Source of the DNA: a virus
DNA length: 64,000 nt
IMG/VR virus record: IMGVR_UViG_3300046804_005798
Coordinates: 1 to 64,000 of that record
Reading direction: 5' to 3' (one strand)
Under the pieces are notes generated by a model that saw only the letters and a list, made by a program, of their open reading frames with translations, did not search any database and was not told the DNA's origin. Of the stretch, positions 1 through 64,000 are shown piece after piece (within the stretch, counting starts at the first letter, position 1; each line of letters opens with the position of its first letter). Position numbers and translations under genes: made by a program.

Positions 1-1
1 T

Positions 2-70
2 GGATATGTTCCTCTTTCGGGAAGTGTTCTGAACAAAGCACGTCTTGCTGTTGGTCGTATTGGTAACTGA
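2..70 (+). CDS. pstS: C-terminal fragment of probable phosphate-binding protein PstS (partial, starts before window)
   Basis: Frame 2 reads GYVPLSGSVLNKARLAVGRIGN*, resembling the GYVPL...A...I C-terminus of cyanobacterial/cyanophage PstS; only 22 aa visible. Confidence 0.55.
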   Translation, partial: GYVPLSGSVLNKARLAVGRIGN

Positions 71-100
71 TATACATAAAATAAATTATCACATACCGAT

Positions 101-460
101 ATGAAATATCCAATCATTTTTGCTTTTGCTTCTATGATTGCTGGTCCTGCTTTTGCAGGACCTTTTGTAAACGTTGAAGCAAATGCAGCACTTTCTGGTT
201 CCAGTTATGCTGGAACTATTACTGAAGCACACGCAGGATATGAGGGTTCTTCGGGAAACTTCTCATATTATGGACAGATTGGACCTGCACTAGTTACTCC
301 TGATGGTGGAGATACTGATGTTCAACTATCTGGTAAGATTGGTGGTGGAGTAGATGTCACTGAAAAACTTAATGTTTATGGTGAATACTGGGCACTAACT
401 GGTGGTGAGGTTGAGAACCTGACTTCTAATTTTAAACTTGGAGTAAAGTATTCATTTTAA
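101..460 (+). CDS. Small outer-membrane beta-barrel-like exported protein
   Basis: Signal peptide (..AGPAFA), alternating amphipathic strands, C-terminal GVKYSF aromatic motif. Confidence 0.6.
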   Translation: MKYPIIFAFASMIAGPAFAGPFVNVEANAALSGSSYAGTITEAHAGYEGSSGNFSYYGQIGPALVTPDGGDTDVQLSGKIGGGVDVTEKLNVYGEYWALTGGEVENLTSNFKLGVKYSF

Positions 461-499
461 TTTAGTAAGCATTTATACTTAATCTAGTCAGGATTTTCT

Positions 500-529
500 A
501 ACAAGGGTGGGTTTCCCCCCTTGTTTTTT
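500..529 (+). terminator. Rho-independent terminator
   Basis: AACAAGGG...CCCTTGTT stem followed by T run. Confidence 0.7.
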
Positions 530-543
530 CTTTAGGTTTCCTA

Positions 544-570
544 TATAATTCTGTAACAGTTCTTTACAAA
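544..570 (+). promoter_or_regulatory. -10 box plus HLR1-like (RpaB-type) direct repeat upstream of hli
   Basis: TATAAT at 544-549, then GTAACAGT-TC-TTTACAAA at 553-570. Confidence 0.45.
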
Positions 571-576
571 GGAATT

Positions 577-786
577 ATGACGGTAACAACTAATGATCGT
601 GGGCAACAGAATATGTGGGCAAAAGAACCTTCGATGTATATGACCAAGGAAGACCTTGAGCGTTATGGTATTGAACCTTACGCTGAGAAAGCGGAGCGTT
701 TAAACGGACGCACCGCGATGATTGGATTTGTATCAGCAATTCTTTCATATGCTCTTACTGGAAAACTTTTCTTTGGTATTATTTGA
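577..786 (+). CDS. hli: High-light-inducible protein
   Basis: AERLNGRTAMIGF chlorophyll-binding motif, C-terminal TGKLFFGII. Confidence 0.93.
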   Translation: MTVTTNDRGQQNMWAKEPSMYMTKEDLERYGIEPYAEKAERLNGRTAMIGFVSAILSYALTGKLFFGII

Positions 787-840
787 GTTTTAATTTTACA
801 TACCATACATTATAAATAATATAAAATATATGTTTGGTAT

Positions 841-1341
841 ATGAAATCTCTTTACAGCATCGGTGATAAAATACACCGACTTACTATCAAAGGAAAAACA
901 GTTTGCACTACCCCAAGTGGAAGAAATCGTTCTCATTATATTTGTGAATGTGAATGTGGAAATGAAGTAAAGGTTGAGGGATATAACCTCAATAATGGTC
1001 GTTATAAATCCTGTGGATGTAAAAGAGCATCTGCTGGTGGAATATCTAACACAAAAAAGTATAGAATGTGGAAATCTGCACAAGAGCGTGCTATTAAAAA
1101 AGGATTAGAATTTTCTATACGAGTTGAAGATATTGAAATACCAAAAAATTGCCCTTTGTTGAACATAACACTCATTGAAGGTGATAGAGAATACACTCCT
1201 TCACTTGATAGAATTGATAGTAAAAAAGGATATACTCCAGACAATGTGTGGGTTATATCTCATAGAGCAAATCAAATAAAAAATGATGCTACACTTGAAG
1301 AATTAAAACTCATAACAGAAAACCTATCAAAAATAACTTGA
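841..1341 (+). CDS. HNH-like endonuclease (putative homing endonuclease)
   Basis: N-terminal CECECG...SCGC zinc motif; C-terminal PSLDRIDSKKGYTPDNVWVISHRANQIK HNH-like motif; TATAAATA upstream. Confidence 0.75.
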   Translation: MKSLYSIGDKIHRLTIKGKTVCTTPSGRNRSHYICECECGNEVKVEGYNLNNGRYKSCGCKRASAGGISNTKKYRMWKSAQERAIKKGLEFSIRVEDIEIPKNCPLLNITLIEGDREYTPSLDRIDSKKGYTPDNVWVISHRANQIKNDATLEELKLITENLSKIT

Positions 1342-1343
1342 CA

Positions 1344-1430
1344 ATGACTTCAATTATCTTTACAATTACTAGTGTCGCCTTCTTTGTTTTGTTGGCACAC
1401 TCCGTAAATCAACTATCAGAAACTTATTAA
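1344..1430 (+). CDS. Small single-TM hypothetical protein (28 aa)
   Basis: MTSIIFTITSVAFFVLLAHSVNQLSETY fills the gap exactly between neighbouring genes. Confidence 0.5.
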   Translation: MTSIIFTITSVAFFVLLAHSVNQLSETY

Positions 1431-1433
1431 TTT

Positions 1434-1724
1434 ATGTCTTACAATGTTACTCTCCGCTCTCCCGATGGCACCGAAACCACTATCCAATGTGATGCGGATA
1501 CTTACATTCTTGACGCAGCAGAGGAAGCAGAAGTTGAACTTCCATACTCATGCCGCGCTGGTGCTTGTTCCTCTTGTGCTGGTAAGGTAATTGAAGGAAC
1601 TGTTGATAATGAAGATCAAACATTCTTGGATGACGATCAACTTGCAGATGGTTTCATTCTCACTTGCACTGCATATCCTAAGTCAGATTGCGTTATCCTG
1701 ATCGAACAAGAGGAAAATCTGTGA
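1434..1724 (+). CDS. petF: Plant-type [2Fe-2S] ferredoxin
   Basis: [16 protein letters not shown]...LTC motif. Confidence 0.96.
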
Positions 1725-1933
1725 GTGCTGGTATGCTTGGGCAATTTAATCTTGCCCTTCAAGAACTTGTAGAAAGTGGTGCTTGGGATCGAGATGTAGA
1801 ACTAGAAGTCAAGATCGCAGGAACTCTTAAAAACGATAAGTTCATAGTTATTAAACCAATTAAAGAAAAACTGGTCTGTAACTCAGATCCAGAACTTAAA
1901 CAAAAACACCCTTATCAAGGAGAAAAACAATGA
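1721..1933 (+). CDS. Hypothetical protein
   Basis: GTG start overlapping petF stop, 70-aa open frame. Confidence 0.6.
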
Positions 1934-2037
1934 ATGAAAGAGCAGAACGTATTAATGGATGGGCAGCAATGATTGGTATTGTTGCTGCAATGGGCAGTTA
2001 TGCTGCAACTGGTCAAATTATTCCGGGCATTTGGTGA
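1930..2037 (+). CDS. hli: High-light-inducible protein (35 aa, absent from ORF track)
   Basis: [35 protein letters not shown], with AERxNG and TGQIIPG motifs. Confidence 0.93.
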   Translation: MNERAERINGWAAMIGIVAAMGSYAATGQIIPGIW

Positions 2038-2048
2038 TGGAGGTTAAA

Positions 2049-2576
2049 ATGCGTAAAGAACAATATCAGGTTCCTCAAGTACAGTTTCAATTTCGTGAAA
2101 ACGGTGAATTTGTAACTCGTACATCTTCCGAACTTTTCAATGGAAAGCGTGTGGTCATTTTTAGTCTGCCTGGTGCTTTCACTCCTACTTGCAGTGCCTA
2201 TCAGCTACCTGGATTCGAAGAGAAATACGACGACTTTATTGGTCTTGGCATCGACGATATTTACTGCATCTCTGTTAATGATGGGTTTGTGATGAATGCA
2301 TGGGCACAAGACCAAAACATTGGAAAAGTAAAACTAATTCCAGATGGCAATGCATATTTTACACGTTCTATGGGAATGCTTGTCAATAAGTCCAACCTTG
2401 GTTTCGGTGATCGGTCTTGGCGTTATGCTGCAGTCGTGGATAACGGAATCATCGAAAAACTATTCATTGAAGTGGGGCAACGGGACAATGCCGACACCGA
2501 CCCTTATGAGCAGACTACTCCGGAGAATGTTTTTGAATATGTGAAAACTACAGTTCGAGAAACTGTTGCTGCTTGA
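2049..2576 (+). CDS. Peroxiredoxin (type II / Prx5-like)
   Basis: FSLPGAFTPTCS peroxidatic motif, SVNDGFVMNAW, RSWRYA. Confidence 0.93.
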   Translation: MRKEQYQVPQVQFQFRENGEFVTRTSSELFNGKRVVIFSLPGAFTPTCSAYQLPGFEEKYDDFIGLGIDDIYCISVNDGFVMNAWAQDQNIGKVKLIPDGNAYFTRSMGMLVNKSNLGFGDRSWRYAAVVDNGIIEKLFIEVGQRDNADTDPYEQTTPENVFEYVKTTVRETVAA

Positions 2577-2584
2577 AAAGAATC

Positions 2585-2617
2585 AAAGCGTCCAAAAGGG
2601 CGCTTTTTTTATAAATA
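2585..2617 (+). terminator. Terminator fused to T4-type late promoter
   Basis: AAAGCGTCC-AAAA-GGGCGCTTT + T run, then TATAAATA at 2610-2617. Confidence 0.75.
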
Positions 2618-2642
2618 CATTCAGTGTTTATAGAAGTATTCA

Positions 2643-3314
2643 ATGACCTTAGATCTTCATAACTTTTTTAAGTATTATGATGATGGTAATTCGAATCACG
2701 TAGCAGCGGTTCAGTGGTTAGAGGATAACCTTCCCGCTCAATTCATGGACGATTCGGAGACAGAGTGGGTTTCAATTTTCAGAACAAAGCCACCAGCTCC
2801 AGAAGTTCTTGCAGTTCCATACTTTAACCAAGTAGATAACTACAGAGATGCACATAGAACTTGCAACTCTTCATCATGTGCTATGTGTCTTGCGTTCCTC
2901 AAGCCAGGAAGCATTAAAGGTGATGACGAATACGTTAAGAAAGTATTTGAGATTGGCGATACAACTGACCATGCCGTACAGACGAAGGTTCTGGCAGCTT
3001 ATGGTGTTAAGTCACACTTTAGTTACAATCTATCTTTTGCTGATATCGATAAAAGTCTGGACGCTGGGAAGCCCGTTGTTATTGGCATACTCCATAGGGG
3101 TTCTCTTTCTGCACCTACTGGTGGGCACATGTGTGTTGTAATTGGCAAGACACCAGATGGTAAAGGATATTATGTAAATGATCCATATGGATCATGTAAT
3201 GATAATTATACTGGGCCAGTAACAAATGGTAAGAAGACCATTTATACCAAAGCAATGCTCAAAGCACGTTGGTGCCCAGGAGGCAACGATGGATGGGGAA
3301 GAATTTTCGATTAA
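2643..3314 (+). CDS. C39-like cysteine peptidase with N-terminal domain shared with the neighbouring lysozyme
   Basis: VPYFNQ..RTCNSSSCAM, GGHMCVVIG, VNDPYG (Cys-His-Asp). Confidence 0.85.
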   Translation: MTLDLHNFFKYYDDGNSNHVAAVQWLEDNLPAQFMDDSETEWVSIFRTKPPAPEVLAVPYFNQVDNYRDAHRTCNSSSCAMCLAFLKPGSIKGDDEYVKKVFEIGDTTDHAVQTKVLAAYGVKSHFSYNLSFADIDKSLDAGKPVVIGILHRGSLSAPTGGHMCVVIGKTPDGKGYYVNDPYGSCNDNYTGPVTNGKKTIYTKAMLKARWCPGGNDGWGRIFD

Positions 3315-3412
3315 TTTTAAGAGGAAGATCTTACAAAGAATCAAAGATCTTACGAATCACGGCAAGCACGTAGAGGCAAATCAACTTTATCAAAAGTATT
3401 TCGGAGGGCAAA

Positions 3413-4105
3413 ATGGCAAGGATTGATTTACACAACTTTTTTAAATTCTATGATGATAGAAATCCTAATCATGTTAAAGCAGTTCAGTGGTTAGAGGATC
3501 ATCTACCAAATAAGTTTCTTGAGGATAATGTAGACTGGGCTGAAATCTATCGAGGAAAAAAGTCTAGTGCTGCAGTAGCATCTACATCAACTTCTTCTGC
3601 TCCTGCAGCATCTTCTTCACCTGCATCTGTAGGTGGTGATGATGTGCCAATGATGGGAATTAAGTTAATCAAGGAATTTGAAGGTTGTAGGCTGGATGCT
3701 TATCCGGATCCCCTCAGTGGTAATTTACCAATCACTATTGGTTGGGGTTGCACCCGTAAAAAAGATGGATCACCATTTCATATGGGCGATAAAATTACCC
3801 AATCAGAAGCAGATGAACTTCTGATTGATGAGTGTAAAAAGCACTTTTTACCCTCACTTCGTAAAATTCCACACTGGGGAGAAATGTCAGATGGTAAACG
3901 CGGAGCACTTCTCAGTTTTGCTTATAATCTTGGCGCTGGTTTCTACGGCGGCGATAACTTTAATACTATTACTAAACGCTTGAAGAATAAAGAGTGGGAT
4001 TTAGTTCCCGATGCATTGTATCTCTACAGAAATCCTGGTTCAAATGTAGAAGCAGGACTTGCCCGTAGAAGAAAGGCTGAAGGTGAAGCTTGGAAAAAAG
4101 GTTAA
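3413..4105 (+). CDS. Phage lysozyme (GH24) / endolysin
   Basis: IKEFEGCRLDAYPDP..TIGWG, ALLSFAYNLG, GLARRRKAE. Confidence 0.92.
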   Translation: MARIDLHNFFKFYDDRNPNHVKAVQWLEDHLPNKFLEDNVDWAEIYRGKKSSAAVASTSTSSAPAASSSPASVGGDDVPMMGIKLIKEFEGCRLDAYPDPLSGNLPITIGWGCTRKKDGSPFHMGDKITQSEADELLIDECKKHFLPSLRKIPHWGEMSDGKRGALLSFAYNLGAGFYGGDNFNTITKRLKNKEWDLVPDALYLYRNPGSNVEAGLARRRKAEGEAWKKG

Positions 4106-4123
4106 CTTTACAAACTCACTAAA

Positions 4124-4537
4124 ATGGACCCTCAAAAGAAAAGAGAAACTTGTATGAGTCAAATTATTCGTATTGCTATTTTGGGTTGGTCTGCCGCACT
4201 TCTTACGGCAAGTTATGCTGGGGCTCTTGCTAAAATGGACCCAACATTTATTGCTACTGTGTTTACTGCGTCCGCAGCAACATTTGGAATTAATACTATG
4301 AAGAAAGGTGGAGATGATGATGATGAAAAAAAGTCTGAAGCAAAAAGAGAGGAGTTTGTAGAAGCACCTCCAATACCTGCTGCAGAGGCAGTGGTAGAGG
4401 AAGTTGTTGAGCAAACAGTAAGTGAAGAACCATTAGTTCAAACTGGTTATAAAGAAGAAACTTCTCTTGAAGAAAGAGTTGAAGCTCTAGAAGCGAAGGT
4501 TGATGAAGAAAAACCCTATTCAAGAGGAGATCTCTGA
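4124..4537 (+). CDS. Two-TM membrane protein with acidic tail (holin candidate)
   Basis: Two hydrophobic segments then a charged C-terminus; directly after endolysin. Confidence 0.5.
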   Translation: MDPQKKRETCMSQIIRIAILGWSAALLTASYAGALAKMDPTFIATVFTASAATFGINTMKKGGDDDDEKKSEAKREEFVEAPPIPAAEAVVEEVVEQTVSEEPLVQTGYKEETSLEERVEALEAKVDEEKPYSRGDL

Positions 4538-4653
4538 TGTCAAAATCTGCTAATAAAAGTAAAAAAGGTGGAGCGGGTTCTGCCAATAACAAAAAGCAAA
4601 ATTCTGGTAATGCCAATGCTAAAAAAGCAAAGAATGGTGGTAAGAAAAAGTGA
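4537..4653 (+). CDS. Small Lys/Asn/Gly-rich basic protein (38 aa)
   Basis: TGATG overlap, GAGGAG SD, MSKSANKSKKGGAGSANNKKQNSGNANAKKAKNGGKKK. Confidence 0.6.
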   Translation: MSKSANKSKKGGAGSANNKKQNSGNANAKKAKNGGKKK

Positions 4654-4756
4654 TAGAATTTATCGCTTTTATGATTATAGGTTATGTGGAAATTTCTCCA
4701 GGTGAATGTCAAGTTGAATATCTTCGTTATAATGAAATACACTCACTAGTTGTACC

Positions 4757-4957
4757 ATGTCAAGAGAATGGAACACTCCTAAAAGGGAGTGTTGGAATGC
4801 TCCAATCCACAAAATACTCCAAGCCATAGACAATCACACCCGTCTTTTTATGGAGACGGGTGATTTTTGGCATGAAGAACAGGCCCAGATCTTGAGAAAA
4901 TATGTAAAAGATTTGAAAGTCTGGATACACAAAGAAGAAGGATGGTGGGATGAATGA
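4757..4957 (+). CDS. Hypothetical protein
   Basis: 66-aa ORF, stop overlaps next start. Confidence 0.65.
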   Translation: MSREWNTPKRECWNAPIHKILQAIDNHTRLFMETGDFWHEEQAQILRKYVKDLKVWIHKEEGWWDE

Positions 4958-5700
4958 AAAAAATTCTCACAGCAATCGGTTTATCATTAAGTCTAACTCT
5001 TCCAGTATATGCTGATAAGTTGTTAAGCACACAACCCACAGTGAGACCATATAGTGCAGAAGCAATGGGTTGTATGATACTTTTGGAGTGTACTGAAGGT
5101 CTTGAAAAACTATCGACAGAATCAGAATTTTTAAAGAGTGAAGATTTTGCTCCATTTAGAGATGAAATTATTAGAGTTATAACTGCTCTCAATAAACTTG
5201 AAGTTCCTGTTTATGTCGCACCAGAAAGATATTTTACTCCAAGAACAGTAGGATTATACAAACCAAACTATAATCGTTTCTTCATTAATGAAATTCTTCT
5301 TAAAGATCCAAGAGAATTTTTAGGAACACTTCGTCACGAAGGTTGGCATACAGTTCAAGATTGTATGGGTGGTGGACTACAAACTTCATTTATGGCACAA
5401 GTACATCAGGATAGTGAGATACCTGCTTGGTTAATGAAGATGACTAAACTTACTTATGAATCGATGATGCAAAGTCGTGCAGTTCCATGGGAAGCAGATG
5501 CTAATTGGGCAGAAGAACAGTCAAATGTAACTGCTGAAAAATTAGAGATGTGTGCAAAAGGTCCCTTGTGGGATCAAATTCGTCCAACTCCTTTGACTAT
5601 GGATTGGTTGATTGGATGTGGATTTATGAAACCACAAGACGGTTTATACCCCTACTATCCAAACAAGAAAGTACAATATTGTACGGAAGGTAAATACTAG
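4954..5700 (+). CDS. Exported putative zinc metallopeptidase-like protein
   Basis: Signal peptide; LRHEGWHTVQD HExxH motif and downstream WEADA. Confidence 0.6.
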   Translation: MKKILTAIGLSLSLTLPVYADKLLSTQPTVRPYSAEAMGCMILLECTEGLEKLSTESEFLKSEDFAPFRDEIIRVITALNKLEVPVYVAPERYFTPRTVGLYKPNYNRFFINEILLKDPREFLGTLRHEGWHTVQDCMGGGLQTSFMAQVHQDSEIPAWLMKMTKLTYESMMQSRAVPWEADANWAEEQSNVTAEKLEMCAKGPLWDQIRPTPLTMDWLIGCGFMKPQDGLYPYYPNKKVQYCTEGKY

Positions 5701-5718
5701 TAGTTGAATATAAAAAAA

Positions 5719-6192
5719 ATGAGTGAAGTTCAGTTCAAGAAGCACAGAGTATTCCGTGAAACAGATGCAGTTGTTTTCTATGATATATCGGTCGAGCATT
5801 CAAATGCTCAGGATCTGGTTGTTCACACTGGTCCGGCTATCAGTCCTCCTGATGATATTGTAGGAGCAAAACAATTTTATATTCATTATCACCAGGTAGA
5901 CCATAATCGTGTTCTATCTGGACTTCGCACGTTTGAACTTGTAAATCCAGAGTGGAGATACCCCTATCATATCGTCCATCTCAATCGTTCTTCTGGTGCT
6001 CTTGTCATTCCTAAGATGACTTATCATCGTTCATATTCTGGTGAAGATGGATCTATCGTGATTAACCAAGCAATCCGCGATGATGAGTTTAATCCAGAGA
6101 CAGAATTTGTTCCAGTATCTGCAGCAAAGAATCATGATCTTTATCACATTCTTGCACACGAAAAACCAGTTATTCATACCCTTGGAGAATAA
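5719..6192 (+). CDS. Cupin-like protein
   Basis: FYIHYHQVDH...LVIPKMTYHRS two-motif cupin pattern. Confidence 0.6.
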   Translation: MSEVQFKKHRVFRETDAVVFYDISVEHSNAQDLVVHTGPAISPPDDIVGAKQFYIHYHQVDHNRVLSGLRTFELVNPEWRYPYHIVHLNRSSGALVIPKMTYHRSYSGEDGSIVINQAIRDDEFNPETEFVPVSAAKNHDLYHILAHEKPVIHTLGE

Positions 6193-6297
6193 TGGATCAA
6201 TTTCCTTGGGGTGTTGTAATTATTTTATCTTGTGGTCTTGCCTTTACTGCATACATCATTTACTACATACTAAAGTTAGCATCTGAGGAGATGAAAG

Positions 6298-6504
6298 ATG
6301 AAGAACCTAGCAATCATTCTGTCGGCAACGAGTCTGGCAATTAGTGGAGCACTTTGTTATGGTGCCTATGTAACTTATAAAAAAGCAGAAGCAATTCTCA
6401 ATAATCCTGAAGAGTTTGTTGGTGCTGTTGTAGAGAAAAAAATTAAAAGCACTCTACCAATTTTTAAAACAAATAAAGAAAATAAATTTGGATTTCCATT
6501 CTAA
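6298..6504 (+). CDS. Small membrane-anchored hypothetical protein
   Basis: N-terminal TM, GAGGAG SD. Confidence 0.6.
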   Translation: MKNLAIILSATSLAISGALCYGAYVTYKKAEAILNNPEEFVGAVVEKKIKSTLPIFKTNKENKFGFPF

Positions 6505-6597
6505 ATACTAATGCTTATGTGTGGTAACTTAAGCAAAAGATTGGGGGCAGAAATGCCTCTTTTCTTGTATAAATAATATTACCACACATAAAGCAGT
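6501..6597 (+). promoter_or_regulatory. Promoter-hairpin-terminator-promoter cassette A (putative antisense sRNA)
   Basis: CTAAATA 6501; TGCTTA/TAAGCA hairpin; GGGGCA-GAAA-TGCCTC-TTTT terminator; TATAAATA 6568; leader complementary to hairpin loop. Confidence 0.7.
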
Positions 6598-7269
6598 ATG
6601 AATAACTATTACACTTACGCATACTTGCGTGAAGATAAAACTCCCTATTACATCGGCAAGGGTAAAGGTAATAGAGTATATTCTAAAGGTAGAAGAGTAT
6701 TTTTACCTCCTAAAGATAGGTCTAGAATTATATTTCTCAAACAAAATCTTACTGAAGATGAAGCATTTAAGCACGAAATTTATATGATTGGTGTGTTTGG
6801 TAGGAAAGATCTTGGAACTGGTATTCTTCACAATAAAACCAATGGTGGCGATGGATTGAAAAATCCTTCAGAAAAAACCAAAGAAAAATTAAGCAAAGCA
6901 CGACAAGGAAAACCTCTTTCTGAAGAACATAAAAGAAAAATAAGTGAAAAGATGAAAGGTAGAATTCTTTCAGAAGAGCATAAAGAAAAACTGAGTGAAG
7001 TAAAACGGGGTATAATTTTTTCAGAAGAAAGTAAAAGAAAAATGAGTGAATCTCAAAAGGGTAAAACTCTATCAGAAGAACATAAGAAAAAAATAGGAGA
7101 ATCTGGAAGGGGAAGAATACATTCTGATGAAAGTAAAAAGAAAATGAGCGAAAAACTTAAAGGGAAAACTCTTTCAGAAGAACATAAAAGAAAAATTAGT
7201 GAAAAACTTAAAGGGAGAACTCTCTCAGAAGAGCATAAAAGAAAAATTGTTAGACGAAAATCTAAATAG
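6598..7269 (+). CDS. GIY-YIG-like homing endonuclease with NUMOD3 repeats
   Basis: YYTYAY...[16 protein letters not shown], then about 8 repeats of the 17-aa [15 protein letters not shown] unit. Confidence 0.85.
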
Positions 7270-7292
7270 TAAGAGTATATAAAATTAAAAAA

Positions 7293-7724
7293 ATGGCGGA
7301 TAGAGACCCATACATTTATAGAATCAAAGAGATTCATAAGGTTGTAGATGGAGATACAATAGATGCGTCAATTGATTTGGGGTTTGATATAAGTTTAGAA
7401 AAAAGGATTCGTCTTGCTGGTGTCGATACCCCAGAAAGTCGCACGGCAGATGCGAATGAAAAGAAATATGGACTTGAATCAAAAGAATGGTTGAAGCATC
7501 GTTGTGAAGGTGCTAAGAACATTCTCATTAAGACTGAACTTCCAGACTCCACAGAAAAGTATGGAAGAATCATTGGACATTTGTTTATTAATGATGAGGC
7601 AACTTCACTAAACAACCAGATGATTGCTGAAGGTTATGCCTGGGAATACTCAGGAGGAACCAAAGTAAAAGATTTTGAAAAACTTAAACAAATTCGCAAA
7701 TCAAAAGGAACTCTGGTAGAATAA
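7293..7724 (+). CDS. Thermonuclease (SNase-like) family protein
   Basis: VVDGDTID...IRLAGVDTPESR...KYGRIIG...EGYA. Confidence 0.9.
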   Translation: MADRDPYIYRIKEIHKVVDGDTIDASIDLGFDISLEKRIRLAGVDTPESRTADANEKKYGLESKEWLKHRCEGAKNILIKTELPDSTEKYGRIIGHLFINDEATSLNNQMIAEGYAWEYSGGTKVKDFEKLKQIRKSKGTLVE

Positions 7725-7818
7725 ATAGTAATACCTGTGTGGTTCGCATCTATCAGGTAGAAGGGGTGCTTCGGCACCTTTTCTTGTATAAATAGTATTG
7801 CGAACCATAACAGAGTAG
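7721..7818 (+). promoter_or_regulatory. Promoter-hairpin-terminator-promoter cassette B (putative antisense sRNA)
   Basis: ATAAATA 7721; TACCTG/CAGGTA hairpin; GGTGC-TTCG-GCACC-TTTT terminator; TATAAATA 7787; leader complementary to hairpin loop. Confidence 0.7.
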
Positions 7819-8265
7819 ATGAAACACATTCACCATATTGTGCCTAAACATATGGGAGGCACGGATGACCCTATCAATCTTATAGAGTTGAGTGTAGAAG
7901 AACACGCAGAAGCACATAGAAAACTCTATGAGGAATATGGTAATGAATATGATAGGATTGCTTATGAAGCACTATCGGGAATGATAAAAAAGGAAGAAGT
8001 AATACAACAAGTATTGAGTGAGGCAGGAAAAAGAGGAGGTGCTCCAAAAGGTAGAGTTCCTTGGAATAAAGGAAAGAAAGGAGTTCAAAAAAATCCTTAT
8101 CTTGTTGAACTTAATAAAAGCAGAAAAGGAAAATCTATTAGTGATGAAGCAAAAGCAAAAGTTAGTGCTGCTAATAAAGGAAGAAAAAGACCAGATTTGG
8201 TAGAAAGAAATAAAAAAAGAAAAGGAACCTATATAAGCAGGGATGATAAAGGAAGATTTATATGA
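7819..8265 (+). CDS. HNH homing endonuclease
   Basis: HHIVPKHMGGTDDPINLIELSVEEHAEAH; basic NUMOD-like tail (PWNKG). Confidence 0.85.
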   Translation: MKHIHHIVPKHMGGTDDPINLIELSVEEHAEAHRKLYEEYGNEYDRIAYEALSGMIKKEEVIQQVLSEAGKRGGAPKGRVPWNKGKKGVQKNPYLVELNKSRKGKSISDEAKAKVSAANKGRKRPDLVERNKKRKGTYISRDDKGRFI

Positions 8266-8462
8266 TTTACTTTAATATTGTTAGACTATTCATCATTATC
8301 TGGGCTGCATTAATGATTTCTGCTGTTGAGTCTGTTGCAATTAGAACAGAAGGGCAGGTAGAACTTGAAAGTACAAATCGTGATGCTTATGCAAAAGTAC
8401 TCGTTCTTGCAGTCGGTTCTTTTCTTGGAGATGCTGCTTTTAAGTTGAAGGGAAAAAAATAA
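8262..8462 (+). CDS. Small membrane protein
   Basis: Two hydrophobic stretches; ATGA overlap with upstream stop. Confidence 0.6.
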   Translation: MIYFNIVRLFIIIWAALMISAVESVAIRTEGQVELESTNRDAYAKVLVLAVGSFLGDAAFKLKGKK

Positions 8463-8563
8463 TTATTTTTTTGTTAGGAGACTCTCACGAAGAGGACGTA
8501 AAAAATCTTTACAGTTTGATACTACTTTGTTAAATAGTAGAGATTTGTTTAAGGTGTTACAAA

Positions 8564-8701
8564 ATGACCACGGCACCAGCAAAGGATAATCGTAAAGAAG
8601 AGAAGGATAATATCTTTCTAGAAATTCTTTCTAATATTTTTGTTCAATTGCCAGCGATGGTTATTGTATGGATTATCTCTCAATTTACGTCAGAAAGATA
8701 A
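8564..8701 (+). CDS. Small hypothetical protein (45 aa)
   Basis: MTTAPAKDNRKEEKDNIFLEILSNIFVQLPAMVIVWIISQFTSER, AAGGTG SD. Confidence 0.5.
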   Translation: MTTAPAKDNRKEEKDNIFLEILSNIFVQLPAMVIVWIISQFTSER

Positions 8702-9523
8702 TCTAGCGGATAATTTTTTAGCAATCTTTTTAGCAGGGGCAAAGAGAGACTTAAATCTTTCTTTGCCTTCTTTTGTGAATTTATCTTTGATTACATCATC
8801 AATAATGATTTTATTATCAATCTCGTAGAGAGCATTGATTTCTACTTGATCACGAATATATTGTTCTACATTAGAGACTTGCTCTACAAGTCTTGTACCT
8901 TCGGCAGAATATTCGAAGATATCAATGTGTCCACCTTCTGCTAGGACGTAATGCAAAACGGGTTTGACTTGTTTGATTTTAATCTTAAACTTATTTTTTG
9001 TTGCTTCTTTGATGATTGGTTCTGCTGCATTTTTAACTACATTCAAAACTGTTGTAGATACCATCGTAGCAGCAGTGGTTACTACTGCGACAGCACCAGC
9101 CGTAGCAACAAGAGAAGGGTCAGGTAAATTAATATCGATTCCATTTATAGTAAAGGTTGGGGTAGTTGATTTATCTGCTGGGATCTCTGCTATTGGTATT
9201 GGAGTTTGAGATGGGGGGGTTTGAGTAATCTGAGGCAGTTGAGGGGGAGGGGTAGTATCTGGCAATCCTCTTTCCTTTGGTTTTTCTTCCTGTTGTTGTT
9301 TTTCGCGTTCTGCTTTTACTGCAGCATCAAACTCTGCTTGAGTTGGAACATTAATAACTGGATATTTAATCGTAGTATTTGGAGCATCTATAATAGGTAC
9401 TTCTAATCCGCGAACCACTGGTGCTTCTGTTGATCTAACAACTGGGGGATTTATTGTTGGAATGATACTAGGACCAGTAATTCTTATGTCAGTGCTTTGT
9501 ATCTCAATTGGGTTTATTTCCAT
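8690..9523 (-). CDS. Pro-rich hypothetical membrane protein
   Basis: 277-aa ORF with central hydrophobic segment. Confidence 0.75.
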   Translation of the reverse strand: MEINPIEIQSTDIRITGPSIIPTINPPVVRSTEAPVVRGLEVPIIDAPNTTIKYPVINVPTQAEFDAAVKAEREKQQQEEKPKERGLPDTTPPPQLPQITQTPPSQTPIPIAEIPADKSTTPTFTINGIDINLPDPSLVATAGAVAVVTTAATMVSTTVLNVVKNAAEPIIKEATKNKFKIKIKQVKPVLHYVLAEGGHIDIFEYSAEGTRLVEQVSNVEQYIRDQVEINALYEIDNKIIIDDVIKDKFTKEGKERFKSLFAPAKKIAKKLSARLSF

Positions 9524-9585
9524 ACGTTTTAGTATTCTAATTAATACTTATTATAAATAATACTGATAATATATTTAAGATAATT

Positions 9586-10251
9586 ATGAAATATTATACT
9601 TATGCATATTTGTGTGAAGATGGAACACCTTATTATATTGGCAAAGGGAAAGAAAATAGAATATACAAAAAACATATTGTTCCAATTCCCACAGAGGATA
9701 GAATTTTATTTTTGAAGAAAAATATTTCTGAAGAAGATGCAATTAAACACGAAGTTTATATGATTTCAATATTTGGTAGAAAAAATAATGGAACTGGAAT
9801 TTTGAGAAATCTTACTGATGGTGGCGAAGGAAGTTCTGGAAGAAAATTATCAAAAGAAACTATTGAAAGAATGAGTATTGCTGCTAAAAATCGCAAGATA
9901 AGTGATGAAGGACGAAAAAAATTAAGTGAAAGAAGTAAAAGAATGGGAAAATGGAAAGGTGAAGATAATCCAGGATCAAAAATGAAGGGATTAAAAAGAG
10001 ATAAACCTTTCACTGAAGAACATAAGAAAAAAATTTCATTATCAAATACTGGAAAAAAACATAATAGAGACATTAAACCATTGACAAATTGCAGAAAAAT
10101 AAAAGTTTATTTTGTTGATGGTTCTATTATTGAATGTTGGGGTATTAGAGAATTTGAAAGGCAATACGGATATTTACCAAAACCAGATAATAGAACTGGA
10201 AAATTTTATGGTAAAGCAAAAAATATATTAAAAGTAGAAACTATTTTGTAA
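9586..10251 (+). CDS. GIY-YIG-like homing endonuclease with NUMOD3 motifs
   Basis: YYTYAY...PYYIGKG, NLTDGGEG, FTEEHKKKIS; paralogous to 6598; TATAAATA at 9552. Confidence 0.85.
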   Translation: MKYYTYAYLCEDGTPYYIGKGKENRIYKKHIVPIPTEDRILFLKKNISEEDAIKHEVYMISIFGRKNNGTGILRNLTDGGEGSSGRKLSKETIERMSIAAKNRKISDEGRKKLSERSKRMGKWKGEDNPGSKMKGLKRDKPFTEEHKKKISLSNTGKKHNRDIKPLTNCRKIKVYFVDGSIIECWGIREFERQYGYLPKPDNRTGKFYGKAKNILKVETIL

Positions 10252-10837
10252 TTTTAGAAATAACTTTGCCATCACCAGTCATTAAATATCCATTTGGTGA
10301 TGGTCCAACTATATCAGCACATACTTTTCCATAAGGACTTTTTGGATGAAAGAATCCACCAGATTTAATTACTTCTAAGCACTTCAAAATTCTTACAATC
10401 TCAAAATCTAAACGACTTTTTTCATATTCACTTTGCTGCCTAGCAATTTCGGTTGCCGCTCTTTTCTTACATAATTCCATTAAATTTCCATCTAATGGAA
10501 TATTGAGACCAGCAGAGACTCCCCAGTTGCCATTTCTCGAAGCAAAACTTTCTGGATCATCACTATTATTGCCACTGTGCATTAAAAATGGTGATATTGA
10601 AAATGTTGCTCCTTGGCAACTAACTCCACCACCATATGTATTAACTGCATAAGGACCTTGCAATACTTGAACCGCTTGATTGGTTACATTGCCCGTAGCA
10701 GATGCTGAAGGTCCTGCAATGTTTGTATTACTTGGTGCTGGAGTACTTTGTGCGAATGCGGTTCCAGTTGAAATTATTGTGTAAAGACAGAGATTGATGT
10801 AGTGGTTGATTGTGTTTCTGTAGTGCGGTCTATCCAT
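10241..10837 (-). CDS. Exported hypothetical protein
   Basis: Signal-like TAFAQ, Cys pairs; start uncertain. Confidence 0.7.
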   Translation of the reverse strand: MDRPHYRNTINHYINLCLYTIISTGTAFAQSTPAPSNTNIAGPSASATGNVTNQAVQVLQGPYAVNTYGGGVSCQGATFSISPFLMHSGNNSDDPESFASRNGNWGVSAGLNIPLDGNLMELCKKRAATEIARQQSEYEKSRLDFEIVRILKCLEVIKSGGFFHPKSPYGKVCADIVGPSPNGYLMTGDGKVISKITK

Positions 10838-11133
10838 GTTTCTTTAGCCACTCCAGGGCCGAGATAGGTTTCACTGAACTGGAATGGGGCACCTTGGGTC
10901 ATGATACTATAATTTGCTCCCTGTTGGGGAGCACCAGGAATGTTAATATTAGTTCCAGATACAGTATAAGATGTGCCAGTTGTATATTCAACTTGGCGAA
11001 TAGTTTCTATTATTTTTGTAGTAGATTCTGTAGTCGCATTGATTGTGCCCCTAGTAAAATTAGGCACAACACTTTCTGCTAGGGCAGGACAAGAAAACCC
11101 TAGCAGGAACAAACCTGCTAGGATATGTCTCAT
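10774..11133 (-). CDS. Exported hypothetical protein
   Basis: Signal peptide ending PALA, VVPNFTRG. Confidence 0.75.
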   Translation of the reverse strand: MRHILAGLFLLGFSCPALAESVVPNFTRGTINATTESTTKIIETIRQVEYTTGTSYTVSGTNINIPGAPQQGANYSIMTQGAPFQFSETYLGPGVAKETWIDRTTETQSTTTSISVFTQ

Positions 11134-11591
11134 TTGAATACGCTCAACTCAATGCTACGTTGTGCAGTTGCTGTAGTTCCTGCTCCACCAGCAGTAACAG
11201 TAGGAACACCAGTGGGTGATAATGTTCCTGCAAGAGTACCTTTTTCTCCACCAACTTGAGTTACACTATCTCCATAGAGATTTGGAGAACCAATAACACC
11301 ATTAGTAACTGTTTGATTTGTTACAGGGGTATCAGCAGCATTGAAACTTTCTGAGAAAGTAAATGCTTGTCCTGGAGTATTGATATCATAGGTTCCAGCA
11401 CCACCTACACCACCAAAGGATGTGGATTGGATATTGGTTCCTGATGCTGAATAAGAAGCACCAATTCGTGTTGATTGAACTGCGGCACCATCAACTTTCA
11501 ATTGTACGGAGTCAGTAATTCTTGATGTGATTTCAGCAGCATTAACTGGGATTGCGAAGAATAACGAAAAGGCCAATAGAAGTCTTTTCAT
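11130..11591 (-). CDS. Exported hypothetical protein
   Basis: Signal peptide ending VNA, Thr/Gly/Ser-rich beta-type sequence. Confidence 0.75.
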   Translation of the reverse strand: MKRLLLAFSLFFAIPVNAAEITSRITDSVQLKVDGAAVQSTRIGASYSASGTNIQSTSFGGVGGAGTYDINTPGQAFTFSESFNAADTPVTNQTVTNGVIGSPNLYGDSVTQVGGEKGTLAGTLSPTGVPTVTAGGAGTTATAQRSIELSVFK

Positions 11592-11678
11592 TTTTCTTAT
11601 TTTGTTGTAAACACTATGAGTATTTAGTGTTTATGGTACATTCAATTTGAATAAATAATTGAAAGTATAATAAGAAAA

Positions 11679-12014
11679 ATGTCAGTTGCTGAAATTAGTA
11701 ATTTGGTGATTTACAAGGGTACTGATTTTTCTGCAACATTTAATCTGTTTAATCCCGATAGTTCTGCTGCTATTCTTTCTGGATTGACTACTTCTTATGC
11801 TAAAATTCGTAAACATCCTACATCAACAAATTATCAAGAATTTTCTAAAACAATTGCATCTTCTACTGGCACCATTACTCTTAGTTTGACATCAACTCAA
11901 ACTGAACAGTTAAGTGAAGGTAGAAATTATTTTGATGTTATATTGACATTATACGAACAAAAAACTTCAGTTCTTAAAGGAACTGCAATGGTCTACGAGA
12001 GTGCATCTGTATGA
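11679..12014 (+). CDS. Putative virion/tail accessory protein
   Basis: IYKGTDF..F...AKIRKH...GRNYFDV Ig-like pattern; upstream ATAAATA. Confidence 0.6.
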   Translation: MSVAEISNLVIYKGTDFSATFNLFNPDSSAAILSGLTTSYAKIRKHPTSTNYQEFSKTIASSTGTITLSLTSTQTEQLSEGRNYFDVILTLYEQKTSVLKGTAMVYESASV

Positions 12015-12352
12015 CTTATAAAGTTTCTCTTTCTTCCGGAAATAATTACTCTGTAAAAATACCTCAATCCCAAAAATATAAAATAAATTATCAACCCATA
12101 ACACAACTCATGCCACAATCATTAAGCGAACTAACGGATGTTGAATTGAGTGGTAATAATTACGATAAGTATGTTTTATTATATGATTCCATTTCTGGAA
12201 AATGGAAGGATGTGAATCCAGATGAGGTGTTGTCCGCAGCAACTACAACTCTTGATGCAAATAGAACAACATACACTCTTCCAACTGATTTTGAAGATAA
12301 GTTGGCTATAGACCTTGATAATAAAATTGATGTTGATGGTGGATTCTTTTAG
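12011..12352 (+). CDS. Putative tail-associated protein
   Basis: LSELTDV..VLLYD..SGKW motif, ends VDGGFF. Confidence 0.6.
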   Translation: MTYKVSLSSGNNYSVKIPQSQKYKINYQPITQLMPQSLSELTDVELSGNNYDKYVLLYDSISGKWKDVNPDEVLSAATTTLDANRTTYTLPTDFEDKLAIDLDNKIDVDGGFF

Positions 12353-12427
12353 TCTGCATATTTGATAAATAGTAAAAAACTCTTATATAAGAGTTTCTAG
12401 GGTATATACCACTAATGCGAGGATTGA

Positions 12428-15400
12428 ATGGCAGATCCTACTATTAAAATTAAACGGTCCGGAGTTGCGGGAAAAATTCCGACCGTAGATAATTTGCAAC
12501 TCGGTGAATTAGCTGTTAATACTTTTGATGGAAAATTATATATTGAGAAAGATCAAAGTAGTGTGGGAATAGCAACTACAATTATTGTAGTTAATCCTTG
12601 GTCTGTAGGAACAGGAACGAACACCTATAATACTTATTTTAATTCCGGTTTTGTTGGAATTGGAACCACAAATCCATCATCAAAATTATCCGTAGTTGGT
12701 GATGGATTATTTACTGGAGTTGTAACAGCATCATCATTCAGTGGTAATGCTTTAAGTGCTACTTATGCAGACGTAGCTGGAGTATCTACAAGTGTTATAG
12801 GTGGTATAGGTTCCATTACACAACTTAATGTTTCTGGTGTTTCAACATTAGGTATTACTAGTGCCACTAATTTAACAACCCAAAACATTAATAACTCTGG
12901 TGTTACAACTACCAACTCTCTGAACATTGGTGCAACACAGGTCATTAGTTCTGCAAGACAACTTCAGAACATTGTTTCACTTGATGATACTACTACAGCA
13001 ACAATTGAATCTGCAATTCAAAATGCAACTAATAATTTTACAAACCTTCAAGTAACAGGCATCTCAACTCTTGGAGTCACTAGTGCTACAAACTTAACAG
13101 CACAACAACTTAATGTTAGTGGTTTATCAACTTTTGCAGGTATTACCACTCATACGGAATCACTCTTTGGAACTCAAGCATCCTTTACTGGCATAGTAAC
13201 AGCATCATCATTCAGTGGTAATGCATCAAGTGCTACTTATGCTACCATAGCAGGAGTATCTACAGATGTTATAGGGGGTATTGCATCAGTTACTTCATTA
13301 AGTGTAAGTGGTATAAGCACTTTAGATGGTGCTTCTACAACTAATTTAACAGCACAACAATTAAACGTTTCTGGCATAACAACAGTCGGATTTATTACTG
13401 CAACAAACCTATATGTTGCTGGTGTTGGAACTTTCTTGTCTTCTGGATTAAATATAAGAAACCCAGAAAATACTTTTGGTTATACAATTGCTGGTAATGC
13501 AATTACTGCTGATAGAATTCTTACATTACCAGTCGTCACATCAAACACTGGTATTGCAGTAACCGGATTAAATCAATCATTTACTGGAACTCAAACATTT
13601 TCTTCGTTAACCGCAACTAGCACTCTTACTGTTTCTGGTACTCTTTCTGTTACTAGTGCAAACATTACTCATACTGGAACTACTGAAAACTTTACTGCTG
13701 CATCATATACTACAGGTACAGTCACAATAGGTGGTCCATTACAAACTGGTACAATTACTGTAGGACAAGCAACAACATCACAAACACTTAACCTTGCTAC
13801 TGGTGTTTCTCTTGCATCTACAACCAAGACAATCAACTTTGGTACTGGTGGTGCTTCTGGTTCCTTTACTCAAATCAACATTGGACCAACTGCTGGTGTC
13901 GGTACTGTTATTATTAACTCTGGAACTAGACTTGGTATTGGTTCTGCAATTCCAAGAGCGGCACTTGATGTAGTTGGTGATGGAAGAGTTTCTGGTGTAG
14001 TCACAGCAATCACTTTTATTGGTGCTCTTACAGGAACTGCAACAACAGCCTCAAGTGTTGTAGTAGATTCTGTAGGACTTGGAACTCATACTTACGGTGA
14101 TTATGTCAGAGATATTACAGGAACATCCAACCAAATCACAGTTACTTCTGGAACTGGTGAAGGTTCAACACCAACTTTAAGTCTTCCAAATAATCTAGTT
14201 CTTCCTCAAGATGTGACGGTTACAAGAGATCTTCAAGTCAATCGTAACTTAAATGTAACTGGAAATATTACTCTTGGTGGTACAACTGCATTTATTAATG
14301 TTCAAGAATTGGTAGTTAGTGATCCTGATCTTGTTCTTGGATATAGAACAGATGCATTTGGTAATGATATTTCAAATGATAATACTGCAAATCATGGTGG
14401 TATTGCAGTTGCATCTACTGAAGGAACTCCATTAGTTAGTTTGTTTATTGCTGGTATTGAAACTACACCTGCTACATATAAGAAAATTATGTGGTTTAAG
14501 TCTGGTACTTTTGCTGGACTTGGAACTGATGCTTGGTTAACTAATTATGCTGTTGGTATTGGTTCTACTCAATTCCCAACAGGAACAAGACTTGCTGCTG
14601 GTTCAGTTCAATTTACTGAAAATGATTTAGCAGTTGTAAGAAACATTAATGCTTCTGGTATTGGTACAATTCCAACTCTATCAGGTACTACAGCAACTTA
14701 TAACACTGGTAACTTTACTACTGGTAATATTGTAACTGGTGTTGTCACTAACATCTCTGGTACTAATCTTAATTATACTGGTGTTGGTACTATAACGACT
14801 CTTAATAGTACAACAGGAAATATAACAACTCTTAATAGTACTACTGCTAATATTGTTACTGGTGTTGTTACAGATATTTCAGGTACTAATCTTAATTATA
14901 CTGGTGTTGGTACTATAACGACTCTTAATAGTACTGATGCTAATTTAACAAACATTAATTCAACTGGCATCAGTACTCTTGGAGTTACAAGTGCAACTAA
15001 TTTAACTGCACAACAACTCAATGTTTCTGGTGTCTCAACACTTGGAGTTACCACATTCACAGGTGCCGTAAGTTTTGGAACTTCTGCTTACTTTGGCGAT
15101 AATAGTAGGTTGTATTTAGGTGATAGTAATGATCTGCAAATTTATCATAATGGAAATGATAGCGTAATTTCAGATTCTGGATTTGGGCAACTTTACATAG
15201 GAACTAATGGAAGTAGAGTAGAGATAAGCAAAGGTTATGGAACTGAATCAATGGCTAGGTTCCTCACAGACGGTGCAGTAGAACTCTATTACGATAACTC
15301 TAAAGAATTTGAAACCACTGGATACGGTGCTACTGTCTTTGGAGTTCTTCAATCACAAGGACTTCAAGTTAATTCTGGTGTCTCAACAGTTGGTTTCTTA

Positions 15401-16495
15401 ACGGCAACCAATATCTGGAATGCTGGCATCACAACCTCTTCAAGACTTACCCTGAACGGAGCAAATGACACCACAGATGGTGGAGGACAGATATATCTTA
15501 ATGGAGCAACGGGAAACCGTATTGACTTTAATAATAATGGTGTTGCTGCTCCTACAATTACAACAAGAAGTGCTGGAACCAAGATAGTTTTATATCCAAA
15601 TGTAGGTGGTTCTACTGTTGATTATGCACTTGGTATTGATAATGGCACTTTATGGTATACCATTCCATCTGCACAAAATACCAGACAACACCGTTGGTAT
15701 GCAGGAACCACACAACTCGCAGACCTCAAAGGTAGTGGTGAATTAGTTATTGGTTCTACGAGTCTCACAGGAACTGCAACTCAAAGACTTCAAGTTGCTG
15801 GTGGTGCTTATATTAGTAGTTCTGTTGGTATAGGAACCACAAATCCAGAGAAACTTTTACATTTATCAACTTTTGTTGCAACTCCACTCATTATACAAAG
15901 AACAACAGTCAATAATAGTGCAGCAGAATATAGAAATACTACTGCTTCTATGTGGGCAGGTTTATTAAGTAATGCAACTGGATGGGGTGTTGGAGCAACA
16001 GCAGATTTAGGTGCTGATGCTCAAATTGTAGTTACAAGAACAGGTGGAGAATTACTAGTAGGAAGTGTATCCGCAACAGGAACAGCATCACAAAGACTAC
16101 AAGTTACTGGTGGTGCTTATGTAAGTGGTAATCTTGGTGTTGGAATTACAATTCCAACATCATCTTTACATGTTGTCGGTAATGCTTATATTACCGGAGT
16201 TACAACTTCTACTGACTTTGATTCACTTTCTGATATAAATTTCAAAACAAATATCAATCAAATTACAAACCCACTTGAAAAGGTAATGCAGATTCGTGGC
16301 GTTACCTTTAATTGGAAGGATGGCAATCGTAATTCTGCTGGTGTTATCGCACAAGAAATTGAAAAAGTCTTACCAGAACTGGTTCATGGTGAAGAAACCA
16401 AGACAGTAAACTATAATGGGTTGATTGGTTTGTTGATTGAATGTGTGAAAAAACAACAAGAAGAGATTAATGAGCTAAAGAGAAAAGTCAACTAA
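12428..16495 (+). CDS. Long tail fibre with C-terminal intramolecular chaperone (S74-like)
   Basis: IKIKRS..GELAVNTFDGKLY N-terminus, VGIGTTNP repeats, SDINFKTNI...RGVTFNWK...GVIAQE..coiled coil. Confidence 0.88.
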   Translation: MADPTIKIKRSGVAGKIPTVDNLQLGELAVNTFDGKLYIEKDQSSVGIATTIIVVNPWSVGTGTNTYNTYFNSGFVGIGTTNPSSKLSVVGDGLFTGVVTASSFSGNALSATYADVAGVSTSVIGGIGSITQLNVSGVSTLGITSATNLTTQNINNSGVTTTNSLNIGATQVISSARQLQNIVSLDDTTTATIESAIQNATNNFTNLQVTGISTLGVTSATNLTAQQLNVSGLSTFAGITTHTESLFGTQASFTGIVTASSFSGNASSATYATIAGVSTDVIGGIASVTSLSVSGISTLDGASTTNLTAQQLNVSGITTVGFITATNLYVAGVGTFLSSGLNIRNPENTFGYTIAGNAITADRILTLPVVTSNTGIAVTGLNQSFTGTQTFSSLTATSTLTVSGTLSVTSANITHTGTTENFTAASYTTGTVTIGGPLQTGTITVGQATTSQTLNLATGVSLASTTKTINFGTGGASGSFTQINIGPTAGVGTVIINSGTRLGIGSAIPRAALDVVGDGRVSGVVTAITFIGALTGTATTASSVVVDSVGLGTHTYGDYVRDITGTSNQITVTSGTGEGSTPTLSLPNNLVLPQDVTVTRDLQVNRNLNVTGNITLGGTTAFINVQELVVSDPDLVLGYRTDAFGNDISNDNTANHGGIAVASTEGTPLVSLFIAGIETTPATYKKIMWFKSGTFAGLGTDAWLTNYAVGIGSTQFPTGTRLAAGSVQFTENDLAVVRNINASGIGTIPTLSGTTATYNTGNFTTGNIVTGVVTNISGTNLNYTGVGTITTLNSTTGNITTLNSTTANIVTGVVTDISGTNLNYTGVGTITTLNSTDANLTNINSTGISTLGVTSATNLTAQQLNVSGVSTLGVTTFTGAVSFGTSAYFGDNSRLYLGDSNDLQIYHNGNDSVISDSGFGQLYIGTNGSRVEISKGYGTESMARFLTDGAVELYYDNSKEFETTGYGATVFGVLQSQGLQVNSGVSTVGFLTATNIWNAGITTSSRLTLNGANDTTDGGGQIYLNGATGNRIDFNNNGVAAPTITTRSAGTKIVLYPNVGGSTVDYALGIDNGTLWYTIPSAQNTRQHRWYAGTTQLADLKGSGELVIGSTSLTGTATQRLQVAGGAYISSSVGIGTTNPEKLLHLSTFVATPLIIQRTTVNNSAAEYRNTTASMWAGLLSNATGWGVGATADLGADAQIVVTRTGGELLVGSVSATGTASQRLQVTGGAYVSGNLGVGITIPTSSLHVVGNAYITGVTTSTDFDSLSDINFKTNINQITNPLEKVMQIRGVTFNWKDGNRNSAGVIAQEIEKVLPELVHGEETKTVNYNGLIGLLIECVKKQQEEINELKRKVN

Positions 16496-16533
16496 ATAAT
16501 ACAAAATACCCAGTGGAAACACGAAGACGGTAA

Positions 16534-19500
16534 ATGGCAATAAAAATCATAGGTTCTACTATCATCGATGATAGTAGAAATATAGTTAACGCTGGTATTG
16601 CAACTGTAACTTCCGTAAGCATCGGTAATACGCAAGTTGTCAGTTCTGCAAGACAACTTCAGAATATTATCTCTCTGGATGCAACAACAACTGCAACGAT
16701 TGAATCTGCAATTGCTAATGCTCCTAATACCTTTACTGATTTAAGTGTTTCGGGTGTTAGCACTCTTGGTGTTACAAGTGCTACAAACTTAACAGCACAA
16801 CAACTGAATGTTTCTGGTGTTTCTACTTTAGGAACTGTTCAAATATTATCCGGTATCGTTACAGCAACTTCTGGTGTTGTGACTTATTATGGTGATGGTT
16901 CTAAACTTACTGATATTCAAGTATCATCAACTTCTGGAATTGCCACTTATGCATCAACTGCTGGTATAGCAACTTATTCATCAACTTCTGGAATTGCCAC
17001 TTATGCATCAACTGCTGGTATAGCAACTTATTCATCAACTTCTGGAATTGCTACTTATGCAAATGATGCCGGTGTAGCATCTTATGCAATTTATGCGGCA
17101 TCTGCAGGAATTGCTACTTATGCTAATAATGCAGGTATAGCAACTTACGCATCAACTGCTGGTATAGCAACTTATGCATCAACAGCAGGAGTATCCACTG
17201 CACTTCAAAACTCAAGAACTTTTGAAATCACTGGTGACGTTGTTGCATCACAAATCAGTTTTGATGGAACCGGTAATGTATCACTTGCAGCCACCATTCA
17301 ACCAAATTCTGTTGCTCTTGGAACTGATACTACGGGCGATTATGTAACTAACATTACAGGAACATCCAACCAAATCACAGTTACTTCTGGAACTGGTGAA
17401 GGTTCAACACCAACTTTAAGTATTCCGAATCAGTTTACTGCACCACAAGATGTAACAGTTACCAGAGACTTGCAAGTTGATCGTAATTTAAATGTAAATG
17501 GTAATATCACGATTGGTGGAACATCTGCTACAATTTTCTCATCGACACTAAACATTTATGATCCAGATATTGTTTTAGGTGTAAGAACTGATGGAAGTGG
17601 TAATGATGCTTCAACGGATAACACAGCAAATCATGGTGGTATTGCGATTGCATCAACTGAAGGAACCCCACTAGTTTCACTTTATGATGTTGGTGTTGGG
17701 GAAACTAATCCATCCACATATAAAAAGTTTATGTGGTTTAAATCGGGTACTTTCTCTGGACTTGGAACAGATGCTTGGATTAGTAATTATGCTATTGGTA
17801 TTGGTTCAACACAAGTTCCAAATGGAGTAAGACTTGCTGCTGGTGGAATGCAAGTTACTGATACAACAGTAAGTACTCCGCAGTTAAGTGTTTCGGGTGT
17901 TTCTACATTCACTGGAACCGTAAGTTTTGGAACTTCTGCTTACTTTGGTGATAATAATAGAGCATATTTTGGTGATAGTAATGATTTAGAGATTTATCAT
18001 AGTGGAACTAATAGTTTTATTTTAGATAATGGAACTGGAAATCTTGTTTTAGGAACAAATGGAGACAGAGTTTCCATAGTAAAAGGAACTGGAACAGAAA
18101 CTCTTGCAAGATTTAATATAGATGATTCTGTAGAACTTTGGTTTAATAATGTAAAAGAATTTGAAACCACTGGATACGGTGCAACAGTCTTTGGAACTTT
18201 ACAGACACAAGGACTTCAAGTTAATTCTGGTGTCTCAACAGTCGGTTTCTTAACGGCAACTAATATTTGGAATTCTGGTATAACCACATCATCATCATTC
18301 GTAAAATCTGGAGGAACTTCAAATGAGTTCCTCAAAGCAGATGGATCTGTTGATTCATCTACTTATTTAACTTCTTATACTGAAACTGATACTTTAGATT
18401 CTATCACTACAAGAGGCAATACTACAACTAATGGTATTTCTGTAGGAATCTTAACAGCAACTTCTGGTAACTTTAGTGGTATTATAACTTCTTCTGGTGC
18501 TAATGTTTCTGGAATAACTACAATATCAGTCAATAGTCCCACTGATGCAGCATTAAGAATTACTCAACTTGGATCTGGAAATGCTCTTGTAGTTGAAGAT
18601 GAAACAAATCCAGATTCAACTCCATTTGTTATTGATGCCTCTGGTTCTGTTGGTATTGGAACCACAAATCCAGGATCAAAACTTACTGTTAATGGTGCAG
18701 TACAAATACAACAAGATTCTGGTTCTAATAATAGACTTGTTTTTAGAGGACAACCTGGATCTTCTTATCGTTGGAATATTGATAACTATTCATCCTCCAA
18801 TGAATTTAGAATTTTTAGAGAAGATGATGCTACTGCGGCAAATGGATTTTCTCCCTTTAGTATTAGCACTACCGGTACTTTAACTGCTAATAAATTTTCT
18901 GGTGATGGTTCTTTACTTACAGGTATTACAGCATCAGGTAGTGGTGTTGCAATACAAAATCAAGGTTCTAACGTTGGAACTGCTACCACTATAAATTTCA
19001 GTACAAATCTAACAGCATCATTTTCTTCTGGTACTGCAACTATATCTCTTTCTAATAATCCTTCAATCAGTGGCATACTTACAGCAGACCAAGTTTATAC
19101 ATCAAATAATGGTAACGGACAAAATATAAGAATAGGTGATGATTTTTGGTTGGGTGATGTTAATGTAGCAAATACTACACGTTTTTCTGGTGCTCAAGAT
19201 AGCACCAGAGCGTTTGTTATTTTTGGTAGTTCTGATGATGTTGCATTAGGAAGAACTGGAACAGGTCCTTTATATTATGGAGGAAATTTTAATGCTGCTG
19301 GAATATCTACACTTGGCATTACTTCTACCACTAACTTAACAACGCAACAACTGAATGTTTCTGGTATTGGCACATTCCAATCAAGCAATCTAAAAATAAG
19401 AAACCCAGCAAACACTTTTGAATATTCTATTGTTGGTTCTGCAATTGCTGCAAACAGAAACCTTACATTACCTTTAATTACTAGTAATGATACTGTTGCA

Positions 19501-21057
19501 GTTCTTGGTTTATCTCAAACTTTTACTGGTGCTAATAATTCATTTTCAGGTATAAGTGCTAGTGGTACATTAAGTGCTACTGGTCTTCTTTCATTAATTG
19601 GTTCAGCCACAGCGGCTCATGTATTTGGTAGCAACCAAGGATCAGGAACGTTAACATTTGGTGGATCTGGTGGTACTGGTACAATTACTTTTGGTCGTTC
19701 TACTGCAACTCAACAAACTGATATTCAAACAGGTGCATCAGGTGTAGGAACCACTAAAACTATTAACTTAGGTACTAATGGTTTATCAGGTTCCTTTACT
19801 CAAATCAACATCGGACCAACTGCTGGTATTGGTACTGTTGTTATTAACTCCGGAACTAGACTTGGTATTGGGTCTGCAGTTCCAACAGCAGCACTTGATG
19901 TAGTAGGGGATGTTAGAGTTTCTGGTATAGTCACGGCAACAACATTTGTAGGTACTTTAACTGGAACCGCAACAACTGCAACAGCATTACAAAATGCAAG
20001 AAACTTTTCAATCACTGGAAATTTTGTAACTGCTTCCGACATATCATTTGATGGAACTGGTAATGTAGCACTTGCTGCAACAATCACCCCAGATTCAATT
20101 GGACTTGGTACTTATACAAGTGGTGATTATGTAAAAAATATTTCTGGAACATCAAACCAGATTACAGTTACCTCTGGAACTGGTGAAGGTTCTACACCAA
20201 CACTCAGCATCCCATCACAATTTACTGCACCACAAGATGTAACAGTTACAAGAGACCTTCAAGTTAATCGTAACTTGAATGTAACTGGAAATATTACTCT
20301 TGGTGGAACAACAGCATTTATTAATGCTCAAGAACTAAAAGTTTATGACCCAGATCTTGTTCTTGGTGTTAGAACAGATGGTGGTGGTAATGATATTTCC
20401 AATGACACAACGGCAAATCACGGTGGTATTGCTATTGCATCAACAGAGGGTAGTCCATTAGTTCAACTCTATAATCCTGGTATTGGAGAATCAACACTTG
20501 CCACATATAAGAAAATTATGTGGTTTAAGTCCGGTTCCTTTACTGGTCTCAATACTGATGCTTGGTTAATTAACTATGCTGTTGGTATTGGTTCAACACA
20601 ATTCCCAACAGGAACTCGTCTTGCTGCTGGTAATGTTCAATTTACTCAAAATGATTTGGCAGTTGTAAAAAACATTAATGCTTCCGGTATAGTCACTGCA
20701 TCAAGTTTTAGTGGTAATGCTTCAAGTGCTACTTATGCCACAACTTCTGGAGCATCAACAGATGTAATTGGTGGTATTGCTTCAGTAACACAATTGAGTG
20801 TTTCTGGAATATCTACACTTGGAGTTACTAGTACTACTATCTTAACAGCACAACAACTCAATGTCTCTGGTGTAGTAACAGCAACATCATTTAGTGGTTC
20901 TGGAACTAATTTAACAGGTATTGTAACTTCTATTGTTGCTGGAACTAATATTACTATTTCCGGTTCAACTGGACAAGTTACTATTAACTCAACTGCTTCT
21001 GGTGGAGGTGGTAGTGCAGATGCTCTTGATATTTTAGAAGTGATGTTATTTGCATAA
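16534..21057 (+). CDS. Long tail fibre-like protein
   Basis: 1507 aa, Thr/Gly/Ser-rich, shares modules with the upstream fibre. Confidence 0.85.
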   Translation: MAIKIIGSTIIDDSRNIVNAGIATVTSVSIGNTQVVSSARQLQNIISLDATTTATIESAIANAPNTFTDLSVSGVSTLGVTSATNLTAQQLNVSGVSTLGTVQILSGIVTATSGVVTYYGDGSKLTDIQVSSTSGIATYASTAGIATYSSTSGIATYASTAGIATYSSTSGIATYANDAGVASYAIYAASAGIATYANNAGIATYASTAGIATYASTAGVSTALQNSRTFEITGDVVASQISFDGTGNVSLAATIQPNSVALGTDTTGDYVTNITGTSNQITVTSGTGEGSTPTLSIPNQFTAPQDVTVTRDLQVDRNLNVNGNITIGGTSATIFSSTLNIYDPDIVLGVRTDGSGNDASTDNTANHGGIAIASTEGTPLVSLYDVGVGETNPSTYKKFMWFKSGTFSGLGTDAWISNYAIGIGSTQVPNGVRLAAGGMQVTDTTVSTPQLSVSGVSTFTGTVSFGTSAYFGDNNRAYFGDSNDLEIYHSGTNSFILDNGTGNLVLGTNGDRVSIVKGTGTETLARFNIDDSVELWFNNVKEFETTGYGATVFGTLQTQGLQVNSGVSTVGFLTATNIWNSGITTSSSFVKSGGTSNEFLKADGSVDSSTYLTSYTETDTLDSITTRGNTTTNGISVGILTATSGNFSGIITSSGANVSGITTISVNSPTDAALRITQLGSGNALVVEDETNPDSTPFVIDASGSVGIGTTNPGSKLTVNGAVQIQQDSGSNNRLVFRGQPGSSYRWNIDNYSSSNEFRIFREDDATAANGFSPFSISTTGTLTANKFSGDGSLLTGITASGSGVAIQNQGSNVGTATTINFSTNLTASFSSGTATISLSNNPSISGILTADQVYTSNNGNGQNIRIGDDFWLGDVNVANTTRFSGAQDSTRAFVIFGSSDDVALGRTGTGPLYYGGNFNAAGISTLGITSTTNLTTQQLNVSGIGTFQSSNLKIRNPANTFEYSIVGSAIAANRNLTLPLITSNDTVAVLGLSQTFTGANNSFSGISASGTLSATGLLSLIGSATAAHVFGSNQGSGTLTFGGSGGTGTITFGRSTATQQTDIQTGASGVGTTKTINLGTNGLSGSFTQINIGPTAGIGTVVINSGTRLGIGSAVPTAALDVVGDVRVSGIVTATTFVGTLTGTATTATALQNARNFSITGNFVTASDISFDGTGNVALAATITPDSIGLGTYTSGDYVKNISGTSNQITVTSGTGEGSTPTLSIPSQFTAPQDVTVTRDLQVNRNLNVTGNITLGGTTAFINAQELKVYDPDLVLGVRTDGGGNDISNDTTANHGGIAIASTEGSPLVQLYNPGIGESTLATYKKIMWFKSGSFTGLNTDAWLINYAVGIGSTQFPTGTRLAAGNVQFTQNDLAVVKNINASGIVTASSFSGNASSATYATTSGASTDVIGGIASVTQLSVSGISTLGVTSTTILTAQQLNVSGVVTATSFSGSGTNLTGIVTSIVAGTNITISGSTGQVTINSTASGGGGSADALDILEVMLFA
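16924..17193 (+). repeat. Tandem 27-nt coding repeat (54-nt higher-order unit)
   Basis: SSTSGIATY/ASTAGIATY units, first 54-nt unit repeated exactly. Confidence 0.9.
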
Positions 21058-21081
21058 ATATTCAAAAACTATAAAGATATA

Positions 21082-21489
21082 ATGGCACTCGCAAAGGCAA
21101 ATTTAGGATTTCCAGTTGTAGTTTCTGCAGGAACAACAGCAACAGTTTATAGTGTTGGTTCTGCGAAGACGGCATATATTAGAAGTATTGTAATTTTTAA
21201 TAGTAATGTTGGAACTGCAAATACTGGACTTTCACAAACAGTTCAAATCTATGCAGTTCCAAATAGTGGTGGTTCTGTAGGAGTTGCAACAGCAGGAAAT
21301 AGAATTGGTAGAGTTTCATTAACTGCTGATGATACATTTTTTTACGATTTGCAATATCCAATTACTTTACAAAATACTGGAGATAGCATTCAAGTTTTTA
21401 ATGAGGGTTCATTTGCGTGGTCACTTTCTGGAATTGCGACGGCAACTAATCCAGTAAATGTTATGATATTAGGCGATAGAGAGGCATAA
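21082..21489 (+). CDS. Hypothetical tail-fibre-associated protein
   Basis: 135-aa beta-rich ORF after fibre genes, upstream ATAAATA. Confidence 0.65.
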   Translation: MALAKANLGFPVVVSAGTTATVYSVGSAKTAYIRSIVIFNSNVGTANTGLSQTVQIYAVPNSGGSVGVATAGNRIGRVSLTADDTFFYDLQYPITLQNTGDSIQVFNEGSFAWSLSGIATATNPVNVMILGDREA

Positions 21490-21493
21490 GAAT

Positions 21494-22462
21494 ATGTCTT
21501 TTAGAGCTGCTAAGTTTGGATTAAGAACTGCTCTTAGTGATTATATTCTAAGTGGAAAGAGTAAGACACAACACTCACAGAATATCACAAGAGTTTCTGC
21601 AGATGGGGGAACGATTTTAACTCCAGGTAATGGATATCGTTATCATATTTTTACCGCACCAGGAACCTTGCGTATAGGTAATGGTGGAACTCTTGATTAT
21701 ATCGCCGTTGCTGGTGGGGGCGGTGGTGGTGGAACAGGAACACCTCCAACATTTTCTGGAGGTGGTGGAGGAGCAGGTGGATATTTAACTAGAAATAATG
21801 TAAGTTTTAATGCAGGAACTTATACAATTACTATTGGTGGCGGAGGTGGGGGTAGCACTGGACCAACTACTAAAGGGGTCGCTGGAACGCCGACGACTAT
21901 TTCTGGTCCTCCATTATTTACTACATTAACCGCAACTGGCGGTGGAGGTGGAGGAGCTAGTGGTAGTACACCAGGAAGTACTGGAGGATCTGGAGGGGGA
22001 GGTGCATCTCCTCTCGGTGCTGGTGGCTCTGCAACATCAGGACAAGGAAATAATGGCGGATCTGGAGCTCCAACAGCAACTCCAATTCCATCATCTGCTG
22101 GTGGAGGAGGTGGTGCAGGAGGAACTGGAGGAACTGGAACAACAGGAGCAGCTTCAGGTCCTGGAGGTATTGGATTACCAGCATTTCAGGGAGATTCTGG
22201 AATTCCTCCAGCATATGGAACACCTGGACCAGCATCTGGAAGATATTTTGCTGGTGGTGGAGGAGGAGCATCAAATACTTCTGGATCTGGAGGGGGAATT
22301 GGTGGAGCAGGGGGAGGTGGTGCTGGAGCAGTTTCTCCAACAGCTACTGGTACTCCTGGAACTACAAATACGGGTGGAGGTGGTGGAGGAGGCGCTGGAG
22401 CCCCATCTGGAACAGGCGGCGGCGGTGGTTCTGGTATTGTAATTATCCGATACCTTGTGTAG
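21494..22462 (+). CDS. Glycine-rich protein (adhesin-like)
   Basis: YRYHIFT..., VAGGGGGG, YFAGGGGG, GGSGIVIIRY motifs. Confidence 0.8.
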   Translation: MSFRAAKFGLRTALSDYILSGKSKTQHSQNITRVSADGGTILTPGNGYRYHIFTAPGTLRIGNGGTLDYIAVAGGGGGGGTGTPPTFSGGGGGAGGYLTRNNVSFNAGTYTITIGGGGGGSTGPTTKGVAGTPTTISGPPLFTTLTATGGGGGGASGSTPGSTGGSGGGGASPLGAGGSATSGQGNNGGSGAPTATPIPSSAGGGGGAGGTGGTGTTGAASGPGGIGLPAFQGDSGIPPAYGTPGPASGRYFAGGGGGASNTSGSGGGIGGAGGGGAGAVSPTATGTPGTTNTGGGGGGGAGAPSGTGGGGGSGIVIIRYLV

Positions 22463-22513
22463 TGACAAATTAGAATTAGTATAGTATACTTTTGATATAG
22501 TATAAGTTGAAAC

Positions 22514-23134
22514 ATGGCATTTCAGTCAATATGGTATTTTAGTGATATTCCTCAAAAAATTGTAGAAACAATTGAAGAAGATCTAACAAATACCTTTCAA
22601 GATCAAATGGGAGATTCACGATTGATGGGAGATGCTCTCAATCGTGATAAAAGAAATTCAAAGAATGCGTGGATCCCAACAACACATTGGACTGCAGGAT
22701 TTGTATGGCATTATATTGAACGAGCAAATCGTGAAAATTTTCTTTACGATATTAGAAATATTGATGGTGAATCAATGCAGTTCACCCAATATAGTGAAGG
22801 AGAATTTTATGGTTGGCATAATGATGCTGGTATTTCCTGTCATTATAAACCAGTAAGTGTTGGTAACCATCACGAAGGAAGGGCACAAGATTATTTGAAT
22901 GAAAATCTTGAACTTGTACGAAAACTTTCATTTGTCGTTCAACTTTCAGATCCTGACGATTATGAAGGTGGAAATCTTCAACTTCTTGCCGAGGATGGTA
23001 AGTCTTATTTTGCTCCAAGAAAAAGAGGAACTGTGATTGTTTTTGACTCTAGAACTCAACACCGTGTTCTCAAAGTAACTAAAGGAATTCGTAAGAGTCT
23101 TGTTGGTTGGGTTGTAGGTCCGAGGTGGAAATAA
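22514..23134 (+). CDS. 2OG-Fe(II) oxygenase
   Basis: YGWHND, RKLSFVVQLS..YEGG, HRVLKVTKGIRKSLVGW. Confidence 0.92.
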   Translation: MAFQSIWYFSDIPQKIVETIEEDLTNTFQDQMGDSRLMGDALNRDKRNSKNAWIPTTHWTAGFVWHYIERANRENFLYDIRNIDGESMQFTQYSEGEFYGWHNDAGISCHYKPVSVGNHHEGRAQDYLNENLELVRKLSFVVQLSDPDDYEGGNLQLLAEDGKSYFAPRKRGTVIVFDSRTQHRVLKVTKGIRKSLVGWVVGPRWK

Positions 23135-23135
23135 T

Positions 23136-23855
23136 ATGGCAGAACAAATGACAGAAGAACAACTCTTCTTCCAGGAAAGATTAAATACTGGAACTTCTTG
23201 GACTCGTAATGAGTTTTTTGAAAAAAATGGATATCTTGTGATTAAAAATCTATGGGATTCCCAAGAACTTTATCGGTCAGTTCCGGAAGAAAGAGGGCAA
23301 ATAAATTATTGGGGTAAAGGATTAGATCAATTTACCTACACAGAACTGGAAATGCAAGTAGAAGGTTCTCTTGCTTGTTATTGGCATCCACAATATCGTT
23401 CAATTCATTCCAAAATTCGTATTAAATTAGAAAAAGAACTTGGGAGAAAACTTTATAATACTTATTATTATGACCGTTTTTATTTTCCGGGACAAGCACT
23501 AACAAAACACGCAGATCGTGATGCTTGTGAGATTTCCGTAACAGTTCATATTAGTTCTAATCTCCAAGAACCTTGGCCGATTTGGATTAAGACTCCAGAT
23601 ACTTATGCAGATAAGAAAAAAACTTTAATTACTCAAAGAGGCGAAAATCGTTCAGTGATTTTAAATGCTGGAGATGGAATGGTTTATAAAGGATGTGAGA
23701 GACCTCATTGGAGAGATCCAATGCCAACTGAATATCAAAGAACTTGGTATGGTAAAAGAGTAGAAAAAGATGGACTTTATTATCATCAAATCTTTTTTCA
23801 TTATGTTCTTGCAGATGGTCAAAGAGTGCAATATGCAAATGATATGGCAAAATAA
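23136..23855 (+). CDS. 2OG-Fe(II) oxygenase-like protein
   Basis: LTKHADRDACEISVT (HxD), GDGMVYKGCERPHWR, QIFFHY. Confidence 0.75.
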   Translation: MAEQMTEEQLFFQERLNTGTSWTRNEFFEKNGYLVIKNLWDSQELYRSVPEERGQINYWGKGLDQFTYTELEMQVEGSLACYWHPQYRSIHSKIRIKLEKELGRKLYNTYYYDRFYFPGQALTKHADRDACEISVTVHISSNLQEPWPIWIKTPDTYADKKKTLITQRGENRSVILNAGDGMVYKGCERPHWRDPMPTEYQRTWYGKRVEKDGLYYHQIFFHYVLADGQRVQYANDMAK

Positions 23856-23876
23856 AAAATACTTTTTGACCCCCCC

Positions 23877-23906
23877 TTGACACCAGGTTAAGAGGGGTGT
23901 TATGAT
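23877..23906 (+). promoter_or_regulatory. Sigma70-type promoter of psbA
   Basis: TTGACA-18 nt-TATGAT. Confidence 0.75.
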
Positions 23907-23949
23907 AAATACAACAACGGGTTAAGAAATGTAACAGGTTCTTAACACA

Positions 23950-24075
23950 AGTTCTTGCCGAAAAGGGACGAAACTCCTCACCGAGACTAGGCAAGTAAAA
24001 GATGTCTCTCATATCCTAGACTGAGGGTGTCTAGGAAATAAGTACCTCCACCATTTCCCTGATGGACTTACTTAC
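23950..24075 (+). ncRNA. PhotoRC-II-like structured psbA 5' UTR
   Basis: GAGAC/GTCTC, TCCTAGAC/GTCTAGGA and CCAT/ATGG stems with AAGTA/TACTT closing, as recalled for cyanophage psbA leaders. Confidence 0.7.
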
Positions 24076-24089
24076 TTTTAAACGTACAA

Positions 24090-26290
24090 ATGACTGCTAC
24101 ACTTTCACAACAAAAACAAACAAATTCCTGGGAACAATTCTGTAACTGGGTAACTTCAACCGATAATAGGTTGTATGTGGGATGGTTTGGAGTCCTTATG
24201 ATTCCTTGCCTACTTGCTGCTACAACTTGTTTCATCATCGCATTCATCGGTGCTCCCCCAGTGGACATTGATGGCATTCGTGAACCAGTTGCTGGATCTC
24301 TAATGTATGGAAATAACATCATCTCTGGTGCTGTTGTTCCAAGTTCTAACGCCATCGGCCTGCATTCGTAAAGGAGTGCCTTATACCAGAAATGGTATAA
24401 GCAAATCGGGTGAATTGCTGGAAACCTAACCCAGTGAAAGGATAAAAGTGTATAAATAGTAATATGGAAACCACTTCTATCCTAATGACTATCTACGAAC
24501 AGTTTATTGAGTATTGTAAAATTGAAAACTTTGATAGTCAGTACTATGAAAAACACCATATTGTTCCAAGACATTCTGGTGGTACTGATGATAAAGAAAA
24601 TCTAATTTACTTACCTCCACATATTCACACACTCGCACATTATTACCGTTGGTTGTCATTTCAAGAAATAGGTGACAAAGTTGCTTACGAAATGAGATGG
24701 AACCAAAATATGGAAGGTGTGAAACTTCGTTCTCAACTTGCTGTTGAAACTAATAAACAAAAGGGTAATACTTTTTGGAATAGTGAATGGCAAAGAGAGC
24801 AGGGACTAAAAGGTGGAACAAAAGGAGGTTCTGCTAATACTCAAAACCAGTTTATTGCTAGACAAAAAGTTGGTAAAACTTATGGAAAGCAAGTTGGTCT
24901 TTCAAGGCAAAAAAGTGATTTGGTAGAAATACTGAAACACTCCACATCTTGGAAACACAAAACTGGAAAAACTGTTACTCTTTTTCCACAAGAAAGTGTG
25001 ACTAAACTTTGTGAAGAACTCCAAAGTATTGAATACTTTGATATTCCAAACAAAGCACTTATAGGAAAACTTCTTCGTGGTGAAAAAAAACAACTTTATG
25101 GGTGGTCTTTTACTGGTATGGCAATCAGCAGCCAAGACACAGACGATACTTCTGTGTAAGGTTCATCGACTAGTCGGTTTCTCAAGCGTGAGATGTAATA
25201 CGACATTAGCGCCCGACACCCTCAATTTAGGGTGATGATATAGTCAGCACCATAAGGAAACTTATGGATTATGCGTTCTACCCCATCTGGGAAGCTGCTT
25301 CCCTAGATGAGTGGCTTTACAACGGTGGTCCTTTCCAACTCGTTGTCTTCCACTTCCTCATCGGCATCTACTGCTATATGGGTCGTGAATGGGAACTTTC
25401 TTACCGTCTAGGTATGCGTCCTTGGATTATGGTTGCTTACAGCGCACCTGTTGCTGCTGCATCTGCGGTATTCCTGGTCTATCCTTTCGGTCAAGGTTCT
25501 TTCTCTGATGCAATGCCTCTGGGTATCTCTGGTACGTTCAACTATATGCTTGTCTTCCAAGCAGAACACAACATTCTGATGCACCCCTTCCATATGCTTG
25601 GAGTTGCTGGTGTCTTCGGTGGTTCTCTGTTCAGTGCTATGCACGGTTCTCTGGTTACTTCCTCGCTGGTTCGTGAGACCACCGAGAATGAGTCCCAGAA
25701 CTATGGTTACAAGTTTGGTCAAGAAGAAGAGACCTACAACATCGTTGCTGCACACGGTTACTTTGGACGCCTTATTTTCCAATATGCTTCCTTCAATAAC
25801 TCCCGTTCGCTGCACTTCTTCCTTGCTGCTTGGCCTGTAGTTGGAATCTGGTTTGCTGCTCTTGGTGTAAGCACCATGGCATTCAACCTTAATGGTTTTA
25901 ACTTTAATCAATCACTTCTATCATCTGATGGTCGTGTGATTAATACCTGGGCTGACATTCTTAACCGAGCAAATCTTGGTTTTGAAGTAATGCACGAGCG
26001 TAGATTTGGGTATTGCGCTCTTTAAATCGGATGAATTGCTGGAAACCCCAAGTGGGCAATCAGCAGCCAAGTCCTAGATACATCTAGGAAAGGTTCAGAG
26101 ACTACCTGAGGAATAAAGTTTCCTTAATAACAGGCACGAGCGTCCGACACCAGAAATGGTGATGATATAGTCCAATCCTGGTAGTAATACCAGACAACCA
26201 AAGGAATAAAAGAATGCCCATAATTTTCCTTTGGACCTTGCATCTGTTGAAGCAACTCCTGTTGCCTTGACTGCACCGACCATCGGGTGA
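24090..26290 (+). CDS. psbA: Photosystem II D1, three exons: 24090-24365, 25276-26001, 26213-26290 (359 aa)
   Basis: Joined exons give continuous D1: ..NAIGLH|FYPIWEA.. and ..EVMHER|[10 protein letters not shown]..; 92+242+25 codons. Confidence 0.97.
24366..25275 (+). mobile_element. Group I intron 1 in psbA (910 nt, after His92) carrying an HNH ORF
   Basis: P1 GCAU|UC with GAGUGC gives U.G at the splice site; core GAATTGCTGGAAAC, AATCAGCAG, GGTTCATCGACTA, GATATAGTC; ends in G. Confidence 0.93.
24464..25159 (+). CDS. Intron-encoded HNH homing endonuclease (start may be ATG 24485)
   Basis: [31 protein letters not shown]; late promoter TATAAATA 24451-24458. Confidence 0.88.
   Translation: METTSILMTIYEQFIEYCKIENFDSQYYEKHHIVPRHSGGTDDKENLIYLPPHIHTLAHYYRWLSFQEIGDKVAYEMRWNQNMEGVKLRSQLAVETNKQKGNTFWNSEWQREQGLKGGTKGGSANTQNQFIARQKVGKTYGKQVGLSRQKSDLVEILKHSTSWKHKTGKTVTLFPQESVTKLCEELQSIEYFDIPNKALIGKLLRGEKKQLYGWSFTGMAISSQDTDDTSV
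26002..26212 (+). mobile_element. Group I intron 2 in psbA (211 nt, ORF-less, after Arg334)
   Basis: P1 GAGCGU with GCGCUC (U.G); core GAATTGCTGGAAAC, AATCAGCAG, GGTTCAGAGACTA, GATATAGTC; ends in G. Confidence 0.93.
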
Positions 26291-26299
26291 TATAATAAA

Positions 26300-26333
26300 G
26301 GGGAACTCTTCGGAGTTCCTTTTTTTATAAATA
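26300..26333 (+). terminator. psbA terminator fused to late promoter
   Basis: GGAACTC-TTCG-GAGTTCC + T run, TATAAATA 26326-26333. Confidence 0.85.
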
Positions 26334-26356
26334 TTTATGCACGAAAGAAAACACGA

Positions 26357-26785
26357 ATGACTAAACTTTACTCTGAACTTTATAGGACTTGTATGACTTG
26401 TAGTAAGGAAAAACTTGCTACTGAGTTCTATGTTCGCAATAAAAAAACTGGAGTTCGACATTCATCTTGTAAAGAATGTGATAAAGCAAGAGTAAAAGCA
26501 CGGCATCAAGCAAATCCAGAACGCACGAGAAATAATGACTTGAAGAGAAACTATGGTATAACCCTCCAAGAACATCAACAAATGTTTGAAGAGCAAAATG
26601 GAGTTTGTGCTACTTGTAAAAGTCCTGGTGATGGAAAATGGAAAAAACTTTGTGTAGACCACGACCATAAGACAGGAAAGGTTAGACAACTTCTTTGTAG
26701 GAGATGTAATATGATATTAGGACAAGCATATGATAATATAAGTCTCTTTGAGGAATATATTAAATACCTACAAAAGCACCAATAA
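26357..26785 (+). CDS. Endonuclease VII-family free-standing homing endonuclease (F-CphI-like)
   Basis: CxxC pairs, LCVDHDHKTGKVRQLLCRRCN (D-H-H-R-N); directly downstream of intron-bearing psbA. Confidence 0.85.
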   Translation: MTKLYSELYRTCMTCSKEKLATEFYVRNKKTGVRHSSCKECDKARVKARHQANPERTRNNDLKRNYGITLQEHQQMFEEQNGVCATCKSPGDGKWKKLCVDHDHKTGKVRQLLCRRCNMILGQAYDNISLFEEYIKYLQKHQ

Positions 26786-26786
26786 T

Positions 26787-26906
26787 ATGTCTCATAATAA
26801 TCAACACGAACCTATGCCTAACTGGGTAATCTGGGCAGGTGTAGGTATGATGATATTCACAGTTCTTATATTTGCCATATTCACTCTTTCAATGATGTAC
26901 TTTTAA
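26787..26906 (+). CDS. Small single-TM protein (39 aa)
   Basis: MSHNNQHEPMPNWVIWAGVGMMIFTVLIFAIFTLSMMYF. Confidence 0.55.
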   Translation: MSHNNQHEPMPNWVIWAGVGMMIFTVLIFAIFTLSMMYF

Positions 26907-27014
26907 CATATGTTACTCATTCTTACATTCTTCATACTCTTCGGAGTGTTTATGTTTATAATGTCGATTACCCAAGATTTATGAGAAATAAATATTCACA
27001 AGTCGCAAGTACTT

Positions 27015-27386
27015 ATGAATATTCTCCAGTCGCCTCAAGACTACTTGTTCAATTTACAGACAACAAGTTCATCAGAAGCAAGACGATTATGGAGAAAAAA
27101 TATAAAAGAAAGTTGGAATCATAAATGCGCTTATTGTAACTCGGAAGAAAATTTGACATTAGATCACGTTGTTCCACAATCAAAAGGTGGTTTGGATATT
27201 ACAAGAAATGTAGTATGCTGTTGTCACTCTTGCAATCAATCTAAAGGACATGAATATTGGAAATTGTGGTATGTTCAACAAGACTTCTATAATGAAGATA
27301 GTTTGAATAAAATAGAAGACTGGATGAAACCACCAAAACCTACGAATCTTTACGTTTATCGTCCAAGAAGGAATAATGCTTCATGA
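27015..27386 (+). CDS. HNH endonuclease (McrA-like)
   Basis: CAYC..LTLDHVVPQSKGG...NVVCCCHSCNQSK. Confidence 0.9.
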   Translation: MNILQSPQDYLFNLQTTSSSEARRLWRKNIKESWNHKCAYCNSEENLTLDHVVPQSKGGLDITRNVVCCCHSCNQSKGHEYWKLWYVQQDFYNEDSLNKIEDWMKPPKPTNLYVYRPRRNNAS

Positions 27387-27494
27387 TAGATTCAACAACT
27401 CCATATAAATTATCAGAGATCATCAGAGACACTTGGCCTGGTCTTTACACTTCGCCAAAAAAGACTTATAATGACAATCCACCATCTACATCAA

Positions 27495-27759
27495 ATGAAT
27501 CAGATACAAAAACTTCAACAGATTGAATATACTGATCATTATTCGGTCTTTGATAAAAATGGTAAAAAAATCTGCGATACTGCAACAATTCAGGATGCTA
27601 TGCTAATGGCATCTTTTGTGGAGGGGGAGGACTTATAAACAAGTTAAAATTCTTCTTGACCAAGTTGTAAATGTTCTATCAACAAGAATGGAAGATGATA
27701 ACCAACTTAAAGCACAAAATATTTTGCCAGAAAGAATGGCAGAACCTGTGATCGTATAA
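27495..27759 (+). pseudogene. Hypothetical gene apparently split by a 1-nt frameshift at a G5 run
   Basis: 47-aa ORF stops at 27638; removing one G at 27623-27627 opens the frame to 27759. Confidence 0.45.
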
Positions 27760-27782
27760 ATTATCTTATATACTTAACAATT

Positions 27783-28022
27783 ATGAAATTTACAGTTTAT
27801 TCAAAAGACGGTTGCCCCTATTGCAGCAAAATTAAACAGGTGCTGGAGTTGGCAAATCTTGAGCACGTTGTTTATAATCTTGGCGAACACTTTGATCGCG
27901 AAGGATTTTATGCTGAATTTGGAGAGGGATCTACATTTCCGCAAGTTATCCTAAATGACCAAACTCATCTTGGGGGATGTGTAGACACTGTTCAATATCT
28001 CAAGGAACAAAATTTAGTCTAA
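27783..28022 (+). CDS. Glutaredoxin
   Basis: CPYC, TFPQV, LGGC. Confidence 0.92.
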   Translation: MKFTVYSKDGCPYCSKIKQVLELANLEHVVYNLGEHFDREGFYAEFGEGSTFPQVILNDQTHLGGCVDTVQYLKEQNLV

Positions 28023-28381
28023 TGGAATCTACCTTTCACGAAGTTTATTTTGATGTTGAAAAGGCAATCGATCTTGCTTTCAATGGACAATTTGTTTTAA
28101 AGTTTTATGATTATCTAAAAATTCGTGGAACACTTAAACGTGAAGTAGAAGAATTTATTAAAAGTACTACTGCAAATGAAATCAGCAATCTTGTGATGGA
28201 TTTGGACGAATACCTGGAAGGTGGTTCTGATGAAATACATAAACAATTGCGAGAGGGTTATGGACATATTCCAAAACCACAAGCAAGAAAGATACGGAAT
28301 TATCTTTATGCGATTCTCGAAGACGCTTGGAAATATAATTATGATAAACGGCCAGGAAGACGGAAAAAGCAAACTAAATAA
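28022..28381 (+). CDS. Hypothetical protein
   Basis: ATG at 28022 overlapping upstream stop; QLREGYGHIPKPQARKI. Confidence 0.75.
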   Translation: MESTFHEVYFDVEKAIDLAFNGQFVLKFYDYLKIRGTLKREVEEFIKSTTANEISNLVMDLDEYLEGGSDEIHKQLREGYGHIPKPQARKIRNYLYAILEDAWKYNYDKRPGRRKKQTK

Positions 28382-28550
28382 ATCTGAACCCGAAATTAAT
28401 CGGGGAGTTGAATTACTACTTAGGAATAGGAGGAAGAGAGAGTCATCAAAACCAAAAACTTTTCAAGTGAAGTTTGGTAAAATGATTTCTCTCTTTCGTA
28501 GAGAGTTTCATTTCTTTATAGAATTTCACTTTGATGTCAAGAAAAACTAA
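28340..28550 (+). CDS. Hypothetical protein (start uncertain)
   Basis: INRGVELLLR...ISLFRREFHF open frame filling the gap. Confidence 0.55.
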
Positions 28551-28567
28551 CTCTCTGGAGAAGACAA

Positions 28568-28804
28568 ATGGAATCAGCATATGTAATAACATTTTCTATA
28601 ATGTTCACTTTGCTATTTTTTATGGTTGGTAGTATAATAGGATGGTTAACATATATGCATTTGTTAGGAACAAGAACTCCATATTTACATCCAGAGTTTT
28701 TTGATGAAAATGGACAAATCATACCTGATGAAGTTGTTTCTGTCAGATTTGAAGAAGGATATTTTGATGATGAAGAAGAATTTGATGAAGAAGATGATGA
28801 TTAA
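28568..28804 (+). CDS. Single-TM protein with acidic tail
   Basis: TM then HPEFFDENG and D/E tail; GGAG SD. Confidence 0.75.
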   Translation: MESAYVITFSIMFTLLFFMVGSIIGWLTYMHLLGTRTPYLHPEFFDENGQIIPDEVVSVRFEEGYFDDEEEFDEEDDD

Positions 28805-28851
28805 AAAATACAACTAAATATGTTAAATTTATACAATTGCGATTGAAATTT

Positions 28852-29427
28852 ATGACTGCGACAAAAACTAATAAAATTTCAACTGAAAAATCAATTGAAA
28901 TTCTTCCAACTAATCCATTTATATTTGAAATTTTAGAACTTGCATCAAAGCAAAGAAGTAATGAAAAGAAAGTGGAAGTTCTAAAAATTTATGATGACCC
29001 CTCCCTTAAAACTGTTTTAATTTGGAACTTTGATGAATCTATAATTACTCTTCTTCCTGAAGGGGATGTTCCTTATTCAAGCACTAGTGAACAGACATCT
29101 TACAGCGGAACTTTAAGTTCTAAAGTTCAAGATGCAGTGTCTAAAATGGAAGAATTGGATTCAAATTCTTTAGGATCTATGGATCAGGGCAGATCTTCAA
29201 TTCGAAAAGAATATCAAATGTTTTATAATTTTGTAAAGGGTGGTAATGACGGATTGAGTTCTATTCGTAGAGAAACAATGTTCATTAATATCCTACAAGG
29301 TCTGCATCCAAAAGAAGCAGAACTTATTTGCCTAGTGAAAGATAAAAAGCTAACAGATAAATACAAAATTAGTTTTGATAATGTAAAAGAAGCATATCCC
29401 GATATTCAGTGGGGTGGCCGTTCATGA
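28852..29427 (+). CDS. Conserved T4-like phage hypothetical protein
   Basis: LPEGDVPY...RRETMFINILQGLHPKEAELI. Confidence 0.75.
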   Translation: MTATKTNKISTEKSIEILPTNPFIFEILELASKQRSNEKKVEVLKIYDDPSLKTVLIWNFDESIITLLPEGDVPYSSTSEQTSYSGTLSSKVQDAVSKMEELDSNSLGSMDQGRSSIRKEYQMFYNFVKGGNDGLSSIRRETMFINILQGLHPKEAELICLVKDKKLTDKYKISFDNVKEAYPDIQWGGRS

Positions 29428-29759
29428 CAGTAGTTACAGAGAAAGGAAAAAAGATGGCAGAAACTTCAAAGCGAGAAAAAAAAGTTCTGCCTCATGAGTA
29501 TGGATGTGAAATTCTTCTTGAGAAAACAACTCTTGAAAAAGCTAAGGATACTTCATTTCCAAATGATGCTTATCTAGTTTGGTATAATGAAAATAATGAA
29601 GATTTTATTGACTTGGTAAGAGGAACAAGAGTTCGAATTTTTGATATGTATTATGATCGTTTTGGTGCCAATTCAATTCAAAAAATTGATTTTGGATATG
29701 GCAGAACTAACCCAAAACTTTGGGGATATAAACAACCAGAGAAGAAGAAAAAGAAATGA
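29424..29759 (+). CDS. Hypothetical protein
   Basis: ATGA-coupled ORF; IFDMYYD, GYGRTNPKLWG. Confidence 0.7.
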   Translation: MTVVTEKGKKMAETSKREKKVLPHEYGCEILLEKTTLEKAKDTSFPNDAYLVWYNENNEDFIDLVRGTRVRIFDMYYDRFGANSIQKIDFGYGRTNPKLWGYKQPEKKKKK

Positions 29760-29974
29760 GTGAAGGATTTAAAGGGTTCACTAAATCTGCTGATGATAAA
29801 GAGTTGAGACTTTATATTAAGAACAAAGAAGTTAATAAATTAATCAAGGAATATAAAAAATTAAAAAAATATCAAAGGTCTTCTATTTTTGAAATTGAAA
29901 AACTTTCTGGACAAGAAACGAAAATAGATAAATTAATTAACCAATATGGGATAGATTCTGAAGCAATTGAATAA
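29756..29974 (+). CDS. Hypothetical protein
   Basis: 72-aa coupled ORF. Confidence 0.65.
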   Translation: MSEGFKGFTKSADDKELRLYIKNKEVNKLIKEYKKLKKYQRSSIFEIEKLSGQETKIDKLINQYGIDSEAIE

Positions 29975-30300
29975 TGGGAAAACATTACTTACTTAACTTG
30001 TATGGATGCTCGTTCGTTCTTTTGGACGACGAGCGTTGTCTTATTGATTTATTAGAAAACGCAGCGGTTGCTAGTGGTGCCACTGTGGTTCAGACTATTT
30101 CAAAAAAGTTTGAACCACAAGGAGTTACTGTAATTTGTTTGCTTTCTGAAAGTCATATTAGTATTCATACTTGGCCAGAGGAAGGTAAAGCGGCAGTAGA
30201 TGTTTATACCTGTGGAGATTGTAATCCAAAGATTGGATGTGACATTATCATTCAACAGTTGTATGCGACCGATCATACATTGAGTTATATTGAGAGATAA
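29974..30300 (+). CDS. speD: Pyruvoyl-dependent S-adenosylmethionine decarboxylase family proenzyme
   Basis: FEPQGVT..LLSESHISIHTWPE..AAVDVYTCG. Confidence 0.92.
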   Translation: MGKHYLLNLYGCSFVLLDDERCLIDLLENAAVASGATVVQTISKKFEPQGVTVICLLSESHISIHTWPEEGKAAVDVYTCGDCNPKIGCDIIIQQLYATDHTLSYIER

Positions 30301-30302
30301 AC

Positions 30303-30355
30303 TGTAACAAATATTACAAAAGTGCTTGTCTATATAGTGTAACTAGAGGTATAAT
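30303..30355 (+). promoter_or_regulatory. NtcA-like box and sigma70 promoter
   Basis: TGTA-ACAAATAT-TACA (GTA-N8-TAC) 30303-30318; TTGTCT-18-TATAAT 30326-30355. Confidence 0.55.
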
Positions 30356-30365
30356 AATCCTCTAA

Positions 30366-30668
30366 CGTTCATCCTATGACTAAAGCACTTTTGCTTTTAG
30401 CATGGGTTCCTTTCCTCTTTGTTTCAGCGCCACAAGCATCTAGTATCCAACAGGTTGCTGTTTCTTGTGACACCGCGATGGAACTAATGGACATCGTTAA
30501 AAACGACGATGTAGTAAACCAAAAGATAGAGGACCGATTGTTATTAGAACTCCGAAAGGATTTCATAGTAAGGTGCTAAAACCTAATAGGACGGAAGTAA
30601 GCCGACGCGGAACGGATCGTTCATTCGCTATTCGCAAATAGCGAACGCAAACGCCGACTGAAGGAACG
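30366..30668 (+). ncRNA. Tandem glnA-type glutamine riboswitch aptamers (first has an expanded P2 loop)
   Basis: CGTTCAT-CCTAT...ATAGG-ACGGAAGTAAGCCGACGCGGAACG (30366-30614) and CGTTCA-TTCGCTATT-CGCA-AATAGCGAA-CGCAAACGCCGACTGAAGGAACG (30618-30668). Confidence 0.75.
30376..30579 (+). CDS. Small exported protein nested in riboswitch aptamer
   Basis: Signal-like N-terminus, two Cys, 67 aa. Confidence 0.65.
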   Translation: MTKALLLLAWVPFLFVSAPQASSIQQVAVSCDTAMELMDIVKNDDVVNQKIEDRLLLELRKDFIVRC

Positions 30669-30701
30669 CTCTTTAACCTAAAAAACTAAGGAGAAAACCT
30701 A

Positions 30702-30839
30702 ATGTCTAAAGTCGTATACAGAGGCGTAGAGTATGATACTCAAAAGCGTTTAGAGTATCAACAACAAATGATGCAACAACCTCAACAATACAACGAAACC
30801 TATCGTGGTGTTAAGTTTGTAAAGGAGGGGCACAAATGA
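30702..30839 (+). CDS. DUF4278-like small protein (45 aa)
   Basis: MSKVVYRGVEYD...TYRGVKF double YRGV motif; AAGGAG SD; downstream of Gln riboswitch. Confidence 0.8.
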   Translation: MSKVVYRGVEYDTQKRLEYQQQMMQQPQQYNETYRGVKFVKEGHK

Positions 30840-30937
30840 ATACTTACTTCGTTCGTTATCTTAAGAAAAAAGCGAAGAAGGAAAAACTCCTTCATAACGC
30901 ACAACTGAATATGGCAAAGCAACCTCAAGTTGCTTAA
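30836..30937 (+). CDS. Small basic protein (33 aa)
   Basis: ATGA overlap, AAGGAGG SD, MNTYFVRYLKKKAKKEKLLHNAQLNMAKQPQVA. Confidence 0.6.
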   Translation: MNTYFVRYLKKKAKKEKLLHNAQLNMAKQPQVA

Positions 30938-30943
30938 TAAATT

Positions 30944-30974
30944 AGAGAGGGACTTGACTCCCTCTCTTTTTTTA
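30944..30974 (+). terminator. Rho-independent terminator overlapping a sigma70-like promoter
   Basis: AGAGAGGGA...TCCCTCTCT + T run; TTGACT in the loop and TATAAT downstream. Confidence 0.8.
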
Positions 30975-31005
30975 TCTATAATTACCTTTGTGAGGGTTAA
31001 TCAAG

Positions 31006-31248
31006 ATGGATAAAGAAAAGCTTAAGTTAATCATCAGAAACCTTGAGTCTCTTGTCGATTGTCTTAAATCAGAAGTATATTCTGATGTAGATGCATATAA
31101 ACCAGATCTTCAGTATGAAGAAGTAGCACCTTATATTGATGATTACGATGAGGTGTTCTATGATGATGAGAGTGATGAACTAGCAGATTTAATGAAAGTA
31201 AATCAAAAATACAAACTTACAAACGATGATGATGGAGATGGACTGTGA
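31006..31248 (+). CDS. Acidic hypothetical protein
   Basis: MDKEKLKLIIRNLESLVDCLKSEVYSD. Confidence 0.75.
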   Translation: MDKEKLKLIIRNLESLVDCLKSEVYSDVDAYKPDLQYEEVAPYIDDYDEVFYDDESDELADLMKVNQKYKLTNDDDGDGL

Positions 31249-31997
31249 AACCTATTAAAGCAAAAGACCTTCTTGAACTGGATAAAAATCTTGAAGTAGT
31301 AATGCTTCAATGTTATCCACTTCCAGAGCAAGTAATTTATCAAGCAGGAAAATGCGACTATTCAGAAACACCAATTCATAATCAAAAAATTCCTAAACCA
31401 AGTGAATGTGGAGAATGGGTTGTTGAACGTCTTTTAAGTAATGAGAAAGGACACTGGGGACCTCTAGAACACCCTTCAATTACTTTTTCTGTGTCTGGGT
31501 ACGTTCACAACGTTGCAATGCAAGCAAGGACCCATAGAGTAGGAGTTAGTTTTGATGTTCAATCTCAACGATATACTGGAAAAAGAGTCATTAAGGTTGC
31601 TAGTGGAGAACTAAAACCAAAAGATGTATTTTATGTCCGCCCTCCAGGATTTTATACTAATCGTTATGGTAAAAAATATGATTGGACAGAAGAAGATTAT
31701 GTGGATGAATTAAATTGGATTGTAGAAGGATGTAAGCGTTATGCAGTAAAATATGATAAAGGAATGTGTGAAGAACATATTCGTGATTATCTTGCTCAAG
31801 CAATTCGTCAAAACTTTGTAGTTTCTTTTAATCTTCGTTCAGTTCTGCATCTTTTAGATTTGAGAGCAAAAATGGATGCTCAGTTAGAAATTCAAGCACT
31901 TTGTGAGCAAATTGCACCTCATCTTGAAAAGTGGGCTCCACACGTTTGGAAGTATTATGAAGAGAAAAGATTACATCGTGCTCGTTTAAGTCCTTAA
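31245..31997 (+). CDS. thyX: Flavin-dependent thymidylate synthase
   Basis: GHWGPLEH, QARTHR..SFDVQSQRY, NLRS..H.LDLR..DAQLEI. Confidence 0.92.
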   Translation: MKPIKAKDLLELDKNLEVVMLQCYPLPEQVIYQAGKCDYSETPIHNQKIPKPSECGEWVVERLLSNEKGHWGPLEHPSITFSVSGYVHNVAMQARTHRVGVSFDVQSQRYTGKRVIKVASGELKPKDVFYVRPPGFYTNRYGKKYDWTEEDYVDELNWIVEGCKRYAVKYDKGMCEEHIRDYLAQAIRQNFVVSFNLRSVLHLLDLRAKMDAQLEIQALCEQIAPHLEKWAPHVWKYYEEKRLHRARLSP

Positions 31998-32032
31998 TAC
32001 TATAAATATTGGTAGAGTAAAACTATCGTATT

Positions 32033-32743
32033 ATGGTTTCACATTACATTTATAAGATAACTAATACTCTAAATCAAAAAATTTATGTTGGAAAATCTAA
32101 AAATCCAAAAGTTAGATGGAGACAACATAAATCTCACTCTAAAAAAAGAAATACAAAATTATATTATGCTATGAGAAAATATGGTGTAGAAAATTTTACA
32201 TTTGAAATTTTAGAGGAGTGTTTGGAAAGTCAAGTAAATGAAAGAGAAACACACTATGTTTCTCTTTTGGAACCATATTATAATATGACTAATGGTGGTG
32301 ATGGTGGGGGATTTTTAAACAAAAAACATGGCGATAAGTGGAAAAGTGCAATTAAACAAAGTAATTCTAAAAAAGTTGCTTGTTATGACTTGGAAGGAAA
32401 TCTCATAAAAGTTTATGAAAGTTGTAGAGAAGCTTCTTATGATATTTTTGATAAAAACAGTAGAGGCATAGATGCTGTAACCAGAGGAGAATATCAAACT
32501 TATGGTGGATATCAATGGAAATCTTTTGATAAAAAACCAGATTTAAAAATTAAACCGTATAAAAGAACATCGCATAAAATTAGAAAAGTTGGAAAATATG
32601 ATTTGTCTAATAATCTAATACAAGTATATGATAGTATGTCTATTGCTGCTGAAAAAAATAATGCTTCAACTTCAAAAATAACTCTAGTATGTCAAGGAAA
32701 AAGAAAAACACACTCTGGACATATTTGGAAATATATTGTATAG
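32033..32743 (+). CDS. GIY-YIG homing endonuclease with NUMOD1 repeats
   Basis: YIYKITN...IYVGKS..RW.QH, YNMTNGGDG; TATAAATA at 32001. Confidence 0.9.
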   Translation: MVSHYIYKITNTLNQKIYVGKSKNPKVRWRQHKSHSKKRNTKLYYAMRKYGVENFTFEILEECLESQVNERETHYVSLLEPYYNMTNGGDGGGFLNKKHGDKWKSAIKQSNSKKVACYDLEGNLIKVYESCREASYDIFDKNSRGIDAVTRGEYQTYGGYQWKSFDKKPDLKIKPYKRTSHKIRKVGKYDLSNNLIQVYDSMSIAAEKNNASTSKITLVCQGKRKTHSGHIWKYIV

Positions 32744-32766
32744 TATCCTAAAAACTAACAAGTAAA

Positions 32767-32925
32767 ATGAAAACTTGGTGCTTAAAAGATCATTTAACCG
32801 GACATATTTTTAAAGTTATTCTTACTCAAGAAGAACTTGATAATTTTTTTCAAAAAAATCCAAATGTTAGTGAGTGTATTGAATGCATTGAATGTGAAGA
32901 TGCTCCATCACTAACACTTGAATAA
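32767..32925 (+). CDS. Small hypothetical protein (52 aa)
   Basis: MKTWCLKDHLTGHIF...ECIECIECED. Confidence 0.55.
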   Translation: MKTWCLKDHLTGHIFKVILTQEELDNFFQKNPNVSECIECIECEDAPSLTLE

Positions 32926-32954
32926 ATATCCTTACATACTATGGAGGTGTAACA

Positions 32955-33203
32955 TTGGCAACATATCCAGTTTACAATAAAGTCACAGGCGAACAAAAAG
33001 AAGTTACGATGAGTGTTCATGATTGGGACCAGTGGAAAAAAGATAACGCAGAATGGGATAGAGATTGGAGTGATCCATCTACTTGTCCAAGTTCTGGGGA
33101 GTTAGGTGAAGTTTATGATAGACTGAAGAAATCTCATCCAGGATGGAATGATGTTCTACACCAAGCATCAAAGGCTCCTGGATCAAAAGTAAAACCAATC
33201 TAA
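32955..33203 (+). CDS. Conserved hypothetical protein (TTG start)
   Basis: GGAGGTG SD before TTG; ATYPVYNKVTGEQKE. Confidence 0.75.
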   Translation: MATYPVYNKVTGEQKEVTMSVHDWDQWKKDNAEWDRDWSDPSTCPSSGELGEVYDRLKKSHPGWNDVLHQASKAPGSKVKPI

Positions 33204-33209
33204 TTTTAT

Positions 33210-33971
33210 ATGGCAAGAAGAAAGAGAACATCTGACCAACCAATCGGTGTTGGTATGACTACTAGACAGATGAAGCGTAAGAAACCAATTAGTTTTGATA
33301 TAATGAGGGAGGTTGAACCTCTCACAGAAAATCAAAAAAGATTATTTGAATCTTATGACCAGAACAAACATATCGTTGCTTATGGATGTGCTGGTACAGG
33401 TAAAACATTTATTACACTATATAATGCTTTACAAGATGTTCTTGATGAAAGAAGTCCTTACGAAAAAATTTATATCGTAAGGTCTCTTGTTGCTACTCGT
33501 GAAATTGGTTTCCTTCCTGGAGACCATGAGGATAAGTCTTCACTTTATCAGATTCCTTATAAGAACATGGTGAAGTATATGTTTGAGTTACCCGACGAAG
33601 CATCATTTGAAATGCTCTATGGAAATCTCAAAACACAAGGAACAATTAGTTTTTGGAGTACTTCTTTTATTAGGGGAACTACTCTGGACAAATCAATTAT
33701 TATTGTTGATGAAATGCAAAATCTTTCATTTCACGAATTAGATTCTATTATTACTAGGGTTGGTGAAGATAGTAAAATTATGTTTTGTGGAGATGCCACA
33801 CAAAGTGATTTAATTAAAACAAATGATAGAAATGGTATTATTGATTTCCTAAAAATCTTAAGAGTTATGCCATCTTTTGAACTAATTGAATTCGGTATTG
33901 AAGATGTATGTAGATCTGGTCTTGTTAAAGAATATCTAACTGCAAAATACGAATTGGGTTTAACTTTATAA
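33210..33971 (+). CDS. phoH: PhoH family ATPase
   Basis: GCAGTGKT, IGFLPG, FIRGTTL, IVDEMQN, GDATQSD. Confidence 0.95.
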   Translation: MARRKRTSDQPIGVGMTTRQMKRKKPISFDIMREVEPLTENQKRLFESYDQNKHIVAYGCAGTGKTFITLYNALQDVLDERSPYEKIYIVRSLVATREIGFLPGDHEDKSSLYQIPYKNMVKYMFELPDEASFEMLYGNLKTQGTISFWSTSFIRGTTLDKSIIIVDEMQNLSFHELDSIITRVGEDSKIMFCGDATQSDLIKTNDRNGIIDFLKILRVMPSFELIEFGIEDVCRSGLVKEYLTAKYELGLTL

Positions 33972-34035
33972 CTTAACACTGGACTAGTAATGGAAAACTC
34001 TGGCAAAAAATTACAAATCATAATAATAAACAAAA

Positions 34036-34716
34036 ATGACATTTATCCATCATAATTTTTTAGGTGATATAGAATTAGAAAAGAAAGAAACAAACGGCAT
34101 TCGATTGTACAATCTTCCTGATGGTCAATGGGTGCCTTCGATTACTTCTGTTACTTCTTTTTATAATCGAGATATCTTTGTTAAGTGGAGGAAAAGAGTA
34201 GGATTAGAAGAAGCAAATCGCATTACAAAAAAAGCAACGGCAAGAGGAACTGATTTTCACCAAGTCTCTCAAGATTATCTTGAAAACAAAGAACTAAACT
34301 GGGATGATTATCAACCTCTAACAAAGTTTATGTTTCATCACGCAAAACCTTATCTTGATAAGATAAATAATATTCATGCAATTGAAAGAACTCTTTATTC
34401 AGAATACTTAGGGCTTGCTGGACGAGTTGACTGTATTGCTGAATATGAAGGAGAGTTGGCAGTTATTGACTTTAAAACTTCGGAAAAAATAAAACCAGAA
34501 GAATGGATTGAAAATTATTTTGTTCAAGAAACATTTTATGCTGCTGCATACTATGAAATGACTGGACAAGTTGTTAAAAAACTTATTACACTAATGGTAA
34601 CTCCTGGTGGAGAAGTAAAAGTATTTGACAAAAGGAATAAAGGGGATTATATTAAGTTATTAGTTCGCTACATTAAAGAATTTGTACGTCACAATACTAG
34701 GCAAAATGGAGAATGA
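34036..34716 (+). CDS. PD-(D/E)XK exonuclease
   Basis: PSITSV, RGTDFH, AGRVDC..VIDFKTS. Confidence 0.85.
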   Translation: MTFIHHNFLGDIELEKKETNGIRLYNLPDGQWVPSITSVTSFYNRDIFVKWRKRVGLEEANRITKKATARGTDFHQVSQDYLENKELNWDDYQPLTKFMFHHAKPYLDKINNIHAIERTLYSEYLGLAGRVDCIAEYEGELAVIDFKTSEKIKPEEWIENYFVQETFYAAAYYEMTGQVVKKLITLMVTPGGEVKVFDKRNKGDYIKLLVRYIKEFVRHNTRQNGE

Positions 34717-34963
34717 ATTAGAAAAGGTACTGGAAAGTAAATTTTTTTGTCCATCAAGGTTCGCTCAAGAGATTGAGAATCTTGTTCAAATTAATGAGGA
34801 TATGAGTTACATTGATGCAATCATTCATTTCTGTGAATTGAATGGTATCGATGTTGAGTCGGTTCCTAAACTTATTTCCAAACCTCTTAAAGATAAAATT
34901 AAGTATGAAGCAATGGAACTTAATTTTCTTAAAAAAACTTCCCGAGCAAAATTAATTTTTTAA
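34706..34963 (+). CDS. gp33: Late transcription coactivator
   Basis: FAQEIE...SYIDAI..FCE...KLISKPLKDKIKYEA; T4 synteny. Confidence 0.88.
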   Translation: MENELEKVLESKFFCPSRFAQEIENLVQINEDMSYIDAIIHFCELNGIDVESVPKLISKPLKDKIKYEAMELNFLKKTSRAKLIF

Positions 34964-34971
34964 TTTATTGA

Positions 34972-35568
34972 ATGATGCCCTTTGACTGTTATAAAACTTA
35001 CATTGCATTGAAGAATCACTTTACGAAGGATTCTTATGATTACTTGAAATATTCAGGGAAAACTAGAGCATCATTAGATTCTTTCTACAAGCGTCGGGAT
35101 CGTTTCTGGTTTGAAAAGGTATCCAGACAAAAAACAGATAAAGAAGTTGAAGAGTTTTTTGTTGCAAACTTTGTCTCCTGTAGTGATCCACAATCTTTAT
35201 GGATTGGTGAGATTATTAAAGAGGGTGAGTCAACATACAAGCAATGGCAGAAGCGTATTCAATCTCTTTCCTATACTTTTAAAGAAGAGATTAGAAATGT
35301 CTTCACCCCAAAAAACTTTAATAGTATGTTTTTGATTCAAACGGGACGACACCCTCAAGTTTTAAAAGAACATTTGCAAAGTCGTCTTTCTTTGGAGGCA
35401 ATGGTAATTCTGGATAGAATACTTGGATATAAGTCTCAGTTTGATAAAAAGTTAGATGATCCTGTTTGGAAACTAACTTCTATGCGTATGAGTAAGTATT
35501 CACCTTTCCTACATATTGATGTATTTCGTTATAAGAAAATTTTGAAAGAAGTAGTTTTAGGAGATTGA
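34972..35568 (+). CDS. gp59: Helicase loader
   Basis: YKTYIALKNHF..YDYLKY...KRRDRFWF; between gp33 and gp32. Confidence 0.88.
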   Translation: MMPFDCYKTYIALKNHFTKDSYDYLKYSGKTRASLDSFYKRRDRFWFEKVSRQKTDKEVEEFFVANFVSCSDPQSLWIGEIIKEGESTYKQWQKRIQSLSYTFKEEIRNVFTPKNFNSMFLIQTGRHPQVLKEHLQSRLSLEAMVILDRILGYKSQFDKKLDDPVWKLTSMRMSKYSPFLHIDVFRYKKILKEVVLGD

Positions 35569-35912
35569 TGACTTTTTTTAATTCCGAAGTTGTCCGTGCA
35601 GAGATGACAGAAATTGCTGAACTTCAGGAAATAGTTTATCGAAATGTATTTGATTTTCCTAGTATGACCAAAGAGGAAAAGATGAATCATATTGATGTTC
35701 TTGAAAGACTTTTAGATAAACAAAAGATTCTTTATACTCGTATGAGTTTATCAGATGATCCTGAAGCAAAGAAAATGAAAGAAAGAATTTATGAATCTGC
35801 TTCTATCATGGGTCTTCCTTCTAACGTTGATATGAATATCGTCTTTAATAACATGTCAAAGATGCTTGAAGCAATGAAGGAAAGAATTGACAAAACAGGT
35901 TCAGACCTGTAG
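35565..35912 (+). CDS. DUF1825-like cyanophage protein
   Basis: FFNSEVVRAEM...KQKILYTRMSLSDDPEA. Confidence 0.75.
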   Translation: MMTFFNSEVVRAEMTEIAELQEIVYRNVFDFPSMTKEEKMNHIDVLERLLDKQKILYTRMSLSDDPEAKKMKERIYESASIMGLPSNVDMNIVFNNMSKMLEAMKERIDKTGSDL

Positions 35913-35960
35913 AATAACGAGGTATACAAAAGCCAAATCCTACTAATACGGAGAAATCTA

Positions 35961-36908
35961 ATGTCTTTCGAAAATCTCAAAAAACAATCTAAACTGGGTT
36001 CTCTCACTTCTAAATTGGTAAAAGAAGTTGAGAAGATGAGTACAACTTCTGGAGGTGCTGATGATCGTCTTTGGAAACCAGAAATGGATAAAACTGGTAA
36101 CGGTTTCGCAGTAATCCGTTTCCTTCCTGCCCCTGAGGGTGAAGAACTTCCCTGGGCAAAAATGTACTCCCATGCCTTCCAAGGTCCTGGTGGTTGGTAC
36201 ATTGAAAATTCTTTGACTACTATTGGTCAGAAAGATCCTCTTGGTGAACATAATCGTGAACTGTGGAATAGTGGTTCAGAAACAAATAAAGAAACTGTTC
36301 GTAAGCAGAAGCGTAAACTATCTTACTACAGCAATATCTACGTTGTAAAAGATCCTGCAAATCCTTCTAACGAAGGTAAAGTCTTCCTCTTCAAGTATGG
36401 TAAGAAGATCTTTGATAAGATTATGGAAGCAATGCAACCTGAGTTTGAAGATGAAACTCCCATCAATCCCTTTGACTTCTGGCAGGGTGCAAACTTCAAA
36501 CTCAAAATCGTAAAGAAAGATGGGTATTGGAACTATGACAAATCTGAATTTGGTTCTATTGAACCACTACTGGATGATGACGATGCTCTGGAAGCACTTT
36601 GGAAAAAAGAGTATTCTCTGACTGCTCTTACTGCTTCCGACCAATTCAAGTCTTATGAAGAACTTGAGCGTCGTATGAATATGGTTCTTGGTCTGAAGAA
36701 TGCTTCTCCTACTCGTTCTCGTGCAGTAGTCGAGCAAGAAGATGAACTTGAAGAGTTTGCACAAACTCCCACCGTTCAAGAGCGTGTAGTGGAAGAACTT
36801 GAACAGTCTTATGCTCGTTCTAAGTCTCCTTCACTTCCCAAGATTACTTCAGAGGATGAAGATGAGGATGATGCTCTTTCTTATTTTCAGCGTCTTGCTG
36901 AAGATTGA
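35961..36908 (+). CDS. gp32: Single-stranded DNA-binding protein
   Basis: DDRLWKP..GNGFAVIRFLP, HAFQGPGGWYIENS, acidic tail; TTGACA..TAGAAT promoter upstream. Confidence 0.96.
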   Translation: MSFENLKKQSKLGSLTSKLVKEVEKMSTTSGGADDRLWKPEMDKTGNGFAVIRFLPAPEGEELPWAKMYSHAFQGPGGWYIENSLTTIGQKDPLGEHNRELWNSGSETNKETVRKQKRKLSYYSNIYVVKDPANPSNEGKVFLFKYGKKIFDKIMEAMQPEFEDETPINPFDFWQGANFKLKIVKKDGYWNYDKSEFGSIEPLLDDDDALEALWKKEYSLTALTASDQFKSYEELERRMNMVLGLKNASPTRSRAVVEQEDELEEFAQTPTVQERVVEELEQSYARSKSPSLPKITSEDEDEDDALSYFQRLAED

Positions 36909-37577
36909 TCATTCATAAAGTCTGATATTATCACCTTTCTTAAGGGTCTCGCTAACATATTGCGAAGACCCTTTTTTATATGCCATAATTTCTTTCATAT
37001 CATTTAATACAATATTCAGGTATGTTGGTTTCAGTATAAAAATGTTTCTTTTATCCTCTTCAAGTTTTTCTTCATATTCATAGTTTGTGACTGGAATTGC
37101 TATATTTGTTAGAGTTTCTGTTACATCAATATAGAAATCAAAATAAGAAATAGAATAATCTGATTGAACTTGTAGTCCTGCAGGAACAATTGTTACACCT
37201 TGACTATTTTTTATTTCTGGAGTTTCGTAGTGATGTATTCCATTATAAAGAGTGTTATAGTCGCCATATTTTTTGAGAAGGAACTCATCAAAATCATTTG
37301 CATTTAAAGGCCATTCTGTTTGAACATTGATAACATTGTTACAAATAAGAACTAACCAATCTAATGAAGAGTCTTGATATACCTTAAATGCAACATTATC
37401 GGGTCTATCATCTCCTTCAATTTTATATTTTGTAAAAAATGATAAGTTTTGGAAAATATCTTCTCTTAATTTTCCTCTTTTAAATAAATTCTTGACTCTA
37501 GCATAATCTCCTATCTGAGCATCTGGTATTCTGCTGACGTAATCTAAGTCTGGAACTTGGCGAAAATAACTTGGCAT
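36909..37577 (-). CDS. gp53: Baseplate wedge subunit
   Basis: RPDNVAFKVY..DWLVLICNN..WP motif. Confidence 0.88.
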   Translation of the reverse strand: MPSYFRQVPDLDYVSRIPDAQIGDYARVKNLFKRGKLREDIFQNLSFFTKYKIEGDDRPDNVAFKVYQDSSLDWLVLICNNVINVQTEWPLNANDFDEFLLKKYGDYNTLYNGIHHYETPEIKNSQGVTIVPAGLQVQSDYSISYFDFYIDVTETLTNIAIPVTNYEYEEKLEEDKRNIFILKPTYLNIVLNDMKEIMAYKKGSSQYVSETLKKGDNIRLYE

Positions 37578-37578
37578 T

Positions 37579-38955
37579 TTAGAAACCTATGCTATTGATT
37601 TTGTCTGGGGATTCGTTACCATATTCATCATCATATAGTGGAACGAGTTCTTGGAATTGTAGAGATAATTCATATGATGTCATAGATGGTTCTCCAGCAA
37701 AAGTCATATAATTTCCATCTGGAGTATAATTGACATTACATTGAGTTAAAGCACATTCTTTAAATTTATTTAAGTATGGGTGTTGTCTATTTTTTGATGT
37801 TATATATGATATTGCAAAGGTGTGTGGTGATTTCAAAAGATAAGATTTACTACTTCTCTTTACTGACATTGCTTGTTTAAAGAACCTTATAATCTTTCTC
37901 ACTTCTTTTGCTTCTGCTTCTTCTCTTGGAGATAATCTAAAGGTAAATGAAAATGTTCTTAGACTTGGACTATTAAACAATAACTCAAGGTTTGGGTTTA
38001 CTATTGCACCATATTGTCTTTGCATTATATTTGCAGTGCCAGTTGCAGCTTGAGTAAATTTTGAGGTAAAAATACTTTTTAAATCCCCTGTACTACCCTT
38101 TGCTTTATCGAGTTGATCTCCAGTCGCGGTTTCTGCTGCTGCTCCACCACCTGAAATAGCAGATTGTGCTATGTCAGCAAAAGCTTTTGATAGATCATCT
38201 AATGAATCTCCCTGCCAATCAACTCCGTTGGAATCTGATATTCCTCCTGGAATTGGTAGTACTACAGTTCCTAAAATTTCTCTTTTTCCAAGTTCTGGTA
38301 TACCACCACTACTGACCGACACTATTCTGTTTCCAGCTGCACTTTCTGCAGACTTAAGACCAGATGCAACATATTGCACTATACTAAATTTTATACAATC
38401 TTGTTCTTCTACTTGTAGAGTTATTGGATATTTTGCATTTCCATAACTTCCTTTACCATACCTTGTTCCATCAGCATAAGTTGCAGCTTCTTGCGATAAT
38501 TCTTCTCTTTGTGCATCTGTTGCTGCTTGTTCGGGATTTGTGTCTGGATTTGAAGGTTTTACGTTAGAATCGTTTCCTTTCGAAATTTGTTCTACTTGTT
38601 TTGGTGTTGCTCCTGCTTTTGTTGCAGTTTGACTTGCTGCAGATAAAGCTTGTTTGTTTAAAGCACCACCGGGTTGAAGGGATTTTAATTCACTTTCTGT
38701 AAGTCCACTGCTTGTTGATAATGCCTTTGGTGGTTTAGAACCCGGTTCCGACCAAGTTTTTCCACCATCAAAACTCTCACCATATGCTACAAATGATTTT
38801 CCACTTCTTGTGGTGACTTCTTTTTGTAAAGTGATTGATGATGCTTTAATATTTCCATCACTTACATTAGAATCAAGTTTTACATTGTATGTTTGTCCAT
38901 TTAACTTAAAAGGATTGCTAGTATCTCCCTTTGCTCCATCGGTATTATATGCCAT
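37579..38955 (-). CDS. gp48: Baseplate tail-tube cap
   Basis: NPNLELLFNSPSLRTFSFTF.LSPR...VNYTPDG..LQFQEL. Confidence 0.85.
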   Translation of the reverse strand: MAYNTDGAKGDTSNPFKLNGQTYNVKLDSNVSDGNIKASSITLQKEVTTRSGKSFVAYGESFDGGKTWSEPGSKPPKALSTSSGLTESELKSLQPGGALNKQALSAASQTATKAGATPKQVEQISKGNDSNVKPSNPDTNPEQAATDAQREELSQEAATYADGTRYGKGSYGNAKYPITLQVEEQDCIKFSIVQYVASGLKSAESAAGNRIVSVSSGGIPELGKREILGTVVLPIPGGISDSNGVDWQGDSLDDLSKAFADIAQSAISGGGAAAETATGDQLDKAKGSTGDLKSIFTSKFTQAATGTANIMQRQYGAIVNPNLELLFNSPSLRTFSFTFRLSPREEAEAKEVRKIIRFFKQAMSVKRSSKSYLLKSPHTFAISYITSKNRQHPYLNKFKECALTQCNVNYTPDGNYMTFAGEPSMTSYELSLQFQELVPLYDDEYGNESPDKINSIGF

Positions 38956-39028
38956 CAAACAACCTCCTCACTGAAGGAACCTATGAAGATGTGTTGTCCT
39001 AAGCAGATAGACATTTGGACCAAGTTTT

Positions 39029-39415
39029 TTATTTATTTAGACGGAATTTTGCATATGGGATGGAAAGCATCTCATCTAGTTCTTCATATTTTACAACGTG
39101 AAGTTTACCCATAATCTCTTCCCATGTATACTGTCTCCCCTCTCTCCAGTGAAAATTAATTGCTTTAAATCCCCATCTTTCTAATGAAGTACATGCAATC
39201 AGTGGATGTTGGTCATATTCAATATCGGGTGTTTTGGGGGTATAAACAAACGTATAAAATTTTCCTGGTTCTGGATATAAAACTTCTTGCTTCAATACAT
39301 CCATTATAATCATCATTAAATCTTCTGGATCATTTGTATTTGACTCGCCAATTCTTTTTTTGAGTTCTTTCATTCTAGGTGGAATGTTTGTATATTTTCC
39401 AAAACCATCTGCCAT
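39029..39415 (-). CDS. gp2: DNA end protector-like protein
   Basis: PGKFYTFVY.PKT..YDQHPLI..INFHW; next to gp4. Confidence 0.65.
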   Translation of the reverse strand: MADGFGKYTNIPPRMKELKKRIGESNTNDPEDLMMIIMDVLKQEVLYPEPGKFYTFVYTPKTPDIEYDQHPLIACTSLERWGFKAINFHWREGRQYTWEEIMGKLHVVKYEELDEMLSIPYAKFRLNK

Positions 39416-39858
39416 TACTTGATACCTAATTCTTGTTCTGTTATTATACGAAATTCGATCATATTATCTTTACAGAATTCTTGTGCAGCACTCCACTTTG
39501 CTTGATTAGTTGCATAGGTATAAACTTCATGAAGATAAGACTTAGTTGTTCTTGATCTTGGTTGGGGTGCAACTGTCTCTTTTTTTGGTTTAATCTCAAT
39601 AATATACTTTTTAATTTCTCCAGATTGTTCTTTAACTTTAATAATAAAATCTGGAAAATAGTTTCTTATTTTTTGTTTAACCGGGTCATAGTATTTGATG
39701 CGAATTTCTTCACTACCCCATGAAATAATATTTTCATTCAGGTCACACCAGTAGCAAAATTTTCTTTCCCAACTACTTCTACATATAATCTTATTTGGAT
39801 CACCAATGTACTTTTGAGGATAAGATGGTTTGTAGATGCTTTTTATGCTTTCTGCCAT
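39415..39858 (-). CDS. gp4: Head completion nuclease
   Basis: KYIGDP..RSSWE..WGSEE..YFPDF..EIKP..NQAKW. Confidence 0.92.
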   Translation of the reverse strand: MAESIKSIYKPSYPQKYIGDPNKIICRSSWERKFCYWCDLNENIISWGSEEIRIKYYDPVKQKIRNYFPDFIIKVKEQSGEIKKYIIEIKPKKETVAPQPRSRTTKSYLHEVYTYATNQAKWSAAQEFCKDNMIEFRIITEQELGIK

Positions 39859-39901
39859 TATCCTTACTACATAATATATAAAGGTCAAAAAGTATTTATA
39901 A

Positions 39902-40750
39902 ATGCCTACTCCAAAAACTTTATCTGATATAAAGGCAAATTTACTTCTTAAACCAGCACTTACTTCACATTTTGAAGTTGAGGTAGGTTATCCTACAAAG
40001 AGAGGAGATTTTTTGAAATACTTAAAAGATAATGGCGTTGCATATACTTCAGCAACCTCTGGGGCATTAACTTTACTATGTTCTGAGGCAACATTGCCTG
40101 GTTCTTCTTTAGCAACTCATGAAATTAATAATGATTTTCATGGAGTTACCGAAAGACATGTTTATAGAAGAATTTATGATGATAGAATTGATTTGACTTT
40201 TTATGTTGATGCACAAAATTATATGCCAATTAGATTTTTTGAAACTTGGATAAAATATACTGTAAATGAGAGTATTGCTGAGAAAAGAGAATCTGGTGGA
40301 AATATATTGGGTCCCGTGGGAAGTTTAAATTCCCAATATTTCTATAGGGTTAGGTATCCAAATGATTATAAGGGATCTTTGAAAATAGTTAAGTTTGAAA
40401 GAGATTATGCTTCCAATTTGACATATGAATTTAAAGATGCATTTCCGATTTCAATTTCTTCTATGCCAATATCTTATGATTCATCATCTTTATTAAAATG
40501 TACCGTATCTATGACTTATATAAGATATGTTTTGTATCCATCTTCTAAAAATAATGATAAGGTGCCAGATCAGACACCAGAATCTTCTAATAGTGGAGTC
40601 GTTTTGAATAATGAATATAACTGGGCACAAAATTATAATCAATCATTTGGGGGGGGATTTAATGCTGGTGGAGTTCCTGACCTTCCTGCACTAAGTTCTG
40701 GCAATACTGTTTCTGGATTTACTGTTGGTGCAAATTCCAACATTGCTTAA
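39902..40750 (+). CDS. Tail-tube-fold baseplate protein (gp54/gp19-like)
   Basis: LCSEATLPG, LTFYVD..FFETW, AFPISISS. Confidence 0.75.
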   Translation: MPTPKTLSDIKANLLLKPALTSHFEVEVGYPTKRGDFLKYLKDNGVAYTSATSGALTLLCSEATLPGSSLATHEINNDFHGVTERHVYRRIYDDRIDLTFYVDAQNYMPIRFFETWIKYTVNESIAEKRESGGNILGPVGSLNSQYFYRVRYPNDYKGSLKIVKFERDYASNLTYEFKDAFPISISSMPISYDSSSLLKCTVSMTYIRYVLYPSSKNNDKVPDQTPESSNSGVVLNNEYNWAQNYNQSFGGGFNAGGVPDLPALSSGNTVSGFTVGANSNIA

Positions 40751-40791
40751 GTACAATAAATAAATTTACACTGAATTACCTATAGGATATT

Positions 40792-41511
40792 ATGCCTTTA
40801 CCTAAGATTGCTACACCAACTTATGAACTTGAATTGCCTTCAACTGGAGAGACGATTCGATATAGACCTTTTCTCGTCAAGGAAGAAAAAGTATTAGTGA
40901 TTGCTTTGGAGAGTGAAGACACTAAGCAAATTACTAGTGCTATTAAGAATGTTATTAAAAATTGTGTTATAACAAAAAATATAAAAGTAGAATCCTTACC
41001 TACTTTTGATATTGAATATCTTTTCCTTAACATCAGAGGAAAATCTGTCGGAGAAGATATTGAGGTTAATGTGATTTGTCCAGATGATCAGGAGACGACA
41101 ACTACAATTAAGTTGAATCTTGATGACATCAAAGTTGAGAAAAATGAGAAGCACACTAATAAAATAAAGGTTGATAAGAGTATTGTGATGGAAATGAAAT
41201 ATCCATCACTTGATCAATTCATTAAAAATAATTTTGATTTTACTGATACAAATGCTATGGAACAATCTTTTGATTTGATTGCTTCTTGCATTGATAAAAT
41301 TTATACTGAAGATGAAGTTTGGGCAGCGGCCGATGTAACCAAGAAAGAACTTGGCGATTTTTTGGAACAAATGAATTCATCACAATTTAAAGAAATTGAA
41401 AAATTCTTTGAAACAATGCCAAGACTATCACATAAGGTTACCGTTGTAAATCCAAAAACTAAAGTTGAAAGTGAAGTTGTTTTAGAAGGGTTAGCAAGTT
41501 TTTTCGCATAG
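40792..41511 (+). CDS. gp26: Baseplate hub assembly protein
   Basis: MPLPKIATPTYELELPS..RPFLVKEEK..FDIEYLFLNIRGKSVGE..LEGLASFF. Confidence 0.88.
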   Translation: MPLPKIATPTYELELPSTGETIRYRPFLVKEEKVLVIALESEDTKQITSAIKNVIKNCVITKNIKVESLPTFDIEYLFLNIRGKSVGEDIEVNVICPDDQETTTTIKLNLDDIKVEKNEKHTNKIKVDKSIVMEMKYPSLDQFIKNNFDFTDTNAMEQSFDLIASCIDKIYTEDEVWAAADVTKKELGDFLEQMNSSQFKEIEKFFETMPRLSHKVTVVNPKTKVESEVVLEGLASFFA

Positions 41512-41522
41512 CCCTAGTTCAT

Positions 41523-41702
41523 ATGGATCTGGAAAGTTATTTCCGTCTTAATTTTGCCTTGATGCAATACCATAAATATTCTTTGACAGAAATTGAAAAT
41601 ATGATGCCTTGGGAACGAGACATCTATGTTGTTTTATTACAACAGCATTTGGAAGAAGAAAAATTAAAACAACAGCAATCGAATGGCACTCAATTCTTCT
41701 AA
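41523..41702 (+). CDS. gp51: Baseplate hub assembly catalyst-like ORF (59 aa)
   Basis: YFRLNFALMQYHKYSLTEIENMMPWERDIYV. Confidence 0.8.
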   Translation: MDLESYFRLNFALMQYHKYSLTEIENMMPWERDIYVVLLQQHLEEEKLKQQQSNGTQFF

Positions 41703-44115
41703 AAATTTGCCAGCATTAATGCCATCAAAGGCAAAGAATGGGAGTGCCCTTGTTAATGAAAAAATAGATGAAAGGATATTAAGATTACTTGGATTAGAAG
41801 ATATATTTGATATTGATTATGATACTTATTCTTCTCTTTTAAGAGAAAGAATGGCTGCTGCAAGAATGACAAAGCAGACTATTGCAACAGAAGAAGTTGA
41901 AATGATAACTGATGAGTGGAAACGAATAAAGGGTAAAAAAGGTAGATTTAAAGTAAAGAAAATAACTGCAGCAAGTTTTAAAAAAGGAACCGCATTTGGT
42001 ATTAATCTTAAAAATAAAAAACTTGTTGCGAGAATAAAACCACTTGCACTCCCTCCAGCAGCGGATGAAATAAAGGGTCAAGATGATACTAAAGAAATTA
42101 TAGGTCTTCTTGGAGAAATAATAAAAAATTTAACACTACAAAATAAAGTTCAAAAAAGTTCTAATGAAAGATCTAGAAAAGAAGCAGAAGATGCCAAGAG
42201 AGGTCTTGCTGAATCTAGATTAGAAAAAGGATTTTCTGCTGCAATAAAAGTCGCTGAAAAAATTATTGCACCGGTAAAATCTTTATTGAATAGAATTATT
42301 GATTTTATAACTCAAATTTTTATAGGTAGATCTATTGTTTTACTTTTGGAGTGGTTTGGTAATAAGGATAATAGGGATAAGGTTCAGTCCATTATTAGAT
42401 TTTTTGGTGATCATTGGCCAAAACTTTTAGCACTTTACATTAGGTTTGGGACACAATTTGGAAGGTTTGTTGGTGGACTTTCTAAACTTGTAATTTCTGG
42501 GACATTAAGACTTGTACAACTTGCTGCTAAACTTGTTGGTGCTAAAGGTGCTGCTAGATTCTTAGGTGGATGGGGTGGTAAGTTACTGGGTGCTGGTTTA
42601 ACAGTTGCAACAACTGTTGGAACCACTATGGCTTTAAGTAGTGGTATTGAAAATTTTGCAGGACTCGAAAATTTGGGAAAAGAACCCCCACCAAAAACTC
42701 CTGGTTATTTTGGTGGGGGTTTAGCACAATTTAAAAATCTATTAGGATTTTTTGGTGGTGGACCTGGATTTGTAAGTGGACAAAAAGGAATTGATAAGGT
42801 TCCTGCTATGCTTACTGATGGTGAATTTGTTATGTCTCGTGGTGCTGTTCAAAAATATGGTGTGGGAACACTTGAGTCAATGAATGCTGCTGGTGGTGGC
42901 ACAAATAGACCTAGGATGATAAATGGAGCAACATACGCTTATGGTGGTGGATTAGTAGGTACAGATAGATCTAGCGATTCTTCTTATAGAAAAAATGAAC
43001 AAGAATTGAAGAAGCAGAAAAAGGAAGAGAATATTAGTGGTCGTGCAGGGTCTCCTGGTGCTGCTTTATCGGTTCAACAAAGAGTTCAAAGAATAGAAAA
43101 GCAACTTGCAGCACAAAAAGCACTTAGTTCTGGTGGTTTGTCTTTAAAAGGAACGCAGGGATTTGATATTGGTAAAGGTTATGCAGCATCTTATAAAGGT
43201 AGGGATTCTATTGTAGTTAAAGACGCTGTTAAGCAAGGAACGAGATATGGTGATATTATGGTTGAACCAGAAATCACAATTGCAGGCAAACGTTATTTTG
43301 CCCAGCAGAAAGGAAATGATATAATTTATTCTTCTAATTTTGCTAGAGGTTTATCCGGACAGGTAGACAAATATGGTGCTAGAAATAAATCATATCAAGG
43401 AAAAGGTGCTGGAATTCTTGGTGGATTTGGATTAAAGAGGGATAATAAGAGTTTGCCAAAAACTAAAATAATGATGGGTCCAGATGGACCATTTGTTGGA
43501 TATCTTAGATTCCGTGGTGGTCAACCAGAATATGCAAGACCAACAGAAAGAAAGAGTGGATTTTTGGAACAACTTACAAATCTCTTTGATCCTAAGGGGG
43601 CAAGGTCTAGGCAGGAAACTTTGAATGCCCGATCAATGAGACTTTCTGCAATTACTGATTTGGAACAATATAGAAAGGAGGGGATGACCGAAGATAACAT
43701 TAAAAAAATGTTAGGTCCAAATTTATATAAGAATGCCATAAATGATTCAAAAGCAAAACAGTCTGCGTTTTCCAAGAAAAATACTATAATACAAGATTCA
43801 CATAGAGCTCAGGAAAGAAACTATTATAAGAATCGTGGTATTGGGGGAATGGGCGGACTTGGATCTAGTTATCGGGGACAAGAACTTCAATTATCAGCAA
43901 AAGCAAATGCTGCTAGGATATCGCCAACCAAACCAAAAACAAGACAATTGACACCTCCATCAAGACAACCTGTTGTTGTTAGAACAAAACCAGTTGGAAG
44001 TGGAAATGGTGGAGTGACAAAATCATCTGGAGGAAGACCAAGAACTCCAAACTTTGGTGCAAGTTGTCCATCTAGCAATGCGCCAAGAAGCAAGAAAATT
44101 TTAGGAATTTTTTAA
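41683..44115 (+). CDS. Large tail protein (tape-measure-like)
   Basis: Helical/hydrophobic N-half, DKVPAMLTDGEFVM motif; position after gp26/51. Confidence 0.6.
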   Translation: MALNSSKNLPALMPSKAKNGSALVNEKIDERILRLLGLEDIFDIDYDTYSSLLRERMAAARMTKQTIATEEVEMITDEWKRIKGKKGRFKVKKITAASFKKGTAFGINLKNKKLVARIKPLALPPAADEIKGQDDTKEIIGLLGEIIKNLTLQNKVQKSSNERSRKEAEDAKRGLAESRLEKGFSAAIKVAEKIIAPVKSLLNRIIDFITQIFIGRSIVLLLEWFGNKDNRDKVQSIIRFFGDHWPKLLALYIRFGTQFGRFVGGLSKLVISGTLRLVQLAAKLVGAKGAARFLGGWGGKLLGAGLTVATTVGTTMALSSGIENFAGLENLGKEPPPKTPGYFGGGLAQFKNLLGFFGGGPGFVSGQKGIDKVPAMLTDGEFVMSRGAVQKYGVGTLESMNAAGGGTNRPRMINGATYAYGGGLVGTDRSSDSSYRKNEQELKKQKKEENISGRAGSPGAALSVQQRVQRIEKQLAAQKALSSGGLSLKGTQGFDIGKGYAASYKGRDSIVVKDAVKQGTRYGDIMVEPEITIAGKRYFAQQKGNDIIYSSNFARGLSGQVDKYGARNKSYQGKGAGILGGFGLKRDNKSLPKTKIMMGPDGPFVGYLRFRGGQPEYARPTERKSGFLEQLTNLFDPKGARSRQETLNARSMRLSAITDLEQYRKEGMTEDNIKKMLGPNLYKNAINDSKAKQSAFSKKNTIIQDSHRAQERNYYKNRGIGGMGGLGSSYRGQELQLSAKANAARISPTKPKTRQLTPPSRQPVVVRTKPVGSGNGGVTKSSGGRPRTPNFGASCPSSNAPRSKKILGIF

Positions 44116-44118
44116 TAA

Positions 44119-47025
44119 ATGAAACCTAAATCACTACCTCCATTAAAAATAAATTCAACAAAACTTTTACCAGGTTCTAGCATTTCTGCTATCACTAAAA
44201 GAATTAGTGTTAAATCTTTATCGAGTGGAGATAAATCTTTTTCTAAAAGTAATCTTGGAATCATAAAAAAACAGGTTATTAAAATTGGCGATTTAGTAAA
44301 GACTAATACATTATTAAAGCAAGCAGAAGAGACTAAAAAAAGGAAACTGTTAGAACAAAAAAAGTTTTCTGAGAGAGAAGAAAAATTAGAGGCAAAACCA
44401 GAGAAAAAAGAGAACAATAAAGTTAAACTTCCTGGAGTTCCGAAATTAAGTTTTCTTGATAGAATTAAAAAGTTTTTATTCAATATTTTACTTGGGTTTA
44501 TAGTTGTTAGATTGCTACCACAACTTCCTAAGTTAATGGGAGTTGTAAAGTTAGCAGGGCAAGCACTTGATTTTGTCACTAATTGGGGAGGAAAATTATT
44601 AAATGGTCTTGTGACCTTCATTGATTGGGGATATAAAGCATATGATAATACAAGAAATTTTTTGAAGAATATTGGAGGAGAAAATACTCTTAAAGTTTTT
44701 GATGGATTTATTGGTGCAATGGATAAGGTAATTGAAGCATCTATTATTGCTGCAATTGCTTTTGGAGAACTTCGTGATACCGGTGGTGGAGGTCCTGGTG
44801 GAGGAAGACCTGGAAGAGGTGGAAGACCTGGAAGAGGTGGAAGACCTGGAGTAACTCAGGGGCGAGGAGGACAAGGACAAAGACCTAGAGTTCCTGGGAC
44901 TGGACCAAGAGTTACTACTGGTCAGGGAGGTAGGTTTAGACTTCCTACCAGAGGAGCAGTCGTTAAAGGTGGATTACTTGGATTAGTAACTCTTATTCCC
45001 GATATTCTTAACTCTTGGGACTTGTGGCAAAATCAAGGAAGAGGAAAGGATGCATTAAGAACATTTTTTAGTGCTGTTACTGGTGCTATTGCCGGGTTAG
45101 GTGCCGTTGCTGCTGTAGAGGCTGGAGCAGCTGCTTTGGGTATAACCGGTGTTGGTATTCCCGCCGCTATCGCTCTTGCCGTTACTGGATTTGCTGCTTC
45201 TTCTTTAGCTGGAACAGGTGCATATAATTTAGCTGATGCATTTCTTAGAAAAATAGGATTGGTTGATAATGATCCTGAAACCGGAAAACCTTATGCATAT
45301 AGAAGTGGTGGTCCAGTTACAAGAGGTGGAAAATTAACAGGTCCTGCAAAAAGAGAAGTTAAAAAAACTAAAGTAAAGCGAGAAGTAAGTATTACGCCAC
45401 CAAAATTAAAACCGGGTGCTGATGTTGGTGGTGGTAAGGAAATAGAAAAAATGTTTCCAAAGTCAACTAAAAGTGATACGATGAATCCTTTGGGATATTC
45501 TGAAAATTTTTATGAAAAGACTAGTGATATTCCTTTCTTTGGTCCAATTTTTGGATTAGTTACTAAAACTTTATTGGGAGATAAACCAAACTCTCTTGAT
45601 TATGAAAATATTGGAAAGGGTTTAAATTCTTGGATGAGTAATACATTCAGTAGTGAAGTGTTGAGAACTGGTGGAGCATTTGCAGGTGGTGGTGAAGTTA
45701 ATACTGAAATGTTTATGAGAGGTGAAGACTTAACAAAAGTGATTGCAAAGTCAGTAGAGGAGACAGTTTCATCAAGAGTTGATAACGTTTTAAATGATTT
45801 GATGAAACAGTTGGGATTAAAGGAAATAGATCGTGGAAAAGAACCTGGAGAAACAGCACCTGGTGCAGAGGATGAGCCTTCAGGTTCTCCTACTCTTACT
45901 GGCAACACAAATGCAGAAAAAGTTTTTAGATACTTGGTAGATAACGAAGGATTCACTCCAGAGGCATCTGCTGGTGTTATTGGAAATTTAATGCAAGAAT
46001 CTGGAGTCAATCCAAAGTCTAGGCAACTTGGTGGTGGTCCTGGTAGGGGTATTATGCAGTGGACAGAATCTGAAAGATGGGCATCTCTAACTGCATGGGC
46101 AAATAATTCGGGTAAGGATCCATGGGCATTAGAAACTCAAGTTGAGTGGATGATTAAAGAAATGAAGTCTTATGGAACTTATAATAGAATTAAAGGAGTA
46201 AGTTCATATAAAAAAGCAGTTGAAATATTTGAGAAAGAAATGGAGAGAGCAGGAACTCCAAATTATCCACGTAGATATCAATTTGCCGCAGATGCTCTTG
46301 CAAGTTTTAGTAGTGGTGCTGGATCTGGTGGTGCTGGCGGAAGTTTCACACAACTCTCAAACAATCCCGATGCAAAGAGAGGATCAAAACTTGCAGGAGA
46401 ACTTGGAAGATTTTTGGATGCAAAAGGTTTGGGGAGATGGGGATCTGGTGTAAATCAACATCCAGAACATCGCCCTTGGAGTCCAGAGAGTGGACATAGT
46501 GCTAATTCACTTCATTATGCATCTCAGGGAGCAAGGGCAATTGATATTGGTGGATATGGAAGAAGTCGTGGATATTCTGACCAAGATCAAATTCTTGCAG
46601 GAATTGCGGAATTCAATAAGTTAAAGGGTGTCAAACCAGTTCAATTATTAAAAGATGGATATCCAGGTCATGATAATCATGTTCACGTTGCTTATGGTAG
46701 AGGTGGTCTTGTCAGAGGATTTACTAAGGCAATCCTTGGAGAAAGGGGTGTTGAGTTTGTTCTTGATACTGATACCACATCAGCATTAGAACAAAACTTT
46801 CCTGGATTTTTGGATGCATTAAACAAAGCAAATTATAATGGAGCTATTAATGTTTTGAGAAATTATGCTTATTATGAATCTGGTTCTATGATAGAAGTTA
46901 TTGTGGAGCAACCAGAACCAGAAATTGTTATGGTTCCTGTTCCAACCCCACAACAATCAGTTATTTCATCATCTACACCACTATCTTCAAATTCTTGGCG
47001 AGATCATGCATATATGCAGGGTTAA
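44119..47025 (+). CDS. Large tail protein with tail-lysozyme-like and peptidase-like domains
   Basis: AGVIGNLMQESG..GIMQWT..RW..FEKEMERAG; H.ANSLHY...AIDIG...HDNHVHV. Confidence 0.75.
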   Translation: MKPKSLPPLKINSTKLLPGSSISAITKRISVKSLSSGDKSFSKSNLGIIKKQVIKIGDLVKTNTLLKQAEETKKRKLLEQKKFSEREEKLEAKPEKKENNKVKLPGVPKLSFLDRIKKFLFNILLGFIVVRLLPQLPKLMGVVKLAGQALDFVTNWGGKLLNGLVTFIDWGYKAYDNTRNFLKNIGGENTLKVFDGFIGAMDKVIEASIIAAIAFGELRDTGGGGPGGGRPGRGGRPGRGGRPGVTQGRGGQGQRPRVPGTGPRVTTGQGGRFRLPTRGAVVKGGLLGLVTLIPDILNSWDLWQNQGRGKDALRTFFSAVTGAIAGLGAVAAVEAGAAALGITGVGIPAAIALAVTGFAASSLAGTGAYNLADAFLRKIGLVDNDPETGKPYAYRSGGPVTRGGKLTGPAKREVKKTKVKREVSITPPKLKPGADVGGGKEIEKMFPKSTKSDTMNPLGYSENFYEKTSDIPFFGPIFGLVTKTLLGDKPNSLDYENIGKGLNSWMSNTFSSEVLRTGGAFAGGGEVNTEMFMRGEDLTKVIAKSVEETVSSRVDNVLNDLMKQLGLKEIDRGKEPGETAPGAEDEPSGSPTLTGNTNAEKVFRYLVDNEGFTPEASAGVIGNLMQESGVNPKSRQLGGGPGRGIMQWTESERWASLTAWANNSGKDPWALETQVEWMIKEMKSYGTYNRIKGVSSYKKAVEIFEKEMERAGTPNYPRRYQFAADALASFSSGAGSGGAGGSFTQLSNNPDAKRGSKLAGELGRFLDAKGLGRWGSGVNQHPEHRPWSPESGHSANSLHYASQGARAIDIGGYGRSRGYSDQDQILAGIAEFNKLKGVKPVQLLKDGYPGHDNHVHVAYGRGGLVRGFTKAILGERGVEFVLDTDTTSALEQNFPGFLDALNKANYNGAINVLRNYAYYESGSMIEVIVEQPEPEIVMVPVPTPQQSVISSSTPLSSNSWRDHAYMQG

Positions 47026-47050
47026 ATAGTATAAAAAAGTATTCATATAA

Positions 47051-48424
47051 ATGTCTCAGAAAACAGTAGATTCTAGGTCCGTTTCTATAGATGAGTTTTT
47101 AATTTCCTCTATAGACAATAAAGTTATTAAAGACATCCCTGACATTATAACAGATTTATATTATTATGAGAGTATTTTAGATCCCTCTATTCGAGTTCAA
47201 ATAGTTTATGCTGATACTGGTAATACAGTTGAAAAAGATGGAGTTTATAAGACACTTCTTGAAGGAATGCCTTTAGAATATGGACTTGATTCTCGAATAA
47301 AATTGAGAGATTATAATGATGTTGAGTTAAATTTAAATGTCAATATTAGTTCTATTACTCCACTATCAAAAGACACTACTAAGTCTTTAGTTGGTGTTGA
47401 GTTTATCTCTCCAGAAGCAATAGACAACTATAAATGCGTTGTTAGAAAAAGATATGACGGAAAAATATCGGACCATGTAAGAAATATTTTAACTGATTCT
47501 GAACTCTTAAGTACGGAGAAAAAACTAGATATTGAAGAAACTGAGAATACCTTTAATTTTTTTGGTAATCAAAAGAGACCTTTTTATCACATTCTCTGGT
47601 TAGCAAAAAGAAGTGTCCCTAGCATACAAAATGCAAAGGGAAATACTGCTGGATTTCTTTTCTTTGAGACATCTGATGGATTTAAATTTAAATCTATAGA
47701 TGGAATGTTGTCTGAAAATGAACCTAGTGGTAGTAAGAAAAATATAAAAAGTTTTGTCTACAACCAAACTGCAGATCTTCCTGTTGAATATGATGGAAAA
47801 ATAGTAGATATAATTCCACCAACTCCAGGTGGAGATATTCAAACAAAACTTGAAGCTGGTACATATTCTACGAGAACAATATTATTTGATCCGTTCAATT
47901 GTTATTATGAAGTCATTAATCCAAATTCTCAAGGACAAGCAACTGAGCTTGGATCTGAAGAAAATCTTCAAAAAGCAGGGAAGTCTTTGCCAAAAATAAA
48001 TCCAAAATTTAAAAAGGAGGGAAGAAATAAAGATTTTTCAAGAACTCAATACATGCTTCTTGACACAGGTTCAATTCCAAGTGGAAGTACAAAGCAGCAA
48101 ATAGAAAAATCAAAAGAACAAAATTTTGATCCTAAAAATATTTTAAACCAATCTTCGATGAGATATAATCAACTTTTTTCATCTCAAACAACAATAACAC
48201 TTGACCGTGCCGATTTTAGTTTACATGCAGGAGATTTAATTTATGTAAGCACTCCAGAACTTTCAAGTAAAAAGATTCAGGATTTTGATGAATATTTGGG
48301 TGGATACTATTTAATTGCTGATATATGTCATTATATAAACATAAAAACTGCTGGATTCACAAAAATAGTAGCAGTTAGAGATTCTGTTGGCACAAAAGGC
48401 ACACCAAAATATAATCCACAATAA
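47051..48424 (+). CDS. Baseplate hub-like structural protein
   Basis: YYESIL, FLFFETSDGFKFKSID, LHAGD, GYYLIADICH. Confidence 0.65.
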   Translation: MSQKTVDSRSVSIDEFLISSIDNKVIKDIPDIITDLYYYESILDPSIRVQIVYADTGNTVEKDGVYKTLLEGMPLEYGLDSRIKLRDYNDVELNLNVNISSITPLSKDTTKSLVGVEFISPEAIDNYKCVVRKRYDGKISDHVRNILTDSELLSTEKKLDIEETENTFNFFGNQKRPFYHILWLAKRSVPSIQNAKGNTAGFLFFETSDGFKFKSIDGMLSENEPSGSKKNIKSFVYNQTADLPVEYDGKIVDIIPPTPGGDIQTKLEAGTYSTRTILFDPFNCYYEVINPNSQGQATELGSEENLQKAGKSLPKINPKFKKEGRNKDFSRTQYMLLDTGSIPSGSTKQQIEKSKEQNFDPKNILNQSSMRYNQLFSSQTTITLDRADFSLHAGDLIYVSTPELSSKKIQDFDEYLGGYYLIADICHYINIKTAGFTKIVAVRDSVGTKGTPKYNPQ

Positions 48425-48460
48425 AGTTGTTAAATAGTCATAGTATCTTTACGCATAGTT

Positions 48461-48673
48461 ATGGAAAGCGTAGAACACCACATTCAGCATGATAAAAATT
48501 TACTTGATGACCCAACTATATCTGCTCAATCAAGAAGACACACTGAAAGTGAATTGGAGTCTTTAGAAAAATGGGTCAAAAATCACCCAAACGATCATCA
48601 TGATCCAACTGCTTTAGAATTATATTGTGACGAAAATCCTGGTGCATTAGAGTGTAAGATATATGAAGACTAA
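48461..48673 (+). CDS. cp12: Calvin cycle inhibitor CP12
   Basis: C-terminal LELYCDENPGALECKIYED. Confidence 0.9.
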   Translation: MESVEHHIQHDKNLLDDPTISAQSRRHTESELESLEKWVKNHPNDHHDPTALELYCDENPGALECKIYED

Positions 48674-50400
48674 TGAGTGAAGGATCTTTATTTAACCCTG
48701 GATTTTTAGGAGCACATTTTAACTGGTGGATAGGTCAGATCGCTGATGATTCCACTTGGAGAGATAATGCTGCATCTGGAAAACATGACTCGCCACAATC
48801 TGTGCCTGGATGGGGACGCAGATATAAAGTGAGAATTATAGGACTCCATGATAAAGAAGAGGAAGTAATATCTTCAGATCAACTTCCTTGGGCTCAAGTA
48901 ATGTACCCAATTACTGCGGGTGGTGGACAAACTGGTGCTTCTCAAACACCAAATCTTCGTCAAGGAAATTTTGTATTTGGATTTTTTCTTGACGGACAAG
49001 ACCAACAAGTTCCTGTAATTATGGGAGTGCTGGGCAATAATGCACAGACTCAATTAAAAACAAAAATAGGCAATAATGATTCCAACTTTGCAGCAACTAG
49101 CGGATATGCTGAAGGAAAAGATCCTCCGATCGGAAGTGCAAAACCAAAAGTTCCTGACGATAGAATAGGAGTTCAAAAACCAAAAGGAAATATACAATCT
49201 GAAGAGTGCTCTCCTGCACCACCGGGTGTCGCTATTAATGAGTTCGGACTTCGTGCTGATAAATCATTAAATTCTCAACAATTTTCTGATCAGCAAAGTG
49301 CAATAAGAGAAGCACAGGCTAGAGGTTTAACCGGAGATGAGAGAACTAGATTCATTCAGAAAGCTGTTGCGGATGGAATAAGGGCAAGATGTAAAGAAGC
49401 AAGTTCACCAACATCTCCTTCTCAACCAGGTGCTACAATTGAAAATCCGGATGATAATCATATTCAAACAAATGCGGACACAAAAAGAAATGAATTATAT
49501 TTGAAGAAAAGAGTATTAATGAGTCCATGTGATCAGGTAGGTTCTGCATTAAAAGCGATTAATATATTATTAGAAAATCTCACCAGAGATATAGATAAAA
49601 TTTTACAAACAGCACAAAGTTATATTGACGCAGCTTCTCAAATTTTATCCAGTGATATTAAGAAATTGATATTTGATTACTCTTGTCAAATAGCGAAGTA
49701 TATGAAAATTGTTTTTGATAAAATATTGGAATATATTCTTAAAAAAATTAACATTTCTATGGCAAAGACTGTTGATGTAATGTATCCAAATCAAAGACAT
49801 CAATATCTTGATATTAAAGATCAAATTACCGAAAAAATTTATTCTCTTTTTGGTAGAATTATTGAAAATTTATGTGATCAAATCGGAGCAGCGTTAAATC
49901 AAATACTTGATATAAAAAATCCATCTAGAGATCGTGATCCATATACTGGTTATAATGGAGATGCTCCTTATGTTCCGATTTGTTCTGTAGAAAAACTAGT
50001 TGGAGATGTTGTTGCAGCAAATCAAAGTGATATTAATAATGGTATTGATGAGATTTTGAAAGGTATAAATGTATTTTTATCCGATATAAGTTCTCAACTT
50101 GCTGAAGTAAGTAGTAGTTTATCTGATATAACTGCCACCATTAGTTCTATAAGTTCTAGTTTAAGTAGTGCATTGAGATTTGAAAATATAAAATTAAATA
50201 TTTTTAAAGGAGATTTAAAACCAAGTTGTCCATCTTCCAATTTCTACACGTTACATAAGGGTGGCGGATCTTCTGAAGAAGCACAATTTCCAAATTATAG
50301 TTCAGTTGCTAAAAATGTACAATCTGCAACTAAAATTTCTTTCTCTCCTGGAATTGACTTTGCACAACCAGCAAAGAACACTGAAGATTTGAAATATTAA
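48673..50400 (+). CDS. gp5: Baseplate hub gp5-like protein (N-terminal OB fold)
   Basis: WWIGQI, RYKVRIIGLH, LPWA, VFGFFLDG..QVPVIMG. Confidence 0.8.
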   Translation: MSEGSLFNPGFLGAHFNWWIGQIADDSTWRDNAASGKHDSPQSVPGWGRRYKVRIIGLHDKEEEVISSDQLPWAQVMYPITAGGGQTGASQTPNLRQGNFVFGFFLDGQDQQVPVIMGVLGNNAQTQLKTKIGNNDSNFAATSGYAEGKDPPIGSAKPKVPDDRIGVQKPKGNIQSEECSPAPPGVAINEFGLRADKSLNSQQFSDQQSAIREAQARGLTGDERTRFIQKAVADGIRARCKEASSPTSPSQPGATIENPDDNHIQTNADTKRNELYLKKRVLMSPCDQVGSALKAINILLENLTRDIDKILQTAQSYIDAASQILSSDIKKLIFDYSCQIAKYMKIVFDKILEYILKKINISMAKTVDVMYPNQRHQYLDIKDQITEKIYSLFGRIIENLCDQIGAALNQILDIKNPSRDRDPYTGYNGDAPYVPICSVEKLVGDVVAANQSDINNGIDEILKGINVFLSDISSQLAEVSSSLSDITATISSISSSLSSALRFENIKLNIFKGDLKPSCPSSNFYTLHKGGGSSEEAQFPNYSSVAKNVQSATKISFSPGIDFAQPAKNTEDLKY

Positions 50401-50455
50401 GTGGGACAATAAATATTAGCAATGAAATCAAAGAACTTAGTATTTAATATATCGA

Positions 50456-53400
50456 ATGGCAAGTAATCTATTCGGACAACCTTCAAAAGATGATATTAGA
50501 GTAGGGTACATCGATCCCAAGTTGGGATATATTAGTGATGTGTCTATATGTGAAGCTAATGAATATGGTAAAGATAATCCAGGCACGATTTTTTTATTCA
50601 AGAATGGTAATAATATTCTTCAATATTTAACTCTTAACGAAGTTAATAGACTTACTCCATCTGATTTGGAGTCAAATCAAGATTGTGAAGGAATAAATCA
50701 GAAAAAACCCTGCGGACCACCGGTCATTCAAATTTACGGAGGACGTGGAGTAGGTGCTCAAGCAAATCCAGTTATTGGTGCCGATGGATCATTGTTGGCA
50801 GTTGATTTGGTTCGTGGCGGACATGGATATCAATATAATCCACAGGTAACTGCAAATGACCATTGCTATTATGGTAGTGGTTCTGTGCTTAAGGCAGTGA
50901 TTGGAGAGGTTTCAACCGGATTTGAAACTTATGCCGATGAGGAAGATTTTGAAGAATATGAAATTTGCGATCCAAACGAGGTTGGATTTGGTAGAAAATA
51001 TGGTTCAAATGGTGAAGATTTAGGTCCATGGGAACCAAGTAATTATGTAAATATAGGATTGGATCCTATAAGGGAAGAGGTAGAAAAATATGGAAAGGTT
51101 GTAAGAGCTCTTGCGAGGTCTCCATTTTGGGATACTCGAAAAAGAAAACCAAATAAAATAACAGCAAGCGATTCTAAAGTAACGCCCTATCAAACACATA
51201 ATGTTACTTTTGGTAGTGCTTGGTCTGACTTTATGAATTCTTATGCGGTTTCTCCAGTTTCACCATCAAATATAAAAGGGAGTGATTATTCTGGAATACT
51301 TTTTACAATGGAATGGAATGAAGATTTTCCTTTGACTGGAGAATACGTTTTTAGGGGATTATGTGATAATGTTTCACAACTTTATGTTGATAATGAAAAG
51401 GTATTTGATTTAGGTAACTTTAACGGGTCTGTGAATGATGTCAGAAAAATAATTACAGAAGGTATTCACACCATTCGTATAGATCTTTTAAATGTTCCAA
51501 TATATGAAACAAAAGTTACATCAGGATCTAGTTCTAATTTAACAAATAACATTAAACCAAAATTTATTCAGGAAGGTAAAAATTATTTTCTAGAAGTTGG
51601 TGGCACTGGAACTGGTGAAGTAACAATTTTAATGGATATTGATGACCAAAGTTTTATCGCAGGACTTGCTGCTAAAGAAGTTATTATACCCTCAGATGGT
51701 AATGATTTATCCTTCAAAAGGAGATCTGATACTCCACAAAAAGAAACAATTAAAAAGACTGGAAAATTTAGTGCTGGAAAAACTTATGGACCAATACAGA
51801 TTAATGGAGCATCTCCGGGTGCAGGAACTCCTAAAGTTAGTAACAATAAGTTAGGTCTTCTTGACACTGATGGAAGTGATGAAAATATAAAAGTTATCAT
51901 AACAGATATTAAAAATAATACGAGTTCTTCTGTAAGTTCTCAATCAACAACATCTTCTACTGGACTAATAAAAACAGTTCAAGTTTTTAATACTTCAAGT
52001 TATATTGATAAAGCTAATAGAAAACTTTGGAGAACTAATGCATCTTCTGGACTCAATTCAGATTTTTTGACTCAATATGGAGTTTCACCTTTTGATACTA
52101 CAACAAGAGAAGCACAGACTGATAGTTTTGCTGGCATTCATGTTATAAGATGGGAGAGTATAAATTTTCCTATTGATGGTAACTACAATATTGATATTAT
52201 GGTCGATGACAATGTGACTTTATATATTGGAAACCGTTCAACTGGTGGAAAAATTGATGATGGTTCTGGATTATTAAAAGATGAAATTGTGATTAGGAAG
52301 AATGGATTTAATTCTCAAGGTAATAGCAGAGGAAAAACAACAGAATCTAGATTTTTTAAAGCAGGTAGTTATAGAATTAGGGCTGAGTTGGAGCAAATTT
52401 CTGGAAAGCCTTTGGCAAAGGGCAATCCTATGGCTCTTGCTATCAATATAGAGGTTTCCCAAGTTGAACAAAAAATAGTATCTCCAAAATCTTGGAATGA
52501 AAATCCTATGGGAGTTTCAGTAACTATTGATGCTCCACCCGAACCAGCTCCTCCACAAGAGGCAATTCCGGAGCAGGAGGGAAGATGCCCAAATAATCCA
52601 ATATGGACGACTAGATTTCCCACCACATCTCAAAGTTGGTATCCAGTTAAATTTTCAAGTCCAAGAATAATAACAGAGACAATTACTGTAGACAATCCAA
52701 CACCAACTCAACAAAAGAAGGAAGTGAGTTTTACTGTTTATGGTGAAGGGGCAATAAAAGATTTATCCTTTGTCTTCACTGCAGTTGATGGTTCGCACAC
52801 CTTTGTCATAAATGGTGCAGATACAAATAAAAAATCAAGAGTTGAAAAAATTACTATAACTCCAAATTTAAATTATATTGTTAAATCCAAAGAAGATTCT
52901 TCTAAATTTAGCTCTGTCGAACAGGGTTTGGTTAAGGGTGGAACTAAAGACAAGGAAAGTGGAGTTGGATCCTCAAATAGGATTTTCGCAGATTATACTG
53001 CAACTAACAATGATAATGATGATATACAAATAACGACATCTATTGGTTCTTTTTCTAGTTCAAATAAGAGAAAGGCAAAAAACAGTGGTAGGAATACATA
53101 TGATTTAACATATAGATTGGAGTCTGCTTCAGCAGTTGTAAATAATAGTACTACTTCAACAAGAACTTATGAGGCTCCTGGTTGGAGTAGATTTATGAAT
53201 CGTTATGCAATCTCTCCCGTCAAACCTTTAGATACTCCTGGAAGTGATAGTTCTGGAGCAACATATTCTACTTCTTGGAGTATTGACATTCCATATGATG
53301 GATTTTATGGTTTAAGAGGAACTAGAGATAATAAAGGTAGGATATTAATTGATAATAATGAAATATCGACTCTTGATGGATTTAATAATGAGTCGCCAAA

Positions 53401-55105
53401 GTTAGTAAAAACTTTTCTTTCTAAAGGAAGGCATACTATTACTGCAGAACTTTACAATGAACCAATAGAAACTCAAAGTGTTATAGATCAAAAAATCTTC
53501 AGAACTAAAGATTGGCAAGTTGATACCCAAAGTACAATCACTACCCCATCAAAAATAAAAGCAAAATTTGTTCAAAAGGGAAAACAATATTACCTGGAAG
53601 TTGAAGGGACTGGAAGTGGTGAAATATTCTTTGCAATGGATATTAATGATAGATCATTTATCTTTGGTGTAGCTGCAAAAGAAATTAGTATTCCTTCAGA
53701 TAATGGACAAATATCTTTTAAGAGAAATTCGGATAAAGAAATTATTAGAAAATCCGGAAAATTTAGTGCTGGAAAAACTTATGGACCAATTCAAATTATT
53801 GGTGCCTCACCTGGATCAGGAACTCCTAAAGTCAGTAGTAATAAGTTAGCTCTTCTTGACGCTGAAGGAAATGATGAAAATATTAAGTTTATAATAACCG
53901 ACGTTAAAAACAGTGGAACATCTTCTTCCACTGTTCAGCAGACTCTATCTGGCGGCACATCAAAAGATGGCGTAACATATAGTGGTCCAAATCTTTTCCA
54001 TTATACTGATAGTAGATGGGGAGATTTTATGAATAATCATTCAATATCACCATATCTACCTCCACTTGATTCTGATAATCCACAGATAAATGGTAAAAAA
54101 ACTTATACTTGGAAAGGAGTTAAATTTCCTGAAAGTGGACAATACAAAGTGGCATTTCAAGCAGATAATAGTGCATCTTTATTGATTAATGGAATAAAGG
54201 TTTTAGATTCAAGAGGATTCACGGGAATTCCTCCATTTGATGCTGTTAATATTACTGCAGGAACTTATGATATCGTCGTAGAAATGGAAAATACTCCAGA
54301 CTTTACTAATATTTTCACAAAAAATCCTGTAGGATTTGGTCTTGTTATTATAAAGGAAATCTCCCAATCATCAAATAAACAAACTCCATGGACATCAAAT
54401 CCCATGGGAATTTCTGCAATTCTAATTCCACCCCCTTGTCCAAAAAAGTTGAGTGGTAGAGGAGTTGTTACTGAAATTATAGTAGAAGATCCTGGAAATG
54501 GATATACGCCACCACCAACAATAATTCCAAGTACAACAGGAACTAGTACATATCCAGTTATTTTAAGATTAGAAAATGTAATAGTTACAAATCCAGGTAT
54601 AAATTATAGATGCGGAGAGGACAAAATTATAGTCACTCCCAGTAATGGTGCAGTGTTAGATTATGAATGCGATTCTTTTGGTAGAATTACTACAGTAACG
54701 CCTGTTAATCCTGGTATAGGTTTTACCTCATATCCAAGTATAACTATTCAAACTGAAACAGGAATTAATTTTGAAGCAATACCAGTTCTTGTGCCAGTTA
54801 GAGATCCTATTGTAGTAGATACGGCAAAACTTATTCAAGTCACAGATTTGGTTGGTCTTAAACAGAATGGTTATATTGATGGTAGAGCATATTATGGATC
54901 TGTATTTTATAAAGATAATGTTAGATATGCTGGATTCTATGAGACTCCGGGAGAACTTGTTCAAGTATATAATACCTTACAAGAAAGTATTGATGCTAAG
55001 GTTACTTCTGCGCCAACTGCAATTGAAAGATCTGGTACTGATACAGAACTCAGTTCTAACAATCCAAAACTCAATATTCCAAATACTCCAGAGAATTTTA
55101 TTTGA
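50456..55105 (+). CDS. Large virion structural protein with repeated PA14-like modules
   Basis: Four F/IP..G.Y.....D[DN]...L.I modules and an internal duplication. Confidence 0.7.
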   Translation: MASNLFGQPSKDDIRVGYIDPKLGYISDVSICEANEYGKDNPGTIFLFKNGNNILQYLTLNEVNRLTPSDLESNQDCEGINQKKPCGPPVIQIYGGRGVGAQANPVIGADGSLLAVDLVRGGHGYQYNPQVTANDHCYYGSGSVLKAVIGEVSTGFETYADEEDFEEYEICDPNEVGFGRKYGSNGEDLGPWEPSNYVNIGLDPIREEVEKYGKVVRALARSPFWDTRKRKPNKITASDSKVTPYQTHNVTFGSAWSDFMNSYAVSPVSPSNIKGSDYSGILFTMEWNEDFPLTGEYVFRGLCDNVSQLYVDNEKVFDLGNFNGSVNDVRKIITEGIHTIRIDLLNVPIYETKVTSGSSSNLTNNIKPKFIQEGKNYFLEVGGTGTGEVTILMDIDDQSFIAGLAAKEVIIPSDGNDLSFKRRSDTPQKETIKKTGKFSAGKTYGPIQINGASPGAGTPKVSNNKLGLLDTDGSDENIKVIITDIKNNTSSSVSSQSTTSSTGLIKTVQVFNTSSYIDKANRKLWRTNASSGLNSDFLTQYGVSPFDTTTREAQTDSFAGIHVIRWESINFPIDGNYNIDIMVDDNVTLYIGNRSTGGKIDDGSGLLKDEIVIRKNGFNSQGNSRGKTTESRFFKAGSYRIRAELEQISGKPLAKGNPMALAINIEVSQVEQKIVSPKSWNENPMGVSVTIDAPPEPAPPQEAIPEQEGRCPNNPIWTTRFPTTSQSWYPVKFSSPRIITETITVDNPTPTQQKKEVSFTVYGEGAIKDLSFVFTAVDGSHTFVINGADTNKKSRVEKITITPNLNYIVKSKEDSSKFSSVEQGLVKGGTKDKESGVGSSNRIFADYTATNNDNDDIQITTSIGSFSSSNKRKAKNSGRNTYDLTYRLESASAVVNNSTTSTRTYEAPGWSRFMNRYAISPVKPLDTPGSDSSGATYSTSWSIDIPYDGFYGLRGTRDNKGRILIDNNEISTLDGFNNESPKLVKTFLSKGRHTITAELYNEPIETQSVIDQKIFRTKDWQVDTQSTITTPSKIKAKFVQKGKQYYLEVEGTGSGEIFFAMDINDRSFIFGVAAKEISIPSDNGQISFKRNSDKEIIRKSGKFSAGKTYGPIQIIGASPGSGTPKVSSNKLALLDAEGNDENIKFIITDVKNSGTSSSTVQQTLSGGTSKDGVTYSGPNLFHYTDSRWGDFMNNHSISPYLPPLDSDNPQINGKKTYTWKGVKFPESGQYKVAFQADNSASLLINGIKVLDSRGFTGIPPFDAVNITAGTYDIVVEMENTPDFTNIFTKNPVGFGLVIIKEISQSSNKQTPWTSNPMGISAILIPPPCPKKLSGRGVVTEIIVEDPGNGYTPPPTIIPSTTGTSTYPVILRLENVIVTNPGINYRCGEDKIIVTPSNGAVLDYECDSFGRITTVTPVNPGIGFTSYPSITIQTETGINFEAIPVLVPVRDPIVVDTAKLIQVTDLVGLKQNGYIDGRAYYGSVFYKDNVRYAGFYETPGELVQVYNTLQESIDAKVTSAPTAIERSGTDTELSSNNPKLNIPNTPENFI

Positions 55106-55137
55106 AATGATTAAATAGTGTATACCAATTTATAATA

Positions 55138-55800
55138 ATGGCAACTTCTCAGAATAGATTCAATAATAGATCTGGGTCACCCAGAAGTGCTGCATATGCA
55201 TCTGGATCTCTTCCAGAAAACAACACTGCTAAGAAAAATTATACAGGACTTCGTTATGGTAATGATCATGGATCAATAAATTTTGGACATATTCACAAGT
55301 CTGGAGATTGTACTGCAGACGTATTATTGCAAGCTTCTGATGGGAGACACTCTATTTCTTTGGATAAAGAGGGTCCAAGAAAATCTTGTACTCAAATTAC
55401 TGCCCCTGGTAGGATATCTATTGAATCTGGAGAAGACCTTACTGAAACTGAAGACTCTCTTTACATTGGTTCTTGGAATGGTAATATAGATATTAATGCA
55501 TTAAATGGAAAAATCAGACTTATTGGAACTGATATTGAATTAATTGCAGTTGGTGAGGGTGGTTCCAAGGGGAATATTCGAATGAAAGCCCCAAGTGGAA
55601 CAATAGAACTTGATGGTAAAAAGGTAATAATAAATGCAAAGGCAATGTACAAATTGGCAACATCTGGAAAAGCAGAAATTGCTGCTAATAGTTGCTTGAG
55701 TATCTATAGTTCTGTAATAAGAGGCGTGACGGATGCTGTTGCAAATAAAGATGGAAAAAATGGGGGTAGAAACTTCCAAGTCAAACAATCTGAATTTTAA
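55138..55800 (+). CDS. Baseplate spike-like beta-helix protein
   Basis: NGNIDINALNGKIRL..GNIRMKA repeats typical of gp5 C-terminal region. Confidence 0.55.
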   Translation: MATSQNRFNNRSGSPRSAAYASGSLPENNTAKKNYTGLRYGNDHGSINFGHIHKSGDCTADVLLQASDGRHSISLDKEGPRKSCTQITAPGRISIESGEDLTETEDSLYIGSWNGNIDINALNGKIRLIGTDIELIAVGEGGSKGNIRMKAPSGTIELDGKKVIINAKAMYKLATSGKAEIAANSCLSIYSSVIRGVTDAVANKDGKNGGRNFQVKQSEF

Positions 55801-55811
55801 GGAGATAAAAA

Positions 55812-56471
55812 ATGGCACAATGTTCTGATGATCTTGCTTTGGGTGGACAGTTGATGGTCGGTGCAGGGCTTCCACCTATGATGGGTGTTGGTCCTGGAAA
55901 AATTAATGGATCTGCTTTTGTTGAAGGTCCTATGCAAATTGGTGCAGCTAAAGAATATGGCAGTGTTGATGCCACAATGATGGTTGGCAGAACTTTCAAT
56001 TCTGATTCTAGATCTCCATTTTATTCTTTATGGGCAAAACTTTATTCTAGATTTCAAAGTTTTGTAAGAGTTGATTTACTTCTAAAATCCAGATATATTG
56101 AAGCTGAAGTTGTAAGAACAAGAGTTCTTCAGGCAACAATTAAGAATTTTGTAATTGATCATCCAACAAAACCTGGTAAGAAATTAGTTCACACTTGCCT
56201 TGAAGGACCGGAAAATGGCGTTTACATTCGAGGAAGAGTATTAAATAGAAACTACATTGAACTTCCAGATTATTGGAAAGAACTTGTGGATGTAGAAACA
56301 ATTACAGTTTCTCTAACTCCAATTGGATCTCATCAAGACATTATTGTAAAAAGAATTGATGAAGAAAAGGTGCATTTGCAGTCAAAGGCAAATATGCCAA
56401 TAAATTGTTTTTATCATGTTTTTGCGGAGAGAAAAGATGTTAGACCTTTAGAAGTGGAGATTGACGGATAA
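55812..56471 (+). CDS. Virion-associated hypothetical protein
   Basis: C-terminal KNFVIDHP..LVHTCLEGPE..IELPDYW..ERKD domain. Confidence 0.7.
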   Translation: MAQCSDDLALGGQLMVGAGLPPMMGVGPGKINGSAFVEGPMQIGAAKEYGSVDATMMVGRTFNSDSRSPFYSLWAKLYSRFQSFVRVDLLLKSRYIEAEVVRTRVLQATIKNFVIDHPTKPGKKLVHTCLEGPENGVYIRGRVLNRNYIELPDYWKELVDVETITVSLTPIGSHQDIIVKRIDEEKVHLQSKANMPINCFYHVFAERKDVRPLEVEIDG

Positions 56472-57235
56472 TGGCATTTACTTTTCAAAAATACGGAACA
56501 TTTGCCGGACCTGGGGTTGATATAAACTATAGAAATAATGATGATTTTTCTTTAGATCCTTTTGATGGATACTGGAATATTGATGATGTTTCCATGGTTC
56601 TTGCAAATGTAGTTGAATCGCCATCTGATTATGTTTATATGCATTTGAATGGATTTGACACTTCTGTTGTTACTTTAGAAAGAAGTCAGGGAAATATTCC
56701 TAATTTTAATGTAAACGCAAATCAAACAACTTTTAGTGGTAATGTTGATATTGGGGGGGATCTTACTGTAGAAGGTAATTTATTGGTCGAAACTATTTCT
56801 GGAACTGCTTGGTCAAATTTAGTTAGTGATGTAAACAGTAAGAAATCTTTTGATATTTCTCATCCCTCAAAGGGAGGATATAGACTTAGATACATTTGCC
56901 TTGAAGGACCTGAGGCAGAAGTTTATTTTAGAGGAAAACTTTCTAATGGAAATGTTATAGAACTTCCAGATTATTGGAAAGATTTGGTTGATATTGAAAC
57001 TGTGGGTGTAACTCTAACCCCCATTGGGTGTTATCAAGAACTCTTTGTAGAAAAAATTGAATGGGGAAGTAAGATTATTGTAAAAAATAATGCAGGTGGT
57101 GCCGTTAATTGTTCTTACGTTGTCTATGGAGAAAGAAAAGATGTTGATAAAAATATTTCAGAATATCAAGGAACAAGTCCTGCCGATTATCCTGGTGACA
57201 ATTCTCAATATGTGATTAATGGTGTAAGGGCTTGA
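56471..57235 (+). CDS. Virion-associated hypothetical protein (same C-terminal domain as previous gene)
   Basis: KSFDISHP..LRYICLEGPE..IELPDYW..ERKD. Confidence 0.7.
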   Translation: MAFTFQKYGTFAGPGVDINYRNNDDFSLDPFDGYWNIDDVSMVLANVVESPSDYVYMHLNGFDTSVVTLERSQGNIPNFNVNANQTTFSGNVDIGGDLTVEGNLLVETISGTAWSNLVSDVNSKKSFDISHPSKGGYRLRYICLEGPEAEVYFRGKLSNGNVIELPDYWKDLVDIETVGVTLTPIGCYQELFVEKIEWGSKIIVKNNAGGAVNCSYVVYGERKDVDKNISEYQGTSPADYPGDNSQYVINGVRA

Positions 57236-57285
57236 CGCCCTCTCCAGGACCTGCTATGATACCTAGGTAATCAACGGACGACCGA

Positions 57286-57468
57286 ATGCAAGACGAGTAC
57301 CTCTCACGCTGCGTGGTTGACCCTATCAAACGTACAGTGTACTTGTACTCCAATGAAGGGTCAGAAAAACAATTGACATGTGATACTGTTGAAGAGTTTA
57401 TGAACGTGCTAGAATTCGTTCGTGCTACAGTGGATGAAGAGACACTCTCATACGCAAATCCACTTTAA
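57286..57468 (+). CDS. Hypothetical protein
   Basis: 60 aa; TTGACG..TATGAT promoter upstream. Confidence 0.7.
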   Translation: MQDEYLSRCVVDPIKRTVYLYSNEGSEKQLTCDTVEEFMNVLEFVRATVDEETLSYANPL

Positions 57469-57527
57469 GTTCCATTTTTGGTCGAAAAAAATCCCGGTAA
57501 AAATTCTCACACGATACTTTTTTCAAA

Positions 57528-57707
57528 ATGCGTCCAGAAACACGAGAATCAATGGAAATGCTGTTCGCAGCAAAGTGGAATGTTCCAACGGCAGCAAAGA
57601 ATTGTAATCTTACAAACAAAGAAATGAAGATTACATTTAATGAATATTGCCGTTTACATCCTCCAACTTATGTGGTAGAATCAGGTAGTCAACTCAGTTT
57701 TTTCTGA
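57528..57707 (+). CDS. Hypothetical protein (59 aa)
   Basis: MRPETRESMEMLFAAKWNVPTAAKNCNLTNKEMKITFNEYC. Confidence 0.65.
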   Translation: MRPETRESMEMLFAAKWNVPTAAKNCNLTNKEMKITFNEYCRLHPPTYVVESGSQLSFF

Positions 57708-57715
57708 GTTTTTAT

Positions 57716-57997
57716 GCGAGTATGGTGGAATCGGTAGACACACCAGACTTATGAAAATTGAGCCTCATTTGGGAAACCTTGTGAGTGTAACTCCTCAAAT
57801 TCGGTGAAACCTGTAAAATGGCAATACCGAGCCAAGCATCGTAAGATGAAGGTGTAGAGACTAGACGGGGAGCACCTAAACCAAAAGGTATGGTGAAGGT
57901 ATAGTCCAGACCACAAACCGAAAGGGTAGTGAAAACTATAGTGGTACGAAAATCTGTTGAGCGTATGCTCGTGGGAGTTCAAGTCTCCCTACTCGCA
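57716..57997 (+). tRNA. trnL: tRNA-Leu(UAA), split by a group I intron (exons 57716-57750, 57949-57997)
   Basis: GCGAGTA/TACTCGC acceptor stem, spliced loop CT-TAA-AA, long variable arm, GTTCAAGTC T-loop. Confidence 0.92.
57751..57948 (+). mobile_element. Group I intron (198 nt) in tRNA-Leu anticodon
   Basis: P1 CUU|A..UUGAG; core AAATTCGGTGAAAC, GGCAATACCGAG, GTGTAGAGACTA, AAGGTATAGTCC; terminal G. Confidence 0.9.
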
Positions 57998-58042
57998 CTG
58001 AGGTTTAACCTCTAAATAGTCAAAAGTAGTAGGAAAACTCCT

Positions 58043-58312
58043 ATGAAGTACAGAATTGATGCCGCATATGTCTGGTACAATCGCGGAAGACAAATTGTTT
58101 TAATGTACTTTATAAATAAAATTCCTTTTACTTTTGATGAACTCGATGACGAATCTTTATTCGACTTAGAGTTGATCAAATTAGCAGACAATGAAAGACG
58201 CTTTGAACCAGAGGACTTGTATCAATCTTCTTACTATCTTATGTTAGAAGAATGTCATCCTCTTATGTTTGAGTTGGATTTAGAAAATCCTGAAATGTTG
58301 CCTGTTGATTAA
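58043..58312 (+). CDS. Hypothetical protein
   Basis: IVLMYFINKIPFTFDEL..SYYLMLEECHPL. Confidence 0.75.
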   Translation: MKYRIDAAYVWYNRGRQIVLMYFINKIPFTFDELDDESLFDLELIKLADNERRFEPEDLYQSSYYLMLEECHPLMFELDLENPEMLPVD

Positions 58313-58315
58313 TTT

Positions 58316-58388
58316 GCTGGTGTAACTCAATTGGTAGAGTAATTCTTTTGTAAAGAATAAGTTGCAGGATCGTGCCCTGTCACCAGCT
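58316..58388 (+). tRNA. trnT: tRNA-Thr(UGU) with atypical T-loop
   Basis: GCTGGTG/CACCAGC, ACTC/GAGT D-stem, ATTCT-TT TGT AA-AGAAT, T arm GCAGG-ATCGTGC-CCTGT; 73 nt. Confidence 0.85.
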
Positions 58389-58407
58389 TGAGTTCTATAA
58401 CTCCAAA

Positions 58408-58551
58408 ATGTCACTTATTTCACAAAGAGATAGAGAAGTTGCTGTAAAAGCACTTGAGCATTATTCATCTTTCGTAAAAGACGAATCTGATAAGATGGAA
58501 CTGAATGCTCTTATAAATTGGATTAAATTAGAGATTAGTAAAAATGAATAA
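58408..58551 (+). CDS. Small hypothetical protein (47 aa)
   Basis: MSLISQRDREVAVKALEHY...LINWIKLE. Confidence 0.6.
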   Translation: MSLISQRDREVAVKALEHYSSFVKDESDKMELNALINWIKLEISKNE

Positions 58552-58643
58552 ATATCATTACCTGTGACCGGCAAATTTACAGGAGGAGGGTGAAAATCCC
58601 TCCATTTTTATATAAATAATAATGCCGGTTACAGAGTAGAACT
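58548..58643 (+). promoter_or_regulatory. Promoter-hairpin-terminator-promoter cassette C (putative antisense sRNA)
   Basis: ATAAATA 58548; CCTGTG/TACAGG hairpin; GGAGGG/CCCTCC + T run; TATAAATA 58611; leader complementary to hairpin. Confidence 0.7.
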
Positions 58644-59186
58644 ATGTCAAAGTATGATTTTCTTCATCAACTTGAAGAGGATGAAGAGTGTAAAGAATTA
58701 AGAGATTACCCTGGATATTTTATTACTACGAAAGGAAGAGTTTGGAGCAGTATAAAAGGAAAGGGTAGATGGATGAGTTCATATAAACAAGGGCAATATT
58801 ATTGGGGGGTTATGATTGGTGGAAGAAATGGTGGCAATAAACTTATACATCAATTGGTTGGAAGAAATTTTTTAAATGAATACAGAATTGGACTGAAAAT
58901 CCTTCATAAAAATGAAAATCTAGATCATCCTAATATAAATTTTTTAGATAACCTTTATGTAGGAACTCAAAAAGATAATATTATAGATAAAAATACAAAA
59001 AATAGAGGAAGGCACGGCGGAAAACAACATTTGAGTATAAAGCAGGTTGAAGAAATTAAAACTATGTGGTACAATAGTAGTGGAGAAACCGTTAATAAAT
59101 TTTCTACAAGAATATGTGAGTTATATGGAGTTAGTAGAACTACAATTTCTTATATCATAAAAGAAAAAACTTGGTATTATGTTTAG
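58644..59186 (+). CDS. NUMOD4/HNH-type homing endonuclease
   Basis: YPGYFITTKGRVWS, IHQLVG, ILHKNE..NFLDNLYVGTQKDN, C-terminal HTH. Confidence 0.8.
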   Translation: MSKYDFLHQLEEDEECKELRDYPGYFITTKGRVWSSIKGKGRWMSSYKQGQYYWGVMIGGRNGGNKLIHQLVGRNFLNEYRIGLKILHKNENLDHPNINFLDNLYVGTQKDNIIDKNTKNRGRHGGKQHLSIKQVEEIKTMWYNSSGETVNKFSTRICELYGVSRTTISYIIKEKTWYYV

Positions 59187-59201
59187 AAAGGAGGTAGATC
59201 A

Positions 59202-59375
59202 ATTAAAATAAATCTCTGGTACTGTAAAGATATGAGTCAATGGAGATGGACTCTTACTGATGACTCGCGACCTATCCTTAAACAGGAATCTGGACAAAGA
59301 CCATTTCTTAGGGATGCAATGAATGACGTTGCAAATACAGTAGAATATATGTTAGAATGCAAACAAAGTGAGTAA
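59202..59375 (+). CDS. Hypothetical protein with putative ATT start (57 aa)
   Basis: AAAGGAGGT SD 6 nt before ATT; (I/M)KINLWYCKDMSQWRWTL...AMNDVANTVEY. Confidence 0.6.
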   Translation: MKINLWYCKDMSQWRWTLTDDSRPILKQESGQRPFLRDAMNDVANTVEYMLECKQSE

Positions 59376-59385
59376 AAATACTTAG

Positions 59386-60027
59386 ATGAAGAGTGAGTAT
59401 TTTATAGATAAGGTAGGTAAGGAAGAAATCAAAGATCTTCTTTATACCTACCATTATCTTAAAGACGAATCGAAGGATTTCAAAAGTGGATATAATTACT
59501 CACTTTACCGCAAGTCATTCACAGACATACTTAATATTGGCGGGTCTATTGGTGCTTGCATTTTCAGTACTCTCCCAGTTCCAGAAATTGCAGTAGGAGC
59601 ATTTGGACTAGAAAGAAATCAACAAGAAGGCATATACGAATTATCAAGACTTTGTATACATCCTGATATTCAAAAAGAAGAATATAATATCACATCTTGG
59701 TTCGTCAGTCGTTGTATAAGGAGATTTAGAAAAGATGCCCGCGTTCGTGCTATTCTTAGTTACGCTGACAATAATCACCACACTGGAATTATATACAGAG
59801 CTTGTAATTTTCAATACTATGGTTTGACTGATAAGAAATCTGACTTTTGGATTAAACAATTAGATGGTTCATTTATCAAACACTCAAGAGGTGCTATCAA
59901 AGGATTAGATGGAGAGTGGAGAGAGAGGAGTAGAAAACATCGGTATTTAATGATATTTGATAGGGAACTAAAAAAACGCTTGACATGGAAAGAAGAATTG
60001 TGGTATAATACAAAAGGCGATACTTAA
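59386..60027 (+). CDS. Mom-like (GNAT-fold) DNA modification protein
   Basis: YHYL, YELSRLC, SWFVSRC, ILSYAD..HTGIIYRACNF.Y.G. Confidence 0.75.
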   Translation: MKSEYFIDKVGKEEIKDLLYTYHYLKDESKDFKSGYNYSLYRKSFTDILNIGGSIGACIFSTLPVPEIAVGAFGLERNQQEGIYELSRLCIHPDIQKEEYNITSWFVSRCIRRFRKDARVRAILSYADNNHHTGIIYRACNFQYYGLTDKKSDFWIKQLDGSFIKHSRGAIKGLDGEWRERSRKHRYLMIFDRELKKRLTWKEELWYNTKGDT

Positions 60028-60051
60028 CCAAACTCCTTCCGTGTGCTTCAG

Positions 60052-60075
60052 AACCTCCCTCGTGGAGGTTTTGTT
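60052..60075 (+). terminator. Rho-independent terminator
   Basis: AACCTCC-CTCGT-GGAGGTT-TTGTT. Confidence 0.75.
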
Positions 60076-60118
60076 GTATGATAAATAATCCATAACGGAA
60101 ACTATAAGTGTTAATAAA

Positions 60119-63100
60119 ATGGGTCTTTCACGCCTTAATAATTTTCTGAAGTCTGCGAGAGGAACAGTTCTCTACGTTAATCCTAATGACTTAGATGCCA
60201 CTGATAGTATTGAAAATCAAGGTAACTCTTTGACTCGCCCATTTAAAACTATTCAGAGAGCATTAATTGAGTCTGCAAGATTTTCGTACCAGAAAGGTTT
60301 AAGTAATGATAGATTTAATAAAACTACAATTATTCTTTACCCTGGAGACCATATTGTAGATAATCGTCCTGGATTCATCCCTGATGGTGAAGGTATTTTT
60401 CTTCGTAGAGACGGAACAGTAACAAATGATTTCCCACCATATGATTTAAGTACAAATTTTGATTTAACAAATTCAGCAAACCAACTTTATAAACTTAACA
60501 GTATTCATGGTGGCGTTATTATCCCTCGCGGAACTTCGATTGTTGGGTTGGACTTAAGAAAGACTAAAATAAGACCAAAATATGTTCCAAATCCATTAAA
60601 TGATAATATTGAAAAATCAACTATTTTTAGAGTTACTGGTGGATGTTATTTCTGGCAGTTTTCTTTGTTTGATGCTGATCCAAATGGACAGTGTTATATT
60701 GATTATACTACCAATCTTTTTGTTCCGAACTTTTCTCACCACAAATTAACTTGTTTTGAATATGCTGATGGTGTAAATGAAGTAAGTATAGATGATGAAT
60801 ACATTACCAATAGAAATTTTGGTAGAACTGATCTTGAAATGTATTATGAAAAGGTTGGTCTTGTTTATGGACAATCATCTGGTCGTCCTATTGAACCAGA
60901 TTATCCAAGTTCAGGTCTTGATATTGAACCAAAAATCGACGAATATCGTATTGTTGGATCAACTGGATTTACTGTAGGTATAGCAAGTATAATATCAGGA
61001 GATGGAATAACTCCTGGTACAACAGTCACTGTAACTACAGAAGATGCTGTTCCTGGATTAGATGTAGATACCCCATTTAGAATTGAAGGTGTAACTGCAG
61101 ATGGTTATGATGGACAATTTGTAGTTACTGAAAAAATATCAGATACTATAATTAAATATCAAGTTCAAAACGAACCAACTCTTGCATTATCTACTTCTGA
61201 AGGAGCAACTCTTACATTACAATCAGATACCGTAAGTTCAGCATCTCCCTATATTTTTAACATCTCTCTTCGTTCCGTATATGGAATGTGTGGAATTCTT
61301 GCTGATGGGGATAAAGCAACTGGATTTAAATCTATGGTTGTTGCACAATTCACTGGAATTGGACTTCAAAAAGATGATAGGGCATTTGTCATTTTCGATG
61401 AAGAAACCGGATTATATCAAGATAGCTCAGTTCCAGGCAATGAGACTTTAAGTAATAATTCTAGATCTATTCATAATCCAGAGTGGAGAAATTTCCACAT
61501 TAAAGCTACTAATGATGCATTTATTCAAAATGTTTCAATTTTTGCAATTGGTTATGCGGAACATTTTGTCACTGAAAGTGGTGGCGACATGTCAATCACT
61601 AACTCAAACTCTAACTTTGGATCTAAAGCATTAGTTGCTAGTGGATTTAAGAGAAATGCTTTTCCTCAAGATGATCTTGGGTATATCACACATATTATAC
61701 CCCCAAAAGAGGTTTCCTTAGATGAATTTACTTATGAATTCAATGCTATTGATGTCGCAAAAACAATTTCTTTTGGGTCAACTGGAAACTTATATCTTTA
61801 TGGTCAAACAAACTCAGATGTTTACCCTGATAATGTGATTGAGGGGTATCGTATAGGTGCAAGACAAAATGATAGACTAAATGTACTTGTTTCTTCATCG
61901 GGAACAGTAACGGAATATTCTTCTAGAATTGTAATGCCACAGTCTCAGACAAGTTCTGAGAAATCATTTAATGTTACTAATAATTCCAATAATGTATTGA
62001 CCATTGGAGCGCATACTCTGACAAATGGGGAAAAAATTAGATTTTTAAGTGATATTGGAAAAATACCAGATGGACTTTTAAATAATCAAGTTTATTATGC
62101 AATCACACAGGTAAATGATGTTGGAATAGGAACGACTCAGATTAAAGTTGCAAAGACTCTAAGTGAGTCTCTTACACATACAAACACATCTCCAAAAAAT
62201 ATAACTTTCAATACTAAAGGAGGTTCTTTAAAAGTTGTAAGTAGGGTTTCTGATAAAATATCAGGTGATATTGGACATCCAATTCAATTTGATACTACGA
62301 GAAATCAGTGGTATATTAGAGTAGCATCGGCAAGCACTGAAAATGGAATTTATAATGTAATTGTAGGATTAGGAACAACTGCTCTTGGGGAAGCAACATC
62401 AAGAACGTATATCAAACGTAAAAAAGACAATAGATCTTTATCCGAAAGAATATATCGTGTCAGATATGTTATACCAAAAGATGTAGGTGCATCCAACGTA
62501 AGACCACCAAGTGATGGATATATTTTACAAGAATCAAACACTTCTATAGGATCTACTGATGGAGAAGTGCAAACTTATTTTGGTAGTGGATCAATTAGCA
62601 ATGCAAATGACCAAAGAAACTTCAGATTCATTGCCAATGCAAATTGGCAAAGTAATATTGCAAATGTTTCCACAGAACTTCCACACAACTTAACTATCGG
62701 TTCTCAAGTTGAAATAATAAATGTAGAGTCTAGTTTAAATCCTACTGGAGTAGGTAATTCTGGATTTAATGGCACATTTTCTGTCACAGGAATTAGTAGT
62801 GCAAAACATTTTTCTTTCAGTTTATTAGATAATCCAGGATCTTTTGCAAATAATACTAATTCTAGGGATACAACCCTCCCGTATTTTAAGAAAAAAGAGC
62901 ATAATAATACATACTATATTTTTAGAAATGAGCAAGTTCAAAAGTTTACACCACAAGTTGAAGATGGTATTTATTATTTGACAATTTTAAATTCATCTGT
63001 TATTCCGTCAGTTAATTATTTTACAGATGAAAAGTTTTCGCAAAATGTCAAAAACTTATATCCACAACTCGATAAGGATAATCCAGTATCAGATCCAATA

Positions 63101-64000
63101 GAGGCAAAATCTTTTGCACAATCTTCATTAATTGGAGAAACTTTAGTTGATGAACCAAAAAATAGTATTACAAAAGAAACTATTTCTAAGAATTTAATAG
63201 ATGTGGGCGTTGGAATTGGTGTTACTAACATTGTTTCAACAAGTTCAACTATTCACACTATTCATACCTCAATTGATCATGGATTAAATCGTATCACCAA
63301 AGTTTCAATTGCAAGTAGTGGACTTGGATATGGATTTGCATCTGCAGGAGATCTCTATAATGCACAATTGGTAGGTATTGGAACATCTATTACAGGAAAA
63401 TATGCAACGGCAAAGGTAACAGTCAATGCGGCTGGTAATATTACCAACGTAGTTATTATGGATGGTGGTAGTGCTTATGGGATAGGAAATTCTTTATCTG
63501 TTGTTGGACTCTCAACTTTTGCTGGATTTACTACTGCAATTGTAAATGTAACCAAAATTTATAATAATGTTGGAGACTCTATAAGAATTAATGGTGTAAG
63601 TTCAGAATCTTATTCATCTTTCAACAATCTTTATAGAATAACTGGAGTTGGTGTAGGATCTGCAAATAGTTTTACTGTAGAGTCTTCTGTTGGAGTTTCT
63701 ACATGGGTTTCTAGCACTGGCATTGGATCAGTTGTAACTTCAAATTCAACAGCATATTTAACTGGAGAGACTTTAAGAATTAGTTCTCTTGTATATGATA
63801 GAGTTAGTGGAATCGCTACAGTTATAACCCAAAACAGACATGGACTTAAGATTGATTCAAAAATTAGAATCGGTGGAGCAAATCAATCACTTTACAATGG
63901 AGACTTTGTAGTTACAGAAAATGTTGGACTTACTTCATTTAGAGTTAAGATTGGAATAGGAACAACTGCACCAACAGCTACTGGAACACTATATGGTTAT
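60119..64000 (+). CDS. Very large virion/tail structural protein (partial, runs off window)
   Basis: MGLSRLNNFLKSARGTVLYVNP..RPFKTIQRALIESARFSY; late promoter ATAAATA upstream; omitted from ORF track, consistent with no stop in window. Confidence 0.85.
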   Translation, partial: MGLSRLNNFLKSARGTVLYVNPNDLDATDSIENQGNSLTRPFKTIQRALIESARFSYQKGLSNDRFNKTTIILYPGDHIVDNRPGFIPDGEGIFLRRDGTVTNDFPPYDLSTNFDLTNSANQLYKLNSIHGGVIIPRGTSIVGLDLRKTKIRPKYVPNPLNDNIEKSTIFRVTGGCYFWQFSLFDADPNGQCYIDYTTNLFVPNFSHHKLTCFEYADGVNEVSIDDEYITNRNFGRTDLEMYYEKVGLVYGQSSGRPIEPDYPSSGLDIEPKIDEYRIVGSTGFTVGIASIISGDGITPGTTVTVTTEDAVPGLDVDTPFRIEGVTADGYDGQFVVTEKISDTIIKYQVQNEPTLALSTSEGATLTLQSDTVSSASPYIFNISLRSVYGMCGILADGDKATGFKSMVVAQFTGIGLQKDDRAFVIFDEETGLYQDSSVPGNETLSNNSRSIHNPEWRNFHIKATNDAFIQNVSIFAIGYAEHFVTESGGDMSITNSNSNFGSKALVASGFKRNAFPQDDLGYITHIIPPKEVSLDEFTYEFNAIDVAKTISFGSTGNLYLYGQTNSDVYPDNVIEGYRIGARQNDRLNVLVSSSGTVTEYSSRIVMPQSQTSSEKSFNVTNNSNNVLTIGAHTLTNGEKIRFLSDIGKIPDGLLNNQVYYAITQVNDVGIGTTQIKVAKTLSESLTHTNTSPKNITFNTKGGSLKVVSRVSDKISGDIGHPIQFDTTRNQWYIRVASASTENGIYNVIVGLGTTALGEATSRTYIKRKKDNRSLSERIYRVRYVIPKDVGASNVRPPSDGYILQESNTSIGSTDGEVQTYFGSGSISNANDQRNFRFIANANWQSNIANVSTELPHNLTIGSQVEIINVESSLNPTGVGNSGFNGTFSVTGISSAKHFSFSLLDNPGSFANNTNSRDTTLPYFKKKEHNNTYYIFRNEQVQKFTPQVEDGIYYLTILNSSVIPSVNYFTDEKFSQNVKNLYPQLDKDNPVSDPIEAKSFAQSSLIGETLVDEPKNSITKETISKNLIDVGVGIGVTNIVSTSSTIHTIHTSIDHGLNRITKVSIASSGLGYGFASAGDLYNAQLVGIGTSITGKYATAKVTVNAAGNITNVVIMDGGSAYGIGNSLSVVGLSTFAGFTTAIVNVTKIYNNVGDSIRINGVSSESYSSFNNLYRITGVGVGSANSFTVESSVGVSTWVSSTGIGSVVTSNSTAYLTGETLRISSLVYDRVSGIATVITQNRHGLKIDSKIRIGGANQSLYNGDFVVTENVGLTSFRVKIGIGTTAPTATGTLYGY

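Follow-up and report, generated by a model that had tools for sequence, protein, structure and literature searches.

In T4-like phages the principal mobile DNA is the homing endonuclease gene, and a standing question is how such genes spare the phage that carries them. The stretch analysed here, 64,000 nucleotides of a viral genome (IMG/VR virus record IMGVR_UViG_3300046804_005798, positions 1 to 64,000; hereafter the window), raises this question in a specific form, in that three endonuclease genes were claimed in an earlier note to be preceded by one and the same arrangement of putative RNA control elements. The note had offered two accounts of the arrangement, a separately promoted and terminated short RNA directed against the nuclease mRNA, or an alternative fold in read-through RNA. 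We asked what this module, which is about 100 bases long and lies directly 5' of selfish nuclease genes in T4-like cyanophages, might do for the genes that it precedes.

All three genes are on the plus strand. The first (6598-7269, 223 aa) is a GIY-YIG-type/NUMOD3 homing endonuclease gene, with matches to NUMOD3 (9e-18) and to phrog_314 homing endonuclease (5e-25) and a product whose N-terminus reads as a GIY-YIG motif, and the second (7819-8265, 148 aa) is an HNH homing endonuclease gene (HNH Pfam match, 1.3e-3; phrog_655, 2e-16), both as had been proposed. The NUMOD4 assignment of the third did not stand; the product of 58644-59186 (180 aa) has no Pfam match, and its designation as an HNH-type endonuclease comes from a PHROG match only (phrog_59 HNH endonuclease, 8e-22).

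Inspection of the sequence gave the same part order, at the coordinates previously described, in all three copies (A, 6500-6600; B, 7720-7821; C, 58547-58646; plus strand throughout). Copy A begins with an upstream late-promoter-like box, P1 (TCTAAATA, 6500-6507), of which the TAA at 6502-6504 is also the stop codon of the ORF at 6298-6504. A local hairpin follows (6512-6535; stem 6512-6517/6530-6535, loop 6518-6529), then a predicted intrinsic terminator (6543-6567) composed of a GC stem with a GAAA loop (6543-6560) and the run TTTCTTG, and then an inner late-promoter box, P2 (TATAAATA, 6568-6575), 23 nt 5' of the ATG. Laid over these parts is a long-range helix, whose 5' strand, the anti-leader (6512-6527), is shared with the local hairpin, and whose leader strand (6579-6595) stops 2 nt short of the ATG at 6598. 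The perfect complementarity reported for this copy is real: TATGTGTGGTAA (6516-6527) is the exact reverse complement of TTACCACACATA (6579-6590), and the helix is lengthened by TGCTT/AAGCA, with one bulged A.

In copy B the P1 box (AATAAATA, 7720-7727) contains the stop codon (TAA, 7722-7724) of an SNase-like gene (7293-7724), and is followed by a local hairpin (7732-7759; stem 7732-7737/7754-7759) that overlaps the anti-leader strand (7732-7748), a terminator (7763-7785; GGGGTGC-UUCG-GCACC, then TTTTCTT), P2 (TATAAATA, 7787-7794, 25 nt 5' of the ATG), and a leader strand (7799-7817) that contains a purine-rich AGAG and stops 1 nt short of the ATG at 7819. Copy C has P1 (AATAAATA, 58547-58554, with TAA at 58549-58551), a combined anti-leader and local hairpin region (58559-58583; anti-leader 58559-58573, hairpin 58561-58567/58577-58583), a terminator (58585-58610; GGAGGG...CCCTCC, then ATTTTTA), P2 (TATAAATA, 58611-58618, 26 nt 5' of the ATG) and a leader strand (58623-58638) before the ATG at 58644; the apparent upstream ORF here (58372-58551) overlaps a tRNA-Thr gene (58316-58388) and may not be a real gene. 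The arms are separated by about 50 nt in the cassettes (51 nt in copy A), and the terminators, with stems of 6-7 bp, GAAA or UUCG loops and a following TTTTCTT, are by sequence intrinsic terminators. The cassette is absent from Rfam: no family covered the copies at gathering threshold, and none appeared at E <= 1 in 6400-7900. Sigma-70-like sites between 5500 and 9000 were not in excess (13, against 12.4 expected by chance).

The earlier note had suggested a covariance-model search for co-occurrence with endonuclease genes, and this proved informative. Our model (R1) found 95 matches in the sequence searched (74 in one sample of 99 sources and 21 in another of 28), 6 of them in Synechococcus phage S-SRM01, and it gave three strong matches in the window's own contig. 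A weak fourth match in the contig (2525-2641, E = 0.04) was set aside as a plain terminator with TATAAATA before an endolysin-like gene, lacking the arms. When copies A, B and C were compared with phage records by BLAST, full-length matches were found in S-SRM01 only; shorter matches in Syn33, S-RIM12, P-TIM40 and S-H25 span just the terminator-promoter core. In the annotated regions of three of these phages the core stands without arms directly before other genes, namely large ORFs of structural type in Syn33 and S-H25 and, in P-TIM40, a small ORF that follows psbA. R1 itself gave no match in P-TIM40, Syn33, S-H25, Syn9, S-PM2 or P-SSM2, by the same procedure that gives 6 in S-SRM01, and published marine cyanophage transcriptomes therefore probably cannot decide how the cassette works. 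One family member (L015:6-119) is a hybrid with the arm of one type and the leader of another, which suggests recombination within the core.

The association with endonuclease genes extends across the family. All 53 ORFs of at least 50 aa lying 3' of family cassettes fall in endonuclease groups, and 61 of 70 distinct model matches have an ORF matching those groups, the other nine comprising five cut off by the end of the locus, one decayed, one orphan, one generic terminator-promoter match and one unclassified. The readable downstream genes are endonuclease genes throughout, save for the unclassified one, even where the database says otherwise, as with an S-SRM01 gene behind a cassette that is annotated as 'translation initiation factor 2'. 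The upstream genes sampled are diverse (psbA, gp32, tail tube, tail fibre, an HNH gene), and split inteins were absent from them. Of 46 nuclease genes, 11 have a late-promoter box at their 3' end, and a mid-gene control gave 2 of 46; the box is no general property of these genes, and we dropped the idea that it forms a flanking repeat.

Whether the complementarity is maintained by selection was addressed with 70 distinct rows, using 500 shuffles and slid controls. The claim that pairing between loop and leader is kept as the sequences diverge was borne out in full: in the inner helix all seven pairs show compensatory change and 99.2% of cells are paired, and the outer helix (3 of 5 pairs; 95.9%) and the terminator stem (5 of 6 pairs; 95.9%) behave similarly. 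None of the 500 shuffles reached the observed covariation score, the slid controls were 32-51% paired, and RNAalifold on a plain MAFFT alignment recovered the same seven inner-helix pairs. The local hairpin is also paired in 89% of cells, with compensatory change in three of its five pairs in an alignment that was not fitted to it. The boundaries of the long-range helix are sharp, pairing falling from 94-97% to 10-33% one column further out, and both of its strands start at the fifth nucleotide after a late-promoter box. In sequence the arms vary more than any other part of the cassette, yet it is in them that complementarity is kept best.

Folding gave a consistent picture. Each of the three copies, folded from P1 through to the ATG, adopts the long-range helix with the terminator nested inside it (copies A, B and C: -34.1, -39.8 and -32.8 kcal/mol; z = -6.4, -6.8 and -5.6), and none of 200 shuffles was as good. 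The cognate arm-leader duplexes in the window (-21.8, -23.3 and -25.1 kcal/mol) are far more stable than the crosses (-4.7 to -14.4 kcal/mol), and the same holds in the family at large (-22.7 +/- 1.9 kcal/mol, against about -11 kcal/mol for non-cognate pairs). As for the arm serving as an attenuator or antiterminator, no pairing between it and the terminator stem was seen by eye. The predicted energy for opening the region from -15 to +6 around the AUG (n = 63 cassettes) is 12.0 +/- 2.5 kcal/mol in the read-through RNA and 3.5 +/- 2.4 kcal/mol in the P2 transcript, a predicted difference of about 8.5 kcal/mol, which together with the covariation lends good support to the alternative fold in read-through RNA. 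The helix reaches to 1-9 nt 5' of the AUG. The AUG itself is usually outside it and the cassettes have no clear Shine-Dalgarno sequence, so it is the predicted accessibility that carries the expected effect on translation.

By sequence, P1 and P2 fit the T4-family late-promoter type, an 8-bp TATAAATA-type box roughly one helical turn from the start, with an AT-rich segment after it and no -35 element. P2 is TATAAATA in 67-68 of 69 members, a sample that was drawn with a word containing TATAAATA; among intact copies lacking the exact sampling word, a reading of the aligned rows still gave TATAAATA in 11 of 12. P1 contains TAAATA in 68 of 69 and reads NATAAATA in 49/69 and NCTAAATA in 20/69. The spacer after it is always 4 nt, the predicted start is a purine in all 69 members, and the box doubles as the upstream stop codon in just 21 of 56 cases. 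Elsewhere in the contig, P2-like boxes lie 21-36 nt 5' of start codons, consistent with late promoters, and the P1-like boxes NATAAATA and NCTAAATA occur at the same distance before other genes. The cyanomyovirus late promoter has been given as NATAAATA (PMC2984593), and variants have been reported in T4 relatives (PMC2984593), including the a/gC variant of Aeh1 (PMC2988020).

Taken as a whole, these observations establish a conserved layout, helices that all covary, a strict tie to endonuclease genes and start regions that are predicted to differ in accessibility. We think it probable that free-standing homing endonuclease genes in T4-like cyanophages bring their own expression gate with them in the form of this cassette, which would be complete in itself and act as a translational lock in cis. 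Transcription arriving from the upstream gene or from P1 would mostly halt at the T4-style intrinsic terminator, and RNA that reads through would contain both arms and form a helix of 15-19 bp, with the terminator hairpin nested within it, that buries the leader of about 20 nt to within a few bases of the AUG and leaves the nuclease untranslated. P2 lies between the arms, and the late transcript predicted from it would begin exactly where the pairing of the 3' arm begins and would not include the inhibitory 5' strand; its start region would be open, and the nuclease would be translated late. Promoter activity, termination and the effect on translation we infer from the architecture.

The principle of such a lock is already in print, and the statement in the earlier note that no description of the arrangement was known was too strong. 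In I-TevI, I-TevII, I-TevIII, segB and Aeh1 mobE a late promoter lies between the arms of a start-occluding helix, a logic treated as established in the relevant passages of PMC2988022. Like those gates, the cassette is predicted to occlude the start region when the transcript is long, has a late promoter so placed that late RNA would not contain the inhibitory strand, and precedes a homing endonuclease gene lying among other transcription units. It differs in enclosing between its arms a complete terminator together with the 3' half of the competing local hairpin stem, and in having a second late-promoter box at a constant distance before the 5' arm. It also lacks a clear Shine-Dalgarno sequence, and one type of cassette serves both GIY-YIG and HNH genes.

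Another precedent is that of Dassa et al. (2009; PMC2677866), whose passages on endonuclease genes at the 'fractured gene' loci of marine metagenomes describe upstream hairpins that contain TATAAATA and a pair of motifs complementary to each other, and propose the gate logic for them. By description, which was the means of comparison, these hairpins are probably the same family or a sister one. The upstream genes sampled here are not split inteins, unlike the Dassa loci, and those passages mention no second upstream promoter box, nested terminator or local hairpin. The literature consulted yielded no description of the upstream box, the local hairpin or a short RNA, and the words promoter, terminator and hairpin are absent from the S-SRM01 genome paper. 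As far as we found, and with Dassa et al. represented by passages, three features are undescribed: a P1 box that is near-invariant and constant in its spacing, a local hairpin that is conserved, and a terminator nested within the long-range helix.

These same features do not sit easily with a lock that acts purely in cis. Neither the conserved P1 box nor the conserved local hairpin has a role in such a lock, and the hairpin competes with the long-range helix. With a terminator nested inside the helix, read-through RNA should be scarce, and the lock might seldom be used. Nor is the gate simply one of early versus late expression, given that the upstream genes include late structural ones (tail tube, tail fibre). 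The conservation of P1, the local hairpin and the nested terminator keep alive the idea of a trans-acting RNA of about 54 nt, which could coexist with the cis lock as an added action of the terminated transcript.

In its full form, this alternative makes the cassette a tandem sRNA-target module, a reading that is possible but that we hold to be distinctly the less likely. An active P1 would yield a short RNA consisting of the local hairpin and the terminator, with a cassette-specific anti-leader in its loop. Binding in trans to the opening 17-20 nt of the P2 mRNA, this RNA would lower nuclease output or set a threshold for it. Upstream mRNAs that stop at the terminator would have the same hairpin at their 3' ends, and these ends could have the same effect. 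The sequence speaks for this reading more strongly than the earlier note could show. The near-invariance of P1, its spacing and its start purine count in its favour, both forms of P1 are reported late-promoter variants and stand before other genes of the contig, and the sharp helix boundaries, with both strands beginning at the fifth nucleotide after a late-promoter box, fit as well; even so, P1 deviates from the perfect TATAAATA that P2 keeps. The predicted short RNA (54 +/- 3 nt) folds as two hairpins (z = -4.5, -4.8 and -2.8), its core seed is predicted to be unpaired with a probability of 0.75, and net dimer formation is predicted at -12.5 +/- 2.2 kcal/mol. Covariation of the local hairpin also favours this reading, but the hairpin might have another use, in co-transcriptional folding or in stabilising 3' ends. 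A small ORF inside the short RNA (21 codons would be possible in copy A) was dropped as a candidate, its start column being ATG, GTG or ATA across the family.

Two further lines of evidence bear on the short RNA. Cassettes residing in the same contig cross-pair slightly less than those of different contigs (-9.3 vs -10.9 kcal/mol; permutation P = 0.005 for the mean), but relatedness confounds this test of orthogonality, and strong crosses do not differ significantly in their share (P = 0.13). In addition, of 91 matches to the pattern of P1 box, 4 nt and arm start, 85 were complete cassettes and the other six were one orphan (L097:557-680), one truncated remnant (L023 near 4008) and four chance-like matches; orphan modules of P1, hairpin and terminator are so rare that nothing suggests a life for the RNA apart from the gene, and we rejected free-standing anti-endonuclease RNAs on this count. 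Nor is any benefit evident in making repressor and target simultaneously from two late promoters. That each nuclease gene has a private repressor with a mutually orthogonal seed, paired on the same strand with a second late promoter about 80 nt downstream whose mRNA would open with some 17-20 nt exactly complementary to seed and arm, is a tentative proposal drawn from sequence features, and 'antitoxin-like', as the short RNA had been called, is a label by analogy.

Adjacent, non-overlapping antisense regulators of toxic genes are known, IstR-1/tisB and OrzO/zorO among them. Early termination after a phage late promoter is reported to produce the short RNA StxS (PMC7547250). The putative cyanophage RNA would resemble all of these in being short, terminated, encoded beside its target and able to pair with a stretch of about 20 nt in the 5' part of the target; it would differ in that regulator and target are in same-strand tandem and both driven by late promoters, and in being known from sequence.

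Long-range coupling of the MS2 type offers an analogy for another alternative, structure-mediated translational coupling, in which the helix places the upstream stop codon beside the nuclease start and ribosomes terminating there melt the outer pairs, allowing low-level initiation on read-through RNA. The longest upstream frame does end from -10 to +7 nt relative to the P1 box in 50 of 56 cases, which is 5-20 nt before the 5' arm, and the outer helix pairs the first bases of the arm with the leader bases nearest the AUG. The stop, however, varies in frame and offset and lies 15-57 nt upstream of the box in the remaining 6 of 56, copy C is preceded by a tRNA gene with no clear ORF, and P1, P2 and the terminator are all left unexplained, and we regard this account as very improbable.

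The PeSL cassettes of T4-like phages (Arbiol 2010; Comeau 2014; PMC4122927, PMC2839356), as characterised in portions of those papers, are likewise short, repeated intergenic modules that combine a terminator with a promoter and that recombination seems to swap, but they have early promoters and are untied to endonuclease genes or to leader complementarity, whereas the promoters here are of late type, not the early (sigma-70-type) kind by which PeSLs are recognised, and arm-leader pairing is the defining feature. That the cassette is a mobile promoter-terminator repeat for PeSL-like recombination or shuffling, with no RNA-structure function, has in its favour the high similarity of the terminator-promoter core among copies, the occurrence of that core alone before structural genes of Syn33, S-RIM12, P-TIM40 and S-H25, and the hybrid cassette, but it is the least credible of the readings, since compensatory change in three helices, with arms that are poorly conserved in sequence yet best conserved in complementarity, indicates selection on RNA or single-strand pairing and not repeat homology.

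What emerges is one portable, strongly covarying control module that has been adopted by unrelated nuclease families (GIY-YIG, HNH) within one cyanophage group. The module provides an annotation rule, in that its presence flags endonuclease genes that are listed as 'hypothetical' or misnamed in databases, and the cassettes form a natural set of orthogonal arm-leader pairs with which RNA-based gating can be tested. If P1 is active, this would be the first case known to us of a selfish gene of a lytic phage with its own same-strand antisense RNA.

The same parts, in the same order, precede all three nuclease starts in the window (6598, 7819 and 58644) on inspection of the sequence. A late-promoter-like box, P1 (TCTAAATA at 6500-6507 in copy A; AATAAATA at 7720-7727 in copy B and at 58547-58554 in copy C), is followed by four unpaired bases and a local hairpin of 6-7 bp with a loop of 9-16 nt; 3' of this, beyond a short spacer rich in A, a GC stem closed by a GAAA- or UUCG-type loop leads into a T run, past which lie a second box, P2 (TATAAATA), five bases and a leader of ~20 nt. 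Read in reverse complement, the leader matches the hairpin 5' arm and the 5' portion of the loop, save for one or two bulged A. The layout described in the earlier note agrees with this base for base.

Folded from the P1 box to the ATG, each copy forms a single long helix that encloses the terminator, at -32.8 to -39.8 kcal/mol and z = -5.6 to -6.8, a stability matched by 0 of 200 shuffles; the segment from five bases past P1 to the T run, folded alone, gives two clean hairpins in all three. The arm pairs are unrelated in sequence among the copies and each matches its own leader, with cognate duplexes of -21.8, -23.3 and -25.1 kcal/mol versus -4.7 to -14.4 for the crosses. The claim that the loops vary while complementarity is kept is thus borne out here, and also by compensatory change across the family.

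The window belongs to a 72.9-kb virus contig whose only named relative by BLAST is S-SRM01, a freshwater Synechococcus phage (Kyanoviridae), the matching part being the cassette itself. Scanning IMG/VR with a 16-base word across the T run and TATAAATA gave at least 120 loci and, among the matches listed, 123 usable occurrences, S-SRM01 and the window's contig included. An exact leader complement of at least 8 nt lies 34-52 nt before the T run in 61 of the 123 (55 distinct sequences); in a control segment farther downstream the complements reach at most 6-9 nt. The 55 sequences plus copy C formed an alignment (A1) from which a covariance model (R1) was derived. R1 finds the three copies on the window's contig at E ~1e-12 to 1e-17, with one further weak match to a generic terminator-promoter, six copies in S-SRM01, 74 matches in 99 sources and 21 in 28 additional sources. 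It has no match in P-TIM40, Syn33, S-H25, Syn9, S-PM2 or P-SSM2, and an Rfam search over the cassette returned no family.

Covariation was scored on the model alignment, which has 70 distinct rows. Compensatory change is seen at all 7 pairs of the inner long-range helix, where 99.2% of cells are paired and a single pair takes up to four Watson-Crick types; it is seen at 3 of 5 pairs of the outer helix, adjoining the AUG (95.9% paired), and at 5 of 6 of the terminator stem (95.9%). The observed scores were reached by none of 500 shuffles, shifting the partner by 1-3 columns reduced pairing to 32-51%, and RNAalifold recovered the same seven core pairs from an unfitted MAFFT alignment. The helix ends are sharp, pairing falling from 94-97% to 10-33% one column outside either end. 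The local hairpin, to which the alignment was not fitted, is paired in 89.3% of cells with compensatory change at 3 of 5 pairs, and RNAfold forms it in the isolated segment of almost all of the 56 sequences (mean -7.8 kcal/mol, mean z -1.9). One column of the 5' arm, C or U, changes in concert with the local 3' arm (CG 38, UA 22) and also with the leader (CG 38, UA 29), so that the two alternative folds both appear to be under selection.

P2 reads TATAAATA throughout the sample, partly by construction, given that the sampling word contains it; the box is also present in 11 of the 12 intact copies that lack the exact word, as read from the aligned rows. P1 lay outside every selection step and its counts are therefore unbiased. 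Its TAAATA occurs in 68/69. Two bases stand before it, the first A (49) or C (20) and the second free to vary; exactly four variable bases separate the box from the helix, and the sixth base past the box is a purine in 69/69. The box doubles as the upstream stop codon in just 21 of 56 cases, the longest upstream frame elsewhere ending at varied offsets and frames, so that a stop-codon role cannot account for its invariance. On this contig TATAAATA, NATAAATA and NCTAAATA boxes, mostly intergenic, lie 21-36 nt before the starts of other genes. In the available text of the reports concerned, the cyanomyovirus late promoter is given as NATAAATA (PMC2984593), the T4 box accepts A at -13, and Aeh1 boxes have a/gC at -13/-12 (PMC2988020). 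P1 resembles a late promoter when judged against the other boxes of this genome.

The tie to endonuclease genes is strict. Behind copy A lies a GIY-YIG-type gene (6598-7269) with NUMOD3 repeats, a match to phrog_314 ('homing endonuclease') and an N-terminus that reads as the GIY-YIG motif, and behind copy B a gene that is HNH by family match (7819-8265), both as first proposed; the third (58644-59186) matches HNH-endonuclease PHROGs without a Pfam family, and the proposed NUMOD4 label found no confirmation. Across the family, all 53 downstream ORFs of at least 50 aa are GIY-YIG-like or HNH-like, and 61 of the 70 distinct R1 matches precede an ORF of this set, in line with the co-occurrence that the earlier note had suggested checking with a covariance model. 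The other nine comprise five that run off the locus end, one decayed gene, one orphan, one generic terminator-promoter and one protein of unknown family (143 aa, weak HNH match only). The genes 5' of cassettes are diverse (psbA, gp32, tail tube, tail fibre, another HNH gene). In S-SRM01 (record 62515-63273; 2615-3373 of the sampled locus L002), the public annotation names a cassette-preceded, NUMOD3-rich endonuclease gene 'translation initiation factor 2', probably a low-complexity mis-call.

Three other endonuclease genes of the window lack the cassette and have a late-promoter box alone in front, with a preceding terminator at the second: HNH at 24464-25159, endonuclease VII type at 26357-26785 and HNH at 27015-27386. 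They lie in a psbA region (23943-27386) dense with mobile elements, which holds a PhotoRC-II RNA (23943-24049), psbA in pieces (24090-24371 and 25264-26025) on either side of the first HNH gene, and a group I intron (25952-26194). A second group I intron (57741-57930) and a tRNA-Thr(TGT) gene (58316-58388) stand just 5' of copy C; the frame 58372-58551, the 'upstream ORF' of that copy, overlaps the tRNA gene and may not be a real gene. A late-promoter-like TCTAAATA occupies 7261-7268, in the final codons of the GIY-YIG gene and 25 nt before an SNase-like nuclease gene (7293-7724, phrog_452). This mobile gene seems to carry a promoter for its neighbour, as described for some T4 seg/mob genes; in the cassette family, such a box lies near the nuclease gene 3' end in 11 of 46.

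Degenerate states also occur: an orphan with P1, hairpin and stem, lacking P2, leader and nuclease gene and followed by a structural-looking gene (L097:557-680, minus strand); a hybrid without P1 in which arm and leader differ in type (L015:6-119, minus strand); and an intact cassette before a 5-codon gene remnant (L099:6756-6871, minus strand). At 2585-2617 of the window a plain terminator (GCGTCC-AAAA-GGGCGC plus T run) runs straight into a TATAAATA box, and an endolysin-like gene (2643-3314) begins 26 nt farther on. This phage uses the terminator/late-promoter junction as a general module, to which the endonuclease cassette adds arms and P1. The core alone, 27-38 nt and 81-93% identical to copy A, is found in marine cyanophages, before large structural-type ORFs in Syn33 (L134, 1501-1528) and S-H25 (L135, 1501-1537) and before a small ORF that follows psbA in P-TIM40 (L133, 1501-1538), which hints at a conserved composite module that would be a late-type counterpart of the PeSLs.

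The principle of such gating is already known. For T4 I-TevI, I-TevII, I-TevIII and segB and Aeh1 mobE, the available text of one report describes a stable helix that hides the translation start on long transcripts and a late promoter within it that yields transcripts unable to form it (PMC2988022). Before marine-metagenome endonuclease genes, Dassa et al. 2009 saw hairpins that contain TATAAATA and a pair of conserved motifs complementary to each other, to which they gave the same interpretation (PMC2677866); going by the accessible part of that paper, these are probably this family or a sister family. The earlier note's statement that it knew of no description is accordingly an overstatement. 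In the literature, the available part of the S-SRM01 genome paper and Rfam we found no description of the near-invariant second promoter box, covarying local hairpin and nested terminator, nor of the family's size, strict endonuclease tie, use by unrelated nuclease families and near-orthogonal arms; the supplementary motifs of Dassa et al. may overlap with these.

The present cassette fits the T4-type model. Over 63 cassettes, opening -15..+6 around the AUG is predicted to cost 12.0 ± 2.5 kcal/mol in read-through RNA and 12.6 in P1-started RNA, and 3.5 ± 2.4 kcal/mol in P2-started RNA. Because these predicted costs fit that model, we favour, with moderate confidence, a cis lock with a late-promoter key, reinforced by the terminator, as the main function.

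P1 and the local hairpin would be jobless in a pure cis lock, with which the hairpin even competes. Compatible with the lock, and in our estimate possible though rather doubtful, is that P1 fires to give a hairpin-terminator RNA of 54 ± 3 nt that would pair in trans with the 5' end of P2 mRNA. Prediction leaves its seed 75% unpaired and gives a net pairing of -12.5 ± 2.2 kcal/mol, and both helix strands begin at the fifth base past a late-promoter box, which is natural if the complementarity is limited to two transcripts and unneeded by a cis lock. Co-resident cassettes cross-pair slightly less than those on different contigs (mean -9.3 vs -10.9 kcal/mol, permutation P = 0.005), but this comparison is confounded by relatedness, and the difference in strong crosses (2.3% vs 6.7%, P = 0.13) is not significant. 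A trans role is also weakened by the near absence of orphan modules, and the local hairpin could equally steer co-transcriptional folding or stabilise 3' ends. Translational coupling, with ribosomes opening the outer helix as they terminate, is very improbable, and a purely DNA-level repeat the least likely of all.

Under the cis lock, the terminator would halt most incoming transcription, any read-through RNA would carry both arms and hide the nuclease start in the helix, and the P2 transcript, devoid of the 5' arm, would leave the start region open. Since some of the upstream genes are late structural genes, the cassette is better described as an insulator than as a simple early/late switch, one that would make nuclease synthesis depend on P2 alone.

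Follow-up and report, generated by a model that had tools for sequence, protein, structure and literature searches.

The window, meaning the whole stretch of 64,000 nucleotides that was analysed, is taken from the IMG/VR virus record IMGVR_UViG_3300046804_005798. The features of the locus are listed in Table 1. A glnA-type aptamer (aptamer 1) is split into two halves by a complete gene (ORF-A), and is followed by a compact aptamer (aptamer 2), two further ORFs and a terminator-like hairpin.

Table 1. Features of the split-aptamer locus, with positions in the window
Feature	Position	Strand	Details
GTA-N8-TAC motif (NtcA-box consensus)	30304..30317	+	centre 55 nt 5' of CGTTC
Sigma-70-like promoter, TTGTCT-18-TATAAT	30326..30355	+	10/12 consensus matches
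5' half of aptamer 1	30366..30377	+	P1 strand CGTTC 30366-70, A, P2 strand TCCTAT 30372-77
Local 5' hairpin, CCUAUG-A-CUAAAGC...GCUUUUAG-CAUGGG	30373..30406	+	predicted; competes with P2, pairs AUG
Nested gene ORF-A	30376..30579	+	67 aa; from ORF list, relatives and codon-position entropy
3' half of aptamer 1	30586..30614	+	P2 strand ATAGGA 30586-91, conserved core, P1 strand GAACG 30610-14
Compact aptamer 2	30616..30672	+	RF01739, 33.1 bits, E 2.4e-5 (local search)
Predicted anti-SD/SD hairpin	30669..30693	+	CUCUUUA 30669-75 with UAAGGAG 30687-93
DUF4278-like (IF17-like) gene	30702..30839	+	45 aa, MSKVVYRGVEYD...
33-aa ORF	30836..30937	+	overlaps DUF4278-like stop; last ORF of unit; candidate gene
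Intrinsic-terminator-like hairpin and T run	30944..30975	+	9 pairs (5 G-C), loop of 6, TTTTTTT

A preliminary description of this DNA had proposed that two glnA-type halves surround a 67-codon ORF, that the start codon of this ORF lies within the 5' strand of P2, and that a compact aptamer follows. All of the coordinates that it gave for the split aptamer hold when read off the window sequence, and the compact aptamer is matched by RF01739. On the 5' side, CGTTC (30366-30370) is followed by AT (30371-72) and CCTAT (30373-77), and the nested ATG occupies 30376-78, its A and T doubling as the final two bases of the P2 5' strand. On the 3' side, ATAGG (30586-90) is followed by the core ACGGAAGTAAGCCGACGCG (30591-30609) and then by GAACG. 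P1 is formed by pairing of 30366-70 with 30610-14, and P2 consists of 6 bp, TCCTAT/ATAGGA, which span 208 nt. ORF-A stops 7 nt before the 3' strand of P2, and the 3' half is non-coding in the window phage.

The sequence CGTTCATCCTAT occurs once in the window, although at least one match with up to one mismatch was found in 22 of 100 shuffles. It is therefore the context, and not the 12-mer by itself, which rules out a chance origin. The junction and core letters of the Rfam consensus, AUCGUUCAU ... ACGGAAGUA ... GGAACG, are present when the split aptamer is read against RF01739. Outside P2, its halves are letter-identical to the compact aptamer 1 of S-CREM1, which is annotated as a glnA riboswitch in the record of that phage, and they differ by one letter from aptamer 1 of DSL-LC02 (35.6 bits). 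The split aptamer sits directly 5' of aptamer 2, with the same GAT linker as in S-CREM1, and its layout is seen again in the 194 distinct sequences from other phage contigs that are described below. It is concluded that this is a genuine glnA-type aptamer with a complete protein-coding gene in its P2 loop, an observation that we regard as confirmed. Aptamer 1 is a composite unit of RNA and gene, its loop being a 67-codon gene whose product is a small protein with two cysteines.

Aptamer 2 scores slightly below the gathering threshold of RF01739, which is 35 bits. Its pairs are a P1 of 30618-22 with 30664-68 and a 9-bp P2 of 30624-32 with 30637-45. The predicted anti-SD/SD hairpin which follows appears both in the minimum-free-energy (MFE) fold and in constrained folds; among 169 distinct downstream regions, 81 start with CUCUUUA and in 105 the Shine-Dalgarno sequence (SD) is paired. 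The product of the next gene matches PF14105 (DUF4278) with E 0.0017 and 19.1 bits, below the cut-off of 25.3, and clearly matches phrog_5049 (1e-10). The same DUF4278-like gene is found 3' of the riboswitch in other loci, and these genes have in common an N-terminal V.YRG..Y motif. The 33-aa ORF has a weak match to phrog_545 (E 0.026). The hairpin after it is terminator-like and is predicted to mark the end of the transcription unit.

Upstream of the aptamers, the GTA-N8-TAC motif follows the consensus as applied to cyanophages in the part of PMC3037559 drawn on here. It was found in 148 of 157 distinct regions upstream of first aptamers, while shuffled regions gave a mean of 3.9 and a maximum of 10, and NtcA probably acts at this motif upstream of the operon. 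RNA contigs from three runs, belonging to three studies, all end at about 30355, which we take as the RNA 5' end; one of them has adapter-like letters past that point. The distance from the centre of the NtcA box to this end is about 44 nt, unlike the textbook value, and the promoter assignment is tentative. Metatranscriptome contigs (three studies) span 30355, ORF-A and both aptamers and continue into the downstream gene, although RNA libraries may contain DNA and such contigs do not prove one single transcript. The contigs do not cover 30254-30334 or extend beyond 30955.

The expectation that covariance searches would miss the split aptamer was borne out. A covariance search of the window gave no RF01739 match to aptamer 1 at E values up to 10, and there was likewise none in L058, P-HM2 or P-SSM4, which are loci whose two aptamers are both split. 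The evident cause is the long insertion. The core letters of split aptamers are the same as those of compact aptamers at the Rfam threshold (L002, 35.6 bits). The relevant part of McCown et al. 2017 (PMC5473149) lists glutamine aptamers from just two cyanophage genomes, two in all. Published counts of this kind for phages appear to be too low, owing to the length limits of the models, at least as far as that part of the paper goes. Scans with covariance models should permit insertions of the size of a gene in hairpin loops.

A survey across 284 phage loci yielded 194 distinct split aptamers, many of which are close relatives, and 105 distinct compact ones. In every split aptamer the ATG lies 9-12 nt after the C of CGTTCA, where P1 starts, and the loop, of 140-230 nt, is filled by an ORF of 49-70 codons. 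Of the 194 stop codons, 68 are located 16 to 4 nt 5' of the 3' half and the other 126 within it; in the latter group the stop is the UGA of GACUGAAGG in 109, the UAA of GGAAGUAAG in 15, and elsewhere in 2. All 194 frames are intact, and changes in length are in whole codons. In a sample drawn solely on the aptamer core, for which an ORF was not required, at least one nested ORF was found in 75 of 105 classifiable loci. The split form occurs in the first aptamer of cyanomyoviruses, in the second, or in both: DSL-LC02 and S-SRM01 have an ORF-bearing second aptamer, P-HM2 and P-SSM4 have an ORF in each aptamer, and in S-PM2 and S-CREM1 both aptamers at the corresponding position are compact. The nested arrangement thus appears to be the common form in cyanobacterial viruses, well-studied ones included, and the uniform geometry is that of a unit which is ancient and under selection. 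The idea that compact aptamers are nested ones shrunk to a mini-ORF (ATG-GGA-CGN-AAG-TAA) was rejected, as such a mini-ORF is present in no more than 6 of 63 compact type-1 aptamers.

Glutamine binding by glnA-type RNAs was reportedly defined by Ames and Breaker in 2011. Our literature search, outside the scope of which lay that paper and supplementary files, found no earlier description of the nested arrangement.

P2 covaries across the nested ORF. The preliminary description had named a lack of P2 covariation in homologues as grounds for refuting its proposal, and by this check the proposal is not refuted. Positions 2-4 of P2 are paired in 575 of 582 cells, compared to 333 on average, and never more than 380, in 2000 shuffles. 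When partners were swapped within a locus, 709 of 716 cells were paired with the cognate 3' strand and only 326 of 716 with that of the other aptamer. In an alignment of 62 diverse sequences, 99.1% of pair cells are paired, falling to 34.6-62.4% when the strands are slid; the MAFFT alignment opens a gap column within the 5' strand of P2, which makes this a slight undercount, and the anchored counts above are to be preferred. In the same sequences, 33 cells are changed on both sides, compared to 11.6 in shuffles, and none of 500 shuffles reached 33. These double-sided changes fall at two P2 pairs and include the types CG, UA, UG, AU and GC. P1 is identical in all 62 sequences and so provides no covariation support, as is also true of P1 in the RF01739 consensus. 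With RNAalifold, both ORF classes are predicted to form the long-range P2.

The nested ORFs show the pattern expected for coding sequence, with entropy highest at the third codon position, then the first, then the second (0.40/0.29/0.59 at positions 1/2/3 in ORF-A). The aptamer halves have entropies of 0.00-0.15, compared to 0.59-1.06 at ORF third positions; synonymous sites of the nested ORF thus vary far more than the aptamer cores do. There are 213 viral-contig stretches that encode relatives of ORF-A, and at least 250 protein clusters contain them; gene callers and phage annotators also call the nested ORFs. The N terminus of ORF-A is hydrophobic and resembles a signal peptide, and the protein has two invariant cysteines, C31 and C67. 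All 177 distinct nested proteins have at least two cysteines, mostly 34-37 residues apart, and both are invariant in an alignment of 59 diverse sequences. Comparison of diverse profiles of first-aptamer and second-aptamer ORFs using hhalign gave a probability of 93.6% (E 2.1e-7), with cysteine aligned to cysteine; an earlier comparison of close ORF-A and ORF-B alignments had been merely suggestive (E 0.028, probability 1.8%). By these measures the nested ORFs are coding, and make up one family of small two-cysteine proteins. RNA-level constraints do also exist within ORF-A, where codons 1-12, 35-46 and 53-62 have low synonymous variation. Neither ORF-A nor the other nested ORFs have an SD.

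Searches for relatives of known function gave little. Pfam returned nothing meaningful for the nested proteins, and PHROGs no match for ORF-A, while ORF-B, from the second-aptamer class, matched phrog_504 (E 0.0028), a family of unknown function. Profile matches in the PDB were to protein A B-domains only, with no stretch passing, and were rejected as helical-repeat noise; look-alikes in the Atlas scored no more than 0.81 and gave no lead. The AlphaFold model of ORF-A has low confidence (pLDDT 63.4) and contains two helices, 31-43 and 49-64. A tblastn search of ORF-A against a cultured-phage collection found nothing, there being no isolate of the window's exact class in it. A scan of the genomes of 185,579 species using the ORF alignment, which has low sensitivity because it relies on a single peptide pattern, gave one match, a 3.7-kb MAG contig carrying the same phage-type riboswitch.

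Folding predictions complicate the picture. The local hairpin formed by the 5' end of ORF-A has an energy of -13.5 kcal/mol in the nascent RNA. It is kept in 64 distinct A-type sequences, in which on average 0.85 of the bases of the P2 5' strand and AUG are locally paired, and one of its pairs varies between A-U, G-U and G-C. For the window RNA the MFE is -98.8 kcal/mol, compared to -91.8 when P1 and P2 of aptamer 1 are enforced, and the pair probabilities are about 0.05 for P2 and 0.0003 for P1. The energy model, which ignores tertiary and ligand energy, therefore does not favour aptamer 1. An E-loop and a pseudoknot are features of the tertiary fold of glutamine riboswitch aptamers. In the window clade the hairpin is predicted to pair the AUG already before the 3' half is made, which complicates a regulatory reading, and because the AUG is paired in the hairpin and in P2 alike, the sign of any control on ORF-A is uncertain. 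A 7-bp pairing in the MFE fold between UCCUCUA in the leader and UAGAGGA in ORF-A was attributed to chance, as conservation is lacking on the ORF side, where the consensus is GAAGAC.

Our preferred reading, which we put at a probability of roughly 60%, is that the locus is a tandem glutamine riboswitch operon of a freshwater T4-like cyanophage, in which folding of aptamer 1 and translation of ORF-A are mutually exclusive and toggled by glutamine. The RNA would alternate between two states, one in which the nested gene is translated and one in which glutamine stabilises the aptamer fold. A ribosome initiating at the nested AUG would cover the entire 12-nt 5' half, and one finishing the ORF would cover the 3' strand of P2 or, where the stop lies further on as in other phages, the core of the aptamer, so that translation would keep the aptamer unfolded. 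Conversely, the glutamine-stabilised P1/P2 fold would bury an AUG that lacks an SD. At high glutamine the nested protein would be silenced and both aptamers folded. If the cyanobacterial gifB riboswitch is a guide, this would free the SD of the DUF4278/IF17-like gene downstream; low glutamine would have the reverse outcome. Glutamine is indeed described as the ON signal for a DUF4278 gene in part of PMC6212724. The upstream NtcA-type box would add nitrogen control at the level of transcription. The proposal that glutamine hides the nested AUG, that translation disrupts the aptamer, and that the inner and downstream genes would thus be controlled reciprocally fits the invariant geometry. In second-aptamer versions, the ORF stop lies only about 20-30 nt 5' of the downstream SD, and so the nested ORF and the downstream gene could there be coupled positively instead of reciprocally.

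An alternative is that the ORF is a passenger: the split aptamers would sense glutamine only for the DUF4278-like gene, and the P2 loop would be a permissive site whose ORF is neither controlled nor coupled. P2 is certainly the most variable part of compact aptamers (loops of 3-13 nt, stems of 3-9 bp), all four combinations of compact and nested forms exist for aptamers 1 and 2, implying that either form is viable, and the A-type stem TCCTAT/ATAGGA also occurs in one compact aptamer, which has no ORF. We nevertheless consider this explanation unlikely. A passenger is not expected to keep its ATG 9-12 nt from P1 in all 194 cases, nor should every such ORF end inside the 3' half or within 16 nt of it, with most loci retaining the ORF; and it is difficult to see how the two could be independent when ribosomes translating the ORF sit on the very strands that form the stem. 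Still less probable in our view is that the split aptamers have lost glutamine binding, their halves being kept as an initiation region, as a coding or stop signal, or as boundaries for recombination of cassettes between phages. It is true that the 3' half encodes the last residues and stop of the protein in the second-aptamer class (..DAKAD) and in marine first-aptamer ORFs (..GRK), and that related phages carry a mixture of nested and compact forms, with the same ORF family at both positions, which fits exchange through the repeated aptamer. However, the 3' half of the window class is non-coding and yet nearly invariant (mean entropy 0.11, compared to 0.59 at ORF third positions), P2 covaries across the ORF, which would be needed for neither coding nor recombination, and the core letters do not differ from those of compact aptamers at the Rfam threshold.

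The insert might also be a structured expansion of P2 in which the open frame is incidental. The three stretches of ORF-A that are nearly without synonymous variation would suit this, as would the finding that the region folds better than shuffles (z -3.24). The intact frames and whole-codon length changes, the invariant cysteines, the codon-position pattern, the profile-profile homology between divergent classes and the gene calls all argue against it, and make it highly improbable.

Returning to the toggle between glutamine and ribosome, its wider form is more tentative, and we would not yet bet on it. This is that the RNA represents a new class of switch, in which glutamine and the ribosome compete for one RNA, the nested two-cysteine and downstream IF17-like outputs are opposite, loci with two ORFs form a graded cascade, host nitrogen is tuned, and glutamine riboswitches are common in cyanophages. 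If so, where both aptamers hold ORFs, as in P-HM2 and P-SSM4, three small proteins would be produced in a glutamine-graded cascade; cyanophages would use the composite switch to tune host nitrogen metabolism during infection; and glutamine riboswitches would be common in them, not rare, the usual searches being unable to see them. Phage infection would probably be linked in this way to host glutamine and NtcA nitrogen signalling. The arrangement also supplies a probable regulatory context for three families of 'hypothetical' genes in model cyanophages (169.2, 169.3 and 170 in P-SSM4; 179-181 in P-HM2).

Riboswitch aptamers are usually treated as compact non-coding domains 5' of the genes that they control, whereas this one, which is natural, widespread and conserved, has a gene within it. 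Since the start codon of that gene is part of a stem and its stop often part of the conserved core, translation necessarily interacts with ligand sensing on shared nucleotides, which makes the split aptamer a directly testable model of competition between a metabolite and the ribosome. The split form shares with the glnA RNA (RF01739) the P1 strands CGUUC/GAACG, the conserved junction letters, the P2 hairpin and the tandem arrangement, and differs in that its P2 loop is a conserved gene, starting in P2 and often stopping in the core. The tandem glnA RNA upstream of a DUF4278/IF17-like (gifB-type) gene, as partly described in PMC6212724 and PMC2864571, also has its downstream gene and its cyanobacterial-world setting in common with the window. 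According to portions of the same two sources, the downstream-peptide motif, or glutamine-II (RF01704), is likewise a glutamine-related aptamer; it is known from marine picocyanobacteria together with short ORFs of 17-100 aa, many of which belong to DUF4278. In that case a compact aptamer precedes the peptide gene, whereas the window has an unrelated two-cysteine gene inside the aptamer as well as the DUF4278-like gene downstream.

Interaction between translation of a short ORF and RNA structure is also a feature of leader-peptide attenuation and of riboswitches coupled to a uORF, such as the B12 and Mbox switches of Mycobacterium tuberculosis, to go by partial accounts of these systems. In those accounts the ORF comes after the aptamer, in the expression platform, whereas the window ORF specifies a conserved protein, is enclosed by the aptamer and would be in competition with formation of the ligand-binding fold itself.

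Some group I introns carry an ORF in a peripheral loop, and these resemble the split aptamer in that long-range helices close around a complete ORF. They are, however, self-splicing ribozymes, whereas the split aptamer is a putative ligand sensor with a start codon in a stem adjacent to the core. Group I intron ORFs encode mobility enzymes, unlike the nested ORFs, whose products are proteins of 49-70 aa of unknown function. Two group I introns are present in the window itself.

The viral record is 72,883 bases long, and the window is part of a T4-like cyanophage whose closest named relatives are Synechococcus myoviruses of the Kyanoviridae. The preliminary description placed a gene inside a glnA-type glutamine aptamer (aptamer 1), and a sequence check found all of its coordinates to be correct: CGTTC, which forms the outer helix P1 with GAACG, is at 30366–70, followed by AT, by CCTAT of the inner stem P2 at 30373–77, and by the ATG at 30376–78. 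The ORF listing ends the 67-codon ORF (ORF-A) at 30579, and the 3′ half of the aptamer reads ATAGG (30586–90), core and GAACG (30610–14), as claimed. After a GAT linker comes the compact (ORF-free) aptamer 2, also as described, which matches Rfam Glutamine (RF01739) at 30616–30672 with 33.1 bits (gathering score 35, E 2.4e-5). The split aptamer 1 has no Rfam match even at E 10, so the expectation that covariance searches would miss it was right. A 65-codon antisense ORF (30369–30566, minus strand) overlaps ORF-A almost entirely and is probably incidental. Elsewhere in the window, Rfam identifies two group I introns, a PhotoRC-II RNA and one tRNA (25952–26194, 57741–57930, 23943–24049 and 58316–58388).

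Features of the riboswitch unit, its neighbors and related loci (L numbers are fetched loci)
Feature	Position	Remark
speD	ends at 30300	AdoMet_dc match, 6.8e-35
GTA-N8-TAC (NtcA-type box)	30304–30317	upstream of riboswitch operon
Sigma-70-like match TTGTCT-18-TATAAT	30326–30355	upstream of unit
Terminator-like hairpin and T run	30944–30975	bounds unit
Thymidylate-synthase-like gene	from 31245	follows riboswitch unit
P-HM2 (model Prochlorococcus phage)	L287 690–1155	ORFs in both aptamers, PHM2_179 and 180; then DUF4278-like 181
P-SSM4 (model Prochlorococcus phage)	L288 691–1160	ORFs in both aptamers, PSSM4_169.2 and 169.3; then DUF4278-like 170
Four-codon mini-ORF, examples	L001 1463–1503; L002 1190–1230	

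At the equivalent site, S-PM2 and S-CREM1 have two tandem compact aptamers and then a small gene of the same type. The S-CREM1 pair is annotated as a glnA riboswitch (in its record; PMC9964418), and its first aptamer consists of the window's two halves, identical outside P2. In DSL-LC02 and S-SRM01 the first aptamer is compact and the second is split by an annotated ORF of 50–55 codons (ORF-B in DSL-LC02), with its ATG again within the P2 5′ strand. The window arrangement is therefore not an isolated accident.

Searches of IMG/VR gave 213 stretches encoding ORF-A and 251 encoding ORF-B, and 80 loci were retained from each. A regular-expression scan for the aptamer halves found four architectures: compact-compact, nested-compact (as in the window), compact-nested and nested-nested. 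Sampling independent of the ORF used a scan keyed solely on the second aptamer's 16-base core, and yielded at least 120 loci. Among the matches listed, 117 contexts were distinct; 75 contained at least one nested ORF, 30 were compact only, and 12 were partial at their ends or unparsed. All loci pooled make a set biased towards nested forms by the fetching route. Its distinct aptamers number 194 nested and 105 compact, and its 153 distinct tandems divide into 51 compact-nested, 46 nested-nested, 36 nested-compact and 20 compact-compact. Fifty-one phage records encode the marine first-aptamer ORF, among them P-HM1, P-HM2, MED4-213, P-RSM4, S-TIM4, P-SSM3, P-SSM4 and S-TIM5. Compact aptamers score 28.9–35.6 bits with Rfam Glutamine, which has no match at the P-HM2 and P-SSM4 loci (E up to 1) and none in L058. 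In these two phages all three genes of the unit are annotated merely as hypothetical proteins, and riboswitch annotation is absent.

P1 is invariant, and thus uninformative on pairing either way. P2 does covary in homologues, as the proposed pairing across the ORF had implied. In anchored counts over the 194 nested aptamers, 575 of 582 cells at P2 positions 2–4 hold standard pairs, and each position shows several types of pair; re-dealing the 3′ strands (2000 trials) gave 333 on average and 380 at most. Kinship could inflate this count, and we therefore swapped partners within each locus: 709/716 pairs form with the cognate 3′ strand, but only 326/716 with that of the other aptamer. When 62 diverse split aptamers are aligned with MAFFT, 99.1% of cells are paired (34.6%–62.4% when slid) and 33 cells are changed on both sides, a number that averages 11.6 in shuffles and is reached by none of 500; the covariation score is 0.168 versus 0.085. 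RNAalifold predicts a long-range P2 closing the ORF in both ORF classes.

The insert is coding. The 194 nested sequences encode 177 distinct proteins without a broken frame, their lengths differ by whole codons, and variation peaks at the third codon position (0.71/0.41/1.06 for ORF-B, 0.40/0.29/0.59 for ORF-A). All 177 proteins have at least two cysteines, usually spaced by 34–37 residues, and two Cys are the sole invariant columns of a 59-sequence protein alignment. Comparing the profile of 70 distinct first-aptamer ORFs with that of 105 distinct second-aptamer ORFs gives a match of 93.6% probability (E 2.1e-7), Cys to Cys; between profiles from narrow alignments the similarity was suggestive only. 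The profile match and the cysteines together indicate that the nested ORFs are one family, with a hydrophobic N terminus, which by eye looks like a signal peptide in the window's class, followed by a two-helix unit bracketed by the cysteines. The AlphaFold model of ORF-A has low confidence (pLDDT 63.4), and no curated family was found to fit the nested protein. A search for relatives in the genomes of 185,579 species gave one hit, a short MAG contig carrying the same riboswitch, and at the sensitivity used the family looks phage-restricted. One source labels some 68-aa ORF-A relatives (P0011, P0013, P0021, P0067) "site-specific recombinase XerC", a name that cannot be correct for so small a protein and seems to be a mistaken annotation.

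Every one of the 194 nested aptamers has its first ATG 9–12 nt past the C of CGTTCA, where the P2 5′ strand reaches its top, and this ATG opens a frame of 49–70 codons that fills the P2 loop. The stop codon is 16 to 4 nt ahead of the 3′ half in 68 and within it in 126, where 15 are the UAA of the conserved GGAAGUAAG, 109 the UGA of GACUGAAGG, and 2 lie elsewhere. In those classes the C-terminal residues (..GRK or ..DAKAD) and the stop codon are thus part of the aptamer core. The aptamer halves have an entropy of 0.00–0.15 and adjacent synonymous sites vary; since the 3′ half is non-coding in the window's class, its conservation acts at the RNA level.

Among 64 distinct ORF-A sequences, codons 1–12, 35–46 and 53–62 are without, or almost without, synonymous change. 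The first stretch corresponds to a local hairpin (30373–30406, CCUAUG paired with CAUGGG; predicted −13.5 kcal/mol in the nascent RNA) kept across all 64, with one pair varying between A-U, G-U and G-C. The share of P2 5′ and AUG bases that are paired locally is 0.85 in this class, compared to 0.38–0.40 in the other ORF classes, which lack the hairpin. The almost invariant codons 35–46 (ELMDIVKNDDVV, 30478–30513) and 53–62 (about 30532–30561) suggest further RNA-level constraint inside ORF-A. A hairpin CAUCGU...ACGAUG is predicted within this region.

Of 157 distinct upstream regions, 148 contain GTA-N8-TAC, the NtcA consensus as used for cyanophages (PMC3037559), against a shuffle mean of 3.9. 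In metatranscriptomes, contigs from three runs, each of a different study, share an end at 30355, one with adapter-like letters beyond, and continue through ORF-A and the two aptamers as far as 30695, 30840 and 30812. They hint at a defined RNA 5′ end 11 nt ahead of P1 and one RNA spanning the unit; their weight is reduced by their being contigs and by possible DNA carry-over. In two runs, loose ends reveal relatives whose second aptamer is also split. An inverted repeat between the NtcA-type box and P1 (30344–30364) brackets the TATAAT-like hexamer; its arms co-vary, being TAGAGG/CCTCTA in the window and AGGTC/GACCT, GGGG/CCCC or TGTGTT/AACACA elsewhere.

With this anatomy, conservation, pairing across the ORF, coding insert and transcription, the split aptamer is a glutamine riboswitch of variant architecture that holds a gene within P2, and it is real, conserved and expressed. 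It is apparently undescribed: no account of an ORF within a glnA aptamer was found in the passages covered of the riboswitch and cyanophage literature (PMC6212724, PMC2864571, PMC5473149, PMC9964418, PMC12379486, PMC9004378, PMC3037559), and the word riboswitch is absent from PMC3037559, a comparative cyanomyovirus genome paper.

A regulatory toggle is plausible. A 30S subunit at the nested AUG would cover the entire 12-nt 5′ half, and a ribosome completing the ORF would cover the P2 3′ strand or the core, so that translation and aptamer folding would exclude each other on any one molecule. Folding with glutamine bound would bury the nested AUG, which has no Shine-Dalgarno (SD) sequence. The downstream DUF4278-like (IF17-like) gene carries a strong SD, whose predicted pairing partner is CUCUUUA immediately 3′ of aptamer-2 P1. 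In the gifB riboswitch of cyanobacteria, glutamine reportedly releases pairing of this kind and turns translation on (PMC6212724). Together these would make a toggle, in which high glutamine would turn the nested protein off and the IF17-like protein on, and low glutamine the reverse. By the energy model, aptamer 1 folds at a cost of 7 kcal/mol relative to the minimum free energy, with a P2 probability of about 0.05. The tertiary structure of glnA aptamers includes an E-loop and a pseudoknot. In the window's clade the AUG is predicted to be paired in both alternative structures, and in the second-aptamer class the short distance between the ORF stop and the downstream SD would allow positive coupling.

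Just upstream of the P-SSM4 unit is a strong manA RNA match (L288 416–601, 184 bits), which overlaps the annotated CDS PSSM4_169.1 (471–644), and this CDS may therefore be a miscalled ORF. A 3.7-kb contig of a MAG labelled Acetobacteraceae (L286) has a cyanophage-type compact first aptamer and an ORF-B-bearing second aptamer, and is probably phage DNA binned into a bacterial genome. Six of 63 compact first aptamers contain a mini-ORF of four codons (ATG GGA CGN AAG TAA) that begins in the P2 loop and extends as far as the conserved GUAA; this mini-ORF may be the remnant of a deleted nested gene, or chance.
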